From: a virus
Virus record (IMG/VR): IMGVR_UViG_3300034524_000011
Location: 11,938-75,937 of that record
Direction: 5' to 3' (one strand)
Length of the DNA stretch: 64,000 nucleotides
Shown here one piece after another: positions 1 through 64,000 of this stretch. A program made the position numbers and the translations under genes. The first letter of the stretch is position 1. The number at the start of each line of letters is the position of its first letter. The notes beneath the pieces are model-generated. The model worked only from the letters and a program-made list of their open reading frames with translations, was not told where the DNA came from and made no database searches.

Positions 1-156
1 GAGCTCAAGGCCGAATTAGGCAATTATTCAGTGCCGAGCGCAAATCCGGCCGCGATAAGCGGAGACCCATACTTCTACAAAGGAATGATGGATAACCCGA
101 CAGCAGGACGAAAGGAAGGTGGGGGATGTGTATCTCAGGCCAGGAAACCTTTATAA
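1..156 (+). CDS. 3' end of head-tail connector protein (partial; homolog of 56174-56617)
   Basis: Frame encodes ELKAELGNYSVPSANPAAISGDPYFYKGMMDNP, matching the C-terminus of 56174-56617. Confidence 0.8.
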   Translation, partial: ELKAELGNYSVPSANPAAISGDPYFYKGMMDNPTAGRKEGGGCVSQARKPL

Positions 157-475
157 AGACTTTATTGTAGAGAAGAAAGACAGGTCCATAAGCTCACGCG
201 GAAGGGCAAAAAGCGGATATAACGACGAGGGAGAGAAAATAAGAGGCGTCCTGGCCGAGGCCAAACCCCAGGAGAAGGAGAGATGGCGGCAGCTCCAACA
301 TCCTATAAGTCACGTAATAGTCCAAAAAGGGAAACCCAAGGCGGCTCCGGAGGACCGCCTGATTTTTGGAGATAGAATATTCTTCATCCAGGGAGTAGAC
401 GAACCGGGCGCCTTGGGACTTTGGACCATTTACTATGTGGAGGAACGCTTCGATGGCCATGAATATCAAGATTAA
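128..475 (+). CDS. Head-tail adaptor / head-closure protein
   Basis: Neck position, ~115 aa beta-rich protein; GTG at 128 corresponds to ATG at 56589 in copy 2. Confidence 0.7.
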   Translation: MYLRPGNLYKDFIVEKKDRSISSRGRAKSGYNDEGEKIRGVLAEAKPQEKERWRQLQHPISHVIVQKGKPKAAPEDRLIFGDRIFFIQGVDEPGALGLWTIYYVEERFDGHEYQD

Positions 476-944
476 GCCCGAGATAGACAAGATCGTGGAC
501 CAGATAAACTACGAAGCGAAATCCAGAGCTTTCAGGGCCGCCAATGAGCTCCGAAATGCAGCGCTTAATGTCCTACGAGGCCAAAGATCAGGTCGCGTTT
601 ACAAAAGGCCTTTTTCAAGCAGCAGATATACGGCATCAGCGCCAGGAGAACCACCTGCAGCAAGGACCGGTAACCTGCGCTTAAGCTGGAAGACAAGGAC
701 AGGATCGGAGACAGCAGGCAACAGTCTAACGGTAAGGCCTGCAATTATTACTGACGTGAAATATGCCCCAATCCTCGAAAAAGGATTTGACGGCGAAGTT
801 CAGAAGATAAAGAAGCTGAAAAAAGGCGGAACAAAAACCATAGCTTACCATCTCACTATTGAGCCGCGTCCATTCGAGGAGCCGATAATCGAGGCTGCAA
901 AGCCAAAGATTAAACAGATCTACAGCGAGCCATATCTTAAATAA
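453..944 (+). CDS. HK97 gp10-like neck/tail completion protein
   Basis: ASAPGEPPAARTGNLR and KYAPILEKG...PRPF motifs; GGAGG upstream. Confidence 0.75.
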   Translation: MAMNIKIKPEIDKIVDQINYEAKSRAFRAANELRNAALNVLRGQRSGRVYKRPFSSSRYTASAPGEPPAARTGNLRLSWKTRTGSETAGNSLTVRPAIITDVKYAPILEKGFDGEVQKIKKLKKGGTKTIAYHLTIEPRPFEEPIIEAAKPKIKQIYSEPYLK

Positions 945-964
945 ACCAGGGAAGGAGGGAAGCC

Positions 965-1249
965 ATGCCGTTAATAATTGACGCCACAAGCAAAGTGTTT
1001 GATAAAGCCAGCGTGCACAAAGGAGACTTAATCAGAGCGAAGCATGAGACATGGGATGAACCCAGGAATGGGATTGTAACAGCGGTGAGCGATAAAAAGC
1101 TGACCGTTTTATTTTTGCCAGGCCTGGGGAATGTCACGAACTACTTCACGATACTCGCTTCAGAAGTAGCTGCCGGGAAATGGACGGTCAAATGGACTAC
1201 CGACATGGAGACCATCAAAACCGAAGGCACGGCAGGCGATGAACAATGA
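965..1249 (+). CDS. Hypothetical phage protein
   Basis: ORF with RBS, conserved in copy 2. Confidence 0.7.
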   Translation: MPLIIDATSKVFDKASVHKGDLIRAKHETWDEPRNGIVTAVSDKKLTVLFLPGLGNVTNYFTILASEVAAGKWTVKWTTDMETIKTEGTAGDEQ

Positions 1250-2217
1250 CATTGGAAGATTTGATCTATAACCGACTTTTAGCCAGCAAAAACCTCACGG
1301 ACAAGCTGGCCAAGTTCGACAATCTGCCGGCGATTTTCTATCAGGCAGCTCCTGGAGACCAGAACGAAGGCTGGAAAGGCAAAAAGCAGTATCCGAGGAT
1401 TGATTTTGTGGTAGATATGCAGGCCAATCCGGAACGGCAGAGCTCCGGATTAATGACGCTCAATATATGGTGCATTGAATCAGGAATCCCTCCGGAAGAA
1501 ATAGAACCGGAAGTGCGCGCTGCTTTATGCGATGTGTTCATGCAGCCGGCCGAACAGCCTCCGTATTGCCTGGCCTGGGTAAGATCAGACAGCTTCGAAG
1601 TAAGCGCAAACACAATAAAAGGATCCCATGTAAACGGCATAACAGTTCTTTTTGACGTGCTGGCTTTTCCCTGCCAAGAGACAACAGACCCGGATCCCAT
1701 CATGGCCATGAGCGAGTTCATCAAGGAATGGGAGCCGGCCGCTGTATTGATAGGGAGAGACAAGATCCCGGACTATTTCACAGCAGGCAATGACAAGCCT
1801 GCTTTTTATTTCAGGCTTGCGACTTTAGAGCTGGCCCAGGAAACAAATACAGTGGCATGGATGCACGGGACCATAGCTGGACATGTGTTTGCTCCATCCG
1901 CAGAAGCAAGGCTGCAATGGCTTAAATACCTCGTAGACACGCTGGCAACCCAGGGAGAGGTTACAATGCTGGACACATCTCCCATGTTTATACGAAGCAT
2001 AAGGGCCGACAGCGCGGCCAATTACCTTATAACAGGACAACTTCGAATAAATGTTCGGTTTGGCATACTCCGCAGACCGAAATATTCACATGTGCTGGCA
2101 AAGACGAATATCCCGCGTGAGAAACTGGAGGAAAAGGTAAATGTCAACGTAGCGCCGCAGCCAACTGCAGGATATACGGTCGAATATAAGCTCGCAGGAA
2201 CAGATTATGAGGAATAG
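1246..2217 (+). CDS. Tail completion/terminator-like protein
   Basis: Position just before the sheath; conserved in copy 2 except a 27-aa C-terminal segment. Confidence 0.6.
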   Translation: MTLEDLIYNRLLASKNLTDKLAKFDNLPAIFYQAAPGDQNEGWKGKKQYPRIDFVVDMQANPERQSSGLMTLNIWCIESGIPPEEIEPEVRAALCDVFMQPAEQPPYCLAWVRSDSFEVSANTIKGSHVNGITVLFDVLAFPCQETTDPDPIMAMSEFIKEWEPAAVLIGRDKIPDYFTAGNDKPAFYFRLATLELAQETNTVAWMHGTIAGHVFAPSAEARLQWLKYLVDTLATQGEVTMLDTSPMFIRSIRADSAANYLITGQLRINVRFGILRRPKYSHVLAKTNIPREKLEEKVNVNVAPQPTAGYTVEYKLAGTDYEE

Positions 2218-2228
2218 GAGGTTATTCT

Positions 2229-2456
2229 ATGGCTGGCAAAACCGAAAACATCAAGAAGACCAGCTCCGAGGAGCAGATAATCCAGGAGCCCGAATACACA
2301 GCCGAAGAGCTCGCTGCAGCATCAGAAAAGGTATTCGGGAAAAAGGTCTTGCCTGAATGCGTAATAGCTGCCTTCCGCGTGGCGGGCATCACAAAGGCCA
2401 CAAAAACACAGGCAGCAAAAATAGTAAAAGATTTCATGACGAAGGAGGTCAAGTAA
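2229..2456 (+). CDS. YqzN/YkzM-like small protein
   Basis: 75 aa ending IVKDFMTKEVK directly before the sheath, as in PBSX/skin-type tail operons. Confidence 0.6.
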   Translation: MAGKTENIKKTSSEEQIIQEPEYTAEELAAASEKVFGKKVLPECVIAAFRVAGITKATKTQAAKIVKDFMTKEVK

Positions 2457-2457
2457 C

Positions 2458-3870
2458 ATGGCAGGAGTTTTCACAATAGGTGAAAAGAAAGTCCGCCCTG
2501 GCGTCTATACCAGATATGAGAACGCCGGCGGCGTATCGCTGGCCGGAGCCGTAAACGGTATAGGCGCAGTAGTTATCAGGGCAAACTGGGGACCGCTCAA
2601 CAAGCTTGTAGAACTTGACAGCCCCAGCGCGGCAGCTTCCACCTTTGGAACAGAGCTCACCGTGGATGCAATCACAGAAATGTTCAACGGAGGCTGCAGC
2701 AAAGTAAAAGCAGTAAGAGCCGGTACCGGTGGAACAGCCGCAACAATAACCTTGAAAGACAGTGCTTCAGCTGACGTGGTAAAGATCACCGCAAAATATG
2801 TCGGAGACCGTCCGTTCAGCGTAACCATCAGGGATAGCTTACTGAACGATGATAAACGCGAATGCATCATCTATTCAGGGACCGCAGAATTTGAAAAGGT
2901 GGAGTTTACAAAAGGCTCAACCGGAGCAGGAGAACCTGAAGCTCTCGTGGCAGCATTTGCCAACAGCAAGAACTTCACAGCAGAAAAGCTCGCCGATGGA
3001 AACAAGTTACTGGCAACAGTAGCACAGGCGGCCATGACACCAGGAACCAATCCGACAGTAACCAACGCCGAATACAGCGCAGCGCTTAATGTTCTGGAAG
3101 CTGGCAAGTGGAACGTGCTGTGCGTAGACACATCAGATACAGCAGTTCATGCACTGGTTCAATCATTTATCCAGAGGATCTACCTCGCAGGAGCTACATC
3201 GATGGCCTGCATAGCAGAGACAAAGGACGTGGACCTCGACACCAGAATGAACCATGCTGCAGCTTTCAACGACGAGAAAATAATCTACGTCTTGAACCCG
3301 GCATATGACGCCAGTGGCAACCTTTATGACGGATACAAGCTGGCAGCCAGGATCGGTGGCATGATAGCAGCCGCAGCTTCCAACACAAGCCTGACCCACA
3401 CCGTGGTAAACGGCTTTGTTTCTCTTGCAGAGCCGCTGACAAATAGCCAGATTGAGAAGGCACTGCAAAAAGGCTGCCTCGTTCTCACAGTTAACGCAAG
3501 CGACCAGATCTGGATAGAGAGCGCCATCAACACCCTGGTAACACCAAGCGGCAACCAGGATGAAGGCTGGAAGAAAATCCGCAGGACCAAGACCAGGTTT
3601 GAGCTCATCGAAAGGATCGTAGCAACCACCGATCCATTGATCGGCAAGATAAACAACGACAGTGACGGAAGAGCAACATTCATAGCTGCGGCCCAGGGAG
3701 TAGTTAACGCCATGATCGGCGAGAAGAAACTCCTGGACGGTACCGTTTACGAGGATCCGCTCAATCCACCTGCAGGAGACAGCGCATGGTTTGTAATTGC
3801 TGTTGACGACATCGACAGCATAGAAAAGGCATATCTGACCTTCAAGTTCAGATTTTCGCCTGAATCTTAA
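2458..3870 (+). CDS. Contractile tail sheath protein (XkdK-like)
   Basis: N-terminal GEKKVRPGVY, ANWGP, INTL...WKKIRR motifs; 470 aa. Confidence 0.93.
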   Translation: MAGVFTIGEKKVRPGVYTRYENAGGVSLAGAVNGIGAVVIRANWGPLNKLVELDSPSAAASTFGTELTVDAITEMFNGGCSKVKAVRAGTGGTAATITLKDSASADVVKITAKYVGDRPFSVTIRDSLLNDDKRECIIYSGTAEFEKVEFTKGSTGAGEPEALVAAFANSKNFTAEKLADGNKLLATVAQAAMTPGTNPTVTNAEYSAALNVLEAGKWNVLCVDTSDTAVHALVQSFIQRIYLAGATSMACIAETKDVDLDTRMNHAAAFNDEKIIYVLNPAYDASGNLYDGYKLAARIGGMIAAAASNTSLTHTVVNGFVSLAEPLTNSQIEKALQKGCLVLTVNASDQIWIESAINTLVTPSGNQDEGWKKIRRTKTRFELIERIVATTDPLIGKINNDSDGRATFIAAAQGVVNAMIGEKKLLDGTVYEDPLNPPAGDSAWFVIAVDDIDSIEKAYLTFKFRFSPES

Positions 3871-3886
3871 GGAAGGAGGATAAGGT

Positions 3887-4342
3887 ATGTTAAATAACAG
3901 AGCACCGATTGACGCCAGGAAAGTATTGACCGGGAAAGATGGCGCACTTTATAACGACGAGGGCGTCATGCTGGCCACCGTTGAAACATTCCAGACCCAG
4001 GTCAATGTGACAAATGCTAAATATCAGCCGCTGGGAGACGCACAAGAGCATGAAGTGTTCCAGGCCTACGGCGTGACCCTAACCTTCACAGAAGTAGTAA
4101 TCGCAGACGAGCGCTTCATCCAGGAGCTGTTCGAAGGAATGAAGACCGGAGTAATGCCGGCTTGGAATTTCCAAGGCGTGGTAAAGGGACGCAACGGAAG
4201 CGAACAGCGCATGATTTACAGACAGTGCGTACCAAGCGGCACTATAGATCTGCAGAACCTTTCCGTGGGAGACACCATCAAGAGAGCTTGGAGCCTCTTT
4301 GTCAACGATCCTCCGGAATTGCAGAGCTTGTTAACCGCCTAA
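3887..4342 (+). CDS. Tail tube protein (XkdM-like)
   Basis: 151 aa directly after the sheath; identical protein in copy 2. Confidence 0.88.
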   Translation: MLNNRAPIDARKVLTGKDGALYNDEGVMLATVETFQTQVNVTNAKYQPLGDAQEHEVFQAYGVTLTFTEVVIADERFIQELFEGMKTGVMPAWNFQGVVKGRNGSEQRMIYRQCVPSGTIDLQNLSVGDTIKRAWSLFVNDPPELQSLLTA

Positions 4343-4393
4343 TACGCAGCCTAATACGCAATGGAGGCGTGCAGGCATATAACCAAATATTGA

Positions 4394-4427
4394 TGGCCGT
4401 CCTGCACACCAGGGCGGCCAATTTTTT
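4394..4427 (+). terminator. Putative intrinsic terminator after the tube gene (also at 60774-60807)
   Basis: tggccgtcctg-cacac-cagggcggcca followed by a T-run. Confidence 0.6.
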
Positions 4428-4449
4428 AATTTAAGGAGGTTATGAAATC

Positions 4450-4965
4450 ATGGCAAACGATAAAATCGAAAAAACCAAAATCGAAGAGATCGAGCTTACT
4501 GAAGAGGAGAACAAAGGCCAGTTAAGGGCATACGAGGACGATATCCTCAAAGGCTTGTTGGCGGCCGCAAACTTCAAGGCCGAGGAAGACAATATTCAAA
4601 CCATCGAGATCGCAAGAAACGGCGTGGTTCTCTTTAAATTCCGCATCCGCCCATTGACCGAGGAAGAGTACCAGAACTGCAAAGAGAAGTACACGAAATA
4701 CGTCAGAAACAAGCAACTTGGCATTAAATTCCCTGAATACACCGACACTGTAAGATACAGAAGTGCCTTGATTTACCAGGCAACCATAGAGGAAGACAGG
4801 GCAAAGATCTGGGACAACAAGAGCGCATGGAAAGCCTTAAATGTGCTCAATGGTGTGGACCTTATAGACAAGACCCTGCTTGCCGGAGAGAAGGACGCTG
4901 TGCTTGAACTTATCGACAAAATCAGCGGTTATTCAGTCACTGCGGAGGAAACAGCAAAAAACTAA
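4450..4965 (+). CDS. Tail assembly chaperone (XkdN-like); -1 frameshift extension to 5126
   Basis: Lies between tube and TMP; ends GCA AAA AAC TAA with an open -1 frame. Confidence 0.88.
   Translation: MANDKIEKTKIEEIELTEEENKGQLRAYEDDILKGLLAAANFKAEEDNIQTIEIARNGVVLFKFRIRPLTEEEYQNCKEKYTKYVRNKQLGIKFPEYTDTVRYRSALIYQATIEEDRAKIWDNKSAWKALNVLNGVDLIDKTLLAGEKDAVLELIDKISGYSVTAEETAKN
4956..4962 (+). other. Programmed -1 frameshift slippery site A AAA AAC
   Basis: X XXY YYZ heptamer before the stop; -1 frame open to TGA at 5124-5126; conserved in copy 2. Confidence 0.8.
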
Positions 4966-5133
4966 TAAAAGCCGGAGGAATGGCCACTTTACTCCATCAC
5001 ATATTCCAGCGGATGGGCATTCCTCCGGACGAGGTTATGGCCAAACCGCCAGGAGTGAGAGCTTTCATGTTAGCCTCTATGCGCGTGCAGCTTGAGGAAG
5101 AGAATAACGAAGGAGAGGAGGATTGATTGATGG

Positions 5134-8100
5134 ATGGCAGCTGAAACATTTCGCATTGAGATACCTATCCACGTCGAGGATAAGACAGATCCTGGCGTCT
5201 CCCAGGCAACACGGAAGATAAATAAATTTGACGAGGCCAACCAGAGGACGCAGGAACGGCTAAACCAGATGAATAAAACAAAATATCAGGTCGTCCTTGA
5301 CGCGCTGGATAGGGCGTCAAGCATTGTCGGTAAAGTTTCATCAAAAGCACGCAGCATAGCAGGTAAGACGTTTAGCTTTACGATGAAAGTAATCGACTTG
5401 GCCACGGCGCCATTAAGAGCCTTATGGAATTTCGCGACATCCATACAAGGCGCCATACTCGGCGCTACCGGTGCATTTGCCGGTATTTATAAACCGATGG
5501 AAATAGCCGCAGATTTTGAGCAAACGCAGATTGCATTTGAAACCATGCTAAAAAGCGCCGAGAAAGCAGAGAAATTCCTGAAGGAAGCGTCAGAATTCGC
5601 AAATAAAACACCGTTTGAATTCCCGGAACTGATCAACAGCAGTAAGCTGCTAATGGCCTTCGGATTTGAAGCCGATAAGGTGCTGGATATGCTAAAGACC
5701 ATAGGTGATACTGCCAGCGGCCTGGGAGCTGGATCGGAGGGAATAGACAGAATCACAAGAGCCCTCGGTCAGATGCGGGCCAAGGGACGAGCACAAACAG
5801 AAGAACTCTTGCAGCTCCAGGAACTCGGCGTGCCGGCTAACCAAATCCTGCAGGAAGAGCTCGGTCTCACCGGAGAGCAGGTAGCAAACATCGGTAAAGA
5901 AAGCATAGAAGCATCAAAGGTTATAGAGGCATTGCTGCGAGGAATGGAAAAGCGCTTCGGAGGCATGATGGACAACCAATCCAGGACGGCCAAAGGTATG
6001 ATATCAACCCTTAAGGACACTCTCGAAAATTCACTTTTAAGACCATGGGGACAAGGTCTATGGGAAGGTATAAAGCCGGGACTTGAAAGGATCACAACCT
6101 GGATAGATGAGAACCAGGATATCATCGCAGAATGGGGAGAAGCCTGGAAGAAAGCAGGAGCAAATATCTCCAAATGGGTAATGGTCAGAGTAGATGGATT
6201 GAGAAACAGCATACAGCGTATGGTTAACTCCCAGGAGTGGAAAGACGCCAAAAACTTCGGAGAAAAGCTGAAGATAGCATGGGATCAGATAATAGCGCAG
6301 CCATTCAACGAATGGTGGAATTCAACCGGCAAAGCCTGGCTTGCAGATAAAGCCAGTAAGATAGGCGAAGGAATAGGAACTGCACTCTCCGCAGGATTAC
6401 TGACCATACTCGGAATAGACGCAAAAGGCGCTGTAGAGGAAGGGACCAGCATAGGTGCTTCATTTGCTGAAGGCTTCAAAAAGGGATTTGATGGGAAGAA
6501 GGTAGGAGAGGCACTCCTGAATGCTATAAAGGGAGTATTTAAAGATGCGGCAACGCTACTCCCAGGAGGAGAGGAAGCAAGCTCAACGTCCTGGCTGTCG
6601 GCTGGAGCAATAGTTCTCGCAATGCAAAAGCTCGGAATTTTCAAGCTGTTAGGCAAAGGCGGTAAAGGATTAATTAACCTCTTTGGCAAAGGCAGTAAAA
6701 GCGGAGCACCGGATACAACTGGAATACCATCGGCTTATGGAACAGACACCGTTTATATGACAGCTTCAATAGTTTATATTTACGGGAAGACAATCCAGGG
6801 TCCAGGAGGATCCCCAACAGGTGGCTCGCCGTTAGGAGGATATCCTTCACTGCCAACAGCAGGAAAAACCCCGTCATTGCCGCCGGCCGGAGGTTCGCCT
6901 TTAGCACTTCCGGGAGCTGCAGGAGCAGCGGGTAAAGCATTAAATACAGTGCAGCTGTCCAACGGAACTTATGTAGTCACAGGCGGAGCATTAGCAACCG
7001 GACTGGCCAAGACTGGCGTAGCGCTTGGCAGCGGAGCAACAACTGCAGGTGGAGCCATAGCAGCCGGAGCTTCAAGCGTACTGGGAGGCGCTTTCGGTAT
7101 TGCTGGACTTGGAGCCGGAGCAATAGACATCTACCAGGGCACAAAGAAAACCGGAAAAGAGGCCAAGGACGAATACTTCCAAGGCGGAACCAAGATAGGT
7201 ATGGTAGGAGCAGGCGCCGGCATAGGAGCTGCGGTAGGTTCCGTGGTACCGGTAATAGGAACCGGCGTAGGAGCTCTTGTAGGAGCAGGAATCGGTGGAG
7301 TGGCCGCACTTTTCACCGGAGATAAAGCAGGTAAAGCCTTATCGGACGCAACAGACAAAGACGGAGCTTTATCAAAGTTCTGGGAAAACACAAAGCAATG
7401 GGCAAGCAACACATGGGACTCCATCAAGACCGGAGCTTCAAACGCCGGATCCTGGGTGGCCGAGAAGTGGAACGCGGCTGGAGATTGGATCAGCAACAAA
7501 TGGAGCAGCTTCAGCGACTGGTTCGACACTTCGGTATGGACCCCGGTAAAAGACGTCGGAATATCGGCCATTAACATAGCAGCCGGCGCATGGAGTGAAG
7601 TCAGAGACTGGGTAGGAGAGAAATGGATCGATTTCTCCGCATGGTTCGACGAAAGCGTATGGACTCCGGTAAAAGACGCGGCGCAAGCTGCAGGTGAATG
7701 GGTAAGCCAGAGATGGGATGAAGCCAGGACGTGGATCGGAGACAGATGGTCTGATTTTTCTTCCTGGTTTGACGAATCCATATGGACCCCAGTAAGCAAT
7801 GCAGCGCAGGCAGCCGGCCAATGGGTAAGTGACCGCTGGAACGAGGCAAGGACATGGATAGGCGAACGCTGGTCCGACTTTTCAACATGGTTTGAAGAGA
7901 GCATATGGACCCCGGTCAAAACAGGAGCCCAGGCGGCAGGTCAGTGGGTAAGCGAAAGATGGAGCGAGGCCAAGGCCTGGGTAAGCGAGACATGGGGAAC
8001 TGTAAGCACCTGGTTTGATGAAACGGTATGGCAGCCGGTAAAAAGCGCAGCACTGACAGCCGGAGCATGGCTGGGAGATCAGTTCACAGCGGCAAAGAAC

Positions 8101-8724
8101 GCCATAAGCGAGGCCTGGTCCGGAGTATCCGACTGGTTCTCAAATAACGTATGGGAGCCCATCAAGAACGGAGCAACCAAAGCATGGGAATGGGTAGGCG
8201 AGAAGCTCGGCGGCATTGGCGAATGGATCGGAGACCTGGGCCAAAAAGGCTCAAAGGAAACCGGCCTGACAACCAGCAAGGGCAAAGGCAGTATCCTCGA
8301 ACATGCATACGGCGGAATTATGACAAAACCGCACATGGGCATCGTGGCCGAGGACGGAGCCGAAAGCCTTATCCCGTTAAGCCCAAGCAAGAGACAAAGA
8401 GGCCTTGATTTATGGCAGCGGACCGGTGAACTTCTCGGAGTCAGGGCCTACGAAGACGGCGGAATAGTAGGTGAGGAACCGGACGAAATTCCGGTAGCTC
8501 CTGCAACCGGAAAAACTGGCCAGAACATAACCGTAAAAGTGGAAGTCAAAGCAGAACCTAAATTCGTGATTGAAGGCAGCGGAGATAACACTGACGAAAA
8601 CAAAGTGGTGGCCATATTGAAAGCCTATATCCGTGAAATGACCGACGACATAGGAGACGAGCTGGCAGAGAGACTGGCCCGCATTTTTGCAAATATGCCG
8701 GTGAAAGGAGGAGCTGAAGCGTAA
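5134..8724 (+). CDS. Tail tape measure protein
   Basis: 1196 aa; tape-measure domain (FANKTPFEF), Gly/Ala-rich hydrophobic stretch, Trp-rich ~40-aa repeats. Confidence 0.93.
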   Translation: MAAETFRIEIPIHVEDKTDPGVSQATRKINKFDEANQRTQERLNQMNKTKYQVVLDALDRASSIVGKVSSKARSIAGKTFSFTMKVIDLATAPLRALWNFATSIQGAILGATGAFAGIYKPMEIAADFEQTQIAFETMLKSAEKAEKFLKEASEFANKTPFEFPELINSSKLLMAFGFEADKVLDMLKTIGDTASGLGAGSEGIDRITRALGQMRAKGRAQTEELLQLQELGVPANQILQEELGLTGEQVANIGKESIEASKVIEALLRGMEKRFGGMMDNQSRTAKGMISTLKDTLENSLLRPWGQGLWEGIKPGLERITTWIDENQDIIAEWGEAWKKAGANISKWVMVRVDGLRNSIQRMVNSQEWKDAKNFGEKLKIAWDQIIAQPFNEWWNSTGKAWLADKASKIGEGIGTALSAGLLTILGIDAKGAVEEGTSIGASFAEGFKKGFDGKKVGEALLNAIKGVFKDAATLLPGGEEASSTSWLSAGAIVLAMQKLGIFKLLGKGGKGLINLFGKGSKSGAPDTTGIPSAYGTDTVYMTASIVYIYGKTIQGPGGSPTGGSPLGGYPSLPTAGKTPSLPPAGGSPLALPGAAGAAGKALNTVQLSNGTYVVTGGALATGLAKTGVALGSGATTAGGAIAAGASSVLGGAFGIAGLGAGAIDIYQGTKKTGKEAKDEYFQGGTKIGMVGAGAGIGAAVGSVVPVIGTGVGALVGAGIGGVAALFTGDKAGKALSDATDKDGALSKFWENTKQWASNTWDSIKTGASNAGSWVAEKWNAAGDWISNKWSSFSDWFDTSVWTPVKDVGISAINIAAGAWSEVRDWVGEKWIDFSAWFDESVWTPVKDAAQAAGEWVSQRWDEARTWIGDRWSDFSSWFDESIWTPVSNAAQAAGQWVSDRWNEARTWIGERWSDFSTWFEESIWTPVKTGAQAAGQWVSERWSEAKAWVSETWGTVSTWFDETVWQPVKSAALTAGAWLGDQFTAAKNAISEAWSGVSDWFSNNVWEPIKNGATKAWEWVGEKLGGIGEWIGDLGQKGSKETGLTTSKGKGSILEHAYGGIMTKPHMGIVAEDGAESLIPLSPSKRQRGLDLWQRTGELLGVRAYEDGGIVGEEPDEIPVAPATGKTGQNITVKVEVKAEPKFVIEGSGDNTDENKVVAILKAYIREMTDDIGDELAERLARIFANMPVKGGAEA

Positions 8725-9386
8725 TGGATATATACCTCACTGAAATAGAAACAGGAGCAAGGCTGGCGCTTTCCATGCTCCCCGAAAAAACAAAGCAAGA
8801 AGGCGACGCTGCATTCCAGGTTTATGACATTATCAATGTCGGGGAGGTAAGGATCCCGAAGGGTACCAACCTTTTAACCTTCTCGTGGAGCGGTACCCTC
8901 CCCGGCAAAAGCCGAAGGAACGCCAGCTATGTAAAATCCCAATACTGGCAAAGCCCGGAGGAGATCCAGAACATATGGGAAAGATGGCGTAAAGAAGGCA
9001 CCAAAATAAGGCTCATGGTCACAGAGACACCAATCAACCACGATGTATACCTGGACAGTTACACTGCAGAGGCCGCCGGAGGAAACGGCGACTACGAGTA
9101 CACAATCACCTTTATTGAAGCAAAGCCTATAGAGGTTTACACGGTAAACGAGCTGAACATCAAGCCCAAAACGCAGACAAATAAGACGAGCACATCAACT
9201 CGGCCTCCGGCAGCAAAAGCTGCAGCCAAGACTTATACCGTTAAAAGTGGAGATAGTCTCTGGAAAATTGCACAAGTGACCCTTGGCAAGGGCGGAAGGT
9301 ATATGGAGATTTACAACCTGAACAAAGACAAGCTGAAAAACCCAAATCTAATATACCCGGGACAAGTCCTAACGCTGCCGAGTTAG
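8724..9386 (+). CDS. LysM-domain tail protein (XkdP-like)
   Basis: C-terminal LysM: TYTVKSGDSLWKIA...NPNLIYPGQVLTLP. Confidence 0.9.
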   Translation: MDIYLTEIETGARLALSMLPEKTKQEGDAAFQVYDIINVGEVRIPKGTNLLTFSWSGTLPGKSRRNASYVKSQYWQSPEEIQNIWERWRKEGTKIRLMVTETPINHDVYLDSYTAEAAGGNGDYEYTITFIEAKPIEVYTVNELNIKPKTQTNKTSTSTRPPAAKAAAKTYTVKSGDSLWKIAQVTLGKGGRYMEIYNLNKDKLKNPNLIYPGQVLTLPS

Positions 9387-9399
9387 GAGGTGAAGAGCC

Positions 9400-10650
9400 A
9401 CGATAGACATTAGCAGAATCAAATACAGAGTGATACTAATTACATCTTCAGGCAAACAGATCGATGTCACCCAGGCTGCCGAAAGTCTCGGATGGGAGGA
9501 AGGCGACGCAGAGCTGGCCATGAGAACCAGCATATCACTCCATAATATCACATACGAAGGCAAAAAACTCTCCAGCATTGCACAACCAGGATGCATAGTG
9601 GTCGTTATTGCAGACTGGGGAACAGGCAGCGACGAGGTCGCCAGAGGAACCATAGTGGAATGGGAACCTGGAGAAATCGGGAACACTGCTACCATCTTTG
9701 ACATCATGGCTTATGATGAGCTCTTCAACCTTCAACAGAGCCAGGATAACCGGTATTATACGGCTGGCACAGGAACCAAATCGGCCATCATGGGAATATT
9801 CAACGACTGGGGAGTACCCGTCGAAAAATACGAGGGCCCGGATGTAGCACATGCAAAGATGCCTTTCAAGAACGAATATTTGAGCAATATTCTCCTGCAG
9901 CTTTTAGATGATGCAGCAAAGAAAGGCGGACCCAAATGCATTATCCGAGCCACAAAAGGCAAGGTAAGCGTGCTGCCGAAAGGAAGCAATAAAACCATAT
10001 ACCACTTTGATGAAGACACAAACGCGACGCTGGTCAGAGATAAGATCAGCACCGCGGATCTTGTCACCAGGGTAAAGGTGGTAGGCAAGGAAGACAGCGA
10101 AGGAAGGCAGCCGGTGGAGGCCGTACTTGACGGATTAACCCAATACGGTATCCGGCAAAGGATCTACAATAGGTCCGAAGACGATACACTGGCCACAGCG
10201 AAATCAGCGGCCCAGCAAATGCTGGACGAGCAAGGCAAACCGGCCAGGCCAATAGTCCTCGAAGCTCCAGACGTGCCAATGATCCGCAAAGGAGACAAAA
10301 TCCATGTCAAGGCAGGTACCCTCAACGGATACTACATCATCAAGGCCATAAGGCACGATGCCGGCAGCAGAACCATGACCATGGAGCTGGAAGACGAAGA
10401 GGACAAAACAACAACAGCTACCACCACACAGGCCACAACCACTGCAGCTTCAAGCTCCGGAGAGTTCAACAAGGGAGATACCGTAATCTTGAACGGACCG
10501 GTATACCGCGACAGCTACGGAAACGGCAAAGGAAAAACCTTCACCAACCGGAAATGCACCATCACCATTAAAGTGGACACTTCAAGGCCATGCCCGTACC
10601 ATGTGGACGCCATCGGCTGGGTAAAGCCAAATACAATAACTAAAGCATAG
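9400..10650 (+). CDS. Baseplate hub (XkdQ/YqbQ-like) with C-terminal SH3b-like extension; start probably ACG at 9400 (first canonical start GTG 9430)
   Basis: Position after the LysM gene; Shine-Dalgarno AGGAGGTG at 9385-9392 points to ACG 9400. Confidence 0.8.
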   Translation, partial: TIDISRIKYRVILITSSGKQIDVTQAAESLGWEEGDAELAMRTSISLHNITYEGKKLSSIAQPGCIVVVIADWGTGSDEVARGTIVEWEPGEIGNTATIFDIMAYDELFNLQQSQDNRYYTAGTGTKSAIMGIFNDWGVPVEKYEGPDVAHAKMPFKNEYLSNILLQLLDDAAKKGGPKCIIRATKGKVSVLPKGSNKTIYHFDEDTNATLVRDKISTADLVTRVKVVGKEDSEGRQPVEAVLDGLTQYGIRQRIYNRSEDDTLATAKSAAQQMLDEQGKPARPIVLEAPDVPMIRKGDKIHVKAGTLNGYYIIKAIRHDAGSRTMTMELEDEEDKTTTATTTQATTTAASSSGEFNKGDTVILNGPVYRDSYGNGKGKTFTNRKCTITIKVDTSRPCPYHVDAIGWVKPNTITKA

Positions 10651-10661
10651 GAGGTGGGAGC

Positions 10662-11108
10662 ATGAAACCATCATCGGGAAGCTCAGGCATAAACAAGCTG
10701 GCCAGGGTAATGCAGCAGCGCATGAAGGAAGTAAATGCATCTCCCCTTCTGCTTGATTTTGGAGTAATCCAAGCGGATTACAGCTTGCTGACCAACACAT
10801 ACCCGATACCAATACCTAAAACGGATTACCTGGTATGCAGGGATGTAACCCATGACCCAGGCAAACCATTAACCCAAACCAAAACCGGACAAGGACAGCA
10901 CCCACATGGCCCAAGCGGAAGCCACGACCAATACCAAGGCGACGGAACTCACAGCCACCCAAATACAGAGGGAGCTCATGTTCACGATGTAGTGGTTCCG
11001 GAAAGCATGCACTGGCTGAAGCCGGGAGACAGGGTCCTGGTGGCCTGGGTACAAAACGACGCCGTAGTCATTGATATCGTGCTACCGGCAACAAAGATAG
11101 GAGGATGA
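10662..11108 (+). CDS. Baseplate spike-like protein (XkdR-like) with His-rich insert
   Basis: LKPGDRVLV motif; HPH/HSH/HVH cluster. Confidence 0.7.
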   Translation: MKPSSGSSGINKLARVMQQRMKEVNASPLLLDFGVIQADYSLLTNTYPIPIPKTDYLVCRDVTHDPGKPLTQTKTGQGQHPHGPSGSHDQYQGDGTHSHPNTEGAHVHDVVVPESMHWLKPGDRVLVAWVQNDAVVIDIVLPATKIGG

Positions 11109-11112
11109 TCAT

Positions 11113-11562
11113 ATGGCAGATAAAAACCTGTTTCCTGTCTTTGACGTTCCAGAGATCAACATAACAACTCCTCCGGAGGAGCAGAAATATAAGCCGAGCG
11201 TTTATTTTGATTTCCAGCTTGGAGACTTCAGGCGAGACGGAGCCAATAAACTGGTGGTGGCCGACGGGAAAGAAGCATACAAACAATGGTGCATTAAAAC
11301 CGTGCTGACAGAACGCATGGAAAGGCTGGCATACAGCAGCGATATAGGAATCGAGCTTCATGACGCCTTAAAACAGGCGGACCGGCAGGCGGTAGAATCG
11401 GCCCTGGAGAGAACTATCACAGAGGCACTCATGGTCAACCCAAGGACAGAATATGTCCGGGGATTTGAGTTTACATGGACCAGTGACAGCATATACTGCG
11501 AGTTCGTTGTAAAGGGCAAAGAATGGGAAGAACAAGAAATCGGTGTGAATTTTCAAACATAA
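11113..11562 (+). CDS. Baseplate wedge / sheath initiator (XkdS, gp25-like)
   Basis: QWCIKTVLTER...YSSDIGIE...ITEALMVNPR motifs. Confidence 0.82.
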   Translation: MADKNLFPVFDVPEINITTPPEEQKYKPSVYFDFQLGDFRRDGANKLVVADGKEAYKQWCIKTVLTERMERLAYSSDIGIELHDALKQADRQAVESALERTITEALMVNPRTEYVRGFEFTWTSDSIYCEFVVKGKEWEEQEIGVNFQT

Positions 11563-11575
11563 GGAGGTGGAATAG

Positions 11576-12712
11576 ATGTCGATACCAGAGTTTACACCGC
11601 CCAGTTTCCTGAATGATCAGGATGCTGAAACAATTCATAAGCGCATGATGGAAAATCTGCCACCGGACATAGACGATACGGAAAATGGCTTTCCTTGGGA
11701 TTTTACCAAGCCTACAGCACTTGAAAAAGCAGAAATGCTGGAATTCCACCTCGTAGAAACGCTGAAGATCATGTTCCCGATGTGGGCATATGACGAATGG
11801 CTGGACTACCATGCCAAAGGGCGCGGTATAACAAGAAAACCTGCAAACGCAGCTTCAGGAGAGCTCCTTATAACAGGAGTACCAGGAACAACAATACCTG
11901 CAGGTTTCAGGTTCGCCGCACCGGCCACAGCTGACACGCCGGCAATTGAATATCAGACAACCGAAAAGTATACCATCGGCGAAGATGGGACCGTAAGAGT
12001 TCAAGTAACGGCTGTTGAACCAGGGACCAAAGGGAATGTGCCGGCAAATACGGTTACTTTGATGATGACGCCAATCAAAGGCATTACATCAATAACCAAC
12101 GAAGCAAGCATTACAGGCGGAACCGAAGTAGAGAGCGACGATGAGCTGCGCAATAGGATATTAGAAATTGACGCAGCCAGCGAGGCCAGCTTTGTCGGCA
12201 GCGATGGTGATTATAAGCGATGGGCGGAGGAGGTTCCTGGTGTAGGTACCGCGCTGGTAATGCCGGAATGGGCAGGACCAGGAACGGTGAAGGTGGTCGT
12301 AATTGACGCCAACGGCCAGCCGGCCAACCAGGCGATAATTACTGCAGTATACAACAACATCATGTCGCCGGACGACAGGCTGCAGAGGAAGGCTCCAATA
12401 GGCGCCACGGTCACCGTAGAGGCACCGACGGCCAAGGAGATAAATTATAGCTTCACACTCGAATTAAAGGCAGGTGTGAACCAGGAAACTGTTCTGGAGC
12501 GTTTCAAAGCGCAGCTTCGAACATATTACGTCGAAGCCAAGAAGGAAGGAGTAGTGAGATACAACAGGGTAAGCTCAATTTTAACCAACACAGAAGGAGT
12601 GAAAGACTTCACGGGACTGACCATGAACGGAGGTACCGTCAATATCGTGCTTGAGGAGGACGAATACCCGGTAACGGGCACTATTGATCCGGGCGGAGGT
12701 GGCAGCGAATGA
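11576..12712 (+). CDS. Baseplate J-like protein (XkdT)
   Basis: GGTEVESDDELRNR, DYKRWAEEVPGVG, GPGTVKVV motifs. Confidence 0.93.
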   Translation: MSIPEFTPPSFLNDQDAETIHKRMMENLPPDIDDTENGFPWDFTKPTALEKAEMLEFHLVETLKIMFPMWAYDEWLDYHAKGRGITRKPANAASGELLITGVPGTTIPAGFRFAAPATADTPAIEYQTTEKYTIGEDGTVRVQVTAVEPGTKGNVPANTVTLMMTPIKGITSITNEASITGGTEVESDDELRNRILEIDAASEASFVGSDGDYKRWAEEVPGVGTALVMPEWAGPGTVKVVVIDANGQPANQAIITAVYNNIMSPDDRLQRKAPIGATVTVEAPTAKEINYSFTLELKAGVNQETVLERFKAQLRTYYVEAKKEGVVRYNRVSSILTNTEGVKDFTGLTMNGGTVNIVLEEDEYPVTGTIDPGGGGSE

Positions 12713-13374
12713 ATTTAGAGAATTTCCCTACCAGCCCGGCGGCCAAGAGAATGCTGAAGACCGTATCGCCGATTTATGACAAGTCCTATATTGCAAAGTG
12801 GATATTCCAGGTCATGGGCCTGGAGATAGACGAGGCATGGCAATTCATCGAAGAGCTGCGCCTTCAGGCATTCCCGGAGACGGCCACATGGGGAATAACA
12901 TACTGGGAGCAACGATATAATATCCCACCCGATGAAAGCCTATCCCTTGAGGAACGCCGGCAGCGCGTGATCATTAAACGAGGTAAGCGCTCTCCAATGA
13001 ACCCGGCAAGAATTGAACGGATTGTAAGAGACGTGACAGGCAGAGAGGACATGGTAACCGAGCAAAACGGAGAGTACACCTTTTATATTTCCATTTTGCC
13101 GGGAGAATCGACGGTGGACTACCAGGAGCTAATAGACACCATAAAAAGCGTGAAGCCGTCGCATCTTGCATTTAAAGTGCTCTTCGAAACCGACGTGTCA
13201 ATGACAATCCAGGTAAACAACCAGGCCTACACATTCGAATATCCGCTCACAGGGACCATCCCGGATATAAACACGGTAGGAGGCATAGAACACGGGTCAA
13301 TATTACCGAGCATTACAGCACAAGGCTCGGTATTTGATTATCAGCTTTGCGGCGAAGGAGAACGCGACCTATAG
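12709..13374 (+). CDS. Baseplate wedge protein (XkdU/YmfQ-like)
   Basis: TATWGITYWEQRYNI...LEERRQRV...KPSHL motifs. Confidence 0.85.
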   Translation: MNLENFPTSPAAKRMLKTVSPIYDKSYIAKWIFQVMGLEIDEAWQFIEELRLQAFPETATWGITYWEQRYNIPPDESLSLEERRQRVIIKRGKRSPMNPARIERIVRDVTGREDMVTEQNGEYTFYISILPGESTVDYQELIDTIKSVKPSHLAFKVLFETDVSMTIQVNNQAYTFEYPLTGTIPDINTVGGIEHGSILPSITAQGSVFDYQLCGEGERDL

Positions 13375-13388
13375 AAAGGAGGAAAGCC

Positions 13389-13700
13389 ATGGGATTGCTA
13401 ACAGCGGCGGCGATTGAAGGGTATAAGGAGTATACCAGGAAGACAATCGCATATGCCAGATACAAAGCAGGCGGCAATTATTACAACGCTAAAATTTCTT
13501 CGGTTTCCGTCCTTCCGGATGGCAGACTGGCGGTCGATTTCCTGATCGACCATATGGTACCAGGGGACATCAACGTGACGGAGGTTCAGCTTTACGACAC
13601 GAACAATAACCTCTGGCTTTCAAAGCCGGAAAGCCTGGTCCGAAAGGATGTGCAAGAAGGAATTTTATACAGGTTCACATTCATAATTCAGGAAGGGTAG
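13389..13700 (+). CDS. Hypothetical tail/baseplate protein
   Basis: Strong RBS AAAGGAGG; position in the fibre region. Confidence 0.7.
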   Translation: MGLLTAAAIEGYKEYTRKTIAYARYKAGGNYYNAKISSVSVLPDGRLAVDFLIDHMVPGDINVTEVQLYDTNNNLWLSKPESLVRKDVQEGILYRFTFIIQEG

Positions 13701-13710
13701 GTGAAAAAGC

Positions 13711-14229
13711 GTGCATAAACAGACCGAATGGAAGGACCATGTGACCCAGTTTCCGAACCGGAGGATCATAACTGACAACGGCGACGGAACAGTCACAGTA
13801 ACAAAAGCGCAGGGAGAGGTTATCCAGCAAGGGACACCTCAAAGCGCAACCAACTTCAACAACGTAGAGAACGGGATCCAGGACGCCCATACAGCCTTTC
13901 AGGTATTCCTGCATTACTTCATGCAGTTTGACCGCTGGATCAGGCAGAAGGTGGCGGACTTTGCGGCCGAGTTTCTCAATGAAATTCAGACTGTGACCCT
14001 CACGAATACGCTTAAGTTCCCATTCAACGACAGCGTTTATACAGTGAGCCTGGTAACACCAAGGAAGACGCTTAACTATGACGTGAGCTGGGAGATCACC
14101 AGCGCAAACGGCAATGTCGGCGATATTACCGTGTCCGACAAACAGCTGAACGGCTTCAAAATTGCCTTTGATGGCAGCGCAACAAGCGTAACGATTAAAT
14201 TAAGAATTAAAGGAGGCATGCTCGTATGA
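13711..14229 (+). CDS. Putative tail fibre / adaptor protein
   Basis: WKDHV...QQGTPQSATNFNNVENGI resembles fibre N-terminal modules. Confidence 0.6.
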   Translation: MHKQTEWKDHVTQFPNRRIITDNGDGTVTVTKAQGEVIQQGTPQSATNFNNVENGIQDAHTAFQVFLHYFMQFDRWIRQKVADFAAEFLNEIQTVTLTNTLKFPFNDSVYTVSLVTPRKTLNYDVSWEITSANGNVGDITVSDKQLNGFKIAFDGSATSVTIKLRIKGGMLV

Positions 14230-14552
14230 AGGTAATCGAAAAGAACGAAGGTCCTAAAATCGCTTACGAAGAAAACGGTACAATGGTATTTCTCGGCGAT
14301 TACGAGCTCATGATCAACGTGGCCAAGTACCAAAGAGACTGGCCGATGCACATTGATATTTGCCGCAATAGAGATAACCAACTGGTCATAGGCACAGGAG
14401 AGGGCCTGTACTATGTGGCACAATTTGATATACCGGCAATCAAATACACGGAACCAGAGACCGAAGAGGAAATCCCAGAGCCGCTACCTATCGACATGAG
14501 CGAGGTAGTTCTAACGCTTTGGAGCCTTGAAAACCTGGTACCGTCAAACTAA
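14226..14552 (+). CDS. Hypothetical protein upstream of the DGR target
   Basis: ORF with RBS, ATGA overlap. Confidence 0.7.
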   Translation: MKVIEKNEGPKIAYEENGTMVFLGDYELMINVAKYQRDWPMHIDICRNRDNQLVIGTGEGLYYVAQFDIPAIKYTEPETEEEIPEPLPIDMSEVVLTLWSLENLVPSN

Positions 14553-14568
14553 AGGAGGACTGAACAAG

Positions 14569-15660
14569 ATGGCAAATTTTGATTTAGTGAAATTGGCACT
14601 AAAGGCGACATGCCCAGGAAACGACGTATTGTTGGACGATAAAGGGCTACCCAGCGTCATGGTGCGTATTCCGAAGTTTAAGATTTCAGACGTAATCGCC
14701 GGAGGCAGCAACAGCACACATCCAGCGTTCATCGTTAATGGAATAGAAGTTCCGGAAATATACATTTCCAAATTCCAGAATGTAATCCATAACGGCAGAG
14801 CCTACAGCCTGCCTGGCGAGGACCCCAAGACAAGTATTAACTTTGACACAGCAAGACAGGCATGCGAGGCCAAAGGACCAGGCTGGCATCTTATGACGAA
14901 CGCCGAATGGGCGGCGTTGGCATTATGGTGCAGGAAAAACAGCCTTATGCCTAAAGGCAACAACAACTATGGCAAAGACACAAGCGAGAGCACGTTCGTT
15001 GCTATTCCAACTTCAGACTCAAATGGCGGCACATACGACACCGGTGACACCATTGGTAGAGTCGCAACCGGAACCGGCCCTGTGACATGGAGCCACAATG
15101 GAGAGGTCACAGGCATATGGGATTTAAACGGCAATGTATGGGAGTGGATAGGTGGATACCGTACAGTAGATGGGGAAATTCAAATCCTACCCAATAACGA
15201 CGCTGCAGATGCAGATAATAGCCAGCTGGTTGATAGCACAAAATGGAAGGCAATCATGCCAGATGGAACACTTGTTGCACCAGGAACAGCTGGAACTCTT
15301 AAATGGGATTACACTGCCGCAAACCCAACAGGGCAACAGCCATTCAGACTTAATACAACGATCGAGTTCCCGGCAGCAGATGATACACCGTATGGAGGAA
15401 TAAGTTTCTCAGCTTTAACTGCTGCATCAGGTGTTAACGTGCCAGAAATATTAAAAGCACTCGCACTATTCCCTGCAGACACCGGGGACCATGGCGGAGA
15501 TTATATTTACATGAGAAACAGAGGCGAGCGCCTCGCGTGTCGCGGCGGCGGCTGGTACAACGGTTCGGCGGCCGGTGTGTTCAGTCTGAGCGGCTACCTT
15601 CCGCGCTCGTCCGTCGGCGCGAGCCTCGGGTTCCGCTCCGCTTTTATTCCGGGAATCTGA
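14569..15660 (+). CDS. DGR target protein; C-type-lectin (FGE-like) fold, Mtd-like putative receptor-binding protein
   Basis: WHLMTNAEWAAL, GIWDLNGNVWEW, C-terminal RGGxW...GFRSA; carries the VR; RBS before ATG 14569. Confidence 0.92.
   Translation: MANFDLVKLALKATCPGNDVLLDDKGLPSVMVRIPKFKISDVIAGGSNSTHPAFIVNGIEVPEIYISKFQNVIHNGRAYSLPGEDPKTSINFDTARQACEAKGPGWHLMTNAEWAALALWCRKNSLMPKGNNNYGKDTSESTFVAIPTSDSNGGTYDTGDTIGRVATGTGPVTWSHNGEVTGIWDLNGNVWEWIGGYRTVDGEIQILPNNDAADADNSQLVDSTKWKAIMPDGTLVAPGTAGTLKWDYTAANPTGQQPFRLNTTIEFPAADDTPYGGISFSALTAASGVNVPEILKALALFPADTGDHGGDYIYMRNRGERLACRGGGWYNGSAAGVFSLSGYLPRSSVGASLGFRSAFIPGI
15529..15642 (+). repeat. DGR variable repeat (VR)
   Basis: 114-nt match to 16107-16220; 17 mismatches, all at TR adenines. 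Confidence 0.97.
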
Positions 15661-15688
15661 TATCTGGAACCCTGAATATCTGATCATT

Positions 15689-15708
15689 AGGGAGCCGCAA
15701 GGCTCCCT
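15689..15708 (+). other. DGR homing hairpin/cruciform downstream of VR/IMH
   Basis: AGGGAGCC-GCAA-GGCTCCCT, perfect 8-bp stem with 4-nt loop. Confidence 0.8.
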
Positions 15709-15734
15709 TTCAATTTTCAAGACGGAGGGATTAG

Positions 15735-16073
15735 ATGGAAGAGCTGAAGATACTGCAGAAGACATACGACATGATCATGTATGGAAACCAGTGCCTTCTG
15801 CAATTTCCCAGAGCAGAGCGATATGCACTTGCAGCAGAGATTAAGCAAAGCATGTATAAAATTTTGAGACTTATCATCCAGGCAAATAAACAACGCAACA
15901 AAAGGCAGCTTCAAATCGAAATCGACACAGAGCTGGACGTGCTGCGTACGTTTATCAGATTGGCGGCAGATAACCAGACGAAATATCTTCCGCTCCGAAA
16001 ATATGAAATTTGGAGCAAGCAACTGAACGAAATCGGGAAGATGCTCGGAGGCTGGATGAAGTCCACAAATTAG
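15735..16073 (+). CDS. avd: DGR accessory variability determinant
   Basis: 112-aa basic helical protein; FPRAERYALA...EIGKMLGGW; lies between VR and TR. Confidence 0.92.
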   Translation: MEELKILQKTYDMIMYGNQCLLQFPRAERYALAAEIKQSMYKILRLIIQANKQRNKRQLQIEIDTELDVLRTFIRLAADNQTKYLPLRKYEIWSKQLNEIGKMLGGWMKSTN

Positions 16074-16106
16074 ATAACACCGGGGATAGATCGCATAAAC
16101 TTGCGG

Positions 16107-16220
16107 CGCCTCGCGTATCGCGGCGGCAACTGGAACAACGGTTCGGCAGCCGGTGTGTTCAGTCTGAACGGCAACAATCCACGCTCGAACGTCAACACGA
16201 ACATCGGGTTCCGCTCCGCT
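16107..16220 (+). ncRNA. DGR template repeat (TR); part of a template RNA likely spanning ~16074-16403
   Basis: AAC-rich invariant copy of VR between avd and RT. Confidence 0.95.
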
Positions 16221-16403
16221 CTGCCCCCACACGTCAGAAGCCTGGCGCTCACGTGGCACCAGGACGGAACAGGGGGACAAAGGGATCTATCTCCGTGCCT
16301 TTTGAGACAGCAGAGGGCAAAAGATTGAATTGCCGAGAAGACGACCGGTAGGAAACGAAAGCCGCCACGCTCGGCGTAATCAACAATTCGGAGGGAGGTA
16401 CAC

Positions 16404-17495
16404 TTGGAAACACTACGAAATATTTACCCCACCATTTATGACTTCGAGAACCTCCACAAAGCATACTTAAGCGCCAGAAAGAACAAGCGGTACCGAGGGG
16501 ATGTACTGGAATTCACAGCAAACCTCGAAGAAAACCTTATCCAGCTGCAAAATGAACTGATTTATAAGACATACCAAGTAGGTAGGTACCGGGAGTTCTA
16601 TGTTTATGAGCCAAAGAAAAGGCTTATCATGGCCCTGCAGTTCAGGGACCGGGTAGTCCAATGGGCTATATACCGACACCTGAACCCATGGTTTGATAAG
16701 CAATTCATATACGACAGCTACGGCTGCCGAGAAGGGAAAGGCACCCACCGTGCAGCGGATCGACTTCAATACTGGATAAGACAAGTGAGCAGAAAGGAGG
16801 GACGGTATTATTATTTAAAGCTGGATATTTCAAAATTCTTCTACCGGGTAGATCATGCAGTTTTAATGGACATTCTCCGGAAGAAAATCGAGGACCAGGA
16901 CCTGCTGGATCTCCTCGAAAAAATTATCAACTGCGAACATACAGCATTTGGCCTGCCGGCATTTACGGACCCAGAAGACTGTTCCAGGGAGGACAGGCTC
17001 TTTGACAAGGGCATGCCCATAGGCAATTTAACCAGCCAGCTCTTTGCAAACATTTATTTGAACGAGCTGGACCAGTACGCAAAGAGGGAGCTGCGGCTGC
17101 ACTACTACATACGGTACATGGACGACATCATCATTCTTCACAACGACAAGCAGTACCTCCGGGCAATAAAGGATGACATCGAGAACTTTCTCTGGGAGCA
17201 CTTAAAGCTGAACCTCAATAAAAAGACAGCAATCAGGCCAATAAGTCAAGGCATCGAGTTTGTAGGCTTCCGGATCTTTCCCACCCATCGCAAATTGAAA
17301 AAATCCAGCGTTAAGAAAATGAAAGCCAGACTGAAGTATGTCAGGTCCGCGTATGAACGCGGCGAAATTGACGAGGAAAGCCTGCGAGCAACGGAGGCAT
17401 CTTATCTCGGAGTAATGAAACATTTCAACAGCTATGGATTACGGAAAGCTCTGGGTTTTGTACCACCGGAGCAATCAGACGGGGAAAAGAGGTGA
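16404..17495 (+). CDS. DGR reverse transcriptase
   Basis: GMPIGNLTSQLFANIYL and YIRYMDD motifs; 363 aa; no maturase or endonuclease domain; TTG start with GGAGG. Confidence 0.96.
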   Translation: METLRNIYPTIYDFENLHKAYLSARKNKRYRGDVLEFTANLEENLIQLQNELIYKTYQVGRYREFYVYEPKKRLIMALQFRDRVVQWAIYRHLNPWFDKQFIYDSYGCREGKGTHRAADRLQYWIRQVSRKEGRYYYLKLDISKFFYRVDHAVLMDILRKKIEDQDLLDLLEKIINCEHTAFGLPAFTDPEDCSREDRLFDKGMPIGNLTSQLFANIYLNELDQYAKRELRLHYYIRYMDDIIILHNDKQYLRAIKDDIENFLWEHLKLNLNKKTAIRPISQGIEFVGFRIFPTHRKLKKSSVKKMKARLKYVRSAYERGEIDEESLRATEASYLGVMKHFNSYGLRKALGFVPPEQSDGEKR

Positions 17496-17504
17496 GTTTT
17501 ATCG

Positions 17505-17822
17505 ATGCAATTTGATATGATAGCAGTTCTGGCCTTTATGGGAGTACCAAGCGCCGTAACAGGATTATGCTTCTGGGCAATCCAGAGGAATATCTTAAAG
17601 CGGGACGCGAAGAGAGAAGAACTCGACAAGGCCAGAGAGAAGAACGAACTCTTAATGATCAAGGGAATAGGCGCTGCAATCGCTCTAGGAGAAGCTACAG
17701 CCCGCGCAATAAAGGACGGGAAATGCAACGGGGAGCTTACAGCAGCGCTGGAATACGCCCAGAAGGTAAAGCACGAGCAGAAAGACTTCCTAACGGAGCA
17801 AGGGGTGAAAAACTTGTATTAG
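17505..17822 (+). CDS. Small membrane protein (holin-like)
   Basis: One N-terminal TM segment plus coiled region; start of the lysis cassette. Confidence 0.55.
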   Translation: MQFDMIAVLAFMGVPSAVTGLCFWAIQRNILKRDAKREELDKAREKNELLMIKGIGAAIALGEATARAIKDGKCNGELTAALEYAQKVKHEQKDFLTEQGVKNLY

Positions 17823-17833
17823 GAGGCACGACC

Positions 17834-18115
17834 ATGAGGAAACGGAATAAAGGCAAGAAAAAGATCGCATTTTCAAAAATCATTTTTGCGGGAGTATCGA
17901 TAATGACCATTTCAGTGGTCATTTTTTCATGCAGGATGATTTATATCACCGGCGACCTTTCACCGCTCGCTTACCTGATACCTTCGGTTTTTGCCGAGCT
18001 GGCCACGGCCACCGGCTTTTATTACAAGAAGGCAGAAAGGGAGAATACAAAGGGCGGTATTGTTTACGACTCTGCAATGGCAGAGAAGGTGAACAACGAG
18101 GAATACTCGGAATAG
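17834..18115 (+). CDS. Two-TM membrane protein (putative holin/antiholin)
   Basis: AGGAGG RBS; basic N-terminus, two hydrophobic helices, YYKKAEREN. Confidence 0.6.
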   Translation: MRKRNKGKKKIAFSKIIFAGVSIMTISVVIFSCRMIYITGDLSPLAYLIPSVFAELATATGFYYKKAERENTKGGIVYDSAMAEKVNNEEYSE

Positions 18116-18126
18116 GAGGTTAGACG

Positions 18127-19245
18127 ATGAACCTTAAAACTTTATTCTTAACTCAAAACAACTGCTATAAAGCAGGCAAAAGGCACACGGTAAAGGGAAT
18201 CATGGTTCACAGTACCGGTGCCAACAATCCGTGGCTGAAGAGATACGTCGGCCCGGATGATGGACTGCTGGGTCCAAACCCGAACAACAACCACTGGAAC
18301 ACACCGACACCAGGAGGCCGTAGCGTCTGCGTCCACGCTTTCATCGGGAAGCTGCAGGACGGCAGCATAGCAACATATCAGACCCTGCCCTGGGATATGG
18401 TAGGATGGCACAGCGGATCCGGTTCCCTTGGAAGCGCAAATAACGCCAACAACAACGGATATATAGGCTTCGAGATCTGCGAGGACGACCTCACAGATCC
18501 GGTATATTTCAACCAAGTATACCAGGAAGCCGTGGAGCTTTGCGCGTATCTTTGCAAGATGTTTAATATTAAGCCTGAAAAGCCATGGCTTATATGCCAT
18601 AGCGAAGGACACCAGCTCGGAATAGCCAGCAACCATTCTGACGTTATGCACTGGTTCCCACGCCATGGCAAGAGCATGGACACTTTCAGAGCAGATGTGG
18701 CCAAGAAACTGGCTGAAGGATCCACGGGACAAGCTGCCGGCCATCCCATCATGGGAAAGGCAACAGCACCGGCACCACAGCCACAGCCAGGCGTTATGTA
18801 TTATGTCCAGACAGGAGCTTATTCAAACAAGGCAAATGCAGACGCCCAGTATTACAAAGTGAAGGCAGCCGGCTTTGACGCCATAATCAAAAAATCCGGG
18901 AACCTTTACAGGGTACAGGTCGGAGCATTCTCCAAGAAGGCAAATGCTAACGCATTCGCGGCCAAGGTTAAGGCTGCAGGTTTTGACACCTATATAACGA
19001 CCGCCGGCGGCACCCAGGTAGCAGCAGGGCCAGCAACACCGGCTCCAGCACCAAAGCAAACCATCAAGGTAGGCAGCAAGGTCAAGGTAAAAAACGGAGC
19101 CAAGACATACACAGGAGGAAGCCTGGCCAGCTTCGTTTATAACACCGTTTATGACGTGCTGCAGATAAACGGAAACAGAGTGGTAATAGGCCTTAAAGGT
19201 CAAGTCACAGCAGCCGTAAGGCTTGAAGACTTGATACTTCAATAA
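18127..19245 (+). CDS. Endolysin: Amidase_2 domain, two SPOR repeats, C-terminal SH3-like domain
   Basis: IMVHSTG, GWHSG, IGFEICE, CHSEG; YYVQTGAYS and YRVQVGAFS repeats. Confidence 0.92.
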   Translation: MNLKTLFLTQNNCYKAGKRHTVKGIMVHSTGANNPWLKRYVGPDDGLLGPNPNNNHWNTPTPGGRSVCVHAFIGKLQDGSIATYQTLPWDMVGWHSGSGSLGSANNANNNGYIGFEICEDDLTDPVYFNQVYQEAVELCAYLCKMFNIKPEKPWLICHSEGHQLGIASNHSDVMHWFPRHGKSMDTFRADVAKKLAEGSTGQAAGHPIMGKATAPAPQPQPGVMYYVQTGAYSNKANADAQYYKVKAAGFDAIIKKSGNLYRVQVGAFSKKANANAFAAKVKAAGFDTYITTAGGTQVAAGPATPAPAPKQTIKVGSKVKVKNGAKTYTGGSLASFVYNTVYDVLQINGNRVVIGLKGQVTAAVRLEDLILQ

Positions 19246-19260
19246 AGAGGAGGAGTTTCA

Positions 19261-19686
19261 ATGAAGGAAATATTAACAACCCTTGTCCAGGTCGTCATTA
19301 TTCCGGCCATACCTGTAGTGGCCACCTACCTGGTGAAATACCTGAAGGCCAAAGCAGATCAGACCACGACAAAGATCAACAACGAGCTCGTCAGGACATA
19401 TCTCCAGGAAGCAACAGACGCGGTACTTCAGGCCGTCACTTATACGGCCCAGACCTATGTCGACACCCTGAAAAAGCAGGGCAAATTTGATAAGGAAGCG
19501 CAGCAGAAGGCATTTAATACAGCAAAGGATATAGCCTTAAAATTGCTCACGGACGAGGCCAAACAGATGATAGAGGACCTATACGGAGATTTAATGCTAT
19601 GGCTTGAGACCAAGATCGAGCAGACAGTCAAAGAACAGAAGACCTTCACCATGGGGGTGCTGGAGCCAATCCCAACAGAGGAATAA
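19261..19686 (+). CDS. Holin (LL-H-like)
   Basis: N-terminal TM; AVTYTAQTYVD...KIEQTV; follows the endolysin. Confidence 0.7.
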   Translation: MKEILTTLVQVVIIPAIPVVATYLVKYLKAKADQTTTKINNELVRTYLQEATDAVLQAVTYTAQTYVDTLKKQGKFDKEAQQKAFNTAKDIALKLLTDEAKQMIEDLYGDLMLWLETKIEQTVKEQKTFTMGVLEPIPTEE

Positions 19687-19693
19687 CACGGAC

Positions 19694-19734
19694 AAGGACC
19701 GCCGGGTATTTATTATATCCGGTGGTCTTTTTTT
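19694..19734 (+). terminator. Intrinsic terminator ending the late operon
   Basis: gaccgccgg...ccggtggtc stem followed by T7. Confidence 0.8.
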
Positions 19735-19735
19735 A

Positions 19736-19782
19736 TTGACTATTAACCAACGGCGGTTTATAATGTTCTCAAATAATGAGAA
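19736..19782 (+). promoter_or_regulatory. SigA promoter with overlapping repressor-type operator
   Basis: TTGACT(19736)-17 bp-TATAAT(19759); TTCTC-N7-GAGAA at 19766-19782. Confidence 0.85.
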
Positions 19783-19796
19783 TTGGAGTGGTGATA

Positions 19797-19946
19797 ATGA
19801 TAAAGAAAATTAAAACCTTTGATGTGAAGACAGAAGAACAGGAAAAGAGAATAGACCGCATGATGAAAAGGGAAGGCTTTAAGTTAACACACCGGAGCCA
19901 GAGCAAGTTCGGAATTTACCTCATTTACGAACCCCAAAACAAATAA
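19797..19946 (+). CDS. Small hypothetical protein (49 aa)
   Basis: GGAG RBS, first ORF after the promoter; not in the ORF track. Confidence 0.5.
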   Translation: MIKKIKTFDVKTEEQEKRIDRMMKREGFKLTHRSQSKFGIYLIYEPQNK

Positions 19947-19962
19947 CAAGGAGGCAGGATCC

Positions 19963-20226
19963 ATGACGAAACAAGAGTTCAAATCTCTCACAACCCGAGA
20001 ATTCACCGACAAGGAGTACGAAGCGATAGAAACCGTTTATACATTCCACCCGGCCATAAGCGAGACAGAAGGCAAGAAACAGATCGCCAGCCTTTATGAC
20101 ACCTTGAGCAGGCAAAATAAAACGAGGAGGAAAGAACATGGGATACAGGGACGAGTGGAACGGGACCAAGAAGGAACTTATAGGCCTGGTAGAGTTTTGC
20201 ATCGAAGACATCCGGAAAGAGCTTGA
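19963..20226 (+). CDS. Hypothetical protein (possibly truncated)
   Basis: RBS present; last 89 nt overlap the next gene. Confidence 0.45.
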   Translation: MTKQEFKSLTTREFTDKEYEAIETVYTFHPAISETEGKKQIASLYDTLSRQNKTRRKEHGIQGRVERDQEGTYRPGRVLHRRHPERA

Positions 20227-20464
20227 TATTAATATCAGCGATAGAGACATGCGGAAACTTTTCTGTGAAGCATTTGGCAGGAACATAGTGCAGGCCGAAT
20301 TAAGAGAGATGATAGCTTACATCCTCGATGAAGAGGAGAAGGACGAGAACGAACGGAAGTGCAGAGTTTGTGGATGCACCGAGGATAACGCCTGCGAAGG
20401 TGGCTGCTACTGGGTAGAAGAGGATCTGTGCAGCAAATGCGCAGAAAAGATGGAGGAGGATTAA
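20138..20464 (+). CDS. Hypothetical protein with C-terminal Cys-rich (Zn) motif
   Basis: CRVCGCTEDNACEGGCYWVEEDLCSKC. Confidence 0.7.
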   Translation: MGYRDEWNGTKKELIGLVEFCIEDIRKELDINISDRDMRKLFCEAFGRNIVQAELREMIAYILDEEEKDENERKCRVCGCTEDNACEGGCYWVEEDLCSKCAEKMEED

Positions 20465-20466
20465 CC

Positions 20467-20727
20467 ATGGGCAAACCTTACTACGAGCTGGACCAGGAGA
20501 CCCGACATATCATCCTGGAGCTCCAAAAGAAGTGCATTGAACTGAACCTGGGAAATGTCAGCTTTCATTACTACCCCACCAGGACGCAAATGGAGGAAAC
20601 AGAGTTTTATTTGACAGAGTACAAAGAATACTGGGAACTTGTCGTAAAGCAACGATGGGCAAAAACAGCCGACATCTACAGAATTAAAGACAGAAACATA
20701 ACCTATTGCTATTCAGAAAAGGATTGA
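20467..20727 (+). CDS. Hypothetical protein
   Basis: GGAGG RBS before ATG 20467. Confidence 0.65.
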   Translation: MGKPYYELDQETRHIILELQKKCIELNLGNVSFHYYPTRTQMEETEFYLTEYKEYWELVVKQRWAKTADIYRIKDRNITYCYSEKD

Positions 20728-20741
20728 AGGGAGGACCGGCC

Positions 20742-20894
20742 ATGACCAACGCAGCGGCAATCGGATATATGATAAAAGCGGCCAAACAGGCCAAGCTGGA
20801 CAAGAAAACCATTAAGCAGCTGGAAGCCTTAATGCTGGAAGAGATGGACTTTCACACCGAGGAGGAGGCAGAGCAGGAATATTACAATTTTTGA
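20742..20894 (+). CDS. Small hypothetical protein
   Basis: GGAGG RBS; MTNAAAIGYMI. Confidence 0.65.
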   Translation: MTNAAAIGYMIKAAKQAKLDKKTIKQLEALMLEEMDFHTEEEAEQEYYNF

Positions 20895-20906
20895 GGAGGA
20901 ATGAGA

Positions 20907-21839
20907 ATGAAGAATATAAGAGACAGAATCGCCGGCGCATTGTACGGCGTAGCAATAGGGGACGCATTAGGAGCTCCCCTGGAGTTCATGAGCAAGGAGG
21001 AGATTTCCAGGAAGCATGGCCGGGTAACAGAGATGATCGGAGGCGGCTGGCTGAACGTGATACCAGGAGAGATCACCGACGACACACAGATGACCCTGGC
21101 AGTAGCTGAAGGAATTATAGAGGACCCGGACAACCCGATTAAGGCCATCGGTAAAAGGTTTATCGAATGGGCCAGGAGCGGACCGAAGGACATCGGAGGA
21201 ACCTGCAGCATGAGTATCCGCTGGGCCATCTTCCTGGGCCAAAATGATGCGCCAGACGAAGAGAAATGGTTCGAGGCAAGTAAATATACCTCCAAAGCAA
21301 ACGGAGGCCGTAGCGGCGGAAATGGAGCGCTTATGCGCACGGTTTACCCAGGTCTTTATTACAAGGATTTGCTGATGGCGGTAGAGACGGCCGGAGCCAT
21401 AGCACAAATGACACACTGGGATAAAAAATCAACAGAGGCTTGTAATTTATACACGGAAATGATACACTTAATTATCGAATCGGTTAATAAGGAACAGGCC
21501 CTGCAGATTATAAGAGACGTGCTCCAGGGAAGCGAATACTGCCTGGAAACCAGGAAGCAGCTCAACCCCACCGGGTACGTCGTGGACAGTTTCAAATGTG
21601 CCTTGCACAGCATTGCAGTTTCGCCGACCTTTGAGGAAGCAATTACCGAAGCTGTCAACCTCGGAGGAGATGCAGATACCATTGCAGCAATTACCGGAGG
21701 ACTCGCGGGAGCCATCTATGGATATAATATGATACCGGAACGATGGATAAACACACTTGCACAAGCAATCAAGAATCGACTCGATAGGCTCGTAGACGCA
21801 GCGGTGAAAAATAGGGAGGATGTTAACAAAAATGGATAA
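20907..21839 (+). CDS. ADP-ribosylglycohydrolase (DraG/ARH family)
   Basis: GALYGVAIGDALG, TDDTQM, GNGALMR, GGDADT motifs. Confidence 0.93.
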   Translation: MKNIRDRIAGALYGVAIGDALGAPLEFMSKEEISRKHGRVTEMIGGGWLNVIPGEITDDTQMTLAVAEGIIEDPDNPIKAIGKRFIEWARSGPKDIGGTCSMSIRWAIFLGQNDAPDEEKWFEASKYTSKANGGRSGGNGALMRTVYPGLYYKDLLMAVETAGAIAQMTHWDKKSTEACNLYTEMIHLIIESVNKEQALQIIRDVLQGSEYCLETRKQLNPTGYVVDSFKCALHSIAVSPTFEEAITEAVNLGGDADTIAAITGGLAGAIYGYNMIPERWINTLAQAIKNRLDRLVDAAVKNREDVNKNG

Positions 21840-22287
21840 CATATATGTTGTATATAATGGTGTATATGAAGAACGTGAAGTAGTTTTGGTTACTACCTCA
21901 CAAGATATAGCGATTAGAAAATATTTACAAATGGATGAATCGCCATTTATAGAAATATGGCAAGACGGAAAGTTTATAACGGTATTTGGCGATATGAAGT
22001 CGGATAATACTATAAAGGATTACGAGTCAATTAGAGATGAAATAGAAAAAAGACTTAAAAGAGTGAATTTCATGGGTAAAATAGAAAAGATAGAAACTAA
22101 AGCCTACATAAGCGGAGTAGATACAGTAACCAATTTTGATGGCTATTCATATTTGGATATTTTATTGCCTTTTGATAAGGCAATAAGAATTTTTAAAATA
22201 GCGAATAACCAACAAGCTGTACCATTTAAAGTTACTTTTGAATTGGAAGATAATACAAACAGAGCCAACGGTAAAAGAGGGAGATAA
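21832..22287 (+). CDS. Hypothetical protein (AT-rich)
   Basis: ORF with RBS. Confidence 0.65.
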   Translation: MDNIYVVYNGVYEEREVVLVTTSQDIAIRKYLQMDESPFIEIWQDGKFITVFGDMKSDNTIKDYESIRDEIEKRLKRVNFMGKIEKIETKAYISGVDTVTNFDGYSYLDILLPFDKAIRIFKIANNQQAVPFKVTFELEDNTNRANGKRGR

Positions 22288-22291
22288 GAAA

Positions 22292-22747
22292 ATGGATAAA
22301 AATATTTATTTTCCAGATTGGTTAACGGCAAATATAATGATAAGATCATTTTTAAAACAGTTTGGAGTATATGCATGGAATTATGAGGATGAGCCAACAA
22401 GGCTAAATGTAACGTTCCTTCCGCCTGGAATTTTCTATACAGTCCCAGAGGAAGATAGAGAATTATTCGTAAGAATATACAACATTTTTTCAAATTGGGT
22501 TCAATCCAAAACTAATTTTAAATCAGCCATTGAAAAATATGTATATTCTCCAATGGTAGAAGATGTCAAAAAGAGAATTGAACATACAATTCAAAGCATT
22601 ATGTACAACTACGAAAAAAAGAGCGGAATTGAAATGAAAATATATCTTGCTGCATGCTTTGGAATAGAGCCAGCATTCATATTACCTAAAGAGTTATTAG
22701 AAGAACTGAACAGAGCAGCTGGCAGTATTCAAAGGGAGGTGAAGTAA
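22292..22747 (+). CDS. Hypothetical protein (AT-rich)
   Basis: ORF with RBS. Confidence 0.65.
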   Translation: MDKNIYFPDWLTANIMIRSFLKQFGVYAWNYEDEPTRLNVTFLPPGIFYTVPEEDRELFVRIYNIFSNWVQSKTNFKSAIEKYVYSPMVEDVKKRIEHTIQSIMYNYEKKSGIEMKIYLAACFGIEPAFILPKELLEELNRAAGSIQREVK

Positions 22748-23077
22748 ATGAGTGACACGAGTATGATTAAAAAGTGGCAATATTATGCCGTTCATGCAAA
22801 GAAGAAAAGAATCAGGAAGAAATACAGGAATAAACTTAACAATCACATGCTTAAGCTAATCGAGTTTATATCGGTTAAAAAGAAACTGGAAGAAAAAACA
22901 ACGGTTGACATCGATGTACAAGGCATGACGAGAGTAGATAAATTCAAGGTCAGGCTGCCAGACGGTAGGATAGTCACACACCCAGCCTTCATACGTGACG
23001 GGAAGGAGATAGACTGCATTTATATCGGATCTCCAGTTTATGGGGAAGAAATGATGGAAATGGTAAAACAACGGTAA
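22748..23077 (+). CDS. Hypothetical protein
   Basis: GGAGGTG RBS. Confidence 0.65.
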   Translation: MSDTSMIKKWQYYAVHAKKKRIRKKYRNKLNNHMLKLIEFISVKKKLEEKTTVDIDVQGMTRVDKFKVRLPDGRIVTHPAFIRDGKEIDCIYIGSPVYGEEMMEMVKQR

Positions 23078-23179
23078 AAAGAAGGCGCCATGCCAGGTGG
23101 AATTCCCATAACTACCAAAAGAAATTTTAATTAAACTGTAAAGCCTTACCAAAGCAGAAAGAGGAGGAATTGAACTAAA

Positions 23180-23473
23180 ATGGCAGCATACGGTAGGCCA
23201 CTAAAAGGAAAAACAAGGCGCGTACCAATTACCGTACACGTATTAATAGGTATGCTTGATATTATAGATGAGTATGTCAATGAAAGATACCAACAGCAAA
23301 AAGGATATTCACGTTCTGATTTTTATAATGAGGCGGCCAAATTTTACCTTGAACATTTGGGAAGATTGCCAGAAAGAAATGATGAGCGTACCAAAATCGT
23401 ACCAAAAAAAATTGAAGAGAGAAATAAATATGATAATAAAGATAATATTAATAATATAAATGAGCAAAAATAA
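23180..23473 (+). CDS. Ribbon-helix-helix (CopG-like) DNA-binding protein
   Basis: GRP...ITVHV...IDEYV...SRSDFYNEA pattern. Confidence 0.65.
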   Translation: MAAYGRPLKGKTRRVPITVHVLIGMLDIIDEYVNERYQQQKGYSRSDFYNEAAKFYLEHLGRLPERNDERTKIVPKKIEERNKYDNKDNINNINEQK

Positions 23474-23499
23474 GGTGAAATAGCATAAAAAACTTTTCT

Positions 23500-23517
23500 A
23501 CAATCGAGTGGGAATAA
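23500..23517 (+). other. att core = duplicated 3' end of guaA (ACA ATC GAG TGG GAA TAA = TIEWE*)
   Basis: GuaA ends KPPxTIEWE; site lies just downstream of int between the arm repeats. Confidence 0.8.
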
Positions 23518-23524
23518 CAGCAAA

Positions 23525-23570
23525 AAATCCGGAAACCAGCATGAAACCTGGTATTCCGGATTTAATTTTT
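23525..23570. terminator. Hairpin after att core (likely replacement guaA terminator and int terminator)
   Basis: aaatccggaa-accag...ctggt-a-ttccggattt with A/T runs on both sides. Confidence 0.65.
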
Positions 23571-23619
23571 ATGAAATCGTACCAAAAGCGTACCACTTTT
23601 AATTTTTTGACCCTTTTTT

Positions 23620-24771
23620 CTAATTTTTTGAGATTTCTTTTTCTACTTTTTCGAGATCCAAAACGACTGCAGAAGGACTTTCATTTTTGATGGTAGCATG
23701 CCGATTTAGATCAGCAGCAACCTGCTCCATCTTGTTTGGATACAGATGTGCATAGGTAGACATGGCCACCTCGACAGTATCGCCCAGGCGCTCGGCCACA
23801 GCCACGATGGAATAACCCAGCTCAACCAGCAAGGCAGCATGAGAATGACGGAGATCATGAACGCGGATCCGTTTCACGCCGGCAGCCTTGGCCGCCTCAT
23901 TGAGAGCACGCCCCAGAGTTCCCTTCTGGAAGTAGAATATACGGTCGTGCTCGTCGATATCATACAGAGCATTGATATACCGCATGACCTCATCATAGAG
24001 GAAATCAGGCATTGAGACATCCCGGTAACTGTTGTCGGTTTTAGGAGGCCCGTTCTTATCCTGGCCTTTGCGCCGGTGGTGAGTTTTTTCAATGCGGGCA
24101 ATCTTTGAGGGAAGGATATCGGCAGGCTGCAGAGCGAGGCACTCGCCTTCACGGAGGCCCAGCCAGTACATGAGCATAAAGGCAACACGGAAGCTCCAGT
24201 TTGTGACGTAAGCCATGGCCTGGTTAAATTCAGACAAGGTCCAGAATTTCATCTTCCCGGCCTTCTTTTTACCCATGAAGCCGGCAGGATGGCACGGATT
24301 AGACTTCAGGTTATAGAACTTAACCGCATAATTGAAAATGGCCGACAGCCGGCTATTTAACGACCGGATATAGGTTTCAGAATACTTTTTACCGGTCCGA
24401 GGATTTATGGCAGACATGACGGTGTTCTGCCAGTTCCGGATCGTCACGGCGTCAATTTCATTCACCGGGAGCTCACCAAAGTAAGGGAGCAGCCACTTGT
24501 CGATGATGGAATCCTGCGTGCCCTGCGTACCTTCCCGGACACGATGCTCGGCGTCGGCCCGGTACAATTCCACCAGGGAGGCAAACGACATTTCACAGTT
24601 CCGGCTATTCTTCAGGAGAAACTCACGCTCGAATGCCTGGGCATCCGACTTTTTATCGAACCCTTCTTTTTTCTTTTTTCGCCTCTTGCCGGTCCAATCA
24701 GTATACCAGAAGGCGGCGTACCATTTTTTAGCTCCACTTTTAGTTTCGTACTTATAGACAGGCAATCGCAT
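23620..24771 (-). CDS. int: Tyrosine integrase (true start may be TTG 24765)
   Basis: Arm-binding N-terminus; GLREGE (R), HDLRH, RLGD, TYAH (Y). Confidence 0.96.
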   Translation of the reverse strand: MRLPVYKYETKSGAKKWYAAFWYTDWTGKRRKKKKEGFDKKSDAQAFEREFLLKNSRNCEMSFASLVELYRADAEHRVREGTQGTQDSIIDKWLLPYFGELPVNEIDAVTIRNWQNTVMSAINPRTGKKYSETYIRSLNSRLSAIFNYAVKFYNLKSNPCHPAGFMGKKKAGKMKFWTLSEFNQAMAYVTNWSFRVAFMLMYWLGLREGECLALQPADILPSKIARIEKTHHRRKGQDKNGPPKTDNSYRDVSMPDFLYDEVMRYINALYDIDEHDRIFYFQKGTLGRALNEAAKAAGVKRIRVHDLRHSHAALLVELGYSIVAVAERLGDTVEVAMSTYAHLYPNKMEQVAADLNRHATIKNESPSAVVLDLEKVEKEISKN

Positions 24772-24830
24772 ACCCCCTTTTACAAAAGCCCCGGCCAGGA
24801 AGCAGGCCAGGGTTTAATTTTTCCCGAAGT

Positions 24831-25175
24831 TTATTCAGCTGCAGAGCCAGCCAGGACGTTATTAAAAGCAATTTCCCACTCAAGATATTTAGTAACCGCA
24901 AACTTGTACACTTCGCCGGCCTTCGTTTCAATCACAAGGACGTTATTGCTGAAGCCATGCTTCCCACGAGAGACACCTTTTATATCTTCCAAAGGGATCT
25001 CGAATTCATAATCGCCCTGCGTAAGGTTAACCAGGGCCCCGATGGCAATAATCTTTGAGAGTTTATGTCGGGAATAAATAAACCGACGGTTTGTCAGGAT
25101 CCCGCGCCCGTTTTGCACGTTAAAAGCGCCTTTTACCCTATTAGCAAGGCCTTCCATGATGATTTTTTCCTGCAT
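24831..25175 (-). CDS. PH-like (GRAM/bPH) domain protein in the lysogeny operon
   Basis: GILTNRRFIY...EIPLEDIKGV...LVIETKAGEVYKF pattern. Confidence 0.65.
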   Translation of the reverse strand: MQEKIIMEGLANRVKGAFNVQNGRGILTNRRFIYSRHKLSKIIAIGALVNLTQGDYEFEIPLEDIKGVSRGKHGFSNNVLVIETKAGEVYKFAVTKYLEWEIAFNNVLAGSAAE

Positions 25176-25186
25176 TTCACCACCCC

Positions 25187-25768
25187 CTAAAGATCAGGAA
25201 ACAATTCCTTCAAATACTCATAGTTTGCAGGAGACAGAGCCCGTGAAGTCAGAACACCCTGGAGCCAGAGCTCCATCCGGTTCTTGCGGCCACGCTCCGT
25301 TTTTAGCTGCGAAGCCTCTTCCCACGCGTGATCATAGGCACGCTTAAGGGCAGCATTAAATATCTGATCACGACGAGATCTGATATCCCGCAGCTGCGCT
25401 TTAAAATCATTTTGAGCCAGGCCGGCCAAAGCAAGATCAGCGTCCGAGGCCGACGCCAGCTGCTCCAGGAAATATTCCGCAGCAAAGAAACATGTAATAA
25501 ACTGCTGAAAAACGAGAGAGGAACTCGCAGCATTAGAGAACTTCACAAAGGCTTCATAAACCCTTACAAGCCGGTGTTCCAGGAAGGATTCGTCCACCCA
25601 GGCAACAGCACACCGGCAACCATCATGTAGCGGAGGCTCCAGGACAGAATGCCCCGCAATTTCAAAAACCTCATCAATCCTCACGGCCGTGCCTTCCAGT
25701 TTAGCACAAAGCGAACAGGTGCAATCGTCGGCCGATGAAGACCACACCTTAAACATACCCATGACCAC
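25187..25768 (-). CDS. Protein with N-terminal MuF-like Cys/His motif and helical C-terminus
   Basis: KVWSSSADDCTCSLC...PPLHDGCRC; RBS GGAGGGTG. Confidence 0.75.
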   Translation of the reverse strand: MVMGMFKVWSSSADDCTCSLCAKLEGTAVRIDEVFEIAGHSVLEPPLHDGCRCAVAWVDESFLEHRLVRVYEAFVKFSNAASSSLVFQQFITCFFAAEYFLEQLASASDADLALAGLAQNDFKAQLRDIRSRRDQIFNAALKRAYDHAWEEASQLKTERGRKNRMELWLQGVLTSRALSPANYEYLKELFPDL

Positions 25769-25813
25769 CCTCCTCTCAATCCCAGAAGATAAAGTACCGC
25801 CGTAATTCGCGCT

Positions 25814-26230
25814 TTAAGCTTTCTCTTTGAAATCAACAACAGGCTCGGAGGACTTGATCTCTTCGAGCGTTTTCAACATGTCAATATATTCTGCGGCCTT
25901 CTCCTTTGCTTCAGGGGAAAGACTTTCAATTTTTTTAATAAGTTCTTTGTCGCCAGACGAAATCGCCTCGGCCATCTTCGGCTTTGACTTCGACGTACCA
26001 CATTTTGAGGATCTGGCTCGACCCATTTCATCGGATAGTCCCAGGATGAAATCGGCGGAGACGTCATAAAGCTCGATAAGAGCCCTAAGCGTTTCAGGGT
26101 CGGGTGTGGTTGCGTTATTCTCGTAGCGAGAAAGGGACTTATTGCTCAAGTTAATCGCCTTGTAGACATCAAGCTGAGTGAGACCTGCCCGTTCTCGAGC
26201 CATACGAAGACGTTCTCCAAAAGTGAGCAT
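25814..26230 (-). CDS. XRE-family prophage repressor (CI-like)
   Basis: FGERLRMARERAGLTQ...LSRYENN...P HTH; divergent from cro. Confidence 0.9.
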   Translation of the reverse strand: MLTFGERLRMARERAGLTQLDVYKAINLSNKSLSRYENNATTPDPETLRALIELYDVSADFILGLSDEMGRARSSKCGTSKSKPKMAEAISSGDKELIKKIESLSPEAKEKAAEYIDMLKTLEEIKSSEPVVDFKEKA

Positions 26231-26601
26231 AGAGACACCTCCATTCTAACATTATATAACATTCGCAGGTTTTGAGAAAAATATTCTCAAAAATTTAGAA
26301 ATAACTATTGACTTCTCGGAAAACGAGACTTAAAATAGGATTAGAATTCTCAATAATTGAGTATACGAAAGGAGGGCACTAAAGTGAAGCCAATGCATCA
26401 GAGACTCCGAGAATATCGGGAGAGCAAAGGCGTGACCCAAACACACATAGCCAAGAAAACTGGCAAATCCGTTCAAAGGATAAGCGCGCTGGAAATAGGC
26501 GCAATCCGGCTGACGGTCGACGAATTCGAGGAGCTTTGTGTGAATGGCTACGAAGTCAACCCTGCAATTTTTTTTACGGATCAGTTCTCTAAAAATGAGA
26601 A
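26213..26601. promoter_or_regulatory. Immunity region: rightward promoter TTGACT(26308)-17-TAAAAT(26331) and six TTCTC-N7-GAGAA-like operators
   Basis: Sites at 26213, 26262, 26284, 26313, 26347, 26585. Confidence 0.8.
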
Positions 26602-26614
26602 CATCAAGCCGTAA
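26384..26614 (+). CDS. Cro-like XRE regulator
   Basis: LREYRESKGVTQTHIAKKTG...ISALEIG HTH. Confidence 0.85.
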   Translation: MKPMHQRLREYRESKGVTQTHIAKKTGKSVQRISALEIGAIRLTVDEFEELCVNGYEVNPAIFFTDQFSKNENIKP

Positions 26615-26673
26615 TATCCCCAATATTGAGAATCTTTATGCATCAATTATATTGCAGGGAGGTGACCAAATAT

Positions 26674-27153
26674 ATGGCCAAAAAGGCTACGAAAGCCGCA
26701 GATAACATTTTTTACAAAGCACGAATGGAAGCAGCAGCGTGCAACGACAGATTAAGCAGCCGCGAAGGAGCAGCTGAACAGCTCGGAATTGACCGTACCA
26801 GGCTTGCACGAATAGAACTCGGTAGCCTTAACCCATATCCGGAGGAAGTTCTTTTAATGAGCGACGCATACAACGCCCCGGAGCTGAACAACTATTTTTG
26901 TTCGAAAATGTGTCCACTCGGAAAAGAGACGATACCGACAGCAGAACTTCTTCACTTGGACAGGCTCACGATCAGGATCTTGACAGCATTGGGAAATACA
27001 GAGTTCATCCAGAGGACTATCCTCGAGATAGTGAAAGACGGGGTTATTTCAGACGATGAGCAACCGCGGGTTGAGCAAATACTCACAGCACTTGAAAATG
27101 TCTCAAAGGCAGCATTAGAGATGAAGTTGTGGGTAGAGAAAAACTTAAGGTAA
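26674..27153 (+). CDS. XRE-HTH phage regulator (CII-like position)
   Basis: SREGAAEQLGIDRTRLARIELG HTH; GGAGGTG RBS. Confidence 0.75.
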   Translation: MAKKATKAADNIFYKARMEAAACNDRLSSREGAAEQLGIDRTRLARIELGSLNPYPEEVLLMSDAYNAPELNNYFCSKMCPLGKETIPTAELLHLDRLTIRILTALGNTEFIQRTILEIVKDGVISDDEQPRVEQILTALENVSKAALEMKLWVEKNLR

Positions 27154-27167
27154 AGGGGGTTTTAGTG

Positions 27168-27356
27168 GTGGCAACCAGCACACAAGAGAAATCGAAGTTT
27201 GTAAAAGTAGATGAAGTAGCGGAAATGCTCGAGATTTCAAAAAGCCATGCATATAAAATCATCCGGCAGCTCAACGAGGAACTGAAGAAACAAGGCAAGA
27301 TCACAAACGCCGGCAGAGTTTCACGCCGGTACCTGGAGGAAAGGCTCTACTGTTGA
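27168..27356 (+). CDS. Excisionase-like winged-HTH protein
   Basis: VDEVAEMLEISKSHAYKIIRQLN...GRVSRRY. Confidence 0.7.
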   Translation: MATSTQEKSKFVKVDEVAEMLEISKSHAYKIIRQLNEELKKQGKITNAGRVSRRYLEERLYC

Positions 27357-27374
27357 GCTTACGGAGGACAAGCC

Positions 27375-28058
27375 ATGAAGCATTTCAGGAGAACAACAAC
27401 CTTGATAATTGCCACGACAATAGTTTTCACAGGCAAAATAATGCTCGACTTGAACGCCGGAGGCCAGGAGGCACAAACCACATCCAGCGCGGTCGAGCCT
27501 GTACATACACAACAGCTCGAACCAGAGCCGACCATAGCAGCGATGATGGTAATCACTCCAAGCCCGACACCGGAACCGGAAGAGGATCCGGAACCACAGG
27601 TCAGATTTTACGACATCCCGCTTTCACGAGAGCTCCAGGAATACACCTTCAGGCTTTGCGAAGAGAACGGCCTGGATTACGAGATGGTCCTGGCATTGAT
27701 GGACCAGGAGAGCGACTACCGGGAGAAGGTAATCAGCAAGACCAATGATTACGGCATCATGCAGATCAACGAGATCAACCACGAATGGCTCAAAGAGGAA
27801 CTGGGAATAGACGACTTTCTGGAAGCAAAGCAGAACATTCGCGCAGGGATAAGGATCCTGGCAGAATTGACGGCAAAATACGAAGATCCGCACCTGGTAT
27901 TGATGGCTTACAACTGCGGAGAGAGTGGAGCCAAAAGGCTCTGGAAACAAGGTAAAACTACGAGCGAATACAGCCGGTCGATAATGGCCAGAGCTGAAGA
28001 ATTAAGAAAGGAGGCAGAGCAATGTCAACAGTATGCGGTAAATGCCAACGCCCACTAA
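27375..28058 (+). CDS. Membrane-anchored or secreted lytic transglycosylase (SLT domain)
   Basis: N-terminal hydrophobic segment, Pro/Glu linker, ALMDQES, YGIMQIN, LMAYNCG. Confidence 0.88.
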   Translation: MKHFRRTTTLIIATTIVFTGKIMLDLNAGGQEAQTTSSAVEPVHTQQLEPEPTIAAMMVITPSPTPEPEEDPEPQVRFYDIPLSRELQEYTFRLCEENGLDYEMVLALMDQESDYREKVISKTNDYGIMQINEINHEWLKEELGIDDFLEAKQNIRAGIRILAELTAKYEDPHLVLMAYNCGESGAKRLWKQGKTTSEYSRSIMARAEELRKEAEQCQQYAVNANAH

Positions 28059-28171
28059 AAGACCCGAAGAGCATAGAGCGCGGGTACGGGCCGGACTGCT
28101 GGAGAGAGATCAAAGCCAAGAGGGCCGAAGAGGAAGAGGCCAAAGAAAACGAAGAGGAGGCAGAGAAATGA
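28022..28171 (+). CDS. Small Zn-finger protein (DUF6011-like)
   Basis: CGKCQRPLKDPKSIERGYGPDC; AGGAGG RBS; not in the ORF track. Confidence 0.7.
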   Translation: MSTVCGKCQRPLKDPKSIERGYGPDCWREIKAKRAEEEEAKENEEEAEK

Positions 28172-28458
28172 GGTCAGATTTCACCTACCACACCAGGGAA
28201 GTTAATGGGACAAGCGTCCTGGTAATCATCGATTTAGACCGAGGCGGGATGAGCGTCACCAACAACGTAGAGGCAGTAGTTAAAAGCATAGCAGCAGAGC
28301 TCGGAGAGGACATCTACAAAAGGCCCATCATCTACAAGGACAGCATGGGGATTTATGACGGCATAGACGGCACCAACCTGGCGAGCCCCTTCTACCACAT
28401 AGGCGAGACGGACGAGGCCAGGGTAGCGGCAAAAGCAGCGGAAAGGACAAGGAGGTAG
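28168..28458 (+). CDS. Hypothetical protein
   Basis: RBS and ATGA overlap. Confidence 0.65.
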   Translation: MRSDFTYHTREVNGTSVLVIIDLDRGGMSVTNNVEAVVKSIAAELGEDIYKRPIIYKDSMGIYDGIDGTNLASPFYHIGETDEARVAAKAAERTRR

Positions 28459-28460
28459 AC

Positions 28461-28598
28461 ATGAGTTATTTCTGGACTTGTGAGGTCTGCGGCGCCAGCC
28501 TGGATCCAGGCGAAAAGTGCGACTGCAGCAAAGAACAACAGAAAACGCCAGAACCGGCGGAAGCAAAGGGGGAAGAGGAATGCAAGAAAACAGCTTAA
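28461..28598 (+). CDS. Small Cys-rich protein
   Basis: CEVCGASLDPGEKCDC; AGGAGGT RBS; not in the ORF track. Confidence 0.65.
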   Translation: MSYFWTCEVCGASLDPGEKCDCSKEQQKTPEPAEAKGEEECKKTA

Positions 28599-28837
28599 AA
28601 ACCAACATCATCAAGCTGCGCTTCATCAGAAACGGCCAGCCACAGGGAAGGGAATACACCTACTACACACCGGTAGAGGTCGCGGTAGGAGACATAGTAG
28701 AGATTGAAGCCAGGGAAGGCATAGCCAAGGGAATAGTAACCCAGGTAAACGTACCGGAGGAAGAAATAGCGCCTTTCAAGGACAGAGCAAAGTCCATCAT
28801 CGGAAAGGCCCAGGTCGAGGAGGTCGCAGCGCAATGA
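28580..28837 (+). CDS. Hypothetical protein
   Basis: GREYTY...VAVGDIV. Confidence 0.65.
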   Translation: MQENSLKTNIIKLRFIRNGQPQGREYTYYTPVEVAVGDIVEIEAREGIAKGIVTQVNVPEEEIAPFKDRAKSIIGKAQVEEVAAQ

Positions 28838-29133
28838 ACAACAGGATAAAGAAAAAGCCCCTTCGGTTAGGAAGGAGCATAAGAGCAGGAATCAAGATAG
28901 GAGTTCTCATTTTGACGGCCATGAGCACCGTCGAAATCGCCAAGATGGCCTGGGAGACATACCAGAGCAGGACCGGAGCTCCAGGCGGTGAGATTTTGGT
29001 ATTGCCGATGATGATCCTGCTTTTTTATACAGGATGGACAGCAAGAGGAGAATGGATAGATTTCAAAAGAGCCTTTAGAGAAGCGGAAAGGAGAGAATAC
29101 CATGCAAGCGACAATCCAGCTTATAAGGGATGA
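28834..29133 (+). CDS. Hypothetical membrane protein
   Basis: Two hydrophobic segments. Confidence 0.6.
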   Translation: MNNRIKKKPLRLGRSIRAGIKIGVLILTAMSTVEIAKMAWETYQSRTGAPGGEILVLPMMILLFYTGWTARGEWIDFKRAFREAERREYHASDNPAYKG

Positions 29134-29509
29134 AGCAGCCTTATTCCTTGGGAGAAGACCAACAGATGAAGAAATGAAGTGGGCGCTTCCCAGGGCCAAG
29201 AAGAAACTCACCTGGATCATCGAGAGAGAAGGAGACGCTGACGGCATAAGACGGCAACCCTGGTACCTTGGAAAGCTGGTAGAAGAGGTAATCGTGGAAG
29301 AGGAATTCTCACAGTATACCCTTGCAAGATGCATGGAGATTGAAGCGCAGAGACAGGCTGCAGCTTCCGGGGAAAAAGAAAAAGGCCATCCTTTAACGGA
29401 CGACCCAACCACGCTCCCATTATATCCCAGGGAGATGCAGTTTGTCAATCCAACCCAAAACTATGAAACGAGGAGGATGACAAATGAAGCTGTTAACATT
29501 GAAACTTGA
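29102..29509 (+). CDS. Hypothetical protein
   Basis: ORF in the early operon. Confidence 0.6.
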   Translation: MQATIQLIRDEAALFLGRRPTDEEMKWALPRAKKKLTWIIEREGDADGIRRQPWYLGKLVEEVIVEEEFSQYTLARCMEIEAQRQAAASGEKEKGHPLTDDPTTLPLYPREMQFVNPTQNYETRRMTNEAVNIET

Positions 29510-31460
29510 GAATTTTCAGGGACTGAAAGCAGAGGAATTCAATTTCAACGGCCACAGTGCCAGCATTTACGGAGACAACGCCACAGGAAAGACGACAGTA
29601 TTCAACGCTATAACCTGGCTACTTTTTGGAAAGGCCAGCACAGGAGCAAAGAACTTCACACCAAAGACCAAAGGTCCTGACGGAGACCTTCACTACCTGG
29701 ACCACGCAGCAGAGGCAACATTCAAGCTGCAGGATGGCCGGGTAATAACCCTCCGCAAGGTTTTCCACGAGGTCTACAAGAAAAAACGCGGATCGGCCAC
29801 AGAAGAGTTTGACGGCCATACCATAGACTTTTATATCGACGGCGTGCCAACCAAGGAGAAGGAATACGAAGCAACCATGCTTTCACTTTGCGGCGGCAGC
29901 GTCGAGAAAATGAAGATGCTGACCATGCCGAACTACTTCCCGGAAGAGATGAGCTGGGACGCCAGGAGAAAGATCCTGCTGGAGATTTGCGGGGACGTTT
30001 CAGACGAGGACGTAATCAACAGCACATCGGAGCTCAAAGACCTTCCAAAATTCCTTCTGAAGCCAGGAACCACTAATCAATACTACGATGTGGACGAATA
30101 CAAGAAGATAGCCAGCGCCAAAAAGTCCGAAATCAATAAACAGCTTCAGGAGATACCCGGCCGCATCGATGAGGCCCGGAGAGCAATACCTGACATCACC
30201 GGCCTTGACCCGAAAGCCATAGACCAGAAGATCCAGGAGCTCAATAAACAGAAGAGTGAACTCGAAATGGAAAAGGCTCAGGCCTTAAGCGGAGACCTTA
30301 CAACAATGGCCATCAGAAAACAAATATCCGAGGCCAATACCAGGCTTGCAGAAGCCAGGGCAGCATACGCTGCTAAAACAAGTAGCCTGAACGAAGGAAC
30401 ATACGCAGCAATAAACAGCCTGAAAAGAGATCAGATAACAGTAACAAACCGTATCCAGGACGCAAAAGCAGACCTGGAGAGAACCCAAAGGACCATAGAA
30501 AGGCTCAAGAGCCACAGGGAGAGCTTAATCAACGATTACATGGCCATACAGAAGGAGACCTGGGACGAAAGCAAGGAAACCTGCCCGACCTGCCACAGGC
30601 CACTTCCGGAAGAGGAAATCCAGAAGCTCCGCGAGGCATTCAACCTGCAGAAGAGCAGACGCCTGGAGCAGATAAACCTTCAGGGCCAGCGCGAATGCAG
30701 CAAGGAGATGATCACCGAGCTGGAGGAAAAGGCCAACACATTAAGAGAGCAGATCAAGAAGGATGAGCAGCTTATAGAAGACTACGAACTGCAGCTCAAG
30801 GCTTTGCAGAGCCAGCTCAAGACGCCGGCGCCTTTCGAGAGCACCGAAGAATACGCCCAGATAATGGCCGAGATTGCCAAACTTCGCGAAGAGGAAAACA
30901 ACAAGAGCGGCCAAATGGAAGCAATAGCAGCCAAATACACAGAGCAGATCCAGGCCCTGAACGAACAGATCAGAGAGCAGGAACAGCTCAAGACCAAGAT
31001 ATTCATAGCAGAGAGCCAGAAGGAGAGAATCGCAGAGCTGGCCGCCAAGGAAAAGGAGCTTTCAAAGCAGTACGAGGAGCTGGAGAGAGGCATCTACCTC
31101 TGCGAAGTGTTCACAAAGACCAAGGTAAGCCTCCTGGACGACAAGATAAACAGCAAGTTCAAGAGTGTACGCTTCAGACTTTTTCAGGAGCAGCTTAACG
31201 GCGGGATCAAGGACGACTGCGAAGTCATGATACCTACCGAAGACGGCAGGATGGTACCTTTCACCTTTGCAAACAATGCGGCCAGAATAAACGCCGGCCT
31301 GGAGATCATCGACACCTTGTCGAAGCACTGGAACCTGGCAATGCCGGTATTCATAGACAACGCCGAGAGCGTGACCAGGCTCCTGAAGATGGACACCCAG
31401 GTAATACGCCTGGTAGTTTCAGAGCCGGACAAGAAGCTCCGACTGGAGGTGGACGCATGA
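29484..31460 (+). CDS. SMC/Rad50-like AAA ATPase
   Basis: Walker A GDNATGKT, long coiled coil with CPTC hook, Walker B VFIDNAE. Confidence 0.9.
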   Translation: MKLLTLKLENFQGLKAEEFNFNGHSASIYGDNATGKTTVFNAITWLLFGKASTGAKNFTPKTKGPDGDLHYLDHAAEATFKLQDGRVITLRKVFHEVYKKKRGSATEEFDGHTIDFYIDGVPTKEKEYEATMLSLCGGSVEKMKMLTMPNYFPEEMSWDARRKILLEICGDVSDEDVINSTSELKDLPKFLLKPGTTNQYYDVDEYKKIASAKKSEINKQLQEIPGRIDEARRAIPDITGLDPKAIDQKIQELNKQKSELEMEKAQALSGDLTTMAIRKQISEANTRLAEARAAYAAKTSSLNEGTYAAINSLKRDQITVTNRIQDAKADLERTQRTIERLKSHRESLINDYMAIQKETWDESKETCPTCHRPLPEEEIQKLREAFNLQKSRRLEQINLQGQRECSKEMITELEEKANTLREQIKKDEQLIEDYELQLKALQSQLKTPAPFESTEEYAQIMAEIAKLREEENNKSGQMEAIAAKYTEQIQALNEQIREQEQLKTKIFIAESQKERIAELAAKEKELSKQYEELERGIYLCEVFTKTKVSLLDDKINSKFKSVRFRLFQEQLNGGIKDDCEVMIPTEDGRMVPFTFANNAARINAGLEIIDTLSKHWNLAMPVFIDNAESVTRLLKMDTQVIRLVVSEPDKKLRLEVDA

Positions 31461-31723
31461 AAAAGATAACCACGGCCACAGGATACATCGCATACGAGGC
31501 CACAAAGGAAGAAATTCAGCTTTTAGGTGGATACGGAATATGCGATGAGTGTGGAGAGGACACAGAAAAAGGCTACCTGGTACCGGTTTTGAACCACTAC
31601 CAGTGCCCGGAATGCTTCGAATCCTGGAGCAAAACAGCCAGGTATTACCCGGAAGACATCCCGATTCAAGACAGAAGAGCAGCCTACTATGAGCGCATGA
31701 TACCGCTCACAAATCAAAATTAA
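31457..31723 (+). CDS. Hypothetical Zn-binding protein
   Basis: CDEC...CPEC. Confidence 0.65.
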   Translation: MKKITTATGYIAYEATKEEIQLLGGYGICDECGEDTEKGYLVPVLNHYQCPECFESWSKTARYYPEDIPIQDRRAAYYERMIPLTNQN

Positions 31724-31743
31724 GGAGTTAAGGAGGAATTCAC

Positions 31744-32889
31744 ATGTCTACAACCACAAGCGCAAAGAATCAGAAACCTGCAGTTCAGAACCAGAACCAA
31801 GCCACAAATCAGAACCATGGAGCTCTGCAGCCTGCAGAGAACCAGCAGCTCACAATGAGCGAGCGCTTCACGAACCTGGTGCTCCGCGAATTTGGCAGCA
31901 ACGTAGCCGGAGCGCTTCAGGTGTCAGAGTACCAGAAGAGACTGATCCAGGGATACTTCATAGCAATTGACAGGGCCTTAAAGATGGCCGAGGAGACCAG
32001 GATCCGCAAGAACGAGGCCAACAAGGACCACAAATACGATAACAACCTGCCAGTAACATGGAATAACGTCAACCTTAATGACCTGGCCCTCGATGTAGTG
32101 CACTACGCCAAGATGGGCCTGGACATGATGATGGATAATCACCTTTTCCCAATCCCCTACAAGAACAATAAGACTAACAAATACGACGTCACCCTCATGC
32201 CTGGATATAACGGGATCCAGTACATCGCCGAGAAATACGCGGTAGAAAAGCCCAAGGCAGTAACCATCGAGCTTGTTTATAGCACCGACACCTTCAAACC
32301 AATCAAGAAGAGCAAGGACAACCAGGTGGAGAGTTACATCTTTGAGATCAATAACCCCTTTGACAGAGGCGAAATCGTCGGCGGCTTCGGATACATCGAA
32401 TACGAGGACCCGGTCAAAAACAAGCTGATAATCATGACCAGGAAGGACATCGAGAAGCGCAAACCGGCATACGCAGCAGCGGAATTCTGGGGAGGAACCA
32501 CCAAGGTATGGGAAAACGGCAAACAGGTAGAGAAGGAGACTGATGGCTGGTTTGAAGAGATGTGCCTGAAGACCATTAAGCGCGAAGTATATAGTGCAAA
32601 ACACATCCCAAGAGACCCACAGAAGATCGACGAGAACTACCAGTACATGAAGATGCGTGAGGCCAGATATGCGGAGCTTGAGGCCCAGGCGGAAATTGAC
32701 GGATATGCCAACGCCATAGTCATAGACACCACACCAACCACACCAGAGGAACCAAAACAGCTACAAAGTCCACAGGCTGACCCGGAGACAGGAGAGGTTA
32801 TAGAGCAGCCATCAGCACAGCCAACACAGAAGGCCGGCATAGAAGAACCGGCCAGACAGCAAACCATCTTTGAAGGGCCGAACTTCTAA
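31744..32889 (+). CDS. recT: RecT/Red-beta-like single-strand annealing protein
   Basis: GYNGIQY, FDRGEIVGGFGY, EEMCLKT, DPETGEV. Confidence 0.8.
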   Translation: MSTTTSAKNQKPAVQNQNQATNQNHGALQPAENQQLTMSERFTNLVLREFGSNVAGALQVSEYQKRLIQGYFIAIDRALKMAEETRIRKNEANKDHKYDNNLPVTWNNVNLNDLALDVVHYAKMGLDMMMDNHLFPIPYKNNKTNKYDVTLMPGYNGIQYIAEKYAVEKPKAVTIELVYSTDTFKPIKKSKDNQVESYIFEINNPFDRGEIVGGFGYIEYEDPVKNKLIIMTRKDIEKRKPAYAAAEFWGGTTKVWENGKQVEKETDGWFEEMCLKTIKREVYSAKHIPRDPQKIDENYQYMKMREARYAELEAQAEIDGYANAIVIDTTPTTPEEPKQLQSPQADPETGEVIEQPSAQPTQKAGIEEPARQQTIFEGPNF

Positions 32890-33590
32890 TGGATATCAAG
32901 ATTTTAGCCTCCAGCAGCGCTGGGAACGCCTATCGCATAAGCGACGGCCGAACCAGCCTGCTGCTGGATGCCGGCATACCAATCAAGGCAATACAGGTCG
33001 GATGTGGCTTCAAGGTGACGCAAATGGATGGCTGCTTTGTGTCACACAGCCACAAGGACCACAGTAAGGCCGCCAGGGACCTTGCAAAGCTCGGCGTGGA
33101 CATTTACACCAGCAAGGGGACAATCGAAGCGTGTGGCCTTTCAGGGCACCGAATACACGCGATAAAAGCCCTTCAGGAGCTGACGGTAGGAACCTTTAAG
33201 GTTTTACCTTTCGATGTGCAGCACGACGCGCCAGAGCCGCTGGGATTTCTTTTTACATCGACCTTTTCAGGAGAAAAGCTCCTATACTTCACGGACACGT
33301 ACTACATAAAGTACAAGTTCCAGGGATTGACCCATATCATGGCGGAGTGTAACTACGACACAGAGACCCTTCAGAGAAGCGTAGAAGCCGGATATATACC
33401 AATAGAGCTGGTACCAAGGCTGGTAAAAAGCCACATGAGCCTTGAACACTTCCTGGACCTGCTAAAAGCCAACGATTTAAGCAAGGTAAAGCAGATATAC
33501 CTTCTGCACTTAAGCAACAACAACAGCGACGAGAAGCGGTTCAAGGAGGCAGTTCAGAAACTCACCGGTGCCGAAGTGTACGTTTGCTAA
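32889..33590 (+). CDS. Metallo-beta-lactamase-fold hydrolase (putative exonuclease partner of RecT)
   Basis: SSSAGN, LLDAG, SHSHKDH, HD, TDT, HLS motifs. Confidence 0.88.
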   Translation: MDIKILASSSAGNAYRISDGRTSLLLDAGIPIKAIQVGCGFKVTQMDGCFVSHSHKDHSKAARDLAKLGVDIYTSKGTIEACGLSGHRIHAIKALQELTVGTFKVLPFDVQHDAPEPLGFLFTSTFSGEKLLYFTDTYYIKYKFQGLTHIMAECNYDTETLQRSVEAGYIPIELVPRLVKSHMSLEHFLDLLKANDLSKVKQIYLLHLSNNNSDEKRFKEAVQKLTGAEVYVC

Positions 33591-33617
33591 GTGAGGCCAA
33601 GGGGGTGACTTACACAA

Positions 33618-34487
33618 ATGGCAAGGACGAGAAGCATTAAACCTGGATTTTTTGATAACGAGATACTCGGAGACCTCCCGCCATTAACCAGGCTTTTATT
33701 CATAGGCTTATGGACCATAGCAGACAGGGAAGGGAGGCTTGAAGATAAACCAAGACGGATCAAAAAGATGTTACTGGGATACGACGACGTGGACGCAGAC
33801 GGAGTGGACAAAATGCTCCAATCCTTACACGATACAGGCTTTATTTTCAGGTACACAGTAGACGGTAACAAATACATTCAAGTGGTTAATTTCCTGAAGC
33901 ATCAAAACCCACACGTCAGGGAAAAACCGAGCGAAATACCGCCTCCACCGGACTTTATAGCAGAGCATCATGAAAGCCCGATACAAGCACCAGACTTGCA
34001 CAGTGCTGGCACAGTACAAGCCACGCCTATTACCGTTAACCTATCACCTTCTACTGGTACCCTATCACCCACTACCGATAACCCGCCAGAAGGCGAGGAC
34101 GATGTGGACGGGCCTGATGAACAGCCAAAAAAATCCTTGTTAGAGCGACGATTTGACGAGTTCTGGGCAGCTTACCCCAAGAAGGTAGGCAAGAAGGCAG
34201 CTTGGGCGGCCTGGAAAAAGGTCAAACCGGATGCAGAACTGTTTGACAAGATCATGACGGCCATAGGCAAGGCCAGAGTAACCGAACAGTGGACAAGAGA
34301 AAACGGCAGATTTATTCCGAACCCAACAACCTGGCTCAACCAGGGACGATGGGATGATGAATACGAGGAGGGACCGATAAATGGAGTCAATAGCAAGTAT
34401 TCTGACGGGTATCACCAGCAACCAGCGGCCAGCCCGCCGGGAAGCGAAGGTAAGAGAGATGCGCTTGCAGGCTTCAAACGAGCATGA
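33618..34487 (+). CDS. Phage replication initiator
   Basis: MARTRSIKPGFF...ADREGR; FDEFWAAYPKKVGK...PTTWLNQGRWDDE. Confidence 0.85.
   Translation: MARTRSIKPGFFDNEILGDLPPLTRLLFIGLWTIADREGRLEDKPRRIKKMLLGYDDVDADGVDKMLQSLHDTGFIFRYTVDGNKYIQVVNFLKHQNPHVREKPSEIPPPPDFIAEHHESPIQAPDLHSAGTVQATPITVNLSPSTGTLSPTTDNPPEGEDDVDGPDEQPKKSLLERRFDEFWAAYPKKVGKKAAWAAWKKVKPDAELFDKIMTAIGKARVTEQWTRENGRFIPNPTTWLNQGRWDDEYEEGPINGVNSKYSDGYHQQPAASPPGSEGKRDALAGFKRA
33964..34081 (+). repeat. Putative replication origin inside the initiator gene: 11-bp iterons followed by 7-bp repeats
   Basis: AGCATCATGAA/AGCCCGATACA/AGCACCAGACT/TGCACAGTGCT/GGCACAGTACA, then eight CCTAT(T/C)A-like heptads. Confidence 0.65.
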
Positions 34488-35439
34488 CCAGGAAGAGGAA
34501 GCCCAGAACAGGTTCCAGGTACGGTCTGACCAGGCCATAGCCGAAGGGTGGAGATACAACGAGGATCCGCCGGAGCCAAAGAAATGCGAATATTGCGGCA
34601 AGACCTTATACCATTTCGGACTTACAAACCCACTGCAGCATAAACAGATTTTTATGTGGATGCCCGAACCGGAGCGCTGTGACTGCAAACAGGCCCAGCA
34701 ACACTGGGCCAAGGTCGAGGCGGAAAAAAAGGCCGCAAAAGAGGAAAAGAAGCGCCGTGAGGAAGCAGAACGCCTGCAACGCAAGATAAACAAGCTGATC
34801 AAGGACAGCGGAATCAGAGGCCGGTTTTTAAACCGGACATTTGAGCGTTTCGAGGTAAACGAGGTCAACAGGAAAGCCTACGAAGTGGCCAAATATTACG
34901 CGGATAACTTCAAGGCCATGCTTCCCAGGAAGGGCCAGGACGGCATAGTAGAGCCGCCGGAGACAGAATGCAACGGCCTATTCATAACCGGCAGCTACGG
35001 TACCGGAAAAACCCACCTGGCAGCGGCCATATCGAACCAGCTGATCATGGAAGGGATACCGGTTATATGCATGACGATGATTGACCTTCTGGCCAAGATT
35101 AAACAGACATTCGACCGCAACGACGAGGCCACCGAGGCCGAAATCATGAAGATTTATGAAGAGGTGCCGCTGCTGGTCATTGACGACATAGGCAGCGAGC
35201 AGCCAACCGAATGGGGATCCACAAAGATATTCTCGATAATCAACGCCAGATACGAGGCCTACATGCCGGTCATAGTGACCACAAACTACGCCGGGGACGA
35301 GCTGGTAAGGAGAATGACACCGATAGGACCAAACGGCCGGCCATTGGACAGCAGGAACGCCGAAAAGACGCTGGACAGGCTGAAAGAGATGTGTGTAGGC
35401 ATTGAAATGAACTGGGAAAGTTGGCGGTCAAGAGGATAG
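34381..35439 (+). CDS. DnaC/IstB-like helicase loader ATPase
   Basis: GSYGTGKT, LLVIDDIG, VTTN; overlaps the initiator by 107 nt with its own GGAGG. Confidence 0.9.
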   Translation: MESIASILTGITSNQRPARREAKVREMRLQASNEHDQEEEAQNRFQVRSDQAIAEGWRYNEDPPEPKKCEYCGKTLYHFGLTNPLQHKQIFMWMPEPERCDCKQAQQHWAKVEAEKKAAKEEKKRREEAERLQRKINKLIKDSGIRGRFLNRTFERFEVNEVNRKAYEVAKYYADNFKAMLPRKGQDGIVEPPETECNGLFITGSYGTGKTHLAAAISNQLIMEGIPVICMTMIDLLAKIKQTFDRNDEATEAEIMKIYEEVPLLVIDDIGSEQPTEWGSTKIFSIINARYEAYMPVIVTTNYAGDELVRRMTPIGPNGRPLDSRNAEKTLDRLKEMCVGIEMNWESWRSRG

Positions 35440-35454
35440 AGGAGGGATGAGATC

Positions 35455-35670
35455 ATGAAAAACACATTAACGGACTTGAATAATTACCCTGATGTGAACA
35501 AAAGGAAATTGTTGGAGAAATTCTTAGAATCGAAAACTGAGGATTGTCCAGGTTGGTGCAATATGTGTGAATACGTTGAAATATGTGACACAATCGAAAG
35601 AATGTGGAGAAAGTTAAAGGAGCAGGAAGAATGGGAGAAAGATGAAGATGATGAAACAGATATTGAATGA
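35455..35670 (+). CDS. Hypothetical protein (possibly chimeric)
   Basis: RBS present; becomes AT-richer after MKNTLTDLNNY. Confidence 0.5.
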   Translation: MKNTLTDLNNYPDVNKRKLLEKFLESKTEDCPGWCNMCEYVEICDTIERMWRKLKEQEEWEKDEDDETDIE

Positions 35671-36285
35671 ATTATAACAACATCTTACACCAAAGAGCAG
35701 CTCAAATCTTACTACGGGAACCACAAGATAAGCAGCGGCCTGACCGGATACTTTCAAAAGGGCTACACGCCGGCGAACAAAGGAAAGAAAGGCTACCATG
35801 CACCAGGATGCGAGAAGGGATGGTTCAAGAAAGGGCACAAGCCCCTAAACCATAAGCCGGTAGGCAGCGAGCGAGTAGACAGAGACGGATACACCCTGGT
35901 AAAGGTAGCGGAACCGAATGTATGGGAGCCAAAGCATAAGGTGCTCTGGGAAAAGAAAAACGGGAAGGTACCGGAAGGATATGTTCTAACCTTCCTCGAC
36001 GGAGATAAAAGCAACATCACACTGGACAACCTGGCCCTCATATCGATGGCCGAATCGCTGGAAATCACAAGGTCGAACTTAAGGAGCACCAATCCGGAAT
36101 TCACAAAAACCGGCATTTTAATAGCAAAGGTTAAGATAGCCAGAAGCAAGCGGAAGCGGAAAAAGAATCTGATGGGAGGTCGAAACAATGAAGAAAAAGA
36201 GAGCATGCAGGATGACACAGGAGGAAAGAGCCATTCACAACAGAGCAGTGAGCATAAGGAAAATGACAGATGCGCAGCTTTGTGA
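35671..36285 (+). pseudogene. 5'-truncated HNH endonuclease-like gene
   Basis: Open frame (FQKG..P.NKG, PVGSER, DGY, KH..LWE, FLDGDKSN..LDNL) with no start codon or RBS after the stop at 35668-35670. Confidence 0.6.
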
Positions 36286-36517
36286 GTTTATAGACCGCAC
36301 ATACGGAAAAGGCATGGAAGAAGGAGCGAGGCTGGCACAGAGCCAGGCCAAAGCAAAACCTGAAGACGCAATCGCTCACGTTAGGAAGTTCATCGATTAC
36401 CTGACCGAGAAAACCGGCTGCGGCAACAGGATCGGCAAAGGAACCATTCTGCAGCTTAACAGAGAGCTGGAGAATGCCATCAAGAGCGGCCTGTTTTCCG
36501 GGGAGGTGAACAAATGA
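36188..36517 (+). CDS. Hypothetical protein
   Basis: GGAGGT RBS. Confidence 0.7.
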   Translation: MKKKRACRMTQEERAIHNRAVSIRKMTDAQLCEFIDRTYGKGMEEGARLAQSQAKAKPEDAIAHVRKFIDYLTEKTGCGNRIGKGTILQLNRELENAIKSGLFSGEVNK

Positions 36518-37122
36518 GCAGAAGCCACGCGAACAGAGGACAAGCATTCGAGGATTTCTTAAGGTTTGTTCACCAAAGGTACCAGGCAGACGGAATAGCA
36601 TGCGTCCACAAGGTACCGACGGAGTTTTTACCACTCCGGAACGCCAAAGGTCAGGTCTGTAGTGCGAAGGTCGAGCATAAAAGCTGCGTAGATTACCTGG
36701 GCAGATACAAAGGCATACCGGTGGCCATTGAGGCAAAGCACACGGAAGAGAACCGGATCGCATTCAACCGGGTAGAGCCTCACCAGGCGGAATACCTCGA
36801 CGACTGGCTCAAGGATCCACACGCAATAGCACTCGTCCTGGTGAGTTTCAGCCTTCGCAGATTTTACGCGGTACCATGGGAGTTCTGGAAAGCAGCGCTG
36901 GAGAGCTGGCAGCAGTACAAGGGTAAGGAGAAGAGGACTGTAACCGCATACGGATGGACATGGACCACTCCAGGAATGGCCAGCGTATCGGAAGACCAGC
37001 TCCATCCGGAATGGGAGATAAAGACCGGGGGAAGATCAGGACTTCCATACCTTGAGATTATAGACAAAATGACAGGGGGAGAGGTCAATGCAAACAGAAG
37101 ACAAGGTAGTAAAGTCATTTGA
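36514..37122 (+). CDS. recU: Holliday junction resolvase RecU
   Basis: ANRGQAFE, KVPT, VDYLG, IEAKHT, HQ motifs. Confidence 0.9.
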   Translation: MSRSHANRGQAFEDFLRFVHQRYQADGIACVHKVPTEFLPLRNAKGQVCSAKVEHKSCVDYLGRYKGIPVAIEAKHTEENRIAFNRVEPHQAEYLDDWLKDPHAIALVLVSFSLRRFYAVPWEFWKAALESWQQYKGKEKRTVTAYGWTWTTPGMASVSEDQLHPEWEIKTGGRSGLPYLEIIDKMTGGEVNANRRQGSKVI

Positions 37123-37351
37123 CATGAGCAATCTCATGAAAATAACGAGGCTTCCGCTGATATGCGTTTACAACAGCCCTTCAGACTACCCAGGAAAGTA
37201 TGTAGCAAGGCTCTGGGACGTGGACAAGCCGACCAACATGGTGGCCGTCGCCGAAAGCCTGGAGGAAATCAGAGAAGCAAAACCACCGGAGATGATGATC
37301 ATGGACAGAATGCCAAACGACGATCCGGTGATCGTTGAAACATGGATTTAG
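37088..37351 (+). CDS. Hypothetical protein
   Basis: VYNSPSDYPGKYVARLW...DDPVIVETWI. Confidence 0.7.
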   Translation: MQTEDKVVKSFDMSNLMKITRLPLICVYNSPSDYPGKYVARLWDVDKPTNMVAVAESLEEIREAKPPEMMIMDRMPNDDPVIVETWI

Positions 37352-37369
37352 GAGAGGAGGCCCAACCAC

Positions 37370-37789
37370 ATGAAAGCAATCACATTATGGCAGCCCTGGG
37401 CCCAGCTAATCGTCCAGGGAGACAAGCTGATAGAAACGAGGAGTTATAACACCAACATAAGAGGCCGAGTGGCCATACACGCAGCAAAAAGCGACCACAG
37501 CGGGATATTACTTCACATACCAATGAGAGAGCTCGCATACTTCCAGGAAGCAGGAGTAACCGGCGTGAAAGAGCCGCCAAGGGGAGCAATAGTGGGAACG
37601 GTAGAAATCGTAGACAGCCTGCCAATAGAAGAGCTGATAGGCACCAAATACGACACACCGAAGGAGCGAGCCTTCGGAGATTGGAGTCCAGGACGCTGGG
37701 GATGGATACTTCGAAACCCGGTGCTTTTTGAAAAGCCGATACCGGCCAAAGGCGCCCAAGGTTTCTGGAATTGGAGGACAGACACATGA
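37370..37789 (+). CDS. ASCH domain protein
   Basis: KAITLWQPWAQLIVQGDKLIETR...IHAAK...GAQGFW. Confidence 0.88.
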   Translation: MKAITLWQPWAQLIVQGDKLIETRSYNTNIRGRVAIHAAKSDHSGILLHIPMRELAYFQEAGVTGVKEPPRGAIVGTVEIVDSLPIEELIGTKYDTPKERAFGDWSPGRWGWILRNPVLFEKPIPAKGAQGFWNWRTDT

Positions 37790-37918
37790 TCAGGTATAAG
37801 TGCCCAAGATGCCAAGGAAACCAATATTCCGCGAGCCCAGATAAAGCACACGAGCCGTGCATTTACTGCGGCCACGAAGGAACGGTACCGATGAAAAGCC
37901 TGGAAGAGGAGGGGAACG

Positions 37919-38362
37919 ATGAAAACATACATGAACAGGATCGACCGGGAACACCATGTGATGATCCTGGTCATATGGGATTATTTAAACACATGGCTGG
38001 AGCAGACCAGCTGCCTCACCAAAGAGGAGAGGAAGAGAGTCAAGACAGCGGCTACCCACCTACTCCATACCAGCGACAGCATCGTGAAGAGGCTTGATAC
38101 CGATTATGCCAAAAGACTATTAAGAACCGCGAAAAACACAGAGGTAAGAGTGGTGGATCGAGCAAACGTAATGCTCGGCCGAGAGCCAGACACCGTGAAC
38201 ATAAAAATAGACGACCTATACGACATCGCAAGCTACGCTTTGACAGACTGCAGAGGCTGCAAGAGACCCGACCACAAAAACTGCGATAAATACAAGCTCT
38301 TCATGGATTTGAATATACCCGTAGCCCAGGAACAAACGGACGGCTGCCCTTACGAGAATTGA
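37919..38362 (+). CDS. Hypothetical protein with C-terminal Cys cluster
   Basis: CRGC...C...CPY. Confidence 0.65.
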   Translation: MKTYMNRIDREHHVMILVIWDYLNTWLEQTSCLTKEERKRVKTAATHLLHTSDSIVKRLDTDYAKRLLRTAKNTEVRVVDRANVMLGREPDTVNIKIDDLYDIASYALTDCRGCKRPDHKNCDKYKLFMDLNIPVAQEQTDGCPYEN

Positions 38363-38375
38363 CGGAGGGACGGCC

Positions 38376-38675
38376 ATGAAGATAGAGATTTACTACGAAT
38401 GCCCGATATGCCACCAAAGCTGGGCAACACAGAGCGCAGCAATCGCCTGCAGGAACCAGCACCCGGTCATTGAAAAGAAATGGGCCAACTGCGAGGTTTG
38501 CGGTCAGGGATGGAACATAACATACTGGGGAGAAAAACAAGCAGTAGAGCTCGCCAGGAAGTGCGAACAGGAACACGAGGCCAAAGGTGAGACCGAAGAA
38601 TTAAGCCGAAAAACATTCTTCTTAAGCGGAGGGACAAAAGGCAAATATTACCCACCAAGGAAGGAGAGTAAATGA
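38376..38675 (+). CDS. Hypothetical Zn-finger protein
   Basis: Two CxxC...C..H units. Confidence 0.65.
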   Translation: MKIEIYYECPICHQSWATQSAAIACRNQHPVIEKKWANCEVCGQGWNITYWGEKQAVELARKCEQEHEAKGETEELSRKTFFLSGGTKGKYYPPRKESK

Positions 38676-39337
38676 ATGGGACCGATTGTAAACCAAGGAT
38701 CATCGAATGCAGCAGGTGCGGCTGCGAATGGAATGTAAGCAGCCAGGCACACATACCGGAAACTGGTTATATTTGCCCGCACTGCACGAGCAGAGAGCGA
38801 GAAAATAACGCCTTTCAGGAGGATAAGCATATGGCAAATAGATCACTGCTTCACAGAAGCAAGATAGAGGATTTCAAGAGCTGGCTTCAGGAAGACGGCT
38901 GGCAGATAGAACAGCCCAAAGGAATATACGAGGTCGTAAGGGCCACAAAGGGCACCAGGAAGCCATTAATAGTTTACACGAGGGATAACAAAGGCAATGA
39001 GCATATAACCGTTCAGGACCGCGATGTGCCGGTCGTAAGGGCATACATAAGGGACAGGAGAAGAGAAGCCAGGGCAAAGGCCAACGGGATCCAGAAAGTA
39101 ACCAAAGAAGAAATGCTGAAGATAATCGACACCAGGGAGCCACTCGGAAAGTTTTACAGGATAGAAGGTAAGACCATCATCGCAGTGGATAATTCCACAG
39201 GAGACGCCTGGACCGAGGAATTCAAAGACTTTGAAATTTTCCTTCTGTGGATAACCACACAGCTGACCGTAGAGGATGCGGTAGAAAAAACAAGGAGGAG
39301 GAATAAGCATGCAAAATGTGTCAGCATTAGAAATTAA
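38672..39337 (+). CDS. Hypothetical multi-module protein
   Basis: N-terminal CxxC-CxxC. Confidence 0.65.
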   Translation: MNGTDCKPRIIECSRCGCEWNVSSQAHIPETGYICPHCTSRERENNAFQEDKHMANRSLLHRSKIEDFKSWLQEDGWQIEQPKGIYEVVRATKGTRKPLIVYTRDNKGNEHITVQDRDVPVVRAYIRDRRREARAKANGIQKVTKEEMLKIIDTREPLGKFYRIEGKTIIAVDNSTGDAWTEEFKDFEIFLLWITTQLTVEDAVEKTRRRNKHAKCVSIRN

Positions 39338-39367
39338 AGAAAACATATCAAGAGGAGGAGACAGTGT

Positions 39368-39895
39368 ATGAACGAGCTTAAAAAATGCGAAAGGTGCAGA
39401 AACAGCAGGTTTATATACCTGGAGAGAAAATGCAAATTTGAAATGCCGCAATTTCCAATAGAGGACGAGGGAGAATGTGAGCATTATGACAGCTGGTTTA
39501 TCGAGTACCCGCTAACAATCGACGGAATAGACAATTGCTTTAACAAAGAAAGAGTAAGGAGCTTATACGATTGCGGAAAACTCGTCAGGATTTCACCATG
39601 CGGAGAAGAGTATAAAGGCAAAACATACCTCGGGATATTGCTTGGCGATCTTCCGATCGGTGCACACATTTCTTTTAACAGAGAGAGCAAGATACTGAAG
39701 GTTTCACCTCATACGAACCCTGGAATATTTGTACCAGAGCTAAAAAAGATCATTTATGGATGTGAAAGCTGGTGGGGAGAGATCGAAAACCCAGAAGACC
39801 TGAAAGACATAACCAGTGAGGATATAGAAAACACCTGGTATGTTCAACTTCTCAAGAGTATGGCCGGAATGGAGGCGACCAAAGATGATGAATAA
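39368..39895 (+). CDS. Hypothetical protein
   Basis: RBS; KTYLGILLG...IIYGCESWW. Confidence 0.7.
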   Translation: MNELKKCERCRNSRFIYLERKCKFEMPQFPIEDEGECEHYDSWFIEYPLTIDGIDNCFNKERVRSLYDCGKLVRISPCGEEYKGKTYLGILLGDLPIGAHISFNRESKILKVSPHTNPGIFVPELKKIIYGCESWWGEIENPEDLKDITSEDIENTWYVQLLKSMAGMEATKDDE

Positions 39896-40874
39896 GAGCA
39901 AGATAGAATGGTGTGATTTCACCTGGAACCCGGTCACAGGCTGCCGGCACGGCTGCCCATACTGCTACGCAGCAAAGCAGGCAAGACGCTTTTCCGGAGA
40001 TGTAAGGCTGAATAAGAGTTCAGACCAGCTGAAAAGAGACGAGAATGGTCTGTATATCCTGGACAAGCCATTTAAAAACCAGGTAGGCAAGGTTATACCG
40101 GACCCGGTGGGATTTGAGCCGATAATGCACAAATACCGCCTGCCAATGCCGGCACAAAAGAAGAAACCGGCCAAGATTTTTGTAGTATCCATGGGAGATT
40201 TATTCGGATCCTGGATACCGGACAGCTGGATCGAGGAAGTATTCAGGGCCTGTGATGCAGCACCATGGCACACCTACATGTTTTTAACAAAGAACCCACG
40301 CAGGTATGTGGAGCTGGCCGAAAAAGGCATACTCCGGACCGGCGACAACTTCTGGTACGGCAGCACAGCGACCACACCGGAAACGGAATTCTTCTGGGAC
40401 GAAAAACTAAACACATTTGTAAGCATTGAACCAATTCACGCACCATTCCCGGACGTCATACGCCCGGATAACGGCCTTCAAAAGGTGAAATGGGTAATCA
40501 TCGGAGCAGAGACAGGAAACCAAAAAGAAAAGGTGGTACCGGAGAAAAGCTGGATCAGGGACATAGTCAAGGCCTGCTGGGTAGCAAAGATACCGGTATT
40601 CCTGAAGGATAACTTAAAGGAGGTGTGGGGAGAGGACCTCATCCAGGAGTGGCCGGCAGGAATGCCGATGGACAAAGGAAACGACGTGCCGCAATGCAAA
40701 GAATGCGAGCATTGCGAAATAACACCTGAAGGTAAGAGAGGGAACCGGCACTACTGCAGGAAGGAAGACCGGCACGTTTTAGGAAGATATGCAAGGACCA
40801 GCCCACCATGGTGCCCACTTCGTAGAGAGGAGGAAGCAGCAGATGAAATCACGGATGAAGAAACTGATTTATAA
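39885..40874 (+). CDS. Gp37/Gp68 family (DUF5131) radical-SAM-like protein
   Basis: KIEWCDFTWNPVTGCRHGCPYCYA, SMGDLF, LTKNP, WVIIGAETG. Confidence 0.88.
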   Translation: MMNKSKIEWCDFTWNPVTGCRHGCPYCYAAKQARRFSGDVRLNKSSDQLKRDENGLYILDKPFKNQVGKVIPDPVGFEPIMHKYRLPMPAQKKKPAKIFVVSMGDLFGSWIPDSWIEEVFRACDAAPWHTYMFLTKNPRRYVELAEKGILRTGDNFWYGSTATTPETEFFWDEKLNTFVSIEPIHAPFPDVIRPDNGLQKVKWVIIGAETGNQKEKVVPEKSWIRDIVKACWVAKIPVFLKDNLKEVWGEDLIQEWPAGMPMDKGNDVPQCKECEHCEITPEGKRGNRHYCRKEDRHVLGRYARTSPPWCPLRREEEAADEITDEETDL

Positions 40875-41136
40875 CGCCAAGCGCTTTATTCACTCGCTCA
40901 AAGTGAGATGGAGGATCCGGAAGACACCGAAATTCATGCGCAAGTTTGCTTTCTGGTGGCACATGGCGGCCTATGACACAGCCCAGGTACTAAAGGGAGT
41001 CAGGCCAATGGCCAAAGATACACTGGACAGCATGGCAGACCTTGTCGGGACAGAAAGGCAAGAGGGAGAAACAGACGAGGAGCTGCGAAAGCGAATAATC
41101 GAAATCGTTAAAAAGAAAGGAGGAATGGCCCGATGA
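40843..41136 (+). CDS. Hypothetical protein
   Basis: RBS present. Confidence 0.6.
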   Translation: MKSRMKKLIYNAKRFIHSLKVRWRIRKTPKFMRKFAFWWHMAAYDTAQVLKGVRPMAKDTLDSMADLVGTERQEGETDEELRKRIIEIVKKKGGMAR

Positions 41137-41612
41137 TGATTGAGTTTTGTGGAAACTGCAAGGTCGGTGCAGAGACCAAGGACATATATCCAGGAACATG
41201 CCCTTATTACAAGAAAGCATCGGGCAGGCACTGTGCAAACCACAGGCCACTCCCATACAGGCCCAATGACGGCCGCATGGTTTACATCGCCAGCGCAATG
41301 AGAGGAGATATAGAAGGTAACCTCAAAAAGGCAGCAGCATACTGCCAGGCAGCTGCAGAATCCGGAGCGATACCGATAGCACCGCACCTTTATTTTTCAT
41401 CCTACCTGGACGACAGGATCCCAGAGGAAAGAGCCGCCGGCATGGAGATGGGACTGCAGATCCTGAAGAGATGTGACGAGCTCTGGGTATTCGGGCCACC
41501 AACGGAAGGTATGAAGGCGGAAATAAGGCTGGCCGAAAGCCTGAAAATTCCGATCCTTTACATACCGGAAGAGACAATAAATAAGATTTTAGAGAGGAGA
41601 TGTATCGCGTGA
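41133..41612 (+). CDS. DUF4406-like (nucleoside deoxyribosyltransferase-like fold) protein
   Basis: VYIAS..RG, PIAPHL, CDELWVFG..TEGM..EI. Confidence 0.75.
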   Translation: MMIEFCGNCKVGAETKDIYPGTCPYYKKASGRHCANHRPLPYRPNDGRMVYIASAMRGDIEGNLKKAAAYCQAAAESGAIPIAPHLYFSSYLDDRIPEERAAGMEMGLQILKRCDELWVFGPPTEGMKAEIRLAESLKIPILYIPEETINKILERRCIA

Positions 41613-42022
41613 ACAAAGCAATATTCACAGGACGCCTGGGCAGCGACCCAGAGCTCCGCTACACAACCACCGGAATACCGGTATGTACTTTTAACCTGGC
41701 AGTGGACAGGCCCAAGCCAAAGGACGGAGAAGGAGGAACCGACTGGCCAACCATAGTGGCCTGGAGACATAAGGCCGAATTTGCAGCAAAGTATCTGACC
41801 AAGGGGCGCAAGATCCTTGTCGTGGCCACAGTGAGGACCAGGGTAACAGAGGACAGCAACGGCAAAAAGCGCAAAATTACAGAGTTCTGGGCCGAGGAAA
41901 TAGAGTTCTGTGACAGCAAGCCACAAAACAGCGCGGCAGCGAGCGGATACCAGGAAGACGACAGAGATTATTATACGGACGGTTTCACGCCAGTAGAAGA
42001 TGATGGCGATTTTCCGTTTTAG
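41609..42022 (+). CDS. ssb: Single-stranded DNA-binding protein
   Basis: NKAIFTGRLGSDPELRYT; acidic tail ending DDGDFPF. Confidence 0.93.
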   Translation: MNKAIFTGRLGSDPELRYTTTGIPVCTFNLAVDRPKPKDGEGGTDWPTIVAWRHKAEFAAKYLTKGRKILVVATVRTRVTEDSNGKKRKITEFWAEEIEFCDSKPQNSAAASGYQEDDRDYYTDGFTPVEDDGDFPF

Positions 42023-42037
42023 AGAGGAGGGATAAGG

Positions 42038-42643
42038 ATGGCGATGAACAGCAAGGAGTCAATGGGCATAGCAGGCATGAGCTTTGCCTGCTTAAGCACA
42101 AGAGTATTAGAAATAGCTCTTCAAAAAGGGATAGAGGCAGGAACCAAGGCAGCAATGGAATACTTAATCGAGGAAAAGAAGGCGCAGAGGAAAGGGAGGT
42201 ATGACCGACGACTACGAAATACCCGTCTGCTGCTTAAGAATTACAGGGCATTAAAACAACATGTCCAAGGCGCCGTGTTCAACGCCAAGCAGGCAAAGGA
42301 AAGCGCAATAGACATATTAGATGGTTTGGACGAGTTCAGCTTCGATGATAACCTATACATCGAAAGCATAAAGAGGAGCCAGCAGAGGACATTCATCATC
42401 CTACAACACATAGACGAGATGTTGAAATATTTCAGGATAGCCTGCGAGCAATCAGGCAGGGAGGAAGAGATGAGATGGTATAGGATCATCATGAAGACCT
42501 ACATAGACGAGGAAAGGAAAACAGCTGAACAAATTGCAGAGGAAGAACACATAGAAAGGCGCACAGTTTATAAGAATATCAATGCAGCAATAAAACCTCT
42601 CTCTGCCCTGATTTTTGGCATTGACAGCCTCAAACTTTACTAA
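42038..42643 (+). CDS. Late transcriptional regulator (ArpU/RinA-like, C-terminal HTH)
   Basis: RNTRLLLKNYR; EQIAEEEHIERRTVYK; last gene before the late operon. Confidence 0.75.
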   Translation: MAMNSKESMGIAGMSFACLSTRVLEIALQKGIEAGTKAAMEYLIEEKKAQRKGRYDRRLRNTRLLLKNYRALKQHVQGAVFNAKQAKESAIDILDGLDEFSFDDNLYIESIKRSQQRTFIILQHIDEMLKYFRIACEQSGREEEMRWYRIIMKTYIDEERKTAEQIAEEEHIERRTVYKNINAAIKPLSALIFGIDSLKLY

Positions 42644-42740
42644 AAAGTATGGTGCAAGAACCATGCCAGCACAGGGCACAAATTGGGCACTGTAAAGGCA
42701 CTTTAAATATTATAAAATGATAGCGTGGAGGAGTGGAAAT

Positions 42741-44372
42741 ATGGCCAAGAAAAAGGCGACAAATACCTTCATCGAGATTGACTACTCAACCGAGGCAACA
42801 CCGAGGGCAGTAACACCGGACGGCATTCCGGTTTTCTGTGCTCATGATGATATTATTCCGATTGAGAAGGCAATCCCGAACCCCAAGAACCCGAACCAGC
42901 ACAGCCAAGCTCAAATAGAGCTGCTGGGGAACATCATCAAAGCAAACGGATGGAGAGTAGCGGTCACCATTTCAAAGAGGAGCGGCTTCATTGTCAAAGG
43001 ACATGGCCGACGCCTGGCCGCGCTGCATATCAAGAGCGGATATATCCCGGTAGATTACCAGGACTACGCCAGCGAGGCCGAGGAATGGGCGGACCTTATA
43101 GCAGACAACAGGCTGGCAGAGCTCTCAACCATCGACACAGGAATGCTGGTCGATTTAATCAACGATATGGACACCGGAGAGGTACCGGTGGAGCTGACCG
43201 GTTACACCGAGGAGGACCTGGCGGCCATCATAGCAGCTCTGGAAGGAGCAGACGACACGGTGGACGACAAGGTCGACGATGTACCGGAGACACAAAACAT
43301 ACCAATGACCAAGGCCGGAGATATCTGGTTCCTTGGACCACATAAACTGATATGCGGCAGCGCAACGGACCGAGAGACCATCGAAAAGCTGATGGCCGGA
43401 GAAAAGGGCCAGATGGTCAACACGGACCCGCCATACGGAGTAAGCTATGAGACCCAGAGCGGCAAGTTTGACATGATCAAGAACGACGACCTCACTGGCG
43501 ACGATTTAATGGCCGACCTTTTGATACCGGCATTCAAGAACTATGTAGAGTTCACGGATCCGGACGCAGCCTTTTATATCTGGCACGCAAGCAGCACCAG
43601 GCGAGACTTTGAGGACGCCATGACAGCTGCAGGCCTTATCGAAAAGCAGTACATCATCTGGGTAAAGAACGCACCGGTCCTGGGCCATGCAGACTACCAA
43701 TGGGCGCATGAACCGTGCTTCTATGCAGAGAAGGCAGGCCAGAGCGCTCACTTCTATGGAGATCGATCGCAAAGGACCACCTGGAAGGTAGTCCTCCGGG
43801 ACAGCAACCACATGGCAACGGTCCTCACAGGAGGCGTCGTATTGACCGACGGTGCCGGAGGGAAGGTATTCATCAACGATAAGCCTCCAAAGGGCAAGAA
43901 GATCAGGTATATACGCTTAAGCGAAGGCAAGAGCGTCTGCCTGTATCCGGAGAGCAAAGTGTCGACCGTCTGGGAAGTAGCCAGAGAAACCGGCACAGAG
44001 CACCCGACACAAAAGCCGGTAGAGCTCGCAATCAGAGCCATAGACAACAGCAGCAAGCCAGGAGACCTGGTACTTGATTTCTTCGGAGGCTCCGGGAGCA
44101 CGCTCATAGGAGCCGAAATGACCGGCAGGCGATGCAACATGGTGGAACTGGACCCGAGATACTGCGATGTAATCATTAACCGGTATGTGCGCTTCACAGG
44201 AAATATCGGAGTGACCTGCCTGCGAGACGGCCAGGAGCTGACATACATGCAGCTGAAGCAGGAAAACGACAAGCTCAATGGCCTTGCGGGGGGGTACAGA
44301 ATATTGATATTTAAAGTAAGATGCGCATTCACCCGATTAATCCGCACAATAAACAAAATATTCAGGAGATAA
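42741..44372 (+). CDS. ParB-like N-domain fused to N6A/N4C DNA methyltransferase
   Basis: NPNQH...GHGRR...ADNR; TDPPYG; HPTQKP; DFFGGSGST. Confidence 0.92.
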   Translation: MAKKKATNTFIEIDYSTEATPRAVTPDGIPVFCAHDDIIPIEKAIPNPKNPNQHSQAQIELLGNIIKANGWRVAVTISKRSGFIVKGHGRRLAALHIKSGYIPVDYQDYASEAEEWADLIADNRLAELSTIDTGMLVDLINDMDTGEVPVELTGYTEEDLAAIIAALEGADDTVDDKVDDVPETQNIPMTKAGDIWFLGPHKLICGSATDRETIEKLMAGEKGQMVNTDPPYGVSYETQSGKFDMIKNDDLTGDDLMADLLIPAFKNYVEFTDPDAAFYIWHASSTRRDFEDAMTAAGLIEKQYIIWVKNAPVLGHADYQWAHEPCFYAEKAGQSAHFYGDRSQRTTWKVVLRDSNHMATVLTGGVVLTDGAGGKVFINDKPPKGKKIRYIRLSEGKSVCLYPESKVSTVWEVARETGTEHPTQKPVELAIRAIDNSSKPGDLVLDFFGGSGSTLIGAEMTGRRCNMVELDPRYCDVIINRYVRFTGNIGVTCLRDGQELTYMQLKQENDKLNGLAGGYRILIFKVRCAFTRLIRTINKIFRR

Positions 44373-44426
44373 CGGCAGGTCGCAACAAGGGCCTGCCTTT
44401 TAATATTCAGGAAAGGAGGTAGCAGC

Positions 44427-45011
44427 ATGGGGAAGCGCAAGGAAAATGTCTATCCGTGGGAACGGATCCCAGGGGAGACTTCCAGGGAATATCAGAAGTT
44501 CTGTGCATACCGGGACATGAACTCATCGGATAAACCAATCCGGAAACGCAGCCTTCAAAGGCTGGCCAAGGAGCTGGGACTTTCACTGGACCACCTAAAG
44601 AAGTTAAGCGCGAAAAACAACTGGGTAGAACGAGCGGCCGCATATGACGCCTACCTGGAAGAGCTGGCCAGAGAGCAGAACGAGGCAGAGATCCTCAAAA
44701 TGCGAAAGAACCATGCATTGCTGGCCTCTCAAATGATCACCAAGGCAGCCAAAAGGCTGCTGACCATGCCGGAAGAGGAGATAACCGCAGCCGACCTCGT
44801 GCGCCTGGTCGATGTCGGAGTGAAAATCGAAAGATTGAGCCGCGGCGAATCCACCGAAAACAGACAGATAAGCGGAGAAGCAAAGGTCATTCACCAGGGA
44901 GAAGTCACGGTTAAAAATCAGATGAACCTGGATCTTTCCCGCTTAACTGACGAGGAGCTGTCGGAGCTTGAACAGCTACTGGAAAAACTACATTCAGAGC
45001 CCGATGTTTGA
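44427..45011 (+). CDS. terS: Terminase small subunit
   Basis: PWERIPGE...WVERAAAYD; directly upstream of TerL. Confidence 0.75.
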   Translation: MGKRKENVYPWERIPGETSREYQKFCAYRDMNSSDKPIRKRSLQRLAKELGLSLDHLKKLSAKNNWVERAAAYDAYLEELAREQNEAEILKMRKNHALLASQMITKAAKRLLTMPEEEITAADLVRLVDVGVKIERLSRGESTENRQISGEAKVIHQGEVTVKNQMNLDLSRLTDEELSELEQLLEKLHSEPDV

Positions 45012-46461
45012 TGTTAACGCTCTGCGGGAAGCGATCCTGAAGGAAAAGGCGGAGCGCAACCTTTCAGAGTTCATCAAACAAGCGTGGCATGTTATCGAAC
45101 CAGGCACACCGTATGTAGAGAACTGGCACATCGATTTAATAAGCGAGTATCTCCAGGCGGTGGATAACAGCGAGATATTGAGGCTTATAATCAACATCCC
45201 GCCACGGCACATGAAGTCCATACAAACAACAGTGTGCTACCCGGCCTGGTCATGGATCAAGAAACCGACAAAGCGCTTCATAAAGGTTTCGTACAGTGAC
45301 AGCTTATCCAGGAAGCACAACGTACTCTGCAGAGATATCATCAGGAGCCCATGGTACCAGAAAAACTGGGGAGACCGGTTCAAAATCAAGGACGACGTCG
45401 ACAGGCAGGACGAGTTCAAGAACGACCACCACGGAATGATGTTCTCGACCAGCGTCGGCGGCCGATTAACCGGTGAAGGTGGAGATGTAATCATCGTGGA
45501 CGACCCGCAGAACCCTCTCATGGCAAACAGCGCTACAGAGAGAGAAGCGTCAATAGCTTTCTTTAAGAACACGCTGCAGACCCGTCTGAATGACCCGAAA
45601 AAAGGCGCAATAATCGTAATCATGCAGAGGCTGCACGAGAACGACCTGACCGGTTACATCCTTTCAGAGCAGCTGGGATACGAGCATGTATGTCTGCCGG
45701 CAGAGGCTCCGGAGCGGACAGTTATTCATTTCCCGATAAGCGGCCGGGAGATCATCCGGGAGGAAGGAGACCTTCTCAATCCAGGACGATTTGACAAAGA
45801 GGCCCTGGAAGGCCTCAAAAAGTCCATGGGAAGCGCTCAATACGCCGGCCAATTCCAGCAGACACCGGCGCCGGCTGAAGGTCTTATCTTCAAGAGAGAA
45901 TGGCTGGGGAATTTCTTCAAAACCGCACCACACCAGAACATGCTCATTCAATCCTGGGATATGCCGTTCACCAAAAGTGAAGGCAGCGCCAAATGTGCCG
46001 GCATAGTCATGGGGAGAAATGGAGCCAATATTTACATTCATGACCTGGTGAACGACAAAATGACATTCACCGAGAGCGCGGCCGCGGTTCGAACACTAAC
46101 CGGCAAGTGGCCAAAGGCCAGAGCGAAGGTTATAGAGAACAAGGCCAACGGTCCGGCCATTGTCGACTACCTAAAAAAAGAGATCCCAGGAATGGTAGAG
46201 TTCAACCCAAAGGGAAGCAAGGAAGAGCGTGCCATCAGTGTGACACCTTACTTTGAAGCAGGTAACATCTGGTTCCCGGATCCGGAAACGCACCCATGGG
46301 TGCATGACCTAATCAACGACCTTTTGATATTCCCAAAGGGGACATACAAGGACACCGTCGACGCCCTGGTGCAAGGGATTTTATACCTCATGGATAAACC
46401 ATCTATGACAGGCCCACCAAAGACCAGTACGCTCACCAAGAGCAGCTACTGGCGGCGATAA
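44968..46461 (+). CDS. terL: Terminase large subunit (start uncertain, 44968 or 45004)
   Basis: NIPPRHMKS, IIVDDP, QSWD, IENKANG, DTVDA. Confidence 0.92.
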   Translation: MNSYWKNYIQSPMFDVNALREAILKEKAERNLSEFIKQAWHVIEPGTPYVENWHIDLISEYLQAVDNSEILRLIINIPPRHMKSIQTTVCYPAWSWIKKPTKRFIKVSYSDSLSRKHNVLCRDIIRSPWYQKNWGDRFKIKDDVDRQDEFKNDHHGMMFSTSVGGRLTGEGGDVIIVDDPQNPLMANSATEREASIAFFKNTLQTRLNDPKKGAIIVIMQRLHENDLTGYILSEQLGYEHVCLPAEAPERTVIHFPISGREIIREEGDLLNPGRFDKEALEGLKKSMGSAQYAGQFQQTPAPAEGLIFKREWLGNFFKTAPHQNMLIQSWDMPFTKSEGSAKCAGIVMGRNGANIYIHDLVNDKMTFTESAAAVRTLTGKWPKARAKVIENKANGPAIVDYLKKEIPGMVEFNPKGSKEERAISVTPYFEAGNIWFPDPETHPWVHDLINDLLIFPKGTYKDTVDALVQGILYLMDKPSMTGPPKTSTLTKSSYWRR

Positions 46462-46466
46462 CAAAA

Positions 46467-46786
46467 AGCACTATACAAGCACAGTGCAAGTATGGTGCTT
46501 GAATGATACCAATACCAACCCAGCACAGGGAGAGCACAACAAAAGGTGAGGTAACCTCAAAAACAGCGTCGAATGATAAAAATCGACACAAAAATGATGA
46601 GCTTACAAAAGCGTTCAAAACGCTTATTTTTTATTCGCTTCAACCGTTCCAAACCCAGCAATAATGCGGCTTTGCAAAAAGCACAGTGCAAGCACCATAC
46701 AAGCACAGTAAAAGCACAGAACGAGCCCTGCTGGTACCCTATTACCTTTAACCTATTACCTTTTACCTATTACCTATCACTATATA
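46467..46786 (+). repeat. Non-coding copy of the origin-like repeats between terL and portal
   Basis: 11-bp AGCACNNTRCA repeats at 46467-46501 and 46680-46734, then CCTATTA heptads 46738-46786. Confidence 0.8.
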
Positions 46787-46846
46787 GTGCGACGGGTAGG
46801 ATGGGAAAGGAGGGATAAATAAAAACAAAGAGAGGAGAGATCCATC

Positions 46847-47080
46847 ATGGACACCAAAGGCTATCAATTAAGGGCCCGTTTCCTTCAGGAGGCTGAAGAG
46901 AAAGGACCAACAGCACAAATGCTGATAGTAGCTGTCAAGCTGCCAACCGGAGCCGTCGAGCTTATCACAAACACGGCCCTGCTGCACACAAAGATAGACT
47001 ACTACAAAAACGCCTACGACGAGGAATTCAGGCTGAAAGGAAACTCCAACGTGCAGATAGTAGGCTTCATGTTTGTGTAG
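46847..47080 (+). CDS. Hypothetical protein
   Basis: GAGGAG RBS; 77 aa. Confidence 0.7.
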   Translation: MDTKGYQLRARFLQEAEEKGPTAQMLIVAVKLPTGAVELITNTALLHTKIDYYKNAYDEEFRLKGNSNVQIVGFMFV

Positions 47081-47114
47081 CCAGGACAAGGCGGAAAGGG
47101 AGGTGAGAAAGTAA

Positions 47115-48515
47115 ATGGCTAACAATAATTTCAGGGAAATCGGCCGCATCGGACAAAAAAGATATGGTGGCTTTTTCTATGAGGAATTCCTGAAAGATCT
47201 CCAGGGAAGGAAAGGCGTCGAGGTTTACAAGGAGATGAGTGAGAACGACGATGTAATCGGCGCAATCCTTTATGCGATCGAGATGCTGATCAGGCAAGTG
47301 TCCTGGACGGTTCAACCAGGAGGACCCACAACAAAGGACGAGGAGGCCGCAGAGTTCATCTATCAGTGCATGGACGACATGCAGGACACCTGGACCGACA
47401 CGATATCTGAAATCCTTTCATTTCTGACATACGGATGGAGCGCTCACGAAATCGTTTATAAGCGGCGCGCCGGCAAGAGCAAGGATCCTCGACTAAACAG
47501 CAAATACAGCGATGGCCTCATAGGATGGCGCAAGCTGCCGATCAGAGCGCAGGAGACCCTCTGGGAATGGCTATATGACGACGAGGACAATCTCCTGGGA
47601 ATGGTTCAGATGCCGCCGCCAAAGTATGAGCTCATAACGATACCGATTGAAAAGCTGCTGATATTCAGGACCAAGAGCCGAAAAGGCAGCCCGGAAGGCA
47701 AGAGCATTCTCCGTAACGCATACCGCAGCTGGTACTTCAAGCGCAGGATCCAGGAGATAGAGGGAATAGGTATCGAAAGAGACCTGGCCGGTTTTCCGAC
47801 ATTGACAGCTCCGGAGGGAATGAACATCTGGGACGAAGACGACCCGGAAATGGTAGCTGTCAGACTGGCCGCAGACCGAATCGTCCAAAACATCAGGCGT
47901 GACAGCCTCGAAGGTTTGACATTGCCGGCCGGCTGGAAGCTGGAGCTCTTAAGCACCGGAGGACGCCGGCAGTTTGATACCAATGCAATCATCGAGCGAT
48001 ACGACACCAGGATAGCAATGACCGTCCTGGCCGATTTCGTTTTATTAGGCCACCAGAAGGTGGGCAGCTTTGCATTATCCAGTGACAAGACGGAACTTTT
48101 TGCAATGGCCGTCGGTGCATACCTGGACATCATTTGCGAGACCTTCAACAACAAGGCAATCCCGGCACTGATTGATTTAAACGCTCAACACTTCGCCGGC
48201 ATTACCGATTATCCGAAGCTGGGCCACGGAGACATCGAGAGCGCAGACATTCAGGCTCTGGCAACTTACATCAAGGATATGACCGGCGTCGGCGTACTGG
48301 TACCGGACGACCATCTCGAAGATTACGTGAGAGAAGTGGCCGGCCTGCCGGAAAGGCTGGATGATGGGACCAACCCCAGGCAGCCAAAACCGGCAAGGGA
48401 CAGAAATTCTGACGTGAAGCCTGGCAAAGAGGCAGACAGTGACGACCTGGTAGATTTGGAGGACGACGATGAAGCTGTAAAGAAGGCCATGGAGCGACTG
48501 GGGAGGTATGATTGA
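47115..48515 (+). CDS. Portal protein (Mu gp29/DUF935-like)
   Basis: GWSAHEIVY, PEGKSILRNAY..W.FK, GIERDLAG, GSFAL. Confidence 0.88.
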   Translation: MANNNFREIGRIGQKRYGGFFYEEFLKDLQGRKGVEVYKEMSENDDVIGAILYAIEMLIRQVSWTVQPGGPTTKDEEAAEFIYQCMDDMQDTWTDTISEILSFLTYGWSAHEIVYKRRAGKSKDPRLNSKYSDGLIGWRKLPIRAQETLWEWLYDDEDNLLGMVQMPPPKYELITIPIEKLLIFRTKSRKGSPEGKSILRNAYRSWYFKRRIQEIEGIGIERDLAGFPTLTAPEGMNIWDEDDPEMVAVRLAADRIVQNIRRDSLEGLTLPAGWKLELLSTGGRRQFDTNAIIERYDTRIAMTVLADFVLLGHQKVGSFALSSDKTELFAMAVGAYLDIICETFNNKAIPALIDLNAQHFAGITDYPKLGHGDIESADIQALATYIKDMTGVGVLVPDDHLEDYVREVAGLPERLDDGTNPRQPKPARDRNSDVKPGKEADSDDLVDLEDDDEAVKKAMERLGRYD

Positions 48516-51500
48516 TGTTCAGGATCCGGAAGTCAATTCACCTGCACCCGATACACAAGGCAAAGAGGAAGAGCAAAGCAGCACAAGAGGTCCTCGACAA
48601 ATTAAACGCATTCCTGGACGCAACGGAACCGGAGCCGGTTTATTTCCTCACCAGGCTATGGAACGACCAGCAGCAGGCAATAACATACAAGGAGCTGCGT
48701 GAGGCAATCCTCAACGGCTACATCGACGTGAAGACCATCCAGGCCTGGCAAAACGACTACGCAAACTTTGTAAACGAGCACCTGAAGCCCCTATGGATAG
48801 AGGCCATGCAGGCAGCAAATGCAGACTTGATGGCAGCGCATCCGGATTATTTCTTTGACCCCATGAGCCAGGGTGTCCTCAAATGGATCAACGAACACGG
48901 TGCCCAATGGGTAACGGTAATAGCGGAGGAACAGAAGGAAGCAATATCGGCCATGCTGCAGCATGCATACAGCGGAGCCTTCACCGTAGATGAGCTGGCC
49001 AGAACGATCCGGGCGACAATTGGCCTAAATAAGGTCCAGGCCAAGGCCAACCTGAACTATTATCAGCATGTGAAGAAAACTCTTCTGGAAAACAACCCAG
49101 GCATGAAGGAATCAACGGCCCAGAAAAAAGCCCAGGAAGCAGCAGCGAAATACGCGGCCAAGCAGCATAGGCAAAGAGCTTTCGCCATAGCAACAACAGA
49201 AATGGCATTCGCTTATAACAAGGGAGCTGACGAGGGAATAAAGCAAGCCCAGGAGCAGAACCTTATAGGCAAGGTGGTGAAGGTTTGGAGCACGGCAGCC
49301 GACGAACTCGTATGTTCTATATGTGGAGCCCTGGATGGTGTCGAACTGGAGATGGGCGCAGATTTTGATTTCAAAGGCAACCAGTTATACAGCGGTCAGA
49401 AGCAAACGCCGCCAGCTCACCCACGCTGCAGATGCGCGCTGCTTTACGTGGAGAAGGAACCGCCGAAATACAAGACGGTACCGGAGCAGGAAGTGATCCA
49501 GGACTGGAGCCCGGAAGATCAGATACCAACGCCCGAACCTCCGGACCCGGCAAAGCCCGTAATACCACCGTCAGAGAAAATGCCACCAGGCATGAAATAC
49601 AAAGGCAAGGCAAACCTCGGAGGAACCGGGGAAATGCATTCATACATCGACGAGACCGGCCAGGAGTGGTTATTCAAACCGGCACAAAGTAAATCCGGAA
49701 AACCGGAAGCCTTCAGAGCATATGTCCAGGAAGCCGGTTATAAGGTCCAGGCGATAATAGATCCGGACACAGCGGTACCGGTAGGAACAGGAGAGCTGGG
49801 CGGGAAGTTTGGAGCTTTCCAGAAGCGAATAAACACCATAGGCGACAAGATAGACCTGAAGCACTGGCAATACACCAGCGACCAGCTGCCGCCAGGAACG
49901 GCCGCACAGCTGCAGAGGGAACATGTAACTGACTGGCTGCTGGCCAACTTCGACAGCCACGGCGGCAACTTCGTAATGGACGACGCCGGCAGGCTCATAG
50001 GAACAGACAAGGAGCAGGCCTTTAGGTACATCAAGGAAATAGGCGCCCAGCAGATGAGCTACACATACCACCCTAACGCAACCTACGGAGAAACAGAGCC
50101 GATTTATAATACTTTATTCCGGAGGTTTGCAAAGGGAGAGATTGACCTGGATCTGCAGGATACCTTGACCTACATCAAGAGAGTGGAGGCGATCCCGGAC
50201 GACCAGTATCGTGAGATATTCAGGAGCTATGCAGAGGCCCTTCACGGGAAAGGCAAAGAAGCAGAGGAGCTGCTGGACCTGATCGTCGAGAGAAAAAACC
50301 GGTTAAGAGAAGACTATCGTCAGTTTTTCAGTGACCTTCTCACCGAGCGAACCGGAAAAAAACAAGTGTTCGTCTGGGCGGACGAGACAGCAGAGCATAT
50401 GAAGCAGCCACTGACAGCAGTAACACACGGCTCGGAAACCCTGCAAAAGATGAACATGGCAGAGCTCAAGCAGCTGGCCAAGCAAAAGCAGATCCCATAC
50501 TACAACAACATGAATAAGACCCAGCTGGTAACGGCCATATCGGACCCGGCAAAAGCGCCGGAAATGAGCGCCCAGGTAAGAAACAGACTGCTGGCCAACG
50601 AGGCAGCAAGGAAAGCTGCAGCAAGGACGCCGGCAGCACAGAAGGCCAAAGAGATTATATCTGCAGATGATGTGTTCCAGGACGCGTCGATTATTCCGGA
50701 GAAAAGGCTGGGAGTTCCAGTCAGGAGCGACAAGGGCAGCGTTGAAGGTCTCAATTTGACGGCCAGGAGAATGCGCCTGTTAGACGACGCAAGCGGTACC
50801 GAATATGAGGTATACGAAATATCCGGAAAACTCACCAGGGAAGCATGGTCCAAGACATGGGATAAAATGAAGCCAATAGGAGAAATAGGAGAGCTGGAAT
50901 TTGAGCTTGCAGACGATGTCAAAAAGCTCTTTGCTTCCAAGGCGGACCTCGGAGCTTCCATCCGGACCATAAAGGTAACCGACGGAGAAACCACATTCGA
51001 GCTTTATATCGATGGCCAGACAAGGAGATACAATGGATGGCGTGGTTTTTTCAGATTGAGAACTCCGGTAACCTCAAACGGAGCTGCGGACGCTGCAAAT
51101 ATGAGAAACATGCTGCAGAAGCTGGAGCTTGATGATCTTTTATTGAAACCGGACAGCGAGGCAGAAACGATCCTCAAAAAGAGCCGGCTTGTATGGCAAC
51201 ACGCTCCACATCGTATCCAGGAATTAGATGGTTTGACGCCAGAGCAAATACCGATTAAACTGGATATGATATTAAAGCAAGAAGGAATAGACCCGAAGCG
51301 TATAAATAACATGAAGCTGGTTAAAGTCTTCGAAGGCTATTCAACTTATGTCGAAGAGGGCATCGTGGAAACATACAAGAAGGCAGGCCTGAAATATGTC
51401 TGGACCGGAGTTCCGGACGGAGACGACATCGTGAAGATCATCCAAAGCCCTGGCCTGATGTCAAATAACAACCGTTTCAGGGCAGGATTGAGGCGCACAG

Positions 51501-51934
51501 GAGCAAGTCCGGTAGAAGACTTCCGGACCGGCGGCAGCGATAATGTATTCACCAGGATAGGCGTCAAGAATAAGAACAACCCAAGATTTGACGACTGCTA
51601 CCGAGGGAACCGATATCGCATTCTTATTGATCCAAAAGTCATGGAGAGAACCGACTGGTATGCATATGAAGGAGACTCGTTCGGAAGCTCGGATCCGTCG
51701 GCACTGGCCGGCAGGCTTTCGCCGGTGGAATTTATTCAGAGAATGGCCACAAGCTACCGGTACGGGAACGAAATCATGTTCAGGCACGGAATAGCTAAGG
51801 AGACATTCATCGGGATATCATGCCAGAGCAACGCGCTCCGAGCAGAGCTCCTGGAGAAGTTCAAACAGGCGCATATTACTGCAGTAAACGGGATACCGAT
51901 AGAAGATTTTGTAAAGGTGGGATCTACGATATGA
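48515..51934 (+). CDS. Long MuF minor head protein fused to PI3K/HipA-like kinase, HeH-like and ART-like domains
   Basis: RAFAIATTE, KVWST.AD..VCSIC, PPAHPRCRC; WLFKP, DSHGGNF, GTDKEQAF; LKQLAKQKQIPYYNNMNKTQLV; C-terminal GLMS..., GGSDNVFTR, NEIMF. Confidence 0.85.
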   Translation: MFRIRKSIHLHPIHKAKRKSKAAQEVLDKLNAFLDATEPEPVYFLTRLWNDQQQAITYKELREAILNGYIDVKTIQAWQNDYANFVNEHLKPLWIEAMQAANADLMAAHPDYFFDPMSQGVLKWINEHGAQWVTVIAEEQKEAISAMLQHAYSGAFTVDELARTIRATIGLNKVQAKANLNYYQHVKKTLLENNPGMKESTAQKKAQEAAAKYAAKQHRQRAFAIATTEMAFAYNKGADEGIKQAQEQNLIGKVVKVWSTAADELVCSICGALDGVELEMGADFDFKGNQLYSGQKQTPPAHPRCRCALLYVEKEPPKYKTVPEQEVIQDWSPEDQIPTPEPPDPAKPVIPPSEKMPPGMKYKGKANLGGTGEMHSYIDETGQEWLFKPAQSKSGKPEAFRAYVQEAGYKVQAIIDPDTAVPVGTGELGGKFGAFQKRINTIGDKIDLKHWQYTSDQLPPGTAAQLQREHVTDWLLANFDSHGGNFVMDDAGRLIGTDKEQAFRYIKEIGAQQMSYTYHPNATYGETEPIYNTLFRRFAKGEIDLDLQDTLTYIKRVEAIPDDQYREIFRSYAEALHGKGKEAEELLDLIVERKNRLREDYRQFFSDLLTERTGKKQVFVWADETAEHMKQPLTAVTHGSETLQKMNMAELKQLAKQKQIPYYNNMNKTQLVTAISDPAKAPEMSAQVRNRLLANEAARKAAARTPAAQKAKEIISADDVFQDASIIPEKRLGVPVRSDKGSVEGLNLTARRMRLLDDASGTEYEVYEISGKLTREAWSKTWDKMKPIGEIGELEFELADDVKKLFASKADLGASIRTIKVTDGETTFELYIDGQTRRYNGWRGFFRLRTPVTSNGAADAANMRNMLQKLELDDLLLKPDSEAETILKKSRLVWQHAPHRIQELDGLTPEQIPIKLDMILKQEGIDPKRINNMKLVKVFEGYSTYVEEGIVETYKKAGLKYVWTGVPDGDDIVKIIQSPGLMSNNNRFRAGLRRTGASPVEDFRTGGSDNVFTRIGVKNKNNPRFDDCYRGNRYRILIDPKVMERTDWYAYEGDSFGSSDPSALAGRLSPVEFIQRMATSYRYGNEIMFRHGIAKETFIGISCQSNALRAELLEKFKQAHITAVNGIPIEDFVKVGSTI

Positions 51935-52266
51935 TAGACCAAAGAGCTGTATACGTCTTCAAGCCACCGGGAGAAAGAGATTTCACCGGGATAGCGCTGG
52001 ATGTTCACATTCACAAAGAGGCCCTCCGGTTCTTTGACACCAACAGAGGACACGAGCTGCCAGGCAAAGTAACCCAGGAGACAGACAATGGATTTACATT
52101 CACATCAACGGGAATCATCCAGGGAGAATGGCAGTTCAAAGTTCTGGGAATTGGAGAGTTTAAGCGGAAATATTTCAAACTGGTCGAAGGCGGGCAAGCG
52201 CTGGCGGCCAAGCTACAAACCACAGAGGACCTCCACCAATGGTATCGGAGGGAGTTCAAGATTTAA
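51931..52266 (+). CDS. Small protein translationally coupled to MuF (candidate immunity protein)
   Basis: ATGA overlap; 111 aa; followed by a hairpin. Confidence 0.65.
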   Translation: MIDQRAVYVFKPPGERDFTGIALDVHIHKEALRFFDTNRGHELPGKVTQETDNGFTFTSTGIIQGEWQFKVLGIGEFKRKYFKLVEGGQALAAKLQTTEDLHQWYRREFKI

Positions 52267-52315
52267 GACGGGGAAAAGGACCTCGTCTTTTTGCTTTGAA
52301 AGGAGGTAGATAACA

Positions 52316-52801
52316 ATGGCCAAGTTCAGCGACCTGGTGAGCATCAAGAAGGACCAACAGAAACCGGCCACACCGGCGAAATCTACATCAGGAGTGATAA
52401 AAGGTCGCTTCAAGATCCAGAAATCAGACGACGACAAAATGCTGGCCTTTGGCTGGGCCAATGTAGCGGTTACAGCCGGCGGCCAACAGATAGAGGACTA
52501 CCACGAGGACATGATAGACCCGGAAGAGCTGGAGCAGGCTGCATACAAGTTCGTGGAGCTTTACCGGGAAGGCGGAGAGCAGCACGAGCGCGGAGGAGTG
52601 GCCGTGCTCATTGAAAGCATGGTATTCACCAAGGAAAAAATGAAGCTCCTGAACATTCCGGAAGGGACGCTGCCTGAAGGCTGGTGGATAGGCTTCAAGG
52701 TATTAGACCCGGACGTCTGGGAAAAGGTCAAGGATGGCACATATCCGATGTTCAGCATTGAAGGAGAGGCCATCCGGGAGGAAATCACCGAAGAGGAATA
52801 A
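52316..52801 (+). CDS. XkdF-like prohead serine protease
   Basis: AFGWA, D...DMIDPEELEQAAYKF, EQH, GWWIGFKV, MFSIEG. Confidence 0.85.
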   Translation: MAKFSDLVSIKKDQQKPATPAKSTSGVIKGRFKIQKSDDDKMLAFGWANVAVTAGGQQIEDYHEDMIDPEELEQAAYKFVELYREGGEQHERGGVAVLIESMVFTKEKMKLLNIPEGTLPEGWWIGFKVLDPDVWEKVKDGTYPMFSIEGEAIREEITEEE

Positions 52802-52818
52802 CAGAATAACGGCAAATC

Positions 52819-52846
52819 AAAAAACGACGAGCAATCGTCGTTTTTT
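52819..52846 (+). terminator. Intrinsic terminator
   Basis: aaaaaacgacga-gcaa-tcgtcgtttttt. Confidence 0.8.
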
Positions 52847-52888
52847 GTTTTATATAAATTAAGCCGGGAAAGGAGGAGAGACGCGGAA

Positions 52889-54163
52889 ATGGCATTCAAA
52901 CTGAAAGACCTGAAAATCACCAAGGTGGATTTTGTAGAGGCCGGAGCAAACCCAGAGGCAAACATCCTGCTGTTTAAGAGCAAGAACGGAGCTCCGGGAG
53001 CAAAATCTTCTGAACCCCCTGCAGCGAAAGGAGGTGAGAAAAGCGAGAGCCCAGTCAAGAAGTTTTTCTCTGCTATAGCAAAAGCTCTGGGCATAGCCGA
53101 AGACGAGCATGTAGGCGAAGCAATCGAGCAGATAGCCAAAGGTTACGAAGCTGCCACATTCGGAGAAAAGATGGACGAGCAGAAGCGCAGGAGAGTAACC
53201 AGCGAAATATGGGACGTTTGCTACGCTTTGGAGGAAAGCCTGTGTTCCATTATCTGCGACGATGAAGTGCCGGAAGAGGACAAACCCGGCATGATGGAGC
53301 AGAGCCTGAACGAGTTCGCGGAGGCTGTGAAAGAGCTTATTCCTACATGGGCGCAGGGAAAAACCACAAACAAAATCGCCAAGAACGAGCAACCCATCAC
53401 ACCCGCAAGGCTTGAATTAGCCAAAGCTGCAAAGGAAAAGCTGGAGGCTATTATAGCCAAAGGGAAAAAGTATCCGGACACAGATCCGGAGACAGATCCA
53501 GAAGACACGTCCGTTCAGGACGGATGCAAGAAACCAAAAACAAAAAAATCGAAAGGAGACATGGAGGATATGAAAATCGACAAGAGCAAACTGACACCTG
53601 AAGAGCTCGCGATGCTCGAGGCCATCGAAAAGAAGGCCGGCATTCAGGACGAGCCCGCAAATGATCCTAATCCCGACGCACCTGCAGCAACCGATGTAAA
53701 CAAGAGTGCAGGCCAGGCCGGAGACAACCAGAACACCGGAGAAGAGGAAGATATCTACAAGGGACTTCATCCTGCAGTAAAGGCAGAGCTTGAAAGACTT
53801 CGCAAGGCAGCAGACCAGGCGGAGGAAAAAGAGCTAACCGAGATTGCAAAGAAGTATGAGATCATCGGCAAAAAGCCCGAGGAGCTGGTACCTCTCTTTA
53901 AGAGCTTAAAAAAAGCCGGCGGCAACGCTTATGAACAGATGATCGCCATACTCGACGCCAGCGTGGAGGCTGTAGAGAAGTCCGGAGTTTTCTCCGAGAT
54001 AGGCAAAAAAGGCGGCACTGGCACCGTTGACGCATGGGCGACCATTGAAAAGCACGCCGACGAGATCCAGAAATCTATGCCTAACTTGACGAGAGCTCAA
54101 GCAATCGACAAGGCATGCCAATTGCATCCCGAACTCGTACATGAGTACGAGAAAAATAGATAA
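52889..54163 (+). CDS. Capsid scaffolding protein with protease-like N-terminal strand
   Basis: ITKVDFVEAGANP at the N-terminus; acidic coiled remainder. Confidence 0.7.
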   Translation: MAFKLKDLKITKVDFVEAGANPEANILLFKSKNGAPGAKSSEPPAAKGGEKSESPVKKFFSAIAKALGIAEDEHVGEAIEQIAKGYEAATFGEKMDEQKRRRVTSEIWDVCYALEESLCSIICDDEVPEEDKPGMMEQSLNEFAEAVKELIPTWAQGKTTNKIAKNEQPITPARLELAKAAKEKLEAIIAKGKKYPDTDPETDPEDTSVQDGCKKPKTKKSKGDMEDMKIDKSKLTPEELAMLEAIEKKAGIQDEPANDPNPDAPAATDVNKSAGQAGDNQNTGEEEDIYKGLHPAVKAELERLRKAADQAEEKELTEIAKKYEIIGKKPEELVPLFKSLKKAGGNAYEQMIAILDASVEAVEKSGVFSEIGKKGGTGTVDAWATIEKHADEIQKSMPNLTRAQAIDKACQLHPELVHEYEKNR

Positions 54164-54175
54164 GGAGGAATGAAC

Positions 54176-54568
54176 ATGTTTATCAGCACAGGAATTAATG
54201 ATAGCCCGGTAATCACCGGGAAAGCAACTGCAGCCATTGAAAATGGCGCTTTTCTTGCTGCCAAGTTTGACGCAAACGGAGGCATTGTTCTTGCCGGTGC
54301 AGGCGAGAATGCACTCGGCCTTTTGATTGCTACCACTCCGGAAAATGTGGCAGCTGGCGAAGACGTAACCGTCCAGATTAAGGACATCGGCCTCTGGAGA
54401 ACCGGAGGCGCCGTAGCCGCAGGCGCAGAGCTCACTTCTGACGCCAACGGAGCGGCCGTAACAGCTGCAGTGGGAAATTATGTGACAGCAATCGCACTCG
54501 AAGCTGCAGCAGCTGCCGGCCAGGTGATCAAAGTACAAATCGTAAAGTCAGGCAAAGTGCCGGCTTAA
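54176..54568 (+). CDS. Capsid decoration/cement protein (DUF2190-like)
   Basis: Ala/Gly-rich; GAVAAGAELTSDANGAAV...ALEAAAAAG. Confidence 0.75.
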   Translation: MFISTGINDSPVITGKATAAIENGAFLAAKFDANGGIVLAGAGENALGLLIATTPENVAAGEDVTVQIKDIGLWRTGGAVAAGAELTSDANGAAVTAAVGNYVTAIALEAAAAAGQVIKVQIVKSGKVPA

Positions 54569-54594
54569 AACAATATGAAAGGAGATAACAGTCA

Positions 54595-55614
54595 ATGAAA
54601 GGAACAAGCATATCTAACATTCAGGTACAGATCGCAAAAGGCTGGAGGCCCAATAACTACCTGACAAACATGTCCATGGCCTTCTTCCAGGAGGAAGGAG
54701 ACTTTGTGGCACCCTCAATTTTCCCGATTTGTCCTGTGGCATTGAGCTCCAGCTATTACTACACATTCAGCAAGGCTGACCTTGCGAGAGACAACGTGCA
54801 GAGAAAACCCGCATTCGGAAAGGTTCAGCCTGCACTGATGGGCCAGACAGACAACACCTACAAGTGCGAAGTGGACCAGGTAATCGTAGGTATCGACCAG
54901 ATCGACGCTTTGAACTACCAGAGAGCAAAGGCTCCCGGCGTGGCAGATCCGAGAAGAGCAAAAGTAAGATTTGTCACCGAGCAGCTGAAGCTCCACCTGG
55001 ACCTTCTCTTTGCACAGAACTTTTTCAATGCTGCAGCATGGCAGAATGTATGGACTGGCGTAGCAGCTAACCCCGGCGCGAACCAGTTCCTGAAATTCAC
55101 CGATGCCAACTTCGACCCTGTAAACTTCTTTGATGCCAGAATCAAAGACATCAAACAGTCCGGACGCAGAAAACCCAACAGGCTGGCCCTTGGCGTTGAC
55201 GCATACAACGCATTAAAGAACCATCCTGACATCGTCGAAAGGGTAAAATACACCGGCAGCACCGCCAACCCTGCAATCGTCACACCTCAAGCTCTGGCTG
55301 CAATCCTGCAGATCGAGGAAGTAAAGGTTCTCGAAAGCACCTACAACAGAGGCGGCATCGGCCAGGAAGACATGCAGTTTGTATGCGCAACCGACGGCGC
55401 ACTTCTCTGCTACGCAACCGACAATCCTTCCATCGACGAGCCCAGCGCAGGCTATATCTTCACATGGGATATGCTCGGCAATGGTCAGTACATCGCAATT
55501 GACCAGTACGAAGGAGAAAAAGGCACGCATGCAGAGTTCATCGAAGGTTTGATGGCCACAGACATGAAGAAGACCTGCGACGATCTGGCAATCTACTTCG
55601 ACCAGTGCGTATAA
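54595..55614 (+). CDS. Major capsid protein
   Basis: 339 aa after the decoration gene; YLTNMS...IFP; KPNRLALG...LKNHP. Confidence 0.85.
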   Translation: MKGTSISNIQVQIAKGWRPNNYLTNMSMAFFQEEGDFVAPSIFPICPVALSSSYYYTFSKADLARDNVQRKPAFGKVQPALMGQTDNTYKCEVDQVIVGIDQIDALNYQRAKAPGVADPRRAKVRFVTEQLKLHLDLLFAQNFFNAAAWQNVWTGVAANPGANQFLKFTDANFDPVNFFDARIKDIKQSGRRKPNRLALGVDAYNALKNHPDIVERVKYTGSTANPAIVTPQALAAILQIEEVKVLESTYNRGGIGQEDMQFVCATDGALLCYATDNPSIDEPSAGYIFTWDMLGNGQYIAIDQYEGEKGTHAEFIEGLMATDMKKTCDDLAIYFDQCV

Positions 55615-55631
55615 GAGAAGGAGGGGCACCG

Positions 55632-56174
55632 ATGAACGGTAACAGTTACGGTTACATTTGCAAAAAAGCGTGTGTACTTGGAGGCGTCGCCTATTCCGAA
55701 GGCGACGCTATCCCTGCTGATGCCGTTCTTCCGAGCCGCGAAAAGGTCTTAATCAAGCAAGGGCTTATAGTTCCGGCCGTAAATGTTGACGTGCTACTGG
55801 AGGAAAACAAATTTTTAAGAGCGAAGGTAGCCGAGCTTCAAAAGACTGCCGGAGAAGCCACAGAATCGCCCAGAAACGACGAAAAGGAACCGGGGAATAT
55901 AATCATACCTATAACGGCAAAAGGCGGCCTAATTGAGCTCGAAATGAAGCCAGAGGACATAATAAAAGCCATTGCTACCCTGCAGCTTAATGCAGAGGAG
56001 GCTGCCAAGGCGGTGGGCGAAATCGACAAAGAGGAAATCCTTATACTGATTGATGCGCTTGACTACAGGAAAACGGTCAAGACAGCAATCCTGGAAAGGG
56101 TAGAGCAAATGGAGACCGGCGGAGAGGAAGAGCAGGGCAACACAGAGGAGAATAAGGGTCAGGGTGATGCATAA
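55632..56174 (+). CDS. Hypothetical head-associated protein
   Basis: RBS; position after the MCP. Confidence 0.65.
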   Translation: MNGNSYGYICKKACVLGGVAYSEGDAIPADAVLPSREKVLIKQGLIVPAVNVDVLLEENKFLRAKVAELQKTAGEATESPRNDEKEPGNIIIPITAKGGLIELEMKPEDIIKAIATLQLNAEEAAKAVGEIDKEEILILIDALDYRKTVKTAILERVEQMETGGEEEQGNTEENKGQGDA

Positions 56175-56617
56175 TGGCAGAGAGAAGCTACACCTATGAC
56201 CCAACGAAGATCAAGGAAAAAGGCAAAGACAGGATGCGTTTTGAGCTTGGCGACACCATGGTAGAGGGAGGAGCCGAAACGGCAGCACTTTCCGACGAGG
56301 AAATCAATGCTGTTTTGGAGATGTACCCGAACAAATGGAAAAAAGCCAAGCTGGCGCTCGTTGAAAGCATATGCCGGCGATTTTCCTATGAGGTAGACAC
56401 CGACGTCGGACCTCTTTCCCTGGGCCTACAGGCCCGCGTAGAAGTATGGCGAGAGATGTACAAGGAGCTAAAGGCCGAATTAAATTATTCCGTGCCGAGC
56501 GCAAATCCGGCCGCGATAAGCGGCGACGCATACTTTTACAAAGGAATGATGGATAACCCGGCAGCAGGACGAAAGGAAGGTGGGGGATATGTACCTCAGG
56601 CCAGGGAACCTGTATAA
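56174..56617 (+). CDS. Head-tail connector protein
   Basis: DRMRFELGDT...LSDEEI. Confidence 0.75.
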   Translation: MAERSYTYDPTKIKEKGKDRMRFELGDTMVEGGAETAALSDEEINAVLEMYPNKWKKAKLALVESICRRFSYEVDTDVGPLSLGLQARVEVWREMYKELKAELNYSVPSANPAAISGDAYFYKGMMDNPAAGRKEGGGYVPQAREPV

Positions 56618-56936
56618 AGACTTTACCGTAGAGAAAAAAGACAGAACCGTGAGCTCACGCGGGAGAGCAAAGAGCGGATACAGCGACGATGGAGTGACAA
56701 TAAGAGGCATCCTGGCCGAGGCTAAACCCCAGGAAAAGGAGCGATGGCGGCAGCTCCAGCATCCCATAAGTCACACGATAGTCCAAAGAGGAAAGCCCAA
56801 GGCGGATCCGGAAGACCGCCTGATTTTTGGAGACAGAATATTCTTCGTCCAGGGAGTAGATGAACCGGGCGCCTTGGGACTTTGGACCATTTACTACGTG
56901 GAGGAACGCTTCGATGGCTATGAATATCAAGATTAA
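56589..56936 (+). CDS. Head-tail adaptor (copy 2)
   Basis: Homolog of 128-475. Confidence 0.72.
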   Translation: MYLRPGNLYKDFTVEKKDRTVSSRGRAKSGYSDDGVTIRGILAEAKPQEKERWRQLQHPISHTIVQRGKPKADPEDRLIFGDRIFFVQGVDEPGALGLWTIYYVEERFDGYEYQD

Positions 56937-57405
56937 ACCGGAGATAGACAAAATAGTGGACCAGATAAACCACGAAGCTAAATCCAGAGCTTTCAGGGCC
57001 GCCAATGAGCTCCGAAATGCAGCGCTCAATGTCCTGCGTGGCCAAAGGTCCGGCCGCGTTTATAAAAGGCCTTTTTCAAGCAGCAAATATACAGCTTCAG
57101 CGCCAGGGGAACCACCTGCAGCAAGGACCGGAAACCTGTGCTTGAGCTGGAAACCAAGGACAGGATCCGAAATAGCAGGCAGCAGCCTGACGGTAAGGCC
57201 TGCAATTGTCACGGACGTGAAATATGCACCAATCCTCGAAAAGGGATACGACGGCGAGGTCCAAAAGACCATGAAGCTGAAAAAAGGTGGTACCAAAACG
57301 ATAAACTACCACCTGACTATTGAACCGCGTCCATTCGAGGAACCGATAATCGAGGCTGCAAAGCCGAAGATTAAGCAAATCTACAGCGAGCCATATCTCA
57401 AATAA
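56914..57405 (+). CDS. HK97 gp10-like protein (copy 2)
   Basis: Homolog of 453-944. Confidence 0.75.
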   Translation: MAMNIKIKPEIDKIVDQINHEAKSRAFRAANELRNAALNVLRGQRSGRVYKRPFSSSKYTASAPGEPPAARTGNLCLSWKPRTGSEIAGSSLTVRPAIVTDVKYAPILEKGYDGEVQKTMKLKKGGTKTINYHLTIEPRPFEEPIIEAAKPKIKQIYSEPYLK

Positions 57406-57425
57406 TTCAGGGAAGGAGGGAAGCC

Positions 57426-57704
57426 ATGCCGTTAATTAAAGACACCGTCAACAAAGTGTTTGATAAAGCCAGCGTGCATAAAGGAGATTTAATCAGGGCG
57501 AAACATGAGACATGGGATGAACCCAGGAATGGGATTGTAACAGCGGTGAGCGATGAAAAGCTGACCGTTTTATTTTTGCCAGGCCTGGGGAACGTCACAA
57601 ACTACTTCACAATATTTGCTTCAGAGGTATCTGCCGGCAAATGGGCGGTCAAATGGACCACCGACATGGAGACCATCAATTCTGAAGGCACGGCAGGCGA
57701 ATGA
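57426..57704 (+). CDS. Hypothetical protein (copy 2)
   Basis: Homolog of 965-1249. Confidence 0.7.
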   Translation: MPLIKDTVNKVFDKASVHKGDLIRAKHETWDEPRNGIVTAVSDEKLTVLFLPGLGNVTNYFTIFASEVSAGKWAVKWTTDMETINSEGTAGE

Positions 57705-58597
57705 CAATGACGCTGGAGGATTTGATTTATAACCGACTTGTAACCAGCAAGGACCTAACGGACAAGCTGGCCAAGTTCAACAAACTGCCGGCAATTTTCT
57801 ACCAGGCAGCTCCCGGAGATCAGGAGGAAGGCTGGAAAGGCAAAAAGCAGTATCCGCGGATTGATTTCGTGGTGGATATGCAGGCCAACCCAGAAAGGCA
57901 GAGCTCCGGATTAATGACGCTCAACATATGGTGCGACGAGGCCGGAACTCCTCCGGAAGAAATAGAGCCGGAAGTGCGCGCTGCTCTATGCGATGTATTT
58001 ATGCAGCCGGCCGAACAGCCTCCGTATTGCCTGGCCTGGGTAAGATCAGACAGCTTCGAATTAAGCGCCAACACGATAGAAGGATCCCATGTAAACGGCA
58101 TCACCATTCTTTTTGACGTGCTGGCTTTTCCCTGCCAAGAAACCACAGACCCGGATCCCATCATGGCCATGAATGAGTTTGTCAAGGAATGGGAACCAGC
58201 CGCTGTATTGATAGGCCGTGACAAGATCCAGGATTACTTCACAGCAGGTAAAGACAAGCCTGCTTTTTATTTCAGGCTTGCGATTTTGGAACTTGCCCAG
58301 GAGACAAATACAGTGGCCTGGATGAACGGAAGCATAGCTGGCCATATATTCGCTCCAACTGCGGAAGCAAGGCTACAATGGCTTAAATACCTCGTAGACA
58401 CGCTGGCAAGCCAGGGAGAGGTTACAATGTTGGACACATCTCCCATGTTCATACGGAGCATAAGAGCCGACAGCGCGGCCAATTACCTCATTACAGGCCA
58501 GCTCCAAATCAATGTGCGGTTTGGTATACTTCGCAGGCCAAAATATGCGCATGTACTGGCGAAGACGAATATCGCAGGAACAGATTATGAAGAATAG
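57701..58597 (+). CDS. Tail completion-like protein (copy 2, lacks a 27-aa segment)
   Basis: Homolog of 1246-2217. Confidence 0.62.
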   Translation: MTMTLEDLIYNRLVTSKDLTDKLAKFNKLPAIFYQAAPGDQEEGWKGKKQYPRIDFVVDMQANPERQSSGLMTLNIWCDEAGTPPEEIEPEVRAALCDVFMQPAEQPPYCLAWVRSDSFELSANTIEGSHVNGITILFDVLAFPCQETTDPDPIMAMNEFVKEWEPAAVLIGRDKIQDYFTAGKDKPAFYFRLAILELAQETNTVAWMNGSIAGHIFAPTAEARLQWLKYLVDTLASQGEVTMLDTSPMFIRSIRADSAANYLITGQLQINVRFGILRRPKYAHVLAKTNIAGTDYEE

Positions 58598-58608
58598 GAG
58601 GTTATTCT

Positions 58609-58836
58609 ATGGCTGAAAAAACCGAGAACACCAAGAAGACCAGCTCTGTGGAGCCGACAACCCCGGAGCCCGAATACACAGCCGAAGAGCTCGCTGCAGC
58701 ATCAGAAAAGGTATTCGGTAAAAAGGTCATGCCTGAATGCGTAATGGCTGCCTTCCGCGTGGCAGGCGTCGAAAAAGCCACAAAAACACAGGCAGCAAAA
58801 ATAGTAAAAGATTTCATGACGAAGGAGGTCAAGTAA
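58609..58836 (+). CDS. YqzN/YkzM-like protein (copy 2)
   Basis: Homolog of 2229-2456. Confidence 0.6.
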   Translation: MAEKTENTKKTSSVEPTTPEPEYTAEELAAASEKVFGKKVMPECVMAAFRVAGVEKATKTQAAKIVKDFMTKEVK

Positions 58837-58837
58837 C

Positions 58838-60250
58838 ATGGCAGGAGTTTTCACGATAGGTGAAAAGAAAGTCCGCCCTGGAGTCTATACCAGATATGAG
58901 AATGCCGGCGGAGTAACACCGGCAGGAGCCGTAAACGGTATAGGCGCAGTAGTTATAAGGGCAAACTGGGGACCGCTCAACAAGCTCGTAGAACTTGACA
59001 GCCCCAGTGCGGCAACTTCCACCTTTGGAACAGAGCTCACCGTGGACGCAATCACAGAGATGTTCAACGGAGGCTGCAGCAAAGTAAAAGCAGTAAGAGC
59101 AGGATCCGGAGGAACCGCCGCAACAATAACCCTCAAAGACGGCGCTTCAACTGACGTGGTAAAAATCACCGCGAAATACGTCGGTAACCGTCCGTTCAAT
59201 GTAACCATTAGGGACAGTTTGCTGAACGACGATAAGCGCGAATGCATCATCTATTCAGGGACCACAGAGTTTGAAAAGGTGGAATTTGCAAAGGGAGCAA
59301 CCGGAGCAGGAGAGCCAGCAGATCTCGTGGCGGCATTCGCCAACAGCAAGAACTTCACAGCAGAAAAACTCGCCGACGGAAACAAGGTGCTGGCAACAGT
59401 GGCCCAGGCAGCCATGACAGCCGGAACCAACCCGACTGTAACCACCACCGAATACAGTGCAGCGCTTAATATTCTGGAAGCAGGCAAGTGGAACGTGCTG
59501 TGCGTAGACACATCTGACACGGCAGTTCATGCACTGGTACAGTCCTTCATCCAGAGGATCTACCTCGCCGGAGCCACACCGATGGCCTGCGTAGCAGAGA
59601 CAAAGGATGTGGACCTTGATACCAGGATGAACCATGCTGCAGCATTCAACGATGAGAAAATGGTCTACGTCTTGAACTCGGCATACGACGCCAGCGGAAA
59701 CCTTTATGACGGATACAAGCTGGCAGCCAGGATCGGTGGCATGATAGCAGCCGTAGCTTCCAACACCAGCCTGACCCACACCGTGGTAAACGGATTTGTT
59801 TCTCTCGCAGAGGCGCTGACAAATAGCCAGATTGAAAAGGCGCTGCAGAAAGGCTGCATCGTTCTCACAGTGAACGCAAGCGACCAGATCTGGATCGAGA
59901 GCGCCATCAATACCCTGGTAACACCAAGCGGCAACCAGGATGAAGGCTGGAAGAAAATCCGCAGGACCAAGACCAGGTTTGAGCTCATCGAAAGGATAGT
60001 AGCAACCACCGATCCACTGATCGGCAAGATAAACAACGACAGTGACGGAAGAGCGACATTCATAGCTGCGGCCCAGGGCGTAGTAAACGCCATGATCGGC
60101 GAGAAGAAACTCCTGGACGGTACCGTTTATGAGGATCCACTCAATCCGCCTGCGGGAGACAGCGCATGGTTTGTAATTGCTGTTGATGATATCGACAGTA
60201 TAGAAAAGGCATATCTGACCTTCAAGTTCAGATTTTCGCCTGAATCTTAA
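58838..60250 (+). CDS. Tail sheath protein (copy 2)
   Basis: Homolog of 2458-3870. Confidence 0.93.
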   Translation: MAGVFTIGEKKVRPGVYTRYENAGGVTPAGAVNGIGAVVIRANWGPLNKLVELDSPSAATSTFGTELTVDAITEMFNGGCSKVKAVRAGSGGTAATITLKDGASTDVVKITAKYVGNRPFNVTIRDSLLNDDKRECIIYSGTTEFEKVEFAKGATGAGEPADLVAAFANSKNFTAEKLADGNKVLATVAQAAMTAGTNPTVTTTEYSAALNILEAGKWNVLCVDTSDTAVHALVQSFIQRIYLAGATPMACVAETKDVDLDTRMNHAAAFNDEKMVYVLNSAYDASGNLYDGYKLAARIGGMIAAVASNTSLTHTVVNGFVSLAEALTNSQIEKALQKGCIVLTVNASDQIWIESAINTLVTPSGNQDEGWKKIRRTKTRFELIERIVATTDPLIGKINNDSDGRATFIAAAQGVVNAMIGEKKLLDGTVYEDPLNPPAGDSAWFVIAVDDIDSIEKAYLTFKFRFSPES

Positions 60251-60266
60251 GGAAGGAGGATAAGGC

Positions 60267-60722
60267 ATGTTAAATAACAGAGCACCGATTGATGCCAGGA
60301 AAGTATTGACCGGGAAAGACGGCGCGCTTTACAACGACGAGGGCGTCATGCTGGCCACCGTTGAAACATTCCAGACCCAGGTCAATGTGACAAATGCTAA
60401 ATATCAGCCGCTGGGAGACGCACAAGAGCATGAAGTGTTCCAGGCCTATGGCGTGACCCTAACCTTCACAGAAGTGGTAATCGCAGACGAGCGCTTCATC
60501 CAGGAGCTGTTCGAAGGAATGAAGACCGGAGTAATGCCGGCTTGGAATTTCCAAGGCGTGGTAAAGGGACGCAACGGGAGCGAACAGCGCATGATTTACA
60601 GACAGTGCGTACCAAGCGGCACTATAGATCTGCAGAACCTTTCCGTGGGAGATACCATCAAGAGAGCCTGGAGCCTCTTTGTCAATGATCCTCCGGAATT
60701 GCAAAGCTTGTTAACCGCCTAA
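60267..60722 (+). CDS. Tail tube protein (copy 2)
   Basis: Protein identical to 3887-4342. Confidence 0.88.
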   Translation: MLNNRAPIDARKVLTGKDGALYNDEGVMLATVETFQTQVNVTNAKYQPLGDAQEHEVFQAYGVTLTFTEVVIADERFIQELFEGMKTGVMPAWNFQGVVKGRNGSEQRMIYRQCVPSGTIDLQNLSVGDTIKRAWSLFVNDPPELQSLLTA

Positions 60723-60829
60723 TACGCAACCTAATACGCAATGGAAGCGTGCAGGCATATAACCAAATATTTATGGCCGTCCTGCACACCAGGGCGGCCA
60801 ATTTTTTAATTTAAGGAGGTTATGAAATC

Positions 60830-61345
60830 ATGGCAAACGATAAAATCGAAAAAGCCAGAATTGAAGAAATTGAGCTTACTGAAGAGGAGAACAAGGGCCA
60901 GTTAAGAGCATACGAGGACGATATCCTCAAAGGTTTGCTGGCGGCTGCAAACTTTAAGACTGAGGAAGACAACATTCAAACAATCGAGATAGCCAGAAAC
61001 GGCGTGGTTCTCTTTAAATTCCGCATTCGTCCTTTGACCGAGGAAGAATACCAGGCCTGCAAAGAGAAATACACCAAATACGTCAGGAACAAACAGCTCG
61101 GCATTAAATTCCCTGAATATACCGACACCGTAAGATACAGAAGCGCTCTGATATACCAGGCAACCATAGAAGAGGACAGGGCAAAGATCTGGGATAACAA
61201 GAGTGCATGGAAGGCTTTAAATGTGCTCAATGGTGTGGACCTTATCGACAAGACATTGCTCGCAGGAGAAAAGGACGCCGTGCTTGAGCTTATCGACAAA
61301 ATCAGCGGTTATTCAGTTACAGCAGAGGAAACGGCAAAAAACTAA
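60830..61345 (+). CDS. Tail assembly chaperone (copy 2); slippery site 61336-61342, -1 extension to 61506
   Basis: Homolog of 4450-4965 with 4 aa differences. Confidence 0.88.
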   Translation: MANDKIEKARIEEIELTEEENKGQLRAYEDDILKGLLAAANFKTEEDNIQTIEIARNGVVLFKFRIRPLTEEEYQACKEKYTKYVRNKQLGIKFPEYTDTVRYRSALIYQATIEEDRAKIWDNKSAWKALNVLNGVDLIDKTLLAGEKDAVLELIDKISGYSVTAEETAKN

Positions 61346-61509
61346 TAAAGGCCGGAGGAATGGCCACTCTGCTTCATCACATATTCCAGCGGATGGGCAT
61401 TCCTCCGGACGAGGTTATGGCCAAACCGCCAGGAGTGAGAGCTTTCATGTTAGCCTCTATGCGCGTGCAGCTTGAGGAAGAAAATAACGAAAGAGAGGAG
61501 GATTGATGG

Positions 61510-64000
61510 ATGGCAGCCGAAACATTTCGCATTGAGATACCTATCCATGTCGAGGATAAAACAGATCCCGGCATTTCCCAGGCGACGCAGAAGATAAATG
61601 GCTTTGACAAGGCCAACCAGAAAACGCAGGAACGGCTGAATCAAATGAACCGGACAAAATACCAGGTCGTCCTCGATGCACTGGATAGGGCGTCGAGCGT
61701 TGTCGGAAAGGTTTCATCAAAAGCACGCAGCATAGCGGGGAAGACATTCAGCTTTACGATGAAAGTAATTGACCTGGCCACGGCACCATTAAGAGGACTG
61801 TGGAATTTTGTAACATCTATCCAAGGTGCTATCCTTGGAGCAACTGGTGCGTTTGCAGGAATTTATAAACCGATGGAGATCGCCGGAGACTTTGAACAGA
61901 CGCAGATCGCATTCGAAACCATGCTAAAAAGCGCCGAAAAAGCGGAGAAATTCCTAAAAGAAGCGTCGCAATTTGCCAACAAAACACCGTTTGAGTTTCC
62001 GGAGCTAATTAACAGTAGTAAACTGATGCTGGCATTCGGATTTGAGGCAGATAAGGTACTCGACATATTGAAAGTTATCGGCGATACGGCCAGCGGCCTG
62101 GGAGCTGGTTCTGAAGGAATAGACCGTATAACGAGAGCACTCGGCCAGATGAGAGCGAAAGGACGAGCACAGGCAGAGGAACTCCTGCAGCTTCAGGAGC
62201 TTGGTGTACCAGTCAACCAAATACTGCAGGAAGAGCTCGGCCTAACCGGAGAACAGATCGCAAACATCGGTAAAGAGAGTATAGAAGCGGCAAAGGTTAT
62301 AGATGCGTTATTACGAGGCATGGATAAACGTTTCGGAGGCATGATGGCCAACCAATCCAGGACCGCCAAGGGTATGATATCAACCCTTAAAGACACTCTT
62401 CAAAACTCACTTTTGAGGCCCTGGGGACAAGGCCTGTGGGAAGGTATAAAGCCAGGACTTGAAAAGCTCACCAACTGGATAGACGAGAACCAGGACATCA
62501 TCACACAGTGGGGAGAAGCCTGGAAGAAAGCCGGAGCAAATATTTCCAAGTGGGTAATGGCCAGAGTGGACAACTTAAGAAACAGCATACAGCGCATGGT
62601 TAACTCCCAGGAATGGAAGGACGCGAAAAACTTCGGTGAAAAGCTGAAGATAGCCTGGGACAAGATCATAGCGCAGCCGTTCAACGAATGGTGGAATTCA
62701 ACCGGCAAGGCCTGGCTTGCAGACAAAGCCAGCAAAATCGGTGAAGGAATAGGAACTGCGCTCTCTGCAGGACTGCTGGCCATACTCGGAATAGACGCAA
62801 AAGGCGCCGTAGAGGACGGAACCAGCATAGGAGCTTCATTCGCTGAAGGCTTCCAAAAAGGATTTGACGGCAAGAAGGTAGGTGAGGCACTCCTAAATGC
62901 CATAAAGGGCGTATTCAAAGACGCAGGAACGCTGCTCCCAGGAGGAGAGGAACCAACCAGTACATCCTGGCTGTCGGCCGGAGCAATAGCACTGGCGCTT
63001 CAAAAACTCGGAATTTTCAAGCTGATCGGCAAAGGCGGCAAGGGATTAATTAACCTCTTTGGCAAAGGCAGCAAGAGTGGAACACCCGACACCACGGGAA
63101 TACCATCGGCTTATTCAGCAGACACCATGTATGTTACAGCCTCGATAGTTTATGTTTACGGAAAAACAATTCAGGGACCAGGAGGAGGATCCCCGACAGG
63201 AGGTTCACCATTAGGAGGTTATCCTTCCCTACCAACAGTAACCAAGCCCCCAGCATTACCACCGGCCGGAGGAACACCGTTAGCACTTCCAGGAGCCGCA
63301 GGAGCTGCAGGTAAGGCATTAAACACTGTGCAGTTGGCCAACGGAACATATGTGGTCACAGGCGGAGCATTGGCAACCGGCCTGGCCAAGACCGGCGTAG
63401 CACTCGGCAGCGGAGCAACAACTGCCGGCGGAGCCATAGCAGCCGGAGCTTCAAGTGTTCTGGGCGGCGCGCTCGGTATTGCCGGACTTGGAGCCGGAGC
63501 GATAGACATATACCAGGGCACCAAGAAGACCGGGAAAGAAGCCAAGGACGAATACTGGAAGGGCGGTACCAAGATAGGCATGGTAGGCGCAGGAGCTGCA
63601 ATAGGCTCGGTGGTACCGGTAATAGGAACAGGCGTAGGAGCTCTTGTAGGAGCCGGAATCGGCGGCGTCGCCGCACTCTTCACCGGAGATAAAGCAGGAA
63701 AAGCCCTATCAGACGCAACAGACAAAGACGGAGCTTTATCAAAGTTCTGGGAAAACACCAAGCAGTGGGCAAGTAACACATGGGACTCCATCAAGACTGG
63801 AGCTTCAAACGCCGGATCCTGGGTGGCCGAGAAGTGGAACGCGGCCGGAGACTGGATCAGCAACAAATGGAGTAGCTTCAGCGACTGGTTCGACACTTCG
63901 GTATGGACCCCGGTAAAAGACGTCGGAATATCGGCCATTAACATAGCAGCCGGCGCATGGAGTGAAGTCAGAGACTGGGTAGGAGAGAAATGGATCGATT
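61510..64000 (+). CDS. Tape measure protein (copy 2, partial; runs off the window)
   Basis: ATG GCA GCC GAA ACA TTT at 61510; homolog of 5134-8724; only in-frame indels noticed. Confidence 0.9.
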   Translation, partial: MAAETFRIEIPIHVEDKTDPGISQATQKINGFDKANQKTQERLNQMNRTKYQVVLDALDRASSVVGKVSSKARSIAGKTFSFTMKVIDLATAPLRGLWNFVTSIQGAILGATGAFAGIYKPMEIAGDFEQTQIAFETMLKSAEKAEKFLKEASQFANKTPFEFPELINSSKLMLAFGFEADKVLDILKVIGDTASGLGAGSEGIDRITRALGQMRAKGRAQAEELLQLQELGVPVNQILQEELGLTGEQIANIGKESIEAAKVIDALLRGMDKRFGGMMANQSRTAKGMISTLKDTLQNSLLRPWGQGLWEGIKPGLEKLTNWIDENQDIITQWGEAWKKAGANISKWVMARVDNLRNSIQRMVNSQEWKDAKNFGEKLKIAWDKIIAQPFNEWWNSTGKAWLADKASKIGEGIGTALSAGLLAILGIDAKGAVEDGTSIGASFAEGFQKGFDGKKVGEALLNAIKGVFKDAGTLLPGGEEPTSTSWLSAGAIALALQKLGIFKLIGKGGKGLINLFGKGSKSGTPDTTGIPSAYSADTMYVTASIVYVYGKTIQGPGGGSPTGGSPLGGYPSLPTVTKPPALPPAGGTPLALPGAAGAAGKALNTVQLANGTYVVTGGALATGLAKTGVALGSGATTAGGAIAAGASSVLGGALGIAGLGAGAIDIYQGTKKTGKEAKDEYWKGGTKIGMVGAGAAIGSVVPVIGTGVGALVGAGIGGVAALFTGDKAGKALSDATDKDGALSKFWENTKQWASNTWDSIKTGASNAGSWVAEKWNAAGDWISNKWSSFSDWFDTSVWTPVKDVGISAINIAAGAWSEVRDWVGEKWID

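Follow-up and report, generated by a model that had tools for sequence, protein, structure and literature searches.

What is the conserved end of a phage head protein doing behind a repressor gene? The question is raised by an open frame at 25187-25768 (minus strand, 193 codons) in the 64,000-nucleotide stretch of DNA analysed here (the window), whose source is a temperate phage from anaerobic digesters. The start codon is likely the ATG at 25762, because a ribosome-binding site, GAGAGGAGGG (25768..25777, minus strand; read directly from the sequence), lies 5 nt ahead of it and because most homologues start at that methionine as well, with 191 aa. The gene would then span 25187..25762, stop codon included, and encode a two-domain protein of 191 aa, in which an N-terminal Cys/His beta module of about 58 aa (MuF-type zinc module; 25589..25762, minus strand) is joined to a seven-helix domain of about 133 aa (HD; 25190..25588, minus strand). 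We refer to this protein as mini-MuF.

By homology, the N-terminal module corresponds to the final third of the MuF/gp7 domain, and the likeness extends to the MuF protein of the same phage, as the preliminary description of the locus had stated. BLASTP aligned mini-MuF to the resident virion MuF (1140 aa; 48512-51934, plus strand) over 77 residues at 31% identity (E 5e-12), and PF04233 and PHROG profiles agreed; the homologous module comprises residues 257-316 of the virion protein (49280..49459, plus strand). Profile positions 66-111 of 112 in PF04233 matched residues 7-55 with E 8.7e-6 and 26.9 bits against a gathering score of 29.6, the longer frame reached 30 bits in a six-frame search, and TIGR01641 gave 19.8 bits against a curated cut-off of 39.65. 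A whole-domain match to either model at the curated score was not reached by the 191-aa protein. Matches at E<=0.1 were obtained with 14 PHROG families; apart from the last, they cover residues 5-68 only, and most of the 14 carry a head or packaging annotation.

When the mini-proteins were aligned with virion MuFs, D, both Cys of CxxC, L, F, G, PP, H and C-R-C were invariant, and K, W and the G of L[DE]G nearly so. This agrees with the residues that had been listed before (W, D, CxxC, L[DE]G, F and PPxHxxCRC), W and G being nearly invariant. The Cys/His motif of the MuF family (CxxC ... PPxHxxCRC) is thus present in the protein, and it is found across the mini-MuF family. Modelled alone, the module reached a pLDDT of 83 and had no matching fold (Foldseek E>=2, VIA Z<=3.1). 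Sequence searches of the PDB returned one chance-level match for the protein and none for the MuF domain. The module is acidic, with a pI of 4.5, and the corresponding stretch of the resident MuF has a pI of 4.8.

Proteins of the MuF family dock in the head by way of the portal and leave it with the DNA (PMC6316719, PMC7290940, PMC12889711). In SPP1, the portal targets gp7 to the procapsid (PMC6316719). [quoted passage not shown] Its incorporation requires the C-terminal crown of the portal (PMC12889711). In the papers on MuF carriers and polyvalent proteins, MuF figures as a virion domain located beside the portal, and lysogeny-module forms are not mentioned (PMC5576092, PMC5512222). Compared with MuF, SPP1 gp7 and 80alpha gp44, the N-terminal 55 or so residues of mini-MuF are homologous to their C-terminal Cys/His stretch and keep the same invariant residues, whereas the helical N-terminal two-thirds of the domain are absent, the gene lies behind cI instead of beside the portal gene, and the module is joined to an HD unrelated to these proteins. 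In gp44, the homologous stretch is residues 257-309. We rejected a transfer of DNA-end binding from gp44 to the module as the default assumption, since the module is acidic and the tail by which gp44 binds DNA is, on the contrary, strongly basic (pI about 10); a further argument against it is that most of this basic tail falls outside the homologous stretch.

MuF-family proteins presumably dock on the portal, and next to muf the window encodes a Mu-type portal protein of 466 aa (47115..48515, plus strand; Pfam Portal_Mu, E 2.2e-41). In 38 homologues, portal residues 404-466 comprise a variable acidic linker followed by an invariant terminal A-x3-L-G-R. By analogy with 80alpha, where the end of the portal crown is needed for gp44 incorporation, this terminal motif could be a docking peptide. 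A complex prediction for the portal (A5) and mini-MuF (A1) scored 0.00 against a mark of 0.32, was run without controls, and counts neither way. The virion MuF itself has its PF04233 domain at residues 208-310 and a Rho_N/SAP-like motif at 644-676, and its roughly 800 C-terminal residues are mostly without domain assignment. A small ORF (51820-52266) overlaps the end of muf, where immunity candidates for MuF toxins reportedly lie (PMC5576092). The 75.9-kb virus record contains the MuF gene twice, at C1:4618 and C1:61067, about 56.4 kb apart; because of this repeat, the record is probably a concatemer or a circularly permuted assembly of a genome of about 56 kb.

In the AF2 model of the whole protein (pLDDT 91, pTM 0.85), seven helices pack against the small beta module, and the HD helices (residues 66-189) are modelled at pLDDT >90. 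Alignments A1, A2 and A8 revealed three conserved HD motifs, D-x3-N-x-A-x2-R-A-[YF], L-K-T-E-x-G-[RK] and L-S-P-x-N-x-E-Y-L. The proposal that HD derives from the helical part of MuF by permutation or divergence was rejected, as hhalign gave a probability of 0.4% for this pair; the earlier view of a fusion to an unrelated helical domain of about 135 aa therefore holds. HD matched nothing in Pfam, PADLOC or NCBIfam, no model of PADLOC-DB 2.0 matched either mini-MuF or its neighbour, and a search of the ESM Atlas gave no usable match. Foldseek on the PDB returned nothing at E<=0.001 for the whole model, and the wide VIA-align search gave generic helical matches only, the best of them to MIT-like three-helix bundles at Z 7.2 over 70 residues (rmsd 2.9), which is below the noise level for helical models. 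The best BFVD matches (E about 3e-3, TM 0.54-0.59) are annotated as 'minor capsid' or uncharacterised phage proteins and may be members of the mini-MuF family. The sequence of the 191-aa protein has no obvious membrane-spanning stretch; mini-MuF is a soluble, cytoplasmic, two-domain protein.

How would such a protein come to be expressed? The gene lies on the minus strand between the repressor and integrase genes, and its position had been given correctly. Upstream, a cI-like repressor of 138 aa (25814..26230, minus strand) has an N-terminal HTH_3 domain (Pfam E 9.5e-14), matches PHROG transcriptional regulator and repressor families, and is without an S24 peptidase domain. The repressor gene is preceded by a promoter-like site, TTCTCA-16-TATAAT (26251..26278, minus strand; a consensus match only, 10/12), which is the probable start of the lysogeny operon, and a cro-like HTH gene (26357-26614) diverges from it. 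The gap between the cI and mini-MuF genes measures 52 nt and contains no terminator or hairpin. Downstream lie a third cistron for a PH/GLUE-like protein of 114 aa (24831..25175, minus strand; weak Vps36 GLUE match only, E 0.028), a terminator-like hairpin of 8 pairs, 7 of them G-C, with a T-rich tail (24789..24812, minus strand; pattern match only) in the interval before int, and the tyrosine integrase itself (23620..24771, minus strand; 383 aa; Pfam Phage_integrase, Phage_int_SAM_3 and Arm-DNA-bind_4). With cI upstream and no hairpin in the gap, and with the PH-like gene, the hairpin and int downstream, the mini-MuF gene looks like the second cistron of the repressor operon. Since it has a strong ribosome-binding site of its own and the 52-nt gap holds no terminator, co-expression with cI is likely.

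The preliminary description had called the protein probably lysogen-made, and operon anatomy (second cistron, strong ribosome-binding site, no terminator) speaks for this. The available RNA is uninformative: parts of the stretch are present in 24 metatranscriptome runs from anaerobic digesters, and in contigs from 4 of these 24 runs lysogeny and lytic genes were covered alike and DNA may be included, so that they say nothing on lysogenic expression. RNA-library contigs from four digester samples all end at 23639, just past int. Past int in the related prophages L016, L017, L018 and L088, we read a guaA-like gene by eye, and the breaks at 23639 fit integration at the 3' end of guaA.

To what extent the arrangement is conserved can be seen from the close relatives. 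A search of 5.8 billion proteins yielded 49 clusters with 46-100% identity in which both halves were covered; some clusters carry an extra N-terminal zinc ribbon, CxCG...CPxCG. Four clusters of 112-133 aa (P0047-P0050) are without the MuF module and represent HD only. Pairwise dN/dS values ranged from 0.07 to 0.5, mostly 0.15-0.2, in both halves, and both halves are under purifying selection. Down to about 30% identity the two-domain architecture is kept, and the metal ligands do not vary, nor does a set of polar residues in HD. None of the close relatives that combine the zinc module with HD has a predicted membrane segment.

Nine IMG/VR contigs share one gene order, with HTH175 and cro pointing one way and, divergent from them, cI, mini-MuF, a variable slot and int. 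The same order was found in four prophages of Clostridia, Dethiobacter and Bacillota assemblies, where the gene past int was again read by eye as guaA, and in further bioreactor and fermentation contigs. MuF genes normally adjoin the portal gene in the head module; here the gene is found between cI and int and is separated from the portal gene by about 21 kb, and the same placement away from the portal is seen in 13 related loci. Since the close family occurs in a single phage lineage only, one that appears to integrate at guaA, this positional conservation is partly inheritance. A scan of genome contigs with the single protein found nothing, and in a sample of 400 other genomes from the phylum none contained an HD match; HD is therefore rare.

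Within this lineage, the neighbours of mini-MuF vary. In L007, identity of mini-MuF drops to 37% while cI holds at 64%. In L006, the mini-MuF gene sits 20 nt behind a different repressor, composed of an HTH and Peptidase_S24; the tie is thus to the slot and not to one repressor, and a specific partnership with the C-terminal domain of cI, which we had considered, is weakened by it. On the other side, the slot after mini-MuF holds a PH-like protein, a 164-aa zinc-ribbon membrane protein, a 369-aa membrane protein, or nothing. The PH-like gene is present in L001-L004, L008, L009, L015 and L088, whereas L005-L007 and L016-L018 lack it or have another gene in its place. We rejected the idea of the downstream PH-like gene as an obligate partner, since the slot is variable and, in L005, empty. 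The 164-aa protein (L007:6567-7061, L017:1362-1856, L018:8582-9076) starts with a CxCG...CPxCG zinc ribbon and also has membrane segments. Mini-MuF itself occurs in 250-aa forms that are extended at the N-terminus by a similar ribbon, which suggests module shuffling within the slot. HD-only forms are found in L008 and L009, and these phages retain a MuF of 1141 aa; in that lineage, the zinc module is therefore dispensable.

Beyond the close family, HD takes on other partners. A profile built on HD by itself matched 67 clusters (at 50% identity) among 1.8 billion representative proteins. A word-based search for longer fused forms of HD had found none; the full profile search then found such forms. 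Predicted N-terminal membrane segments are present in 33 of the 67 clusters, and HD of these anchored relatives would face the cytoplasm, on the inner side of the membrane, because positive charges flank the predicted segments. About 16 of the 67 carry a MuF-type zinc module (confirmed for P0057, P0080 and P0109), which is placed before HD in the window protein and P0057, after HD in P0109 and at the far C-terminus in P0080; P0103 carries a Phage_min_cap2 (MuF2) segment. In P0065, HD is fused to TerB_N, and this part of the protein matches SngA, a defence protein of Shango (E 5.8e-12); other HD proteins have a C-terminal domain in common.

Two distant HD members could be placed on contigs, L023 and L083; with P0057, P0103, P0065 and P0066 as queries, the viral contigs yielded no usable match. 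In L023, the gene for P0109 is the first after a cI-like HTH gene that diverges from cro-like genes, and int follows downstream. The sole PF04233 match on this phage contig (78% complete) is the zinc motif of P0109 itself, and no virion MuF was detected on it. In L083, a P0101-like protein composed of membrane segment and HD is encoded by the first gene after a cI-like HTH gene, followed by a Mrr_cat nuclease gene, others, and then int. The nuclease gene, which directly follows the gene of the anchored HD protein, encodes 139 aa with a restriction-endonuclease fold (L083:2874-3293, E 5.9e-27); the lysogeny module of L083 holds a small defence-like island. The first 63 or so residues of the distant HD protein P0081 represent a basic module, which is present in 47 IMG/VR contigs (L024-L070, e.g., L043:5001-5201 and L028:5001-5915), either on its own as a protein of 66 aa or joined to further domains. 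It usually lies just upstream of a serine or tyrosine recombinase gene (five contigs inspected by eye) and may be another piece of lysogeny modules.

The zinc module recurs without HD as well. A metagenome scan keyed on the motif PPLH[DE]GCRC returned ordinary MuFs of 300-430 aa, and additionally proteins of 163-211 aa that join the module to other domains. L111 encodes a small protein of 162 aa with the module, and L117 one of 107 aa (44.4 bits), which is the same in L112 and L114-L116. The L117 and L111 proteins, which are unrelated, match positions 63-112 of PF04233 only and are encoded between a Phage_CI_repr-type repressor and a large serine recombinase. The theme is therefore more than a one-off: as the contexts of L023, L083, L111 and L117 attest, both modules, separately and together, recur directly behind repressors on unrelated backbones. 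In L100, a gene read as portal is followed by that of a 543-aa protein with the module at its N-terminus. On L123, a protein of 163 aa (4872-5363) combines a MuF-type zinc module with another domain, the next ORF (5375-5680; 101 aa) is barstar-like by eye only, and no phage genes were seen nearby; the pair may be a minimal toxin-immunity cassette that uses the module. Of the zinc-module contexts examined, a few were unclear; the majority were lysogeny or head modules of phages or cassettes of a toxin-like kind.

From these data we infer that mini-MuF most likely interferes with other phages and is less likely to control the switch of the phage that encodes it. This is because both modules recur behind several repressor types, membrane-tethered relatives exist, HD is fused to or located beside defence-type domains (TerB_N, Mrr_cat), and mini-MuF diverges faster than cI. 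Counting against it, the zinc module is dispensable in one lineage, catalogued defence families gave no match, mini-MuF is without a membrane segment, and its module is acidic, unlike the gp44 tail. In the form that we tentatively put forward, as a serious possibility that falls short of an even chance, mini-MuF would be a rex-like accessory of the immunity operon that acts on other phages, with its zinc module as a copy of the MuF end. Transcripts from the promoter-like site would run through cI, mini-MuF and the PH-like gene to the hairpin, so that the protein would be made together with the repressor in the lysogen. The zinc module, copying the conserved end of the ejected head protein, would compete for, or sense, the partner of that end in MuF-bearing phages (portal crown or injected genome complex). 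HD, which in the family is preceded by either a predicted membrane hairpin or a MuF-type zinc module, would be the effector or adaptor part. It is unlikely, in our estimate, that such proteins form a widespread class of prophage weapons, in which lysogen-made MuF ends would replace MuF on the invader's portal or entering genome and cripple progeny or DNA, with HD, membrane-tethered in many relatives, as the effector arm. The decoy or anti-superinfection reading of the preliminary description is plausible and gained from the anatomy, from a conserved family under selection and from the recurrence behind cI, while its proposal that an injected MuF effector is neutralised is disfavoured (see below).

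The position of the gene has precedents. Lambda rexA/rexB and superinfection-exclusion genes of Gram-positive phages (Sie2009, Ltp) are encoded in the cI-int region, and the classical superinfection-exclusion proteins of Gram-positive phages have a membrane-spanning stretch. Like rexAB, the mini-MuF gene is co-oriented with, and directly downstream of, the repressor gene and presumably expressed in the lysogen. Like the exclusion proteins, about half of the HD relatives are membrane-anchored, whereas mini-MuF itself is not, and no relation in sequence or fold was detected between mini-MuF and RexAB, Sie2009 or Ltp. The likeness to Shango SngA runs through the TerB_N domain of one distant HD protein, P0065, and the window protein is without TerB_N. 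Tab, a protein encoded by a prophage, prevents invading phages from assembling their virions (PMC10884400). Should the decoy reading hold, mini-MuF would follow the same logic, a lysogen-made saboteur of assembly, by a mechanism that for mini-MuF is hypothetical.

The same position is also that of ImmA. ImmA/IrrE metalloproteases are encoded in immR-immA-int operons of ICEBs1 and many Firmicutes phages, and the mini-MuF gene likewise lies directly downstream of the repressor gene and upstream of int. A component of the switch that modulates repressor, integrase or induction from the ImmA position (as anti-repressor, co-repressor or signal sensor) is nonetheless rather unlikely in our view. On three backbones the gene always follows the repressor directly, which would suit it, as would a repressor that in the window consists of 138 aa with an HTH only and without an S24 autocleavage domain, and the faster divergence of mini-MuF than of cI is what specificity partners often show. 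Yet mini-MuF has no Pfam match to Peptidase_M78/ImmA, and its four histidines are not in an HExxH context. The gene is also found behind an S24-type repressor, which has its own induction route, and the repressors of L023, L083, L111 and L117 differ. Further, the membrane anchors of about half of the HD relatives, and their fusions to unrelated domains, argue against a dedicated switch protein.

Could the resemblance to MuF be incidental? The gene might be a moron, a host-directed or otherwise unrelated accessory, whose Cys/His module is a generic zinc-binding interaction module with no relation to MuF partners. Its appearance in many architectures, including proteins of 107 to 211 aa, membrane proteins and toxin-like cassettes, fits this view, and so does the persistence of HD-only forms. 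By every profile, however, the closest relatives of the module are head proteins, and the module came to lie between cI and int repeatedly and independently, which favours a role connected with phages; we consider the moron quite improbable. The preliminary description had considered that the motif might prove a generic zinc module common in unrelated contexts; half of this applies, in that the module does occur in several architectures, whereas most of the loci examined are lysogeny, head or toxin-like loci, i.e., phage or conflict loci, with a few unclear.

Packaging was considered as well, in that the zinc module could be a head-targeting tag by which the protein is loaded into the phage's own particles once the prophage is induced and carried to the next host. 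MuF domains do carry effectors (PMC5576092, PMC5512222), and minimal zinc modules joined to other domains lie beside a portal-like gene in L100 and beside the barstar-like ORF in L123. The gene nonetheless belongs to the repressor operon and not to the late genes, and HD-only and membrane-anchored relatives are not packageable, so we regard this route as highly unlikely.

Least probable of all, and hardly to be expected, is an immunity protein against the phage's own 1140-aa MuF effector injected by sibling phages: that MuF does have about 800 aa of extra C-terminal domains and a lysogen needs protection from kin phages, but what mini-MuF shares with it is the MuF core, to the exclusion of the effector domains, the same long MuF (about 1141 aa) is also found in phages whose HD protein lacks the zinc module (L008, L009), the L023 contig has only P0109's own PF04233 match, and candidate immunity genes of MuF polymorphic toxins lie directly downstream of muf (PMC5576092), where the small ORF overlaps the muf end here, whereas the mini-MuF gene is about 23 kb away and on the other strand.

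As had been suggested at the outset that no system like this was known, we looked for a paper describing a lysogeny-operon system with a MuF module and found none in the literature searched. Within that literature, mini-MuF and its HD relatives are apparently an undescribed family of accessory proteins of lysogeny operons. Genes that ride in repressor operons are what a prophage expresses in its host, and many of them turned out to be defence systems. In the present case, two modules recur directly behind cI on several unrelated backbones of temperate phages, the first being a helical domain without a Pfam match and the second the zinc-binding end of a head protein whose function is poorly understood. 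If mini-MuF regulates the switch instead, it would represent a new alternative to ImmA-type control of induction in anaerobic Firmicutes. If the mimicry of MuF is true, it would be a new way for prophages to fight their relatives, and it would allow genetics to be used to find the binding partner of the conserved MuF end in proteins such as SPP1 gp7, Mu gpF and 80alpha gp44.
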